A stretch of 20,000 nucleotides of DNA, from IMG/VR virus record IMGVR_UViG_3300002161_000006, positions 58,390-78,389 of that record; one strand, given 5' to 3'. Both the position numbers and the translations under genes were made by a program. Below are positions 1 through 20,000 of the stretch, in pieces. A model generated the notes under the pieces. It was given only the letters and a program-made list of their open reading frames with translations. It had not been told where the DNA came from and searched no databases. Origin of the DNA: an uncultured virus (IMG/VR IMGVR_UViG_3300002161_000006) (Duplodnaviria > Heunggongvirae > Uroviricota > Caudoviricetes). Numbering within the stretch: position 1 is the stretch's first letter; the number at the start of each line of letters is the position of its first letter.

Positions 1-2
1 AT

Positions 3-3000
3 ACAAACACTGGTCTGTCTATACTTTATGCAGATGGAACTGCAGGAAATCCAAAGATTGCAACAAATGCCACGTCAAGTAACGTGTCAAGTACTATTGT
101 TGCAAGAGATGCAGCAGGCAATTTTTCTGCAGGAACAATTACTGCAAGTTTATCTGGAACTGCAACTAATGCAACATATGCAACATCGGCTGGAAGTGCA
201 GCAACTGCAACGGATGCAACTAATGCATCATACGCAACAACGGCTGGAACTGCAACTAATGCAACATATGCAACATCGGCTGGAAGTGCAGCAACTGCAA
301 CGGATGCAACTAATGCAGCAAATGTTCCATGGACTGGAGTATCAGGTAAGCCAACAACGATTGCTGGATATGGCTTAACAGACGCGGCGTCAATTTCACT
401 GATGAATTCATCAGATTATCTTAACTTACCACCACTTGCCGGTGTATTGCGCGATAATAATGTACCACTGTACTCAGATTTTAAATTCTCACAGGGCAGT
501 TGGAATACATCAACTTTCACGTGGGTAGATAGCGAAGGTAAACAAGTTAAGTACTACAGTACTACATCGCCGCTCAGTTACAGCAACATGTTCCGTGCAT
601 ATAGGTATTCTGATTCTGATTCTTGGATATTTGACAATGAACCTGTGACAGTTGGATTTGCACTAGGCACGGAAAAAGTAGGTCGCATTCTGAACATGGG
701 CACAAACTATGCTGTTGTTCAGTTGTTTACTGTTGCACTACCAGAAGCATTAACTCGAACTGTGATTGTAACAACCGGCGGCTCATCTGATTCTGCGGAC
801 TGGACAATACTTGCTGATGTATCATCTATTAACTCATCTCGCAACAGAGCCAATTATCTAGTAGTACCAACTGCATCTGGCACACGCATCCTAGTTGTTT
901 ATACTGTATCTGAAGATGTTTATCTTACAGTGTATGATACGTCATTGAATGTTCTTAGAACACAGTTGCTTTACGAAGCACTTGTGATGATGAATACAAC
1001 AGATACACTAGGCCAAGGTCGAGTTGCTCCAGCAGCAAATGCTGTTAGTCTGTTTAATTATTCTGGTGCAGGGTGTACATATCCAAGTACATGGGATCCG
1101 TTCAATCAAAAATTCCATATGCACTGCTCATCATATTACGTATGGACTAGTGCAACAGGTACAGCGAATGGTCAGGGCTTTGGGGTATCTATATCATGGT
1201 CAATTCCAAAAACTTGGATTGAATCTGGAGTTGGAACACCAACAAATTTAATACCAATTAAATCAGGATCATACAGATATAATCTTTTACCAGATAGCAC
1301 GTGGGGCACGCAGACCGGCGGTATGTCAAATTCTTGGACTGGCGGTCAAAACGTTTCACTTATAACCGATGAATATTCTGGTCAGATAATTGCTACATCA
1401 AAGGGGTCATTTGACTCATCAAGCACTGGGTCAACGTACAGATTAGTTTCAAATTTTGCATACCAAACATTTGATACAAGTCTGCTATCTCCTCAGATTG
1501 TTTCATCACATTCGCTTCAGATACCAGACGGTTCTGCCTGGTCAAAGTTGCTGTATTCATACTGGGGTCAAGTTATTGGCAACCAGATTCTAATGCTTTC
1601 ACAATCAACGCGCTATGGTTCACGATTTGTTTTAGCGCAGTTTAGCACTACAGAATTCAAGTCTGCAGCAATAACCAATGATACGCTCAAGCTTGATAGC
1701 CCATCTGCTGTTCTTGACCCACAAAATGCTGTTGGTGTTCCAGCATCTGTTGCAGCAAACTGGGCTCCTGGAAACTTTGGCGTAACTGTTGCCAGCGGAG
1801 TTCCAACCTATTATCACTGCGCGCCTGGCCAGACAGTTTATACGATTACTGCATCAGGAGTTTCGCGTCTTTATACGTCTGCTGGTATTTCAATGCCAGC
1901 AATTCCTTCTACTATTTCAGGAATTTCAGGAATTGTTAATCAAAACGTAATTTCCTGGAACTTAAGCGTTGGTGCTCCTATATTTTGGGCAGTAGTTCGT
2001 TCTTCTACTGGTCAAGCATACGTTGCAAAGTGCACTTCAGGCTCTTGGACAATTCCTGGCGCAAATATAGCACAGGCTGAAATAGATGCTGGTAAAAGTA
2101 ATCGAGGCGATACGTCAAACTCGATATATTTTGATACCGGTGGGTCTGCACTGTTAACACAAAACGGGCGTTTTATGTTTGGTGGTGCCGTACCTTTTAC
2201 CGGTGGCACTTATTGGATCTATACTAGCTACAACGTAAATACGAATGTCAGCACTTCAGGTGTTCCAAGCAGCGCGTTCGCTAATATAGCAACAGCACCA
2301 GCAACGTATAAGTCTGCTGGTGGTTATCCAGGCGGAACATTTGGATATAGCACTACTTTGGGATATTATTGGTATCTTGCAACTGGTGTTTATGATGCTG
2401 CATATTTCTGCTCTTCTCGTGATATTCGTACTGGGGCGTCAGTTACTGAAGATGAATGGGCAACAGCATCATCTACGCGTTTCCAGACATATATTACAAC
2501 TGAGTCAGCGACTGGACTGGTAGCGTATATTTCTTCATATCCTCTTTTCATTGGTGGATATTATTGTGTTACACCCACGCAATCTATTGCACTTACTGCT
2601 TCAGCAGTAAATTACGTGTATGCAACAAAGGATAGCGCAGATAGATCAACCGTTCTTATATCTGCTTCAACAACGCTATTACCATCATCATTCTCTCGTG
2701 TGCTATTGGCAACAATTACGACTAATGCAACAAACATTACATCACAGATCACATATCCAATAATTCAAAAGGATGCTGTCGAAGATTTATCCAACGTATC
2801 TATATCTGGAAAAGCAATTGGTGATGCACTAACTTGGAACGGTACTACTTGGACTAATTCTGTAGTTAGTTCTTTAGTATCTGGAACACCCAATAATACT
2901 CCCAATACCATAGTTTCAAGAGATGGGACAGGCAACTTTAGCGCAGGGACTATCACTGCAAATCTAACTGGCACAGCTTCAAATGCAACTGGCTTAAGTG

Positions 3001-4217
3001 GAATCACTTCTGCACTGGGGCAACCAGTGCAGCCTGCAACAATAAGTTCTATTTTGGGTCAAGACACTAACGGTTCGCTATATCGATATAACCTCACTGC
3101 CCTGGGTGCATTTGGAATTCTAACAACTTCCAACTACAACTCATATGCACCTACTCTAACTGGCACTGGTGCTTCAGGCACCTGGTCAATCAACGTAACA
3201 GGTAATGCAGACACAGCAACAACGTTGCAAACAGCAAGAACCATAAATGGTACATCATTCAATGGTTCCGCCAATATTACAATTACTGCTAATACGCCAA
3301 ATTCAGTCACATTTAACAATGGTGGCGCTGGCGATACATCTGGATCTACTTTCAATGGCAGTGTTGCTAGAACTATTTCATACAATACATTAGGCGCCCC
3401 ATCAACAACTGGCACTAACGCATCTGGTACCTGGGGCATCAGCATTCTGGGAAGCGCTGCTACGCTAACTACGTCAAGATTTATTAATGGTACATTATTT
3501 AACGGGGGTGCAAGCATCAATTTCTTTGATGCTTTTGATTCAGGGGTGGCATCACCTAGTCCAACATCACTTACCGCAAATACTATCAGGGGGTTTGATG
3601 CTTACAGCAGCACAGATTTCCCAGGAGCCTACTATACGGGTCTTACAATTAATGGTGCAGCAGGAGTACGTTCTGCGCAACTTGCCTTCAACTGGAATTC
3701 AGAAGAGGCTGCACCAACACTAGTATATTTTAGAACAAATGATGATACCAGCGACGCACCTACCTGGAGTGCGTGGAGAAGAATTCTTGTAGATGGTACT
3801 ACAGCAACATTTGCAAATGGTTCTTTAGCCGCACCGTCAATTGCATTTGCCGATGAAACAACTCTTGGCTTCTATCGCACAACTGGAACAATCAACGCAA
3901 CTGGCAACTTCATTGCAACTGGAAACGTTGGCGCTTTCTCTGATGAACGTATTAAGAAGAACATTCAACCAATTGAGAGCGCACTTTCAAAGGTTCAGCA
4001 GATCAATGGTGTAAGTTTCGAGCGTGTTGATGATACATCAGGAAAGAGATATGTTGGTGTAATTGCTCAGCAGGTCGAAAGAGTTCTTCCTGAGGTAGTT
4101 GAACAAAACAATGATGGAATGAAGTCAGTTGCCTACGGAAATATGGTTGGTCTTCTTGTTGAAGCAATTAAGGAACTCAAGGCTGAAATTGAGGAACTGA
4201 AGAAGAATAGGGGTTAA
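3..4217 (+). CDS. Long tail fibre protein (5' truncated by window) with C-terminal peptidase S74 intramolecular chaperone
   Basis: The frame is open from position 3 (TNTGLSILYADGTAGNPKIATN...), so the GTG at 84 is probably not the real start. It has Thr/Ala/Gly-rich fibre repeats (GNADTATTLQTARTINGTSFNGSANITI). The C-terminus SDERIKKNI...GVIAQQVERVLPEVV...VAYGNMVGLLVEAIKEL (from ~3939) is the S74 autocleaving chaperone signature. Confidence 0.9.
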   Translation, partial: TNTGLSILYADGTAGNPKIATNATSSNVSSTIVARDAAGNFSAGTITASLSGTATNATYATSAGSAATATDATNASYATTAGTATNATYATSAGSAATATDATNAANVPWTGVSGKPTTIAGYGLTDAASISLMNSSDYLNLPPLAGVLRDNNVPLYSDFKFSQGSWNTSTFTWVDSEGKQVKYYSTTSPLSYSNMFRAYRYSDSDSWIFDNEPVTVGFALGTEKVGRILNMGTNYAVVQLFTVALPEALTRTVIVTTGGSSDSADWTILADVSSINSSRNRANYLVVPTASGTRILVVYTVSEDVYLTVYDTSLNVLRTQLLYEALVMMNTTDTLGQGRVAPAANAVSLFNYSGAGCTYPSTWDPFNQKFHMHCSSYYVWTSATGTANGQGFGVSISWSIPKTWIESGVGTPTNLIPIKSGSYRYNLLPDSTWGTQTGGMSNSWTGGQNVSLITDEYSGQIIATSKGSFDSSSTGSTYRLVSNFAYQTFDTSLLSPQIVSSHSLQIPDGSAWSKLLYSYWGQVIGNQILMLSQSTRYGSRFVLAQFSTTEFKSAAITNDTLKLDSPSAVLDPQNAVGVPASVAANWAPGNFGVTVASGVPTYYHCAPGQTVYTITASGVSRLYTSAGISMPAIPSTISGISGIVNQNVISWNLSVGAPIFWAVVRSSTGQAYVAKCTSGSWTIPGANIAQAEIDAGKSNRGDTSNSIYFDTGGSALLTQNGRFMFGGAVPFTGGTYWIYTSYNVNTNVSTSGVPSSAFANIATAPATYKSAGGYPGGTFGYSTTLGYYWYLATGVYDAAYFCSSRDIRTGASVTEDEWATASSTRFQTYITTESATGLVAYISSYPLFIGGYYCVTPTQSIALTASAVNYVYATKDSADRSTVLISASTTLLPSSFSRVLLATITTNATNITSQITYPIIQKDAVEDLSNVSISGKAIGDALTWNGTTWTNSVVSSLVSGTPNNTPNTIVSRDGTGNFSAGTITANLTGTASNATGLSGITSALGQPVQPATISSILGQDTNGSLYRYNLTALGAFGILTTSNYNSYAPTLTGTGASGTWSINVTGNADTATTLQTARTINGTSFNGSANITITANTPNSVTFNNGGAGDTSGSTFNGSVARTISYNTLGAPSTTGTNASGTWGISILGSAATLTTSRFINGTLFNGGASINFFDAFDSGVASPSPTSLTANTIRGFDAYSSTDFPGAYYTGLTINGAAGVRSAQLAFNWNSEEAAPTLVYFRTNDDTSDAPTWSAWRRILVDGTTATFANGSLAAPSIAFADETTLGFYRTTGTINATGNFIATGNVGAFSDERIKKNIQPIESALSKVQQINGVSFERVDDTSGKRYVGVIAQQVERVLPEVVEQNNDGMKSVAYGNMVGLLVEAIKELKAEIEELKKNRG
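154..317 (+). repeat. In-frame direct repeat, 74 nt identical, period 90 nt (GTATNATYATSAGSAATATDATNA x2)
   Basis: 154-227 is identical to 244-317. Confidence 0.9.
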
Positions 4218-4222
4218 GCACT

Positions 4223-5194
4223 ATGCCTGTTCCTTCAGGTCCGCTAAGTCTTGGTAATATTCAGACAGAGTACGGTGGCTCAAATCCGGCGTCGTTGTCT
4301 GAGTACTACAGAGGTGCTTCATCCAGTTCTACGGTACCAAATCAAACATCTGCTGGGACTTATGGTACAATTCCCACGTCTGGTGCAATTTCAATGGGTA
4401 CTTTTAGGAGCAAGGGCAAGTTCGTATTTAATGCCACAATTTCCACAAACACAACTGACTATAATATTTCAAGTGCTGCAACCTCAGCGGGTTGGGATGG
4501 CAGTGAAACACTTATTGCTTCAGTAACAATCAATGCTGGCGTATATGTTTATGCCACAACGACTTCTGCATATGCATTAGATACTGGAAGCAGTTTTCCA
4601 GGTGGTCACTATATTGCAATTACAAACAATGGGTTAATAGTTGGAAGGGGCGGGGCTGGCGGAACAGGTGGTGGTTCCAATGCGTCATCTGCACTTGCCG
4701 CTGTTGCTGGAAGTGCTGGTGGTCCTGCGCTAAGAGCACAGGTTGCTGTCGAAGTTACCAACAATGGCACCATTGGTGGTGGAGGTGGTGGTGGTGGAGG
4801 TGGTGCATCTGTATGGTTGGCAGATGGTGACAAGTCAGGCACTACTACATACAGCGCCTCTGGTGGAGGGGGCGGGGGAGGGCGTGCAAATGGCACGGCA
4901 GGTGTCAGAGGAACAGCGGCGGGTACTGATATTATAGCAAATAATGGTGCTAATGGAACTGCTGGTGCTCTTACAACCGTTGGGGCTGGTGGTGCAGGCT
5001 CAACGGGCTTTGGATGGGCAGGAGGGAATGGTGGTGCTGGTGGTGCTCTAGGCACTGCAGGCTCTTCTGGTCTTGCATCGACTGGTGGAACAAGCGGTGG
5101 TGTGGGGGCTGGAGGTGGTGGAGGTGCTGCAGTTGTTGGAAATGCAAATATTACGTGGGTGGTAACTGGCACTAGGCTGGGCGCCCTTACATAA
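4223..5194 (+). CDS. gp38-like glycine-rich tail-fibre adhesin, paralogue 1 (323 aa)
   Basis: N-terminal PSGPLSLGNIQTEYGGSNPASLSEYYRG module, then ITNNGLIVGRGGAGG / GGPAL / VTNNGTIGGGGGGGG motifs typical of the T-even gp38 polyglycine domain. Lies directly after the fibre gene. Confidence 0.75.
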   Translation: MPVPSGPLSLGNIQTEYGGSNPASLSEYYRGASSSSTVPNQTSAGTYGTIPTSGAISMGTFRSKGKFVFNATISTNTTDYNISSAATSAGWDGSETLIASVTINAGVYVYATTTSAYALDTGSSFPGGHYIAITNNGLIVGRGGAGGTGGGSNASSALAAVAGSAGGPALRAQVAVEVTNNGTIGGGGGGGGGGASVWLADGDKSGTTTYSASGGGGGGGRANGTAGVRGTAAGTDIIANNGANGTAGALTTVGAGGAGSTGFGWAGGNGGAGGALGTAGSSGLASTGGTSGGVGAGGGGGAAVVGNANITWVVTGTRLGALT

Positions 5195-5200
5195 TATTCA

Positions 5201-5208
5201 GATAAATA
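5201..5208 (+). promoter_or_regulatory. Possible T4-type late promoter (GATAAATA)
   Basis: 7/8 match to TATAAATA, in the short gap upstream of 5234. Confidence 0.35.
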
Positions 5209-5233
5209 TTACACTTCCAGAATAAAGTCAAAA

Positions 5234-7006
5234 ATGACCTTACCAACCTCAGGACCTATAACATTATTAGATATTCAAACTGAGTTTGGTGGCTCTAATC
5301 CTATCTACCTCAATGAATACTACCGTGGTGGCACCTATGTTCCTGCAGGCACATCTGCAGGAACTGGTTCATTTCAAGACGCGCCTTTGACATACGCTGC
5401 TCCTGCACAAATTGCAGCCAGCAGTACCATTCAAATGTCTATGTTCAGGGGAACAAGTGCAGTAGTGCCATTTGTATTGAACGTTGTTGTATCTACAAAT
5501 ACCACCAATTTCACAATGAGAAACCGAGCCATATCTGCTGGCTGGGACCAGACAAGCCCGCTCATTATGACGGTCACCATAAATGCTGGGGTTACGGTAG
5601 GTGCATCTGACACAATAAATTCAGCATTTAGAACAAAATTACTTGGCAACCCTGCTTTTCCTGTAGGCTCTAGCCTTACGCTAATAAACAACGGCACGAT
5701 TGCTGGAGCGGGTGGTATTGGTGGAGGTGGCGCTGTAGTAGCGTCTGAGGCATCTGTAGGAACAGGAATATCAGGCAACAGTGGTGGAAGAGCCCTGCAG
5801 GCACTAGACCCCCTCTTTGTTACCAATAATGGGACTATTGGTGGTGGTGGTGGAGGAGGTGGAGGTGGTGGCGCTCTTGTAGTAATTACAGATGGGAAAC
5901 TTGGCATAAGCGCTGGCTACGGTGGTGGTGGCGGTGGTGGCGGTCAAGCAGTTTTGTTGATTGCTAATAATTTTGGTCCTGGTGGAACCGTTGCCGGCTG
6001 TGATTCGAACACACCAGGTGATGCAGGCACTAATGGAACAGTATCTACTGCTGGTTTAGGTGGCGCTGGTGCAACTGCTGGTGGAAGCAAAACTGCTGGA
6101 TCTGGAGGTGCGGGTGGTACTCTTGGCCAGCCTGGCCAGCCGGGCAGATCAGTAACTGGTGGTTCTTTGGGCGGAGCAGGTGGTGCTGCTGGACCAGCAA
6201 TTGAAGGAAATGCAAATATTACTTGGGGCAACTTTGGAACAATTCTAGGTTCTGGCTGGACATCTCCATATTCTCTTTCAGCCAACGTAAATCCGGTGAA
6301 TGAAGGGTCAAGCGTAACTATATCATTGATTGGAACTGGAATTAGTGGCACAAATGTTCCATACACAATTACTGGGGTGTCCTCAGCAGATATCAGCGGG
6401 GCTGCACTGTCAGGAAATTTTGTAGTAGGAACAACACCAACTCAGGTCATTACTCTTGCTGCAGATGGTATAACAGAAGGAACTGAAACAATGACAGTTG
6501 CACTAACTCCTCCATCCGGACAGACTTCTTCACCATTAGTGGCAGTAACTGTAAATGATACATCATTTGGGGCTGGACAGGTATTACCTAGCGCGTCAAG
6601 CACTTGGCAAATTGAAAATACTACAGTTTATCCAGCAACTGCACAGACAAATATTCATTTTAGATCTTATGGCGATACTGAATATCCAAACGGAGGAGTT
6701 TTATCTGGAAGCAATTGGTTCACCGTTACTACTCCAGGAATAGGATCATCTTACTGGATTAGATTTACCGTAAATTCTGGCACTGTACCGCAGGGTTCTC
6801 CAGTAAATACTTGGATATCACTGAGTATAGCGCCAAGTTGGTACATCCAGTCTACTATGACGATAGCACAGAATAACGGTGGAATGACTTTAACAAAACA
6901 AACAGAATTTACTATAGACATAGCATCAAATTCAACAGGAACAAATATAGTAGCAACTCACACTGGTAATACCTTCTATGCAGAACAGGTATCGTCGTTG
7001 CTATAA
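5234..7006 (+). CDS. gp38-like adhesin paralogue 2 with an Ig/Calx-beta-like insert and an extra C-terminal domain (590 aa)
   Basis: Same N-terminal module and Gly-rich core as paralogue 1. These are followed by YSLSANVNPVNEGSSVTISL...ADGITEGTETMTVAL...VTVNDTS (Calx-beta/Ig-like pattern) and a C-terminal domain shared with paralogue 3. Confidence 0.72.
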   Translation: MTLPTSGPITLLDIQTEFGGSNPIYLNEYYRGGTYVPAGTSAGTGSFQDAPLTYAAPAQIAASSTIQMSMFRGTSAVVPFVLNVVVSTNTTNFTMRNRAISAGWDQTSPLIMTVTINAGVTVGASDTINSAFRTKLLGNPAFPVGSSLTLINNGTIAGAGGIGGGGAVVASEASVGTGISGNSGGRALQALDPLFVTNNGTIGGGGGGGGGGGALVVITDGKLGISAGYGGGGGGGGQAVLLIANNFGPGGTVAGCDSNTPGDAGTNGTVSTAGLGGAGATAGGSKTAGSGGAGGTLGQPGQPGRSVTGGSLGGAGGAAGPAIEGNANITWGNFGTILGSGWTSPYSLSANVNPVNEGSSVTISLIGTGISGTNVPYTITGVSSADISGAALSGNFVVGTTPTQVITLAADGITEGTETMTVALTPPSGQTSSPLVAVTVNDTSFGAGQVLPSASSTWQIENTTVYPATAQTNIHFRSYGDTEYPNGGVLSGSNWFTVTTPGIGSSYWIRFTVNSGTVPQGSPVNTWISLSIAPSWYIQSTMTIAQNNGGMTLTKQTEFTIDIASNSTGTNIVATHTGNTFYAEQVSSLL

Positions 7007-7020
7007 TTAGGAGATTTTAA

Positions 7021-8499
7021 ATGACACTACCTTCATCAGGTCCTATTTCATTTCTAGATATTCAGAATGAATTTGGCGGGTCTAATCCAATTGGATTAGA
7101 TGAATACTACCGGGGTGGGTCATATGTTCCTGTAGGTACTGCCGCAGGAACCGGGTCATCGCAAACTGCACCCCTAACTCCTGTTGCTCCAGTTCAAATT
7201 ACCACTGGCGGTACTATCCAACTCTCAATGTTCCGTGGAACTACAGCAATAGTTCCATTCGTTCTAAACGTTGTCATATCTTCACTTACTGAAGACTTCA
7301 ATATGAGAAGTTATGCTCTTGCAAATGGATGGGATGGAACCTCTCCACTTAATATGAGCGTAACCATCAACACCGGAGTTACAGTATCATCTTCATCAAC
7401 TTCTACTCCAGCATTCACAACTAAAACTGCAGGAGATCCTACATTCCCAGTTGGTTCAAGTTTGACGCTGTTGAATAATGGAATAATTGCTGGTCGTGGT
7501 GGTGCTGGTGGTGTAGGTGCTAATGTAGTCAATGTGACAACTTTGACTAACGGTGGTGCTGGTGGTGTAGGTGGACCTGCACTTGAAGCGCTTGATGCAA
7601 TTTCAATTACACTTAATGGAGTAATTGGTGGTGGCGGGGGTGGTGGAGGTGGTGGAGGTGCTGCAATTTATTCCACTGGCGGAAAAGATTCTGTAGATTC
7701 TGGTCTATCTGGAGGCGGTGGTGGTGGTGGACGTTCTATACTTTCTGGTGGAAATGGTGGAGCGCCTGGAACTGTTAATACTTCAACTGGCTCTGGTATT
7801 GAAAATGCAATTATTGGAGGCATAGGTGCAAGTGGAACAGTAACTGCCCCTGGATCAGGGGGAGTTGGTCCTTCTTCAGCAGGTTCTGGTACTACATCAG
7901 CAGGTTCTGGTGGATTAGGTGGTGACTTAGGACAACCTGGCGCTGCAGGAAGAACGTTAACTGGATCTGTAGGTGGTGCAGGTGGTGCTGCTGGAGCAGC
8001 AGTTATTGGAAACTCAAATATTACTTGGGCCTTTGGCAGTTCTGCAGGAATTTATGGCTCTGGCGGACCTACAGTGGTGGTACCAAGCGGATCAGGAACT
8101 TGGCAGGCTTGGAACTTTGCTAGCGGCTTTTCAGCTACAACTGTTTCTTCTATTATAACATTCTATCCAGGTGGTACAGTTCTACCACTTTTAAGTTGGT
8201 ACAATAGTGCTCCTAATTACTGGGTTACACCGACAGGAGCAGGTGTTGGAAATGACTATTGGATAAAATTTACCTTTATTTCTCTGGATAATGGTGGTGC
8301 TACTATTTTAGGAGACGCTTTGAATACATGGATGCCGCTTGATATATCACGATCTATCGGTGTTCAAGTATCTGGCTCTGATAATGATGCAACTCTTACT
8401 GTAACAGTTCAATTTGCAACTGATTCTGCTGGAACAAATATCGTTGCCACACACACTGGTGTTACAACAAATGCAATAATCTTCCCAGCAGGCGCTTGA
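7021..8499 (+). CDS. gp38-like adhesin paralogue 3 with an extra C-terminal domain (492 aa)
   Basis: SD AGGAG upstream. Same N-terminal and Gly-rich modules. The C-terminal G.G..YWI.FT...NTW..L...GTNIVATHTG segment is shared with paralogue 2. Confidence 0.72.
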   Translation: MTLPSSGPISFLDIQNEFGGSNPIGLDEYYRGGSYVPVGTAAGTGSSQTAPLTPVAPVQITTGGTIQLSMFRGTTAIVPFVLNVVISSLTEDFNMRSYALANGWDGTSPLNMSVTINTGVTVSSSSTSTPAFTTKTAGDPTFPVGSSLTLLNNGIIAGRGGAGGVGANVVNVTTLTNGGAGGVGGPALEALDAISITLNGVIGGGGGGGGGGGAAIYSTGGKDSVDSGLSGGGGGGGRSILSGGNGGAPGTVNTSTGSGIENAIIGGIGASGTVTAPGSGGVGPSSAGSGTTSAGSGGLGGDLGQPGAAGRTLTGSVGGAGGAAGAAVIGNSNITWAFGSSAGIYGSGGPTVVVPSGSGTWQAWNFASGFSATTVSSIITFYPGGTVLPLLSWYNSAPNYWVTPTGAGVGNDYWIKFTFISLDNGGATILGDALNTWMPLDISRSIGVQVSGSDNDATLTVTVQFATDSAGTNIVATHTGVTTNAIIFPAGA

Positions 8500-8528
8500 T
8501 TTTTATCTTAAAGGCAGACACCAGCGAA

Positions 8529-8536
8529 TATAAATA
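8529..8536 (+). promoter_or_regulatory. T4-type late promoter consensus TATAAATA
   Basis: Exact consensus in the intergenic gap upstream of the GGAG SD and the ATG at 8564. Confidence 0.5.
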
Positions 8537-8563
8537 AAATCAATCATATGATGGAGATCTAAA

Positions 8564-8914
8564 ATGAAGCAATTTGAATGGAAAATTAATCACGTTGAAC
8601 AAGCGCAGGGAACAATGCTTGTTGAATACACCTACAACGGATCTTCAATGGTCTATAACCTACCAGTGCCTCCTGCCGACCAGGACATTGCAGAATGGGT
8701 CAAGATGTACGCTCCTGTGTCAGAGTGGGAAAGATCTGAAGCGCAGTTGGCTGCAGTTGAAGTTGGAATGACAGGCTCGCACGTTATTATTTCTCCTACT
8801 GCAGGTGTTGCTCCAGCAAGCGAGGTACCTTCTCTTTCAGGTAGCCTGAATGAGGAATACATTCGCGCCGTTGTTTATTCAGTTCTTGAGGAAATGCGGG
8901 AAGCACAGGTGTGA
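8564..8914 (+). CDS. Hypothetical protein (116 aa, acidic), possibly tail-associated
   Basis: SD GGAG; GTGA overlap with the next ORF. Confidence 0.7.
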   Translation: MKQFEWKINHVEQAQGTMLVEYTYNGSSMVYNLPVPPADQDIAEWVKMYAPVSEWERSEAQLAAVEVGMTGSHVIISPTAGVAPASEVPSLSGSLNEEYIRAVVYSVLEEMREAQV

Positions 8915-9468
8915 AAGAGACCTTGCACAATGCAAGGCGCCTTGATGAAACCAGAGTAAAGCGAGCATTTGGCTGGGTAGTTACCTTTCGGGATTTTCCT
9001 GAAGGCTCCTGGCAGGTAGTAGGCGGCGATAAGATGATGACAGAAGCACTTACCCTTTTTACTAAAGGGCGTGCTGAATTTTATCTTGACGGCGAAAGGC
9101 GCGGAGATAGAGTACCTGGAATCCTTTCCTCTGAGCATGATCTAGTTGGGCTAAACGGAGAATTCACACTTAAATACGTTGAGCCTACTACACGTGTTTG
9201 CATTTTTTCTGGATTTGCTGGAAACAAAAATCAACTTCCAAATGTGTCAAAAATAGTTCTCCATAAAGAGCAACAGCAAAATGCTAGTGCGGGGTTTAAA
9301 GCACTGGTATGTTTAGGCGAAGTAAAGGTAAATGACAAGATTTTTACAGAGGAAAAAACGTTTTCAGTTGTATCAAACTCTGCTACTATAGAAGCCCTCT
9401 CAGAGCAAGTAATTTTATTGGATTTTTCAAATGCTACAGCGCCATCTAGACAAACTATTCAATCATAG
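8911..9468 (+). CDS. Hypothetical protein (185 aa)
   Basis: Coupled to the upstream ORF by a GTGA overlap and fills the gap before the desaturase. No family recognised. Confidence 0.65.
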   Translation: MKETLHNARRLDETRVKRAFGWVVTFRDFPEGSWQVVGGDKMMTEALTLFTKGRAEFYLDGERRGDRVPGILSSEHDLVGLNGEFTLKYVEPTTRVCIFSGFAGNKNQLPNVSKIVLHKEQQQNASAGFKALVCLGEVKVNDKIFTEEKTFSVVSNSATIEALSEQVILLDFSNATAPSRQTIQS

Positions 9469-10168
9469 GCTGATTTATACGCCACTCGCGTCATATGCTG
9501 GGTTGGGAGCAGTAGGCATAGGGGCATATGGTCTAATTTTCTTAGGTGTTTCTCCACTTTGGCTTTTAGCAACTTTAGTCTTTACATTCGTTATTCTAAT
9601 GGGTGTAACTGTAGGAATGCATCGCCTATTTTGTCACATGTCATTTAGGACCAATCATTTTTGGGAATATTTGTTGGCATACGTAGGAACATTGGCTATG
9701 TATGGCTCAACTGTACAGTGGTGTGCTATGCACACTTCTCACCATCGATACGCTGATACTGAAAAAGACCCACACTATACGGGTTGGAGGTATCTTTTCT
9801 GGAAGAAAAATAGAAAGACAGAATTCAACAAAAAAGTTCTAGTCAGACTTTATAGACAACCGCTGCATCGATTTCTTCACCGGTACTATACATTGGTGAT
9901 CGCTTTAACGTGTCTTTTTCTCTTTATTATTTCACCTTGGGCATTGGTATTTTGCTATCTCATTCCACTTTTTTGGCTTCACTTCGTTGGTTCATTTCAC
10001 CAGGTATTTGCGCATGGAAGCAAAGGACCAAGAAACCTTCCGATAATGGAAGCATTGATGTTTACTGGTGGTGAGTGGCTTCATAGACAACATCATGACA
10101 GCCCAAAATCTATTCGATTTGGGTCTTTAGATGCTGGATTTTTCTTTATAAGACTTATTTCTGTTTAG
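9431..10168 (+). CDS. Membrane fatty-acid desaturase (delta-9/acyl-CoA desaturase-like)
   Basis: Three His boxes: GVTVGMHRLFCH, HTSHH followed by YADTEKDPH, and GGEWLHRQHH. Hydrophobic transmembrane segments are present. Confidence 0.88.
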   Translation: MLQRHLDKLFNHRLIYTPLASYAGLGAVGIGAYGLIFLGVSPLWLLATLVFTFVILMGVTVGMHRLFCHMSFRTNHFWEYLLAYVGTLAMYGSTVQWCAMHTSHHRYADTEKDPHYTGWRYLFWKKNRKTEFNKKVLVRLYRQPLHRFLHRYYTLVIALTCLFLFIISPWALVFCYLIPLFWLHFVGSFHQVFAHGSKGPRNLPIMEALMFTGGEWLHRQHHDSPKSIRFGSLDAGFFFIRLISV

Positions 10169-11649
10169 CACTCTAACTGGACTTCATACCCCCAGAGATA
10201 ATCTACGTAATCGGTTACAATATCCGCATCAAGTAAATTGAGGTCTCTATCCATATATTGTTCATACTTTAGATGAAGCGTGCGGTCACCTTCAAGGTCG
10301 GCACCCACCACCTTTATTTGAGGAACATAGTTAATTCTCTCCATAGTACGAGCCAAGGCAATTCGAATATTTTTATATCCAATTTCATCATGAATTTCTG
10401 TAACTAGTGCATAGTCTTCTTCTTCCTCATCTTCATCAGGAGGAGGATCAACCCTAATGCTAAACAGCTTCAAGTCACGAATAACTTTAGGTGATAGATA
10501 TTGCTGAATAAAACTGTCATCTCGATGCTCAAATACTGCTTCCTTTACCACATCTTGCCATCGCCTACCAATAAGATGAGGCATCCACTCTTTATCTTCA
10601 TCAGTTGGGTTTTCACAGATGCGCTTTACGTCCTGCAGGATGGCAAAGCCAAGTGCGTAAGGATTGATACCACTGTAGTGACGTGAATTATAACTTGGCT
10701 GATAAATTACACCTGAGTGAAAATCAAGGAACGCCATGAAGGCATCTGGTGATAGAATCCCCTTTTCTTCCAAGCGCGTCATAATGTAGTAGTGGCAGAA
10801 TGAGGCATACCCTTCATTCAGGTTCTTTGTCTGCGCCTGTGGGTAAAAATACTGGTTTACCTTGTAGACAATTCTTAAAATTTCACGCTTCCACTGTTCT
10901 AAAGAAGGAGACTTCTTCATAATGAAGTACAGAAGATTTTCCTCTTCCTCCATTTTATCTTCATCTTCCCTATCAAGCTCAGGGTCGATGGAACTTGTGC
11001 GCTTAAGAATAATGTCTAGTTCTTGCTGCCGCTTCTCTTCACGTTCCATTAGCACCTTAAGCCTAGCCTCTTCACTTAACTTTGGGCGATGCTTGCGCTT
11101 AAACTTATCGATGCCGTGAGGTGCCAGTGCGTGTGCTGCATCTAGCACCATTTCAACTTCATCTTCACCATAACGTTGCTCGCATTGGCGAATATAGTCA
11201 CGCGCAAAAATCATGTAGTCAATAATTGAACCAGCATTTGTCCATTGTTTGAAGGTCTCGTTATTACGAAAAACTGCATTATGCCCAAACGCGGCGTGCG
11301 CAATCACCATTGTCTGCTGCAGCATGCTGTTTTCTTCCATAAGATAAGAGATGCAGGGGTCAGAGTTAATTACAATTTCATATGCTAAACCCATTCGTCC
11401 TGTCTGATATGCCTTTTCATTTTTTAGAAATTCTTTTCCAAATGACCAGTGATTATAGTTAATTGGAAGACCAATAGAAGCATATGCATCCAGCATTTGC
11501 TCCGCACTTATGATTTCAATAGCATTAGGATATAAAAGACCTTTTAATTCTAATTCTTCATGCGCAATTTTTTCGCATTCCATGTAAATTTGCTCAATTA
11601 GCGCAGGTGACCAGTCAGTACGGGATGTGATGTAAAGTGGTGTGCTCAT
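10165..11649 (-). CDS. spoVR: SpoVR/YcgB family protein
   Basis: Motifs GLPINYNHWSFGK, GLAYEIVINSDPCISYLMEEN, HAAFGHN, QTKNLNEGYASFCH and INPYALGF. Sits downstream of yeaH and prkA. Confidence 0.93.
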   Translation of the reverse strand: MSTPLYITSRTDWSPALIEQIYMECEKIAHEELELKGLLYPNAIEIISAEQMLDAYASIGLPINYNHWSFGKEFLKNEKAYQTGRMGLAYEIVINSDPCISYLMEENSMLQQTMVIAHAAFGHNAVFRNNETFKQWTNAGSIIDYMIFARDYIRQCEQRYGEDEVEMVLDAAHALAPHGIDKFKRKHRPKLSEEARLKVLMEREEKRQQELDIILKRTSSIDPELDREDEDKMEEEENLLYFIMKKSPSLEQWKREILRIVYKVNQYFYPQAQTKNLNEGYASFCHYYIMTRLEEKGILSPDAFMAFLDFHSGVIYQPSYNSRHYSGINPYALGFAILQDVKRICENPTDEDKEWMPHLIGRRWQDVVKEAVFEHRDDSFIQQYLSPKVIRDLKLFSIRVDPPPDEDEEEEDYALVTEIHDEIGYKNIRIALARTMERINYVPQIKVVGADLEGDRTLHLKYEQYMDRDLNLLDADIVTDYVDYLWGYEVQLEC

Positions 11650-11762
11650 GACTTCCTTTGAATTGATGGGAATAGACCTACCCCAACTGCTTCTCTAACC
11701 TCTTGTTGCCAGTGAAAATCGATTTTATCAAAAAAGGCTTCTGCTAGATAAGTGACATTCAT
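11646..11762 (-). CDS. Unannotated 38-aa ORF (MNVTYLAEAFFDKIDFHWQQEVREAVGVGLFPSIQRKS)
   Basis: Exactly bridges yeaH and spoVR with ATGA overlaps at both ends. It is absent from the supplied ORF track. Confidence 0.6.
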   Translation of the reverse strand: MNVTYLAEAFFDKIDFHWQQEVREAVGVGLFPSIQRKS

Positions 11763-13123
11763 GCTGATGCCTTTGGCTTCTTTGCATATATTGAACGGAA
11801 GGCGCTAAAGACTGCGCTATCTTCTCCGATCTTGATAGCATGCATCTTTGGATTTGTACGCGAAATTGACGTCATTACATTCCAAAGTGAAACTCCAGAG
11901 GCGTAGTTAAAGGTACCAGCAATAGACATACCTACCTGTACATAGACAGCATGACGCAGTTTAGCAATCAGCCCGTTCTCTTCAAGTTCTGCAATTACCT
12001 GTGGATTATCAGAGTCCCAGTTATCGCCATCTCCCGCATATGAAAGATAGATATTTGTTTGCTGAATATCATATCGTGTCTTAATGATATCGTGCGCAAG
12101 TTTAAATGCTGGGGAAACAATGGTACCACCGCTCTTTCGTGTAGTAAAGAAATCCTCTTCAGTCATCTCCTCCGCACCATCAGTGTGAGCGATAAAGATA
12201 AGATCGGTGTTTGGATATTTCCTCTTGATGAAGGCATACTGCAGTGAAAAGAATTTTCTGGCAACTCGCTTCTTATTCTCATCCATAGAGCCGCTAATGT
12301 CCATCACCATCACAAGAACCGCGTCAGCCTGCTTTACCTGAATACGCTCGCTCTTTTTGTAGCGAAGATCAACTTTTTCAAAGAATGGAATAATTGAAAT
12401 TTTTGACTTTAGTTCTTCAATGCGCTGGATAACATCTTTTCGACGTGCTTCGTAACTTGCGCTTATCGGATTTCCAGAAAGAAATTCTTCAATTTTTTCT
12501 AGTTCTTTTTCAAGTGCAGCAAGTTCTTCACGGCTTTCGGCGGCGACGGCACGTCGCCGCCCAATTGAATTTCTAAATGAGCGAATTACACTAAGTTGAG
12601 CAGCATTGCCTTCCTTCTGAAAACCTGCAGGCTTCCATACTGCTTCAGGCAGGTCCTTTTCATTTGTTTCAAGAAGATCAGGTAGTTCGCAGTCTTCAAA
12701 GAAAACATCAAAGAATTCTGAGCGACTAATATTGACAATAAAATCATCTTCGCCATCTTCGCCAGGTCCGGAACCATTTCCTCTGCCACCTCTGCCACCA
12801 CCACTTCGGTCAATAATAAACTTATCACCTCTTTCCCAACGGTCATTTCCAATGAGTATGCTTTCGTAGTTTCCAGTTGATGAATCGTAGCGGAAGGTAG
12901 GCTCATGAAGTGCGTCCTTCGCAATCTTCACCGGATTGATAAACGACTTAGAGGAAGATTGACCTCCAGCCGCCTTTACTCCTCCAGCATCGATATCTAC
13001 TGGCTTTGATTGACGAATACTATCTTTAATCCGTGCCAGTAATTTAGAACGATTATTAAGTGACTTGCCTCTGCTAGTTTTGCGTCTATCAACGAAAATG
13101 AAAGTCGTTGACGGTAAAGTCAT
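11759..13123 (-). CDS. yeaH: YeaH/YhbH (DUF444) vWA-domain protein
   Basis: FIFVDRR...GKSLNNR, EPTF, GNDRWERGD, Gly-rich linker, MIDAS-like MDISGSM, SGGTIVS and NIYLSYAGDGDNW. Confidence 0.92.
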   Translation of the reverse strand: MTLPSTTFIFVDRRKTSRGKSLNNRSKLLARIKDSIRQSKPVDIDAGGVKAAGGQSSSKSFINPVKIAKDALHEPTFRYDSSTGNYESILIGNDRWERGDKFIIDRSGGGRGGRGNGSGPGEDGEDDFIVNISRSEFFDVFFEDCELPDLLETNEKDLPEAVWKPAGFQKEGNAAQLSVIRSFRNSIGRRRAVAAESREELAALEKELEKIEEFLSGNPISASYEARRKDVIQRIEELKSKISIIPFFEKVDLRYKKSERIQVKQADAVLVMVMDISGSMDENKKRVARKFFSLQYAFIKRKYPNTDLIFIAHTDGAEEMTEEDFFTTRKSGGTIVSPAFKLAHDIIKTRYDIQQTNIYLSYAGDGDNWDSDNPQVIAELEENGLIAKLRHAVYVQVGMSIAGTFNYASGVSLWNVMTSISRTNPKMHAIKIGEDSAVFSAFRSIYAKKPKASA

Positions 13124-13124
13124 A

Positions 13125-13328
13125 TTAGCCCCTTAGAAATAGAAGCGTATAGAAAATGCCAGTAGCGCAAAACCAAGTGTATCCTACTGACCAAATGGCA
13201 AGTGAATTTCCAAACATAAAAGGAATCCAACCAAAAGTTGCCAATAGAAAAGCATATGCCTTGCCTCTGTTGCTCAGACCATCTAGCCAAGAATAAAACT
13301 TGCTTGTGATATTAGATAAAATCTTCAT
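13125..13328 (-). CDS. Small membrane protein (67 aa, about 2 TM)
   Basis: SD GGAGG upstream, two hydrophobic segments, stop 1 nt before the yeaH start. Confidence 0.65.
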   Translation of the reverse strand: MKILSNITSKFYSWLDGLSNRGKAYAFLLATFGWIPFMFGNSLAIWSVGYTWFCATGIFYTLLFLRG

Positions 13329-13349
13329 ATTCAGTCCTCCAGAATGTTA

Positions 13350-15308
13350 CTAGGCCGCCTTCCTATTGTTAGTAAACCAAGCAACTAGAATCTTTGTCTG
13401 ATTTTCAGTATACCCCTTTTCAAGCATTCGCTCAACGAAACCGCGGTGTTTTTCTTCTGTGTCCTTGTCCTGCTTAGGTCCAAATGCAATGACTGGCATA
13501 ATCTGCTCAGTGGCGCTAAACATGCGCTTTTCAATTACGGTCTTGATTTTTTCGTATTGGTCCCAAGATGGTGACTTGCCTTCGTTCTTTGCCTTGTAGC
13601 GCAGAACGTAATGAACGATTTCATTGCGGAAGTCCTTGGCATTTACAATACCAGCCGCCTTTTCAATCTCTTCCAACTTCTTATTGAGATTTTCACGGTC
13701 AAGTAAAGTATGGGTCTCAGGGTCACGACATTGTTCGTCAGCCAACCAAGCCTCGGCGAACAAAACATAGCGTTCAAACATATTCTGACCAAATGAGCGA
13801 TAACTTTCAAGGTAGGCTGTGCGCAGTTCCTTTTCAAGGAACTCAAAGTAGCGTGGCTGGAGGTGTGACTTGATGAAGTCAAGGTACTCATCAGTCGTTT
13901 CCTTTGGAAGATTTTCCTTCTTCACGCTCTCCTCAAGCACGTACATTAGATCAATAGGGTTTGCCTGCTGTTCCTCTGGGCGTAGGTCATAGGTTGCAGA
14001 AAGAACCTTGAAGGCGAAGCGGGTAGACATTCCCTTCATTCCCTCGTCATTCCCAGCGGCATCGCGATACTCTTCGTATGGCTTTGCATTGGGCATGGTG
14101 TCCTTTACGTTATCACCGTTATAAACGCGAAGTTTGGCGTAGATGGTACTGTTTTCTGGCTTCTTTAGGCGGGTAAGAATGCTCCACTGTGCCAGCATCT
14201 TAAGTGTTCCAGGTGCACATGGTGCAGTTGCGAGAGAACTTACCTTAAGCATCTTTTCGTAGATAAGAATTTCTTCAATAGTTCGCAAGCAGTATGGTAC
14301 ATCGACAATGTAAACCCGGTCAAGGAATGCTTCGTTAGTTTTGTTGTTGCGGAAATTGAACCACTCGCTTTCATTTGAGTGAGCCATAATAATTCCGGTA
14401 TAAGGCATAGAAGGAATGGCTTCAGTGCCGTTATAGTTGTGTTCCTGTGTAGCCATTAGCAATGGGTTGAGCGTCTTGATATTTGCCTTAAACATTTCAG
14501 CAAAATCCATCAAACCCTGATTAGTGCGGTTGAGACCACCACTGTATGAATACGCGTATGGGTGATTCTGAGGAAATTTTTCCAATTTACGAATATCAAT
14601 CTTTCCAACTAGAACTGAAACGTCCTGGTTGTTTTCATCGCCTGGCTCAACCTTCATCACGCCGATTTGGCTGTCCTTATTTGGATAAACCTTAATTACC
14701 TTAAAGCGGGTAATATCACCGTCAAATTCCTTCAATTTTTCCTGAGCCCACCCACTCATTACCGTATTAAGGTAGCGCTGTGGAATTCCATATTCCTTCT
14801 CAAGCATTTCTCCGTGCTCAAACTGGTTGAATAGCCCTAGAGGGCTATCAAGAACAGGAGACATCCGCTTTTCTACATCATTTTCTTGTGCATCATAAAG
14901 AACATAGATTGGAAACTTCTGCATCAAAGCCTTTAGGCGCTCTGCAAGAGATGACTTACCACCACCTACTGGTCCCTTTAGATACAGAATTTGCTTGCTC
15001 TCTTCTAGTCCTGCTGCACTATTTCGGAAGTATGCTGCAATTCGCTCAATTGCATCTTCTGCTCCGTAAAAATCAGCAAATGAACGATATAGACGAATTT
15101 TCTTGTTTGAGTGAATTCTTGAAAGACGAGCGTCTTCACTCGTATCAATAATTTCAGGCTGGCCGATTGCAGCAACCATTCTCTCTGCTGCAGTTGCATA
15201 GGTCATTTTATCCTGCTTACACCTGTCTAGAAACTGTTCCAGCGAAATAATTTCTGGCTGGGCAAATTTACTAGCAAATGAGGCGGAAAGAGATGAGAGA
15301 GCAGTCAT
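13350..15308 (-). CDS. prkA: PrkA/YeaG AAA+ ATPase / atypical Ser kinase
   Basis: Walker A GPVGGGKSS, EPGDENNQDVS, YSYSGGLNRTNQGLMDFAEMFKA, AHSNESEW, NEAFLDR and GMSTRFAFK. Confidence 0.95.
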   Translation of the reverse strand: MTALSSLSASFASKFAQPEIISLEQFLDRCKQDKMTYATAAERMVAAIGQPEIIDTSEDARLSRIHSNKKIRLYRSFADFYGAEDAIERIAAYFRNSAAGLEESKQILYLKGPVGGGKSSLAERLKALMQKFPIYVLYDAQENDVEKRMSPVLDSPLGLFNQFEHGEMLEKEYGIPQRYLNTVMSGWAQEKLKEFDGDITRFKVIKVYPNKDSQIGVMKVEPGDENNQDVSVLVGKIDIRKLEKFPQNHPYAYSYSGGLNRTNQGLMDFAEMFKANIKTLNPLLMATQEHNYNGTEAIPSMPYTGIIMAHSNESEWFNFRNNKTNEAFLDRVYIVDVPYCLRTIEEILIYEKMLKVSSLATAPCAPGTLKMLAQWSILTRLKKPENSTIYAKLRVYNGDNVKDTMPNAKPYEEYRDAAGNDEGMKGMSTRFAFKVLSATYDLRPEEQQANPIDLMYVLEESVKKENLPKETTDEYLDFIKSHLQPRYFEFLEKELRTAYLESYRSFGQNMFERYVLFAEAWLADEQCRDPETHTLLDRENLNKKLEEIEKAAGIVNAKDFRNEIVHYVLRYKAKNEGKSPSWDQYEKIKTVIEKRMFSATEQIMPVIAFGPKQDKDTEEKHRGFVERMLEKGYTENQTKILVAWFTNNRKAA

Positions 15309-15386
15309 TTAAATCCCTTCTGAAATATAGATATGTTTAAAGTATTTACGGCTATTTTGGTGTATTTTTTACAATTTTGCAAAAAA

Positions 15387-15746
15387 TTACAGGTGAATCA
15401 ATTGTCCTTCAATGGAAGCAGAAGGCTCGACCGCAAGTGATTTATAAAATATTTTATCTGCTTTGAGAACACTTTGCTTCTTGATAATTAGGTTGCCCTC
15501 AACTCTAATTTCCTTTGCAGAAATACTTCCAGAAATAGTAAGGTCATCACTCATAACAATATCAATGCACGTAACGCTGCCATTTACAAGGAGGTGTGTT
15601 TTGCCGGTTTTATCTTCAGCCGTTTTGATATGACCGCCAGAAAATAAACCATCAATCACGCACACGCCATTTAAGTTTAGGTTACCAGAAAATTCAGTGC
15701 CTTTGCCAATAATGGTATCAAATCCTTGTGCCCCAAATAAACTCAT
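15387..15746 (-). CDS. Bactofilin (polymer-forming cytoskeletal beta-helix protein)
   Basis: TIIGKGTEFSGNL...IDG.FSG...ISGSISAKEIRVEG...LAVEPSASIEGQL beta-solenoid pattern. Confidence 0.8.
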   Translation of the reverse strand: MSLFGAQGFDTIIGKGTEFSGNLNLNGVCVIDGLFSGGHIKTAEDKTGKTHLLVNGSVTCIDIVMSDDLTISGSISAKEIRVEGNLIIKKQSVLKADKIFYKSLAVEPSASIEGQLIHL

Positions 15747-15952
15747 TTTGCACCCTTCTTATTTGAAGTGACTGATTTAATCGCATATTCAAATATTGGA
15801 AACATACGACCTGTAAAAAATGCTAAAATGACACCAAAAAATACACCGATGAAATTGTCAGCAAATTCAGCAACTAACATAATTATGGGAAAAATAAAAA
15901 GCAGGCGGTGTGGGAAAAAAAGGATGACTTTATCCAGATTATTATTTTTCAT
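15743..15952 (-). CDS. Small membrane protein (69 aa, about 2 TM) coupled to bactofilin
   Basis: Hydrophobic segments, AAGGA SD, ATGA overlap with the bactofilin start. Confidence 0.6.
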   Translation of the reverse strand: MKNNNLDKVILFFPHRLLFIFPIIMLVAEFADNFIGVFFGVILAFFTGRMFPIFEYAIKSVTSNKKGAK

Positions 15953-15977
15953 TTACTGCTATCCTTAAAAATTTATT

Positions 15978-16202
15978 TTATCTATCAAATTTTGTCAGGA
16001 ACAGTTGCCCGACAATCATTTCGCATGCAGACAGTTTCCCATCACGTAGATATTCTTTCACAACTCCTGCAACTATTTCATCTACAGCCTCAGTTGCAAT
16101 TTCAGGGTTAATGTTAATTCCGCCTAGGCAGAAATCACAATGTTGAAGAGCGTCTAGGATATGCTGCCTAAACTCTGGCAAGTTTGATGGTAAAGGCATC
16201 AT
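15978..16202 (-). CDS. Hypothetical protein (74 aa)
   Basis: ATGA overlap with the upstream ORF; GAGGAG SD. Confidence 0.6.
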   Translation of the reverse strand: MMPLPSNLPEFRQHILDALQHCDFCLGGININPEIATEAVDEIVAGVVKEYLRDGKLSACEMIVGQLFLTKFDR

Positions 16203-16438
16203 TTGTATTTCAACTCCTCATCTACAGAGCGTAAAACGTCAATCATCTGCCCCGCATTTTCAAAAGTTTCGCCTGGGGTAAGACCAAAAAAGTGCTGAGC
16301 ACAGTAGGCTAAGATGTTGCCTAAATTACCTTCCCCAGTGCGCTCAAACTCATTGAGCATTGAGGGAAGTTGCTCACGATATGGCTCCATTTCTGGAATT
16401 GAGCCAATCAGGTCGTAATTAAGTTTGATAGTTGCCAT
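16199..16438 (-). CDS. Hypothetical protein (79 aa)
   Basis: First ORF downstream of an extended -10 element; coupled to the next ORF. Confidence 0.6.
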   Translation of the reverse strand: MATIKLNYDLIGSIPEMEPYREQLPSMLNEFERTGEGNLGNILAYCAQHFFGLTPGETFENAGQMIDVLRSVDEELKYK

Positions 16439-16464
16439 ACGCTTTAAAGGTTGTTCGTATGACT

Positions 16465-16473
16465 ATTATACCA
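16465..16473 (-). promoter_or_regulatory. Extended -10 sigma70-type promoter (TGGTATAAT)
   Basis: Perfect TATAAT with a TGn extension in the gap between DHFR and 16438. The -35 is weak (ATAACA). Confidence 0.55.
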
Positions 16474-16519
16474 CAGTTTTGGCAGTTTGTTATTACTTTT
16501 TTGTAACCTTGTAACAAGG

Positions 16520-17059
16520 TTATTTGGTGATCTTCCTAAGGGTGATGTATGTTGTCTCTACATCACCATCCCATTGCGTAGAATGGGTTTCTACGTCCCA
16601 AAGAATTTCTTGCTTTCTTTGAGAGATTATAAATCTTTTCCACTCGTAGATATTTGTCTTGATTTTAACCTCAGCCTCACTTGATGAGGCTATAAGTGTC
16701 ATATGAATTTCATCTACTAGATTTTTTTCTAGTGCTTCATCATAGACAGATGCTCCGCCCGCCACCCAAATATGTTTCTGCTTTTTCCCAACATATTTTT
16801 CAAGAACGTCAATTGAGGAAACATACTTGACGCTTTTATGCAAAACCGGAGTTTTTGATAAGACGATATTCTTGCGATTTGGAAGACCATTTGGTCGCTT
16901 AAGGCTCCTAAATGTAGTATTTCCCATAAGAACCGTGTCACCTATGGTGAGAGCCCTAAATCTCATTAGATCATTTTTCAGGTTTGGATATGCTAACCTA
17001 CCATCAGACCAACCAATGGTACCTACACCATCTACTGCTAGAATGAGTTTTACGGCCAT
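16520..17059 (-). CDS. folA: Dihydrofolate reductase (divergent)
   Basis: LILAVD..GTIG, conserved Asp in NDLMRF, VLMGNTTFRSL, LPNRKNIVLS, IWVAGGASVY and DEIHMT. TAATG overlap with the Ro60 stop. Confidence 0.88.
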   Translation of the reverse strand: MAVKLILAVDGVGTIGWSDGRLAYPNLKNDLMRFRALTIGDTVLMGNTTFRSLKRPNGLPNRKNIVLSKTPVLHKSVKYVSSIDVLEKYVGKKQKHIWVAGGASVYDEALEKNLVDEIHMTLIASSSEAEVKIKTNIYEWKRFIISQRKQEILWDVETHSTQWDGDVETTYITLRKITK

Positions 17060-18675
17060 TAGAACTTCTTGCCAAACTGGGAGATAATCTGTGGCGCAGC
17101 GCTGTCAAATCCAGCAATGTCCAACTGTAGAGGATCATTTGGGTCAGAGACCGAAACATCTGTCACAGACGTGGCAATAATAACTTGACGTGTCTTGGGT
17201 GTGTCCATCTTGCGGCGATACTGCTTGAGCGCATCTGTTGCGTGGATTTGACCTGCCCACGTTTCATTGTCGGTGATGCTCACGAAGGTATCCACCTTCA
17301 TGCGATTTTCAAGCGCGTGGGTTGCTGGTAGAGAAAGATCGGTGCCGCCCCAGTTAAACTTCTGCATCTTCTTCAACACGGCATCTAGGCGCATGTTGGG
17401 GCTAATGTGCAATTCTGACATTTTGGTGTTGAAGCCACCAATCCAGTAGTTAGAATGATTTTTTACCACAGCAAGAGCCATCACAGCCGCTACTTCAGCC
17501 GCTGAAAGATTAGGAGAGCCATTTACTTTTACGCCAAACATTGAGGCAGAGCAATCAACGCCTAGGAGATAGGCTTCATCGCTCTTCTCACCCTGCTCAA
17601 AGGCCGCATAAAATGCATCGTCGAGCGCATCAACAATTCGCTGATTTGGCTTCCACTTTGCCTTGCTCTTTTCACCTTGACCGGCTGAATACTGCCTAAT
17701 CGCTTGAAGGAGCGTCAGTGGATGCACGCGCTGGTCACGAAGCGCATGTGTATTTGACAGTTTGCTGATTATCAAGTTGGAGCCTTCAGACAGTGGCGTC
17801 AGCACCCCATGAGAGGTCAGAATACCCAACTTGCGAATTACGGCAGTGAGACCCATATTGACAAGTAGCGCTGAGAGCACGTCCTTATCTGTCATCCACT
17901 TAGTGGGCACCATTTCCCAAGTAATATCCTTGTTGTCTGAAATGATGCGAAGCACTTCCTCACGCGAAGAGGAGGTCTTCAGTGTCTCAAAGTCCTGAAC
18001 GAGTTTTGGCAGCGCTTCGAGATTTGACTTCTTTCCAACTGCATATCCAAGTAAAGCCTCCTGCTCGGGAGATGTTGGCTTGGTATGTGAAAGACGTAGC
18101 ACGTCTCGGTGTGCCCACCCGTTTCGTGACTTGTACTTTAGCAGTTGAACAGCAAGGCGTTGAATGTCCTTGTCGTTATACCACTTAGCAATGCCCCTCT
18201 TTGCTGCAGCATTCCACTTGCCAAGAGCGTCAAGAATGGAGACAAACAGGAATAGCCAAGTGCCGGTGCGTGCAACCTTTGGGAGGGCATCATAGGCGGC
18301 TTCAATTGTCGCCGCGTTTCCATAAACCGCGGCTAGCGCGATGGCAACAACTGAGGTGTCGTTCTTGGGAGACCTGCCAGTAAGAGAATACTCCAGCGCA
18401 TGGCGCACTACTCGCACACCATCTTCGGCAATGCACGCCTTGATGGTATCAAAGCCCTGCTTAGTAATATCCTGCTGCGATGCATAGTAGGATGATTGCT
18501 CGCTGCCAATCAGGAGGAAGCGGTCAAGGACGCTCCACTTATCCAACTTGAAGGCAAAACCCCCAGCGTTGTTAAGTTTCATTTCACTCTCGCGGCCAGG
18601 GATGGGCTCAGCCTGCGTGGGGAGAGTGCTTGAAGGAGATGATGAGCGGGCGTATTGCGAGTAGATGCTTGACAT
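17059..18675 (-). CDS. rsr: Ro60/TROVE-domain RNA-binding protein with C-terminal vWA domain
   Basis: NNAGGFAF, LDRFLLIGS, RTGTWLF, LLKYKSRNGWAHRDVLRLSH, RVHP, MIDAS DCSASM, GGTD, TDNETW and IAGFD. Strong SD AAGGAG. Confidence 0.95.
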   Translation of the reverse strand: MSSIYSQYARSSSPSSTLPTQAEPIPGRESEMKLNNAGGFAFKLDKWSVLDRFLLIGSEQSSYYASQQDITKQGFDTIKACIAEDGVRVVRHALEYSLTGRSPKNDTSVVAIALAAVYGNAATIEAAYDALPKVARTGTWLFLFVSILDALGKWNAAAKRGIAKWYNDKDIQRLAVQLLKYKSRNGWAHRDVLRLSHTKPTSPEQEALLGYAVGKKSNLEALPKLVQDFETLKTSSSREEVLRIISDNKDITWEMVPTKWMTDKDVLSALLVNMGLTAVIRKLGILTSHGVLTPLSEGSNLIISKLSNTHALRDQRVHPLTLLQAIRQYSAGQGEKSKAKWKPNQRIVDALDDAFYAAFEQGEKSDEAYLLGVDCSASMFGVKVNGSPNLSAAEVAAVMALAVVKNHSNYWIGGFNTKMSELHISPNMRLDAVLKKMQKFNWGGTDLSLPATHALENRMKVDTFVSITDNETWAGQIHATDALKQYRRKMDTPKTRQVIIATSVTDVSVSDPNDPLQLDIAGFDSAAPQIISQFGKKF

Positions 18676-18696
18676 ACAATCTCCTTTTTAAAACTA

Positions 18697-18958
18697 TCAA
18701 AACGACAAAAACTAAGTTGGAAGTTCAGTGAATAAAACAATAAGTCCTAATCACCTACACCCATTTATTTCGTAATAGGTAACTCACGGATATTACGTTA
18801 TCCGACCGTCCATTTAATTCTCAGTTAAATGAAAAACCTATCCATTTTTTGGATAATGGCATCCTCTAATTTCCAGACTTATCTTTCAACTCGCGTGGAT
18901 TGATTAGAATTTCTATCACCATCATCGTTATGATAACCAACTTTAACGGTCGTTTTGA
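18697..18958 (-). ncRNA. Long Y-RNA-like ncRNA (about 262 nt)
   Basis: 10-bp terminal stem UCAAAACGAC/GUCGUUUUGA, bulged C, then G-U. 7-bp upper stem AAGUUGG/CCAACUU and a CCG-N8-GGUUAUC motif. Multiple internal hairpins. Lies immediately upstream of rsr. Confidence 0.75.
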
Positions 18959-18969
18959 AATAACTAGTA

Positions 18970-19086
18970 ATCTGAAACAAAACAGGTATGGGTGTAAGGA
19001 ATTAGCCAGTCCTTAACTTCTGCTTTCAGACTGCTATGCAGTCAGGCTATCCATTATATGATAACCATATCCTCACGGTTTCAGAT
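18970..19086 (-). ncRNA. Y-RNA-like ncRNA (about 117 nt)
   Basis: 9-bp terminal stem AUCUGAAAC/GUUUCAGAU, bulged C, then G-U. Upper stem AGG(A)UAUGG/CCAUACCU and a CCG-N9-GGUUAUC motif. Internal hairpins GACUGC/GCAGUC and UAAGGA/UCCUUA. Confidence 0.82.
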
Positions 19087-19107
19087 GTTTTCAACTTTGA
19101 TGAAGCA

Positions 19108-19136
19108 ATTCTACTATAGAAACAAACTACTGTAAA
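19108..19136 (-). promoter_or_regulatory. sigma70-type promoter for the Y RNA-rsr-DHFR unit
   Basis: TTTACA (19136-19131), a 17-nt spacer, then TAGAAT (19113-19108), ending 21 nt upstream of the first Y-RNA stem. Confidence 0.65.
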
Positions 19137-19158
19137 ACTGTTTATTCAGGTTGAAGTT

Positions 19159-19782
19159 TTATTCTTTCTTCTTAGTTAATCTAGCAAGAAGGGCAGCCTT
19201 GAATTTTGGTGCCTGCACCTTGTAAATTCCGTCAAAGGCTCTCGTGTAGTTTGACACAAGCCTATCAACCGGAGAAAGGTCTGCTCGCGTTTTTGCAGTT
19301 GCTGGCTCTGCTGACTTTAATCTTCCGGTGTATGGTGCCTTTCCCCCAGTGCTGTAGGAAGTGATGCTTGTAATTCTTCCACTCAGTAAAACACGGCGCC
19401 ATACTGCTTGACCCTGCTCATCTCCAAGTAGAGAGCCTTTCTTGCCCGTAAAGAGAAATGTGCCATTTTTCTCTTCACGCTTAGTTGTTTTCTCAACAAA
19501 TCCAATCTTCAAGAGTTTGGCATATTCTTCGCTTTCGCGCGCCTTCTTCATCGCAGGTGCAAGATCTTCAGTTGTTGCACCAATTTCTTCCAACCAATCT
19601 CCAGCGATACCAGTTATAATGCCCTGGCGGTTATAAATTCTATGGCCACCAGTGTCTGTCCATGCGCTGGCTCTTTGTGAACCATACGATGGTTCAGCAT
19701 ACCCACGCCGATTAGGTATCTTTTTTCCCTGAGCATCTTTTTTAGATGTGTAAAGTTCTAGTAGAAGTTCAGCAGCTTTCAT
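19159..19782 (-). CDS. Hypothetical basic protein (207 aa)
   Basis: Long ORF on the same strand as its neighbours. No family recognised. Confidence 0.7.
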   Translation of the reverse strand: MKAAELLLELYTSKKDAQGKKIPNRRGYAEPSYGSQRASAWTDTGGHRIYNRQGIITGIAGDWLEEIGATTEDLAPAMKKARESEEYAKLLKIGFVEKTTKREEKNGTFLFTGKKGSLLGDEQGQAVWRRVLLSGRITSITSYSTGGKAPYTGRLKSAEPATAKTRADLSPVDRLVSNYTRAFDGIYKVQAPKFKAALLARLTKKKE

Positions 19783-19852
19783 GTTATTTCCGGTCTGACC
19801 GGTCTGAATTAATTATAACTGTAGCCTGTCTATCAATTTCAGGTGCCTGACC

Positions 19853-19999
19853 TTACGCCACACGGGGCTTAGGATCGCGTGGGCTAGGTGCACTGATATA
19901 TTTTGATTTCCTGTCGAGAGGAACTGCTTTACCTGTAATGTCTCTAGTTGCGTGACCTGCGATTGCCTTTATTTTTCCTTGTTGAGCTAATTTTGATGC
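19853..19999 (-). CDS. 3' end of a basic hypothetical protein running off the window
   Basis: Open frame ASKLAQQGKIKAIAGHATRDITGKAVPLDRKSKYISAPSPRDPKPRVA* from the window edge. Confidence 0.4.
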   Translation of the reverse strand, partial: ASKLAQQGKIKAIAGHATRDITGKAVPLDRKSKYISAPSPRDPKPRVA

Positions 20000-20000
20000 C

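What the first reader, a model, noticed from the sequence alone, without database searches (positions are those of the whole stretch)
18697..18958. Oversized Y RNA: Ro-binding stem carrying a ~215-nt multi-hairpin domain
Seen (+ coordinates, RNA on the - strand): a long-range helix AUAAGUC/GACUUAU (18876-18882 with 18740-18746) encloses four hairpins. These are UAUCCA/UGGAUA (18839-18855), CAUUUAA-CUGAGAA-UUAAAUG (18811-18831), CGGAUA-ACGUAA-UAUCCG (18787-18804) and ACCUAUU..GAAA..AAUGGGU (18759-18780; its G-U pair favours the - strand). More hairpins lie near the 5' side. Loops contain UGAGA (T-loop-like) and GNRA-like sequences, suggesting tertiary folding. Known: characterised Y RNAs are roughly half this size, and their distal domain is a swappable effector (tRNA-like in YrlA). 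Inference: this may be a new Y-RNA class whose effector domain recruits a different partner.
Basis: partly seen in the sequence, partly recalled or inferred. Interest (0 to 1): 0.85.

Follow-up and report, generated by a model that had tools for sequence, protein, structure and literature searches.

The report
Giant Y-type RNA beside phage Ro60
Just ahead of its Ro60 gene, a jumbo phage encodes a conserved 268-base folded RNA with the docking stem of a Y RNA but an inner domain about 2.5 times the usual size, and environmental RNA data hint that it may be a closed circle.

Summary
The flagged stretch is a real RNA gene on the minus strand. It lies 21 nt upstream of a Ro60/Rsr gene in a jumbo-phage fragment. 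Homologues occur in 28 of 28 detected loci (18 distinct sequences), always just upstream of Ro60 on the same strand.

Compensatory changes support the terminal stem, a second stem, an arm with an invariant 20-nt loop, and four hairpins.

The basal "handle" is stem, CCG loop, stem ending GG, then UUAUC. This handle marks Ro60-linked RNAs generally: 124 same-strand versus 2 opposite-strand copies in 95 Ro60 loci. One copy sits beside a mycobacteriophage RNA that Rfam's YrlA model detects.

No Rfam model (Y_RNA, YrlA, sbRNA, tRNA) matches this RNA. Its enclosed domain is 216 nt, against about 86 nt in that YrlA. It is therefore a new, oversized Y-type RNA family. Binding to Ro60 is inferred.

One metatranscriptome contig covers exactly 18696-18963 and then restarts at 18696, which suggests a circular 268-nt form. 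The phage encodes an Rnl1-type RNA ligase.

The scan had found ordinary Y-RNA arrays in other genomes, but no look-alike of this RNA.

The parts
18696..18963 (-). RNA2: the RNA unit as it appears in an RNA library (268 nt), 5'-UUAUUUCAAAACGAC...GUCGUUUUGAU-3'
   Evidence: Contig record 3 of run X1 covers 18696-18963 with 0 mismatches and then repeats 18696-18725. Homologues are 262-336 nt between the terminal-stem strands that I picked in 11 loci.
18949..18958 (-). P1, 5' strand of the terminal (lower) stem, UCAAAACGAC
   Evidence: Pairs with 18697-18706. 97.6% paired and 7 of 9 pairs with double changes. Significant duplex in 17 of 18 homologues.
18697..18706 (-). P1, 3' strand, GUCGUUUUGA, preceded by a U-run
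18932..18948 (-). Handle core: CCG-bearing internal loop (CGUUA), P2 5' strand AAGUUGG, then UUAUC
   Evidence: The motif CCG-N5-14-GGUUAYC occurs 124 times on the same strand and 2 times on the opposite strand in 95 Ro60 loci. Module listing.
18714..18728 (-). Conserved 3' block CUGAACUUCCAACUU, including the P2 3' strand CCAACUU
   Evidence: P2 is 81.8% paired; the inner four pairs are 100% paired, with U-A/U-G/C-G alternation.
18864..18909 (-). P3/P4 arm (UUCUAAU/AUUAGAG and UCCA/UGGA) capped by the invariant 20-nt loop CGCGAGUUGAAAGAUAAGUC (18876-18895)
   Evidence: Nested pairing right beside the loop in 16 of 16 homologues, with different helix sequences. Individual z is +0.2... in detail -0.2 to -3.5; Stouffer z -6.0 on related sequences. 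The MAFFT columns did not resolve this arm.
18838..18859 (-). P5 hairpin CCAU/AUGG running into the conserved GGAUAG
Evidence: 82.9% paired and 3 of 4 pairs with double changes.
18810..18832 (-). H3 hairpin UCAUUUAA/UUAAAUGG
   Evidence: 100% paired and 3 of 5 pairs with double changes.
18787..18804 (-). H4 hairpin CGGAUA/UAUCCG. The loop is ACGUAA here and GUCGAAYA or GUCGUAA in relatives.
   Evidence: 80% paired and 5 of 5 pairs with double changes. Variant 18804 G>A in run X2 would turn C-G into U-G, but it rests on one contig at depth 2.
18754..18780 (-). H5, a 7-bp hairpin ACCUAUU/AAUGGGU running into the invariant GGUGUAGG
   Evidence: 89.9% paired and 4 of 7 pairs with double changes. 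GGUGUAG is invariant in 10 of 10 sequences.
18728..18754 (-). H6, a variable arm (GUGAUUAGGAC/GUUUUAUUCAC in the window)
   Evidence: Present in the window's minimum-energy fold. This region varies in length and hairpin number among relatives and is not alignable.
18971..19085 (-). RNA1: a smaller tandem Y-type RNA with the same handle (CUGAAAC-CCG..GGUUAUC ... UUUUG-GUUUCAG)
   Evidence: By eye, the terminal helix differs compensatorily among relatives (GGAAC/GUUCC, ACGAC/GUCGU, GUGAC/GUCAC and others).
19108..19136 (-). Sigma-70-like promoter candidate TTTACA-17-TAGAAT upstream of RNA1
   Evidence: 10 of 12 consensus matches, but 3 sites were found against 1.7 +/- 1.3 expected, so the scan alone is not significant. 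Relatives carry TATAAAAT or GTATAAT at the matching place, by eye.
17059..18675 (-). rsr: Ro60 orthologue, 538 aa
   Evidence: PF25045 vWA_Ro60 at 2.8e-48 and PF05731 TROVE at 7.3e-25.

Best explanation
Window 18696-18963 (minus strand) is a gene for a non-coding RNA of about 268 nt. It is the second of two tandem Y-type RNA genes lying between a promoter-like site and the phage's Ro60 (rsr) gene.

Shown:
- The two ends pair (P1).
- Next comes an internal loop, with CCG on the 5' side and a U-run plus G on the 3' side.
- Then comes a second stem (P2) that ends ..GG and runs into UUAUC.
- The same handle recurs in front of, or just behind, Ro60 genes of very different phages and bacteria. One copy lies next to an RNA that Rfam's YrlA model recognises.

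Inferred:
- The phage Ro60 ring docks on this handle, as it does on other Y RNAs.
- Instead of a tRNA-like module of about 86 nt, the handle carries a 216-nt domain. The domain has an arm with an invariant 20-nt loop, four covarying hairpins, a variable arm and invariant linkers (GGAUAG, GGACGUU-like, GGUGUAGG).
- This domain is the effector side. It would tether Ro60 to one or more partners, such as a host exoribonuclease like PNPase or RNA-repair or tRNA-handling enzymes.
- The order H4 (UCGAA-type loop), 7-bp H5, G-UA-G, H6 mirrors the T arm, acceptor-like stem, UA, D arm order of YrlA. The domain may therefore be a remodelled and expanded YrlA module.

Processing and topology:
- No promoter lies directly upstream and no terminator downstream, so the RNA must be cut out of a longer transcript.
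- One RNA-library contig joins its 3' end (18696) to its 5' end (18963). I take this as a hint, at about even odds, that part of the pool is ligated into a circle that closes P1 with a 6-nt loop.
- The ligase might be the phage's own Rnl1-type enzyme.
For: Context:
- The Ro60 gene starts 21 nt downstream on the same strand.
- The window belongs to a 78-kb viral record rated 19% complete; an identical locus lies on a 330-kb contig.

Conservation:
- nhmmer finds homologues in 28 loci at E<1e-6, forming 18 clusters at 95% identity.
- All 28 lie upstream of a Ro60 gene on the same strand. The tblastn match, which begins at query residue 17-25, starts 74-129 nt after the RNA match ends.
- Nine of these 28 loci were fetched by RNA motifs alone.
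- The 207-aa upstream gene is found in only 8 of the 28.

Structure: P1, P2, P5, H3, H4 and H5 covary. The P3/P4 arm is present in 16 of 16 homologues.

Handle:
- CCG-N5-14-GGUUAYC occurs 124 times on the Ro60 strand and 2 times on the other strand in 95 Ro60 loci (497 kb).
- 100 copies lie within 800 nt upstream of Ro60. 56 of 95 loci have at least one copy and 33 have at least two.
- Phage Sparky has two copies. The first ends 11 nt before the Rfam YrlA hit (36.6 bits, E 1e-5 to 1e-6).
- Rfam's printed consensus for nematode RF01656 has the same layout: stem, bulged C, GG, stem ending GGG, then UUAUC.
- Chen et al. 2014 (PMC4201824, sections 5 and 6 read) describe a 5' GNCGAAN0-1G motif and a YUAY that begins the V loop.

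Size:
- 216 nt are enclosed by P2, against about 86 nt in Sparky by my reading.
- The last handle lies a median 339 nt before the Ro60 start in this clade (29 loci) and 149 nt in distant loci (27 loci). The spacing between handles has a median of 142 nt (n=48).

Expression and topology:
- X1 record 3 is 298 nt. It equals 18696-18963 followed by 18696-18725, with 0 mismatches.
- A circular fold keeps the same structure (-67.5 against -72.0 kcal/mol linear).
- An Rnl1-type ligase (PF09511, 3.8e-24) is encoded on the same contig.

Precedent: two Y-like RNAs lie upstream of the Ro60 gene of a Thermus phage and bind that Ro60 in gel shifts (PMC12135203, section 17 and passages read).
Against: - No Rfam model matches. 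Y_RNA, YrlA and RF01656 give 0 hits at E<=10 on the whole record.
- There is no tRNA-like hit.
- The published GNCGAA motif is not met in the window: the RNA has GACCGUU.
- Homology of H4/H5/H6 to the T, acceptor-like and D elements rests on order and short motifs only.
- Binding to Ro60 and any partner are untested.

The circle rests on one contig of one run.
- The read-laying tool lists no joint.
- The tool also warns that an RNA library can hold DNA and that contigs show neither ends nor levels.
- That 30 letters equals k-1 of the assembler is my recollection.
Confidence: 0.75

Rival explanations
1. It is a cis-acting leader of the rsr mRNA. In this reading the folded region is a 5' UTR that senses Ro60 or another ligand and controls rsr translation or stability, and it is not a free RNA.
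For: - It lies directly upstream of rsr on the same strand in 28 of 28 loci.
- No terminator-like site lies between it and rsr (0 found).
- Relatives have a further conserved hairpin (UUGCUGC...GCAGCCG) just before the ribosome-binding site.
Against: - The RNA-library contig stops at both ends of the fold and restarts at its own beginning instead of running into rsr.
- The handle is the one shared by free Y RNAs.
- The window itself lacks the pre-ribosome-binding-site hairpin.
- A processed RNA can also be released from a leader, so the two readings are not exclusive.
Confidence: 0.1
2. It is a structured RNA with its own activity (a ribozyme, a self-circularising element or a decoy). In this reading it merely travels with rsr and does not bind Ro60.
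For: - It is a large multi-helix fold with invariant loops and no Rfam match.
- There is a head-to-tail junction.
Against: - It is strictly linked to Ro60 and carries the Ro60-locus handle.
- No group I intron, hammerhead or other ribozyme model hits at E<=10.
- The CUGAGA in the H3 loop is not conserved.
- The last base is U, not G.
Confidence: 0.07
3. The RNA is a Y-type RNA but is linear in the cell. In this reading the head-to-tail contig comes from template switching, from ligation during library making, or from a tandem duplication in the sampled population.
For: - There is only one contig from one run.
- The tool lists no joint, and the second piece is 30 letters, below the tool's bridging rule.
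- The contig starts exactly at the junction, which is also what a collapsed tandem repeat would give.
Against: - Three assembled DNA contigs are collinear with a single copy.
- The junction falls 5 nt before and 1 nt after the conserved terminal stem, where ends held together by P1 could be sealed.
- An Rnl1-type ligase is encoded by the phage.
Confidence: 0.5

Closest known systems
YrlA, the tRNA-like bacterial and phage Y RNA (Rfam RF02553; Chen et al. 2014, PMC4201824)
   Same: - It is encoded next to Ro60 on the same strand.
- Its ends pair.
- It has a 5' CCG-type motif, followed a few bases later by GGUUAYC (the YUAY of Chen et al.).
- The 3' strand of a 7-bp hairpin runs into G-UA-G and another hairpin. 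The mycobacteriophage Sparky YrlA region shows GGUGUAG as well.
   Different: - The RF02553 model gives no hit at E<=10.
- There are no T-arm or D-arm sequences and no tRNA-model hit.
- The enclosed domain is 216 nt rather than about 86 nt. The extra elements are the P3/P4 arm with an invariant 20-nt loop, P5 and H3.
- The GNCGAA motif has degenerated to GACCGUU.
Metazoan Y RNAs and nematode stem-bulge RNAs (Rfam RF00019 and RF01656)
   Same: The layout is lower stem, bulged C, G, upper stem ending in GG(G), then UUAUC opening the loop. This is seen in the RF01656 consensus and structure line printed. That RF01656 belongs to the stem-bulge RNAs is my recollection.
   Different: - Neither model hits.
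- The loop domain is several times larger and highly structured.
- The RNA is phage-encoded and cut from a longer transcript.
Yrl1 and Yrl2 of Thermus phage phiLo (PMC12135203)
   Same: Two Y-like RNAs lie in tandem upstream of a phage Ro60 gene. They have a stem-bulge-stem form and were shown to bind the phage Ro60 and, with it, host PNPase (abstract, passages and section 17 read).
   Different: - Those RNAs are described as one- or two-hairpin RNAs with a CGAA motif.
- Nothing there resembles the 216-nt domain, and no circular form is mentioned ('circular' occurs 0 times in that text).
DucS, a bacterial non-coding RNA with linear and circular forms (PMC10504365)
   Same: It is a DNA-encoded regulatory RNA of a prokaryote that is found in both linear and circular form (abstract read).
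   Different: It has no relation to Ro60 and no sequence or fold likeness was tested. Its circle was validated experimentally, whereas here there is only one contig.

Membership tests
Y RNA (RNA partner of Ro60, in the broad sense) | Encoded within a few kb of the Ro60 gene on the same strand (criterion for bacteria and phages in Chen et al. 2014) | tested here: met
   The RNA is 21 nt upstream of rsr on the same strand. The same holds in 28 of 28 homologous loci.
Y RNA (RNA partner of Ro60, in the broad sense) | 5' and 3' ends pair into a stem interrupted by a loop or bulge, followed by an upper stem | tested here: met
   P1 is 97.6% paired and P2 81.8% paired, both with compensatory changes. 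The P1 duplex is significant in 17 of 18 homologues.
Y RNA (RNA partner of Ro60, in the broad sense) | Ro60-contact motif near the 5' end (GNCGAAN0-1G in bacteria, GGUCCGA in vertebrates) | tested here: inconclusive
   The window has GACCGUU in RNA2 and AACCGUG in RNA1: GNCG is kept and AA is lost. The wider signature CCG-N5-14-GGUUAYC is met and is specific to Ro60 loci, 124 against 2.
Y RNA (RNA partner of Ro60, in the broad sense) | Physically bound by Ro60 | not testable with these tools
   No RNA-protein tool is available. A gel shift or co-purification is needed.
Y_RNA, Rfam RF00019 | Match to the covariance model | tested here: not met
   0 matches at E<=10 on the 78-kb record. Nothing in the cmscan of 18500-19300.
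YrlA, Rfam RF02553 | Match to the covariance model | tested here: not met
   0 matches at E<=10 and 0 in 11 homologous loci at E<=1. Positive control: phage Sparky scores 36.6 bits at E about 1e-6.
YrlA, Rfam RF02553 | tRNA-like domain with T arm and D arm | tested here: not met
   ARAGORN finds 0 tRNA genes and the Rfam tRNA model does not hit. Only the order of the hairpins, the UCGAA-type H4 loop in relatives and G-UA-G recall it.
Covalently circular RNA | Reads or contigs that join the 3' end to the 5' end, absent from DNA | tested here: inconclusive
   One RNA-library contig equals 18696-18963 plus 18696-18725. The tool lists no joint, and the second piece has 30 letters. Assembled DNA contigs are collinear. 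The junction was not searched for in DNA runs.

The most novel reading that the evidence does not exclude
A phage-encoded Y RNA that is covalently circular in the cell. The Ro60-docking stem would hold its processed ends together. A ligase, perhaps the phage's own Rnl1-type enzyme, would seal them into a 6-nt loop. The result would be an exonuclease-proof scaffold whose 216-nt ornate domain tethers Ro60 to a partner that no known Y RNA recruits.
Probability: 0.35. Interest if true: 0.88.

Novelty: new variant of a known kind. Interest (0 to 1): 0.72.

Why it matters
Y RNAs are thought to work as modular tethers, with a constant Ro60 handle and a swappable effector module. The known bacterial and phage modules are small and mostly tRNA-like.

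This family keeps the handle and replaces the module with a conserved domain of about 216 nt and seven helices, including invariant loops. It occurs in at least 18 distinct sequences from uncultured phages, several of them on contigs of 300 kb or more.

Three things follow:
- It gives a concrete new effector domain whose partner can be fished out.
- It provides a handle signature, CCG-N5-14-GGUUAYC, that finds Y-type RNAs which the Rfam models miss.
- If the head-to-tail junction is real, it would be the first Y RNA known to be circular, and a natural substrate for a phage RNA ligase other than broken tRNA.

Tried and rejected
Weak Rfam matches. U3 (E 0.068, at 19064-19166, outside RNA2) and drum (14.9 bits, E 4.9) are treated as chance.

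Ribozyme and intron ideas.
- Group I intron or self-splicing circle: no model hit, and the last base is U.
- Hammerhead reading of CUGAGA in the H3 loop: not conserved.
- A pseudoknot between CCUAC upstream of the 20-nt loop and GUAGG fits only 4 relatives by eye, while GGUGUAGG is invariant. Dropped.

Pairings.
- UUAUC with GAUAG: both are nearly invariant, and the two variants (L019, L022) are not compensated. Left open.
- The energy test of the P3/P4 arm with 34-36-nt flanks was weak: at most 8 of 200 shuffles did as well in only 5 of 16 homologues. It was replaced by 22-nt flanks.
- The MAFFT columns did not resolve P3, P4 or H6.

Loose DNA patterns mostly gave chance matches.
- In one search, 6 of 94 stretches were true homologues.
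Absence from bacterial genomes is therefore not shown.

Other searches.
- The phage collection gave no DNA match.
- The record behind L017 is not held, so RNA-ligase genes could be sought only on the 78-kb record, which is 19% complete.

Run X1.
- It has no contig over RNA1 (18964-19160) or over 18046-18695. The tool says a hole proves nothing.
- Contig depths were 18.4 on RNA2, 3.4-4.2 on rsr pieces and 7.9 on the upstream gene. The tool says these cannot rank genes, so I do not use them as evidence.

Runs X2 and X3 hold small shares and near-identical variants. I make no claim about habitat or strain.

I did not build a covariance model. The full-length alignment has 401 columns, over the limit, and nhmmer profiles were enough.
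Full report
**Where it lies**

The window is the last 20 kb of a 78,389-base viral record rated 19% complete. An identical locus lies on a 329,993-base metagenome contig (L017) and on a second viral contig (L002). Tail-fibre genes, a PrkA/DUF444/SpoVR trio, DHFR and bactofilin surround the locus. Together these point to a fragment of an uncultured jumbo phage.

ORF 17059-18675 (minus strand) is a 538-aa Ro60 orthologue, with vWA_Ro60 at 2.8e-48 and TROVE at 7.3e-25. Upstream of it lies a 483-nt gap (18676-19158) of about 35% G+C, against about 50% in the genes. The flagged stretch fills the gene-proximal half of that gap.

**Checking the observation**

All quoted strings are present.
- The minus strand folds to -71.2 kcal/mol (z -4.29, 0 of 200 shuffles as good).
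- The plus strand also gives z -4.04.
- No tRNA is found.
- No Rfam family reaches its gathering score in the whole window.
- At E<=10 only chance-level matches appear.

**Relatives**

- The Ro60 protein has thousands of relatives. The closest non-identical ones are 67% identical.
- With an alignment of 44 of them I fetched 80 metagenome loci, in addition to 15 viral loci.
- nhmmer with the gap sequence found homologous upstream regions in 5 non-identical loci.
- A profile of 11 sequences (A2) extended this.
- After two pattern scans, 28 loci matched at E<1e-6, forming 18 clusters at 95% identity.
- In all 28 a Ro60 gene follows on the same strand. The tblastn match, which begins at query residue 17-25, starts 74-129 nt after the end of the RNA match.
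- Nine of the 28 had been fetched by RNA motifs alone.
- The 207-aa upstream gene of the window is found in only 8 of the 28.
- None of 120 pattern matches in bacterial and archaeal genomes was a true homologue.
- The RNA is 262-336 nt between the terminal-stem strands that I picked in 11 loci.

**Structure**

RNAalifold on A2 predicted 26 pairs, 16 of them with compensatory changes. Counting named helices gave the following.

| Helix | Cells paired | Pairs changed on both sides |
|---|---|---|
| P1 | 97.6% | 7 of 9 |
| P2 | 81.8% | inner four pairs always paired, alternating U-A/U-G/C-G |
| P5 (CCAU/AUGG) | 82.9% | 3 of 4 |
| H3, H4, H5 together | 89.9% (34-46% with slid partners) | 12 of 17 (0 of 500 shuffles as good) |

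- P1 also forms in 17 of 18 homologues, at z -2.6 to -7.0. The exception, L036, has z -1.4.
- An invariant 20-nt loop (CGCGAGUUGAAAGAUAAGUC in the window) is closed by nested helices P4 and P3 in 16 of 16 homologues, with different sequences in each. Individual z is -0.2 to -3.5 apart from weaker cases near zero, and Stouffer z is -6.0 on related sequences.
Its 5' strand lies within that invariant loop.
- The region after GGUGUAGG (H6) varies in length and in number of hairpins.

**What it is**

The decisive clue came from a control. Rfam does hold a bacterial Y RNA family, YrlA (RF02553). That model detects an RNA upstream of the Ro60 gene of mycobacteriophage Sparky at 36.6 bits, E about 1e-6.

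Directly 5' of that hit, Sparky has CCGGACGUGGAUCGGUUAUC, and a second copy lies 148 nt further on. The window's RNA2 has CCGUUAAAGUUGGUUAUC in the same place. A smaller RNA upstream (RNA1, about 19085-18971) has CCGUGAGGAUAUGGUUAUC.

I counted the pattern CCG-N5-14-GGUUAYC in 95 Ro60 loci (497 kb):
- 124 copies on the Ro60 strand and 2 on the other strand;
- 100 copies within 800 nt upstream of Ro60;
- at least one copy in 56 loci and at least two in 33;
- several copies just after the gene.

The loci include Ro60 proteins only 33-47% identical to this one. In those loci the motif reads GNCGAAG-type, for example GGCCGAAG or GACCGAAG. This is the Rsr-contact motif of Chen et al. 2014, whose YUAY corresponds to the UUAU of GGUUAUC.

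Rfam's printed consensus for the nematode family RF01656 shows the same layout: stem, bulged C, GG, stem ending GGG, then UUAUC. That this family belongs to the stem-bulge Y-RNA relatives is my recollection.

RNA1 and RNA2 therefore both carry the general Y-RNA handle. P1 is the lower stem and P2 the upper stem. The published GNCGAA motif itself has degenerated here to GACCGUU.

**Size and novelty of the inner domain**

- P2 encloses 216 nt. By my reading, the matching stem in Sparky (GAUCGG/CCGGUC) encloses about 86 nt.
- The Rfam models have 96 positions (Y_RNA) and 114 positions (YrlA).
- In this Ro60 clade the last handle lies a median 339 nt before the Ro60 start (29 loci). In distant loci the median is 149 nt (27 loci). 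Successive handles are a median 142 nt apart (n=48).
- None of Y_RNA, YrlA or RF01656 hits the 78-kb record at E<=10.
- Eleven homologous loci (60,721 bases) give no Rfam match at E<=1.
- The order H4 (5-bp stem; loop GUCGAAYA or GUCGUAA in relatives), 7-bp H5, G-UA-G, H6 recalls the T arm, acceptor-like stem, UA, D arm order of the YrlA consensus. Sparky also has GGUGUAG at that junction. This is an inference from order and short motifs, with no statistical support.

**Expression and a possible circle**

One freshwater metatranscriptome run (X1), kept as assembled contigs, holds part of the stretch. Laid on 16500-20000, it gives four error-free pieces:
- two pieces inside rsr;
- one piece in the upstream gene;
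- record 3, of 298 nt, which equals 18696-18963 (268 nt) followed by 18696-18725 (30 nt).

On the RNA strand, base 18696 (one base after the terminal stem) is therefore followed by base 18963 (five bases before the stem).

As far as I recall, the assembler behind these contigs uses words of 31 letters. A closed path of 268 words would then be printed as 268 + 30 letters, and every word across the junction must have been read.

The caveats are serious:
- There is one contig from one run.
- The tool lists no joint.
- Its rule for counting a bridge (31 letters on both sides) is missed by one letter.
- It warns that contigs show no ends, strand or level, and that RNA libraries can hold DNA.
- A tandem duplication in the sampled population or template switching would look the same.

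Points against a DNA origin and for a real circle:
- Three assembled DNA contigs carry a single collinear copy.
- A circular fold keeps the whole structure (-67.5 against -72.0 kcal/mol).
- The same viral record encodes an RNA ligase of the T4 Rnl1 type (PF09511, 3.8e-24).

I put the odds of a real circular form at about even. I did not search for the junction in DNA, because that would need a joined sequence.

**How it probably works**

Shown:
- a conserved RNA present in an RNA library;
- the handle shared with Ro60-linked RNAs;
- a large covarying domain;
- strict linkage to Ro60.

Inferred:
- Transcription starts at a promoter-like site upstream of RNA1: TTTACA-17-TAGAAT at 19136-19108, with TATAAAAT-like boxes in relatives.
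- RNA1 and RNA2 are cut out of that transcript.
- Ro60 docks on the handle.
- The 216-nt domain brings a partner to Ro60. Precedents are the PNPase tethering described for Deinococcus (abstract of PMC4201824) and for Thermus phage phiLo (PMC12135203).
- A sealed circle would be immune to the 3'-to-5' exonucleases that such complexes recruit.

**Comparison and verdict**

Tandem Y RNAs before rsr are ordinary. The scan's earlier notes list arrays of two to six in other genomes. Its index holds no look-alike of this RNA and no notes on this genome.

My literature searches on circular Y RNA, and on jumbo phages with Ro60 and structured RNA, found no description of an oversized or circular Y RNA. 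Those searches cover open-access papers and preprints only.

I file the RNA as a new variant of a known kind. It is a Y-type RNA by handle and context. It is not a member of any Rfam family. It has a new effector domain and a possible circular topology.

Noticed in passing
window 18971-19085 (-): RNA1 is a smaller RNA of about 115 nt with the same handle as RNA2 (terminal helix CUGAAAC/GUUUCAG, CCG..GGUUAUC, UUUUG). By eye, its terminal helix differs compensatorily among relatives (GGAAC/GUUCC, AUGAAC/GUUCAU, ACGAC/GUCGU, GUGAC/GUCAC, GCGAC/GUCGC).
   Followed up: partly
L018:2350-2385, with the same place in L019, L020, L024, L030, L047 and L049: A conserved hairpin UUGCUGC...GCAGCCG lies between RNA2 and the ribosome-binding site of rsr in most relatives but is absent from the window. 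It may be a processing or translational-control element.
   Followed up: no
window 19140-19158 (-), and the matching place in L018, L019, L020, L028 and L030: A conserved box UUCAACCUG lies right after the upstream gene, followed by promoter-like boxes and, in several relatives, a small hairpin (AUGCAUCGAGUAAUCGAUGCA) before RNA1.
   Followed up: no
window 10165-15308 (-): A PrkA kinase, a DUF444 (YeaH-like) protein and a SpoVR-like protein lie in a row on a phage contig. In bacteria this trio is a stress-response module.
   Followed up: no
G000:C1:17105-18241 (L216), with other genes of L216-L218: Besides the Rnl1-type RNA ligase, the record carries a Tad3-type Thoeris inhibitor, PhoH, ClpP, two thymidylate synthases, gyrase/topoisomerase subunits, DnaJ and a UDP-galactopyranose mutase.
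   Followed up: no
L082:1493-2290 and L090:845-1829: Arrays of six and seven Y-type handles lie upstream of distant Ro60 genes, spaced about 57-412 nt apart.
   Followed up: no
L022:2130-2160: Near its 3' end, this relative's RNA2 carries a second copy of the 5' motif (CAGUUGGUUAC, which looks like a tRNA D-loop). It may be an internal duplication.
   Followed up: no
L054-L062 (Ro60 45-50% identical): This subgroup of Ro60 loci has no CCG-N5-14-GGUUAYC handle at all in the held DNA. Its Ro60 partner RNA may use another handle or lie elsewhere.
   Followed up: no
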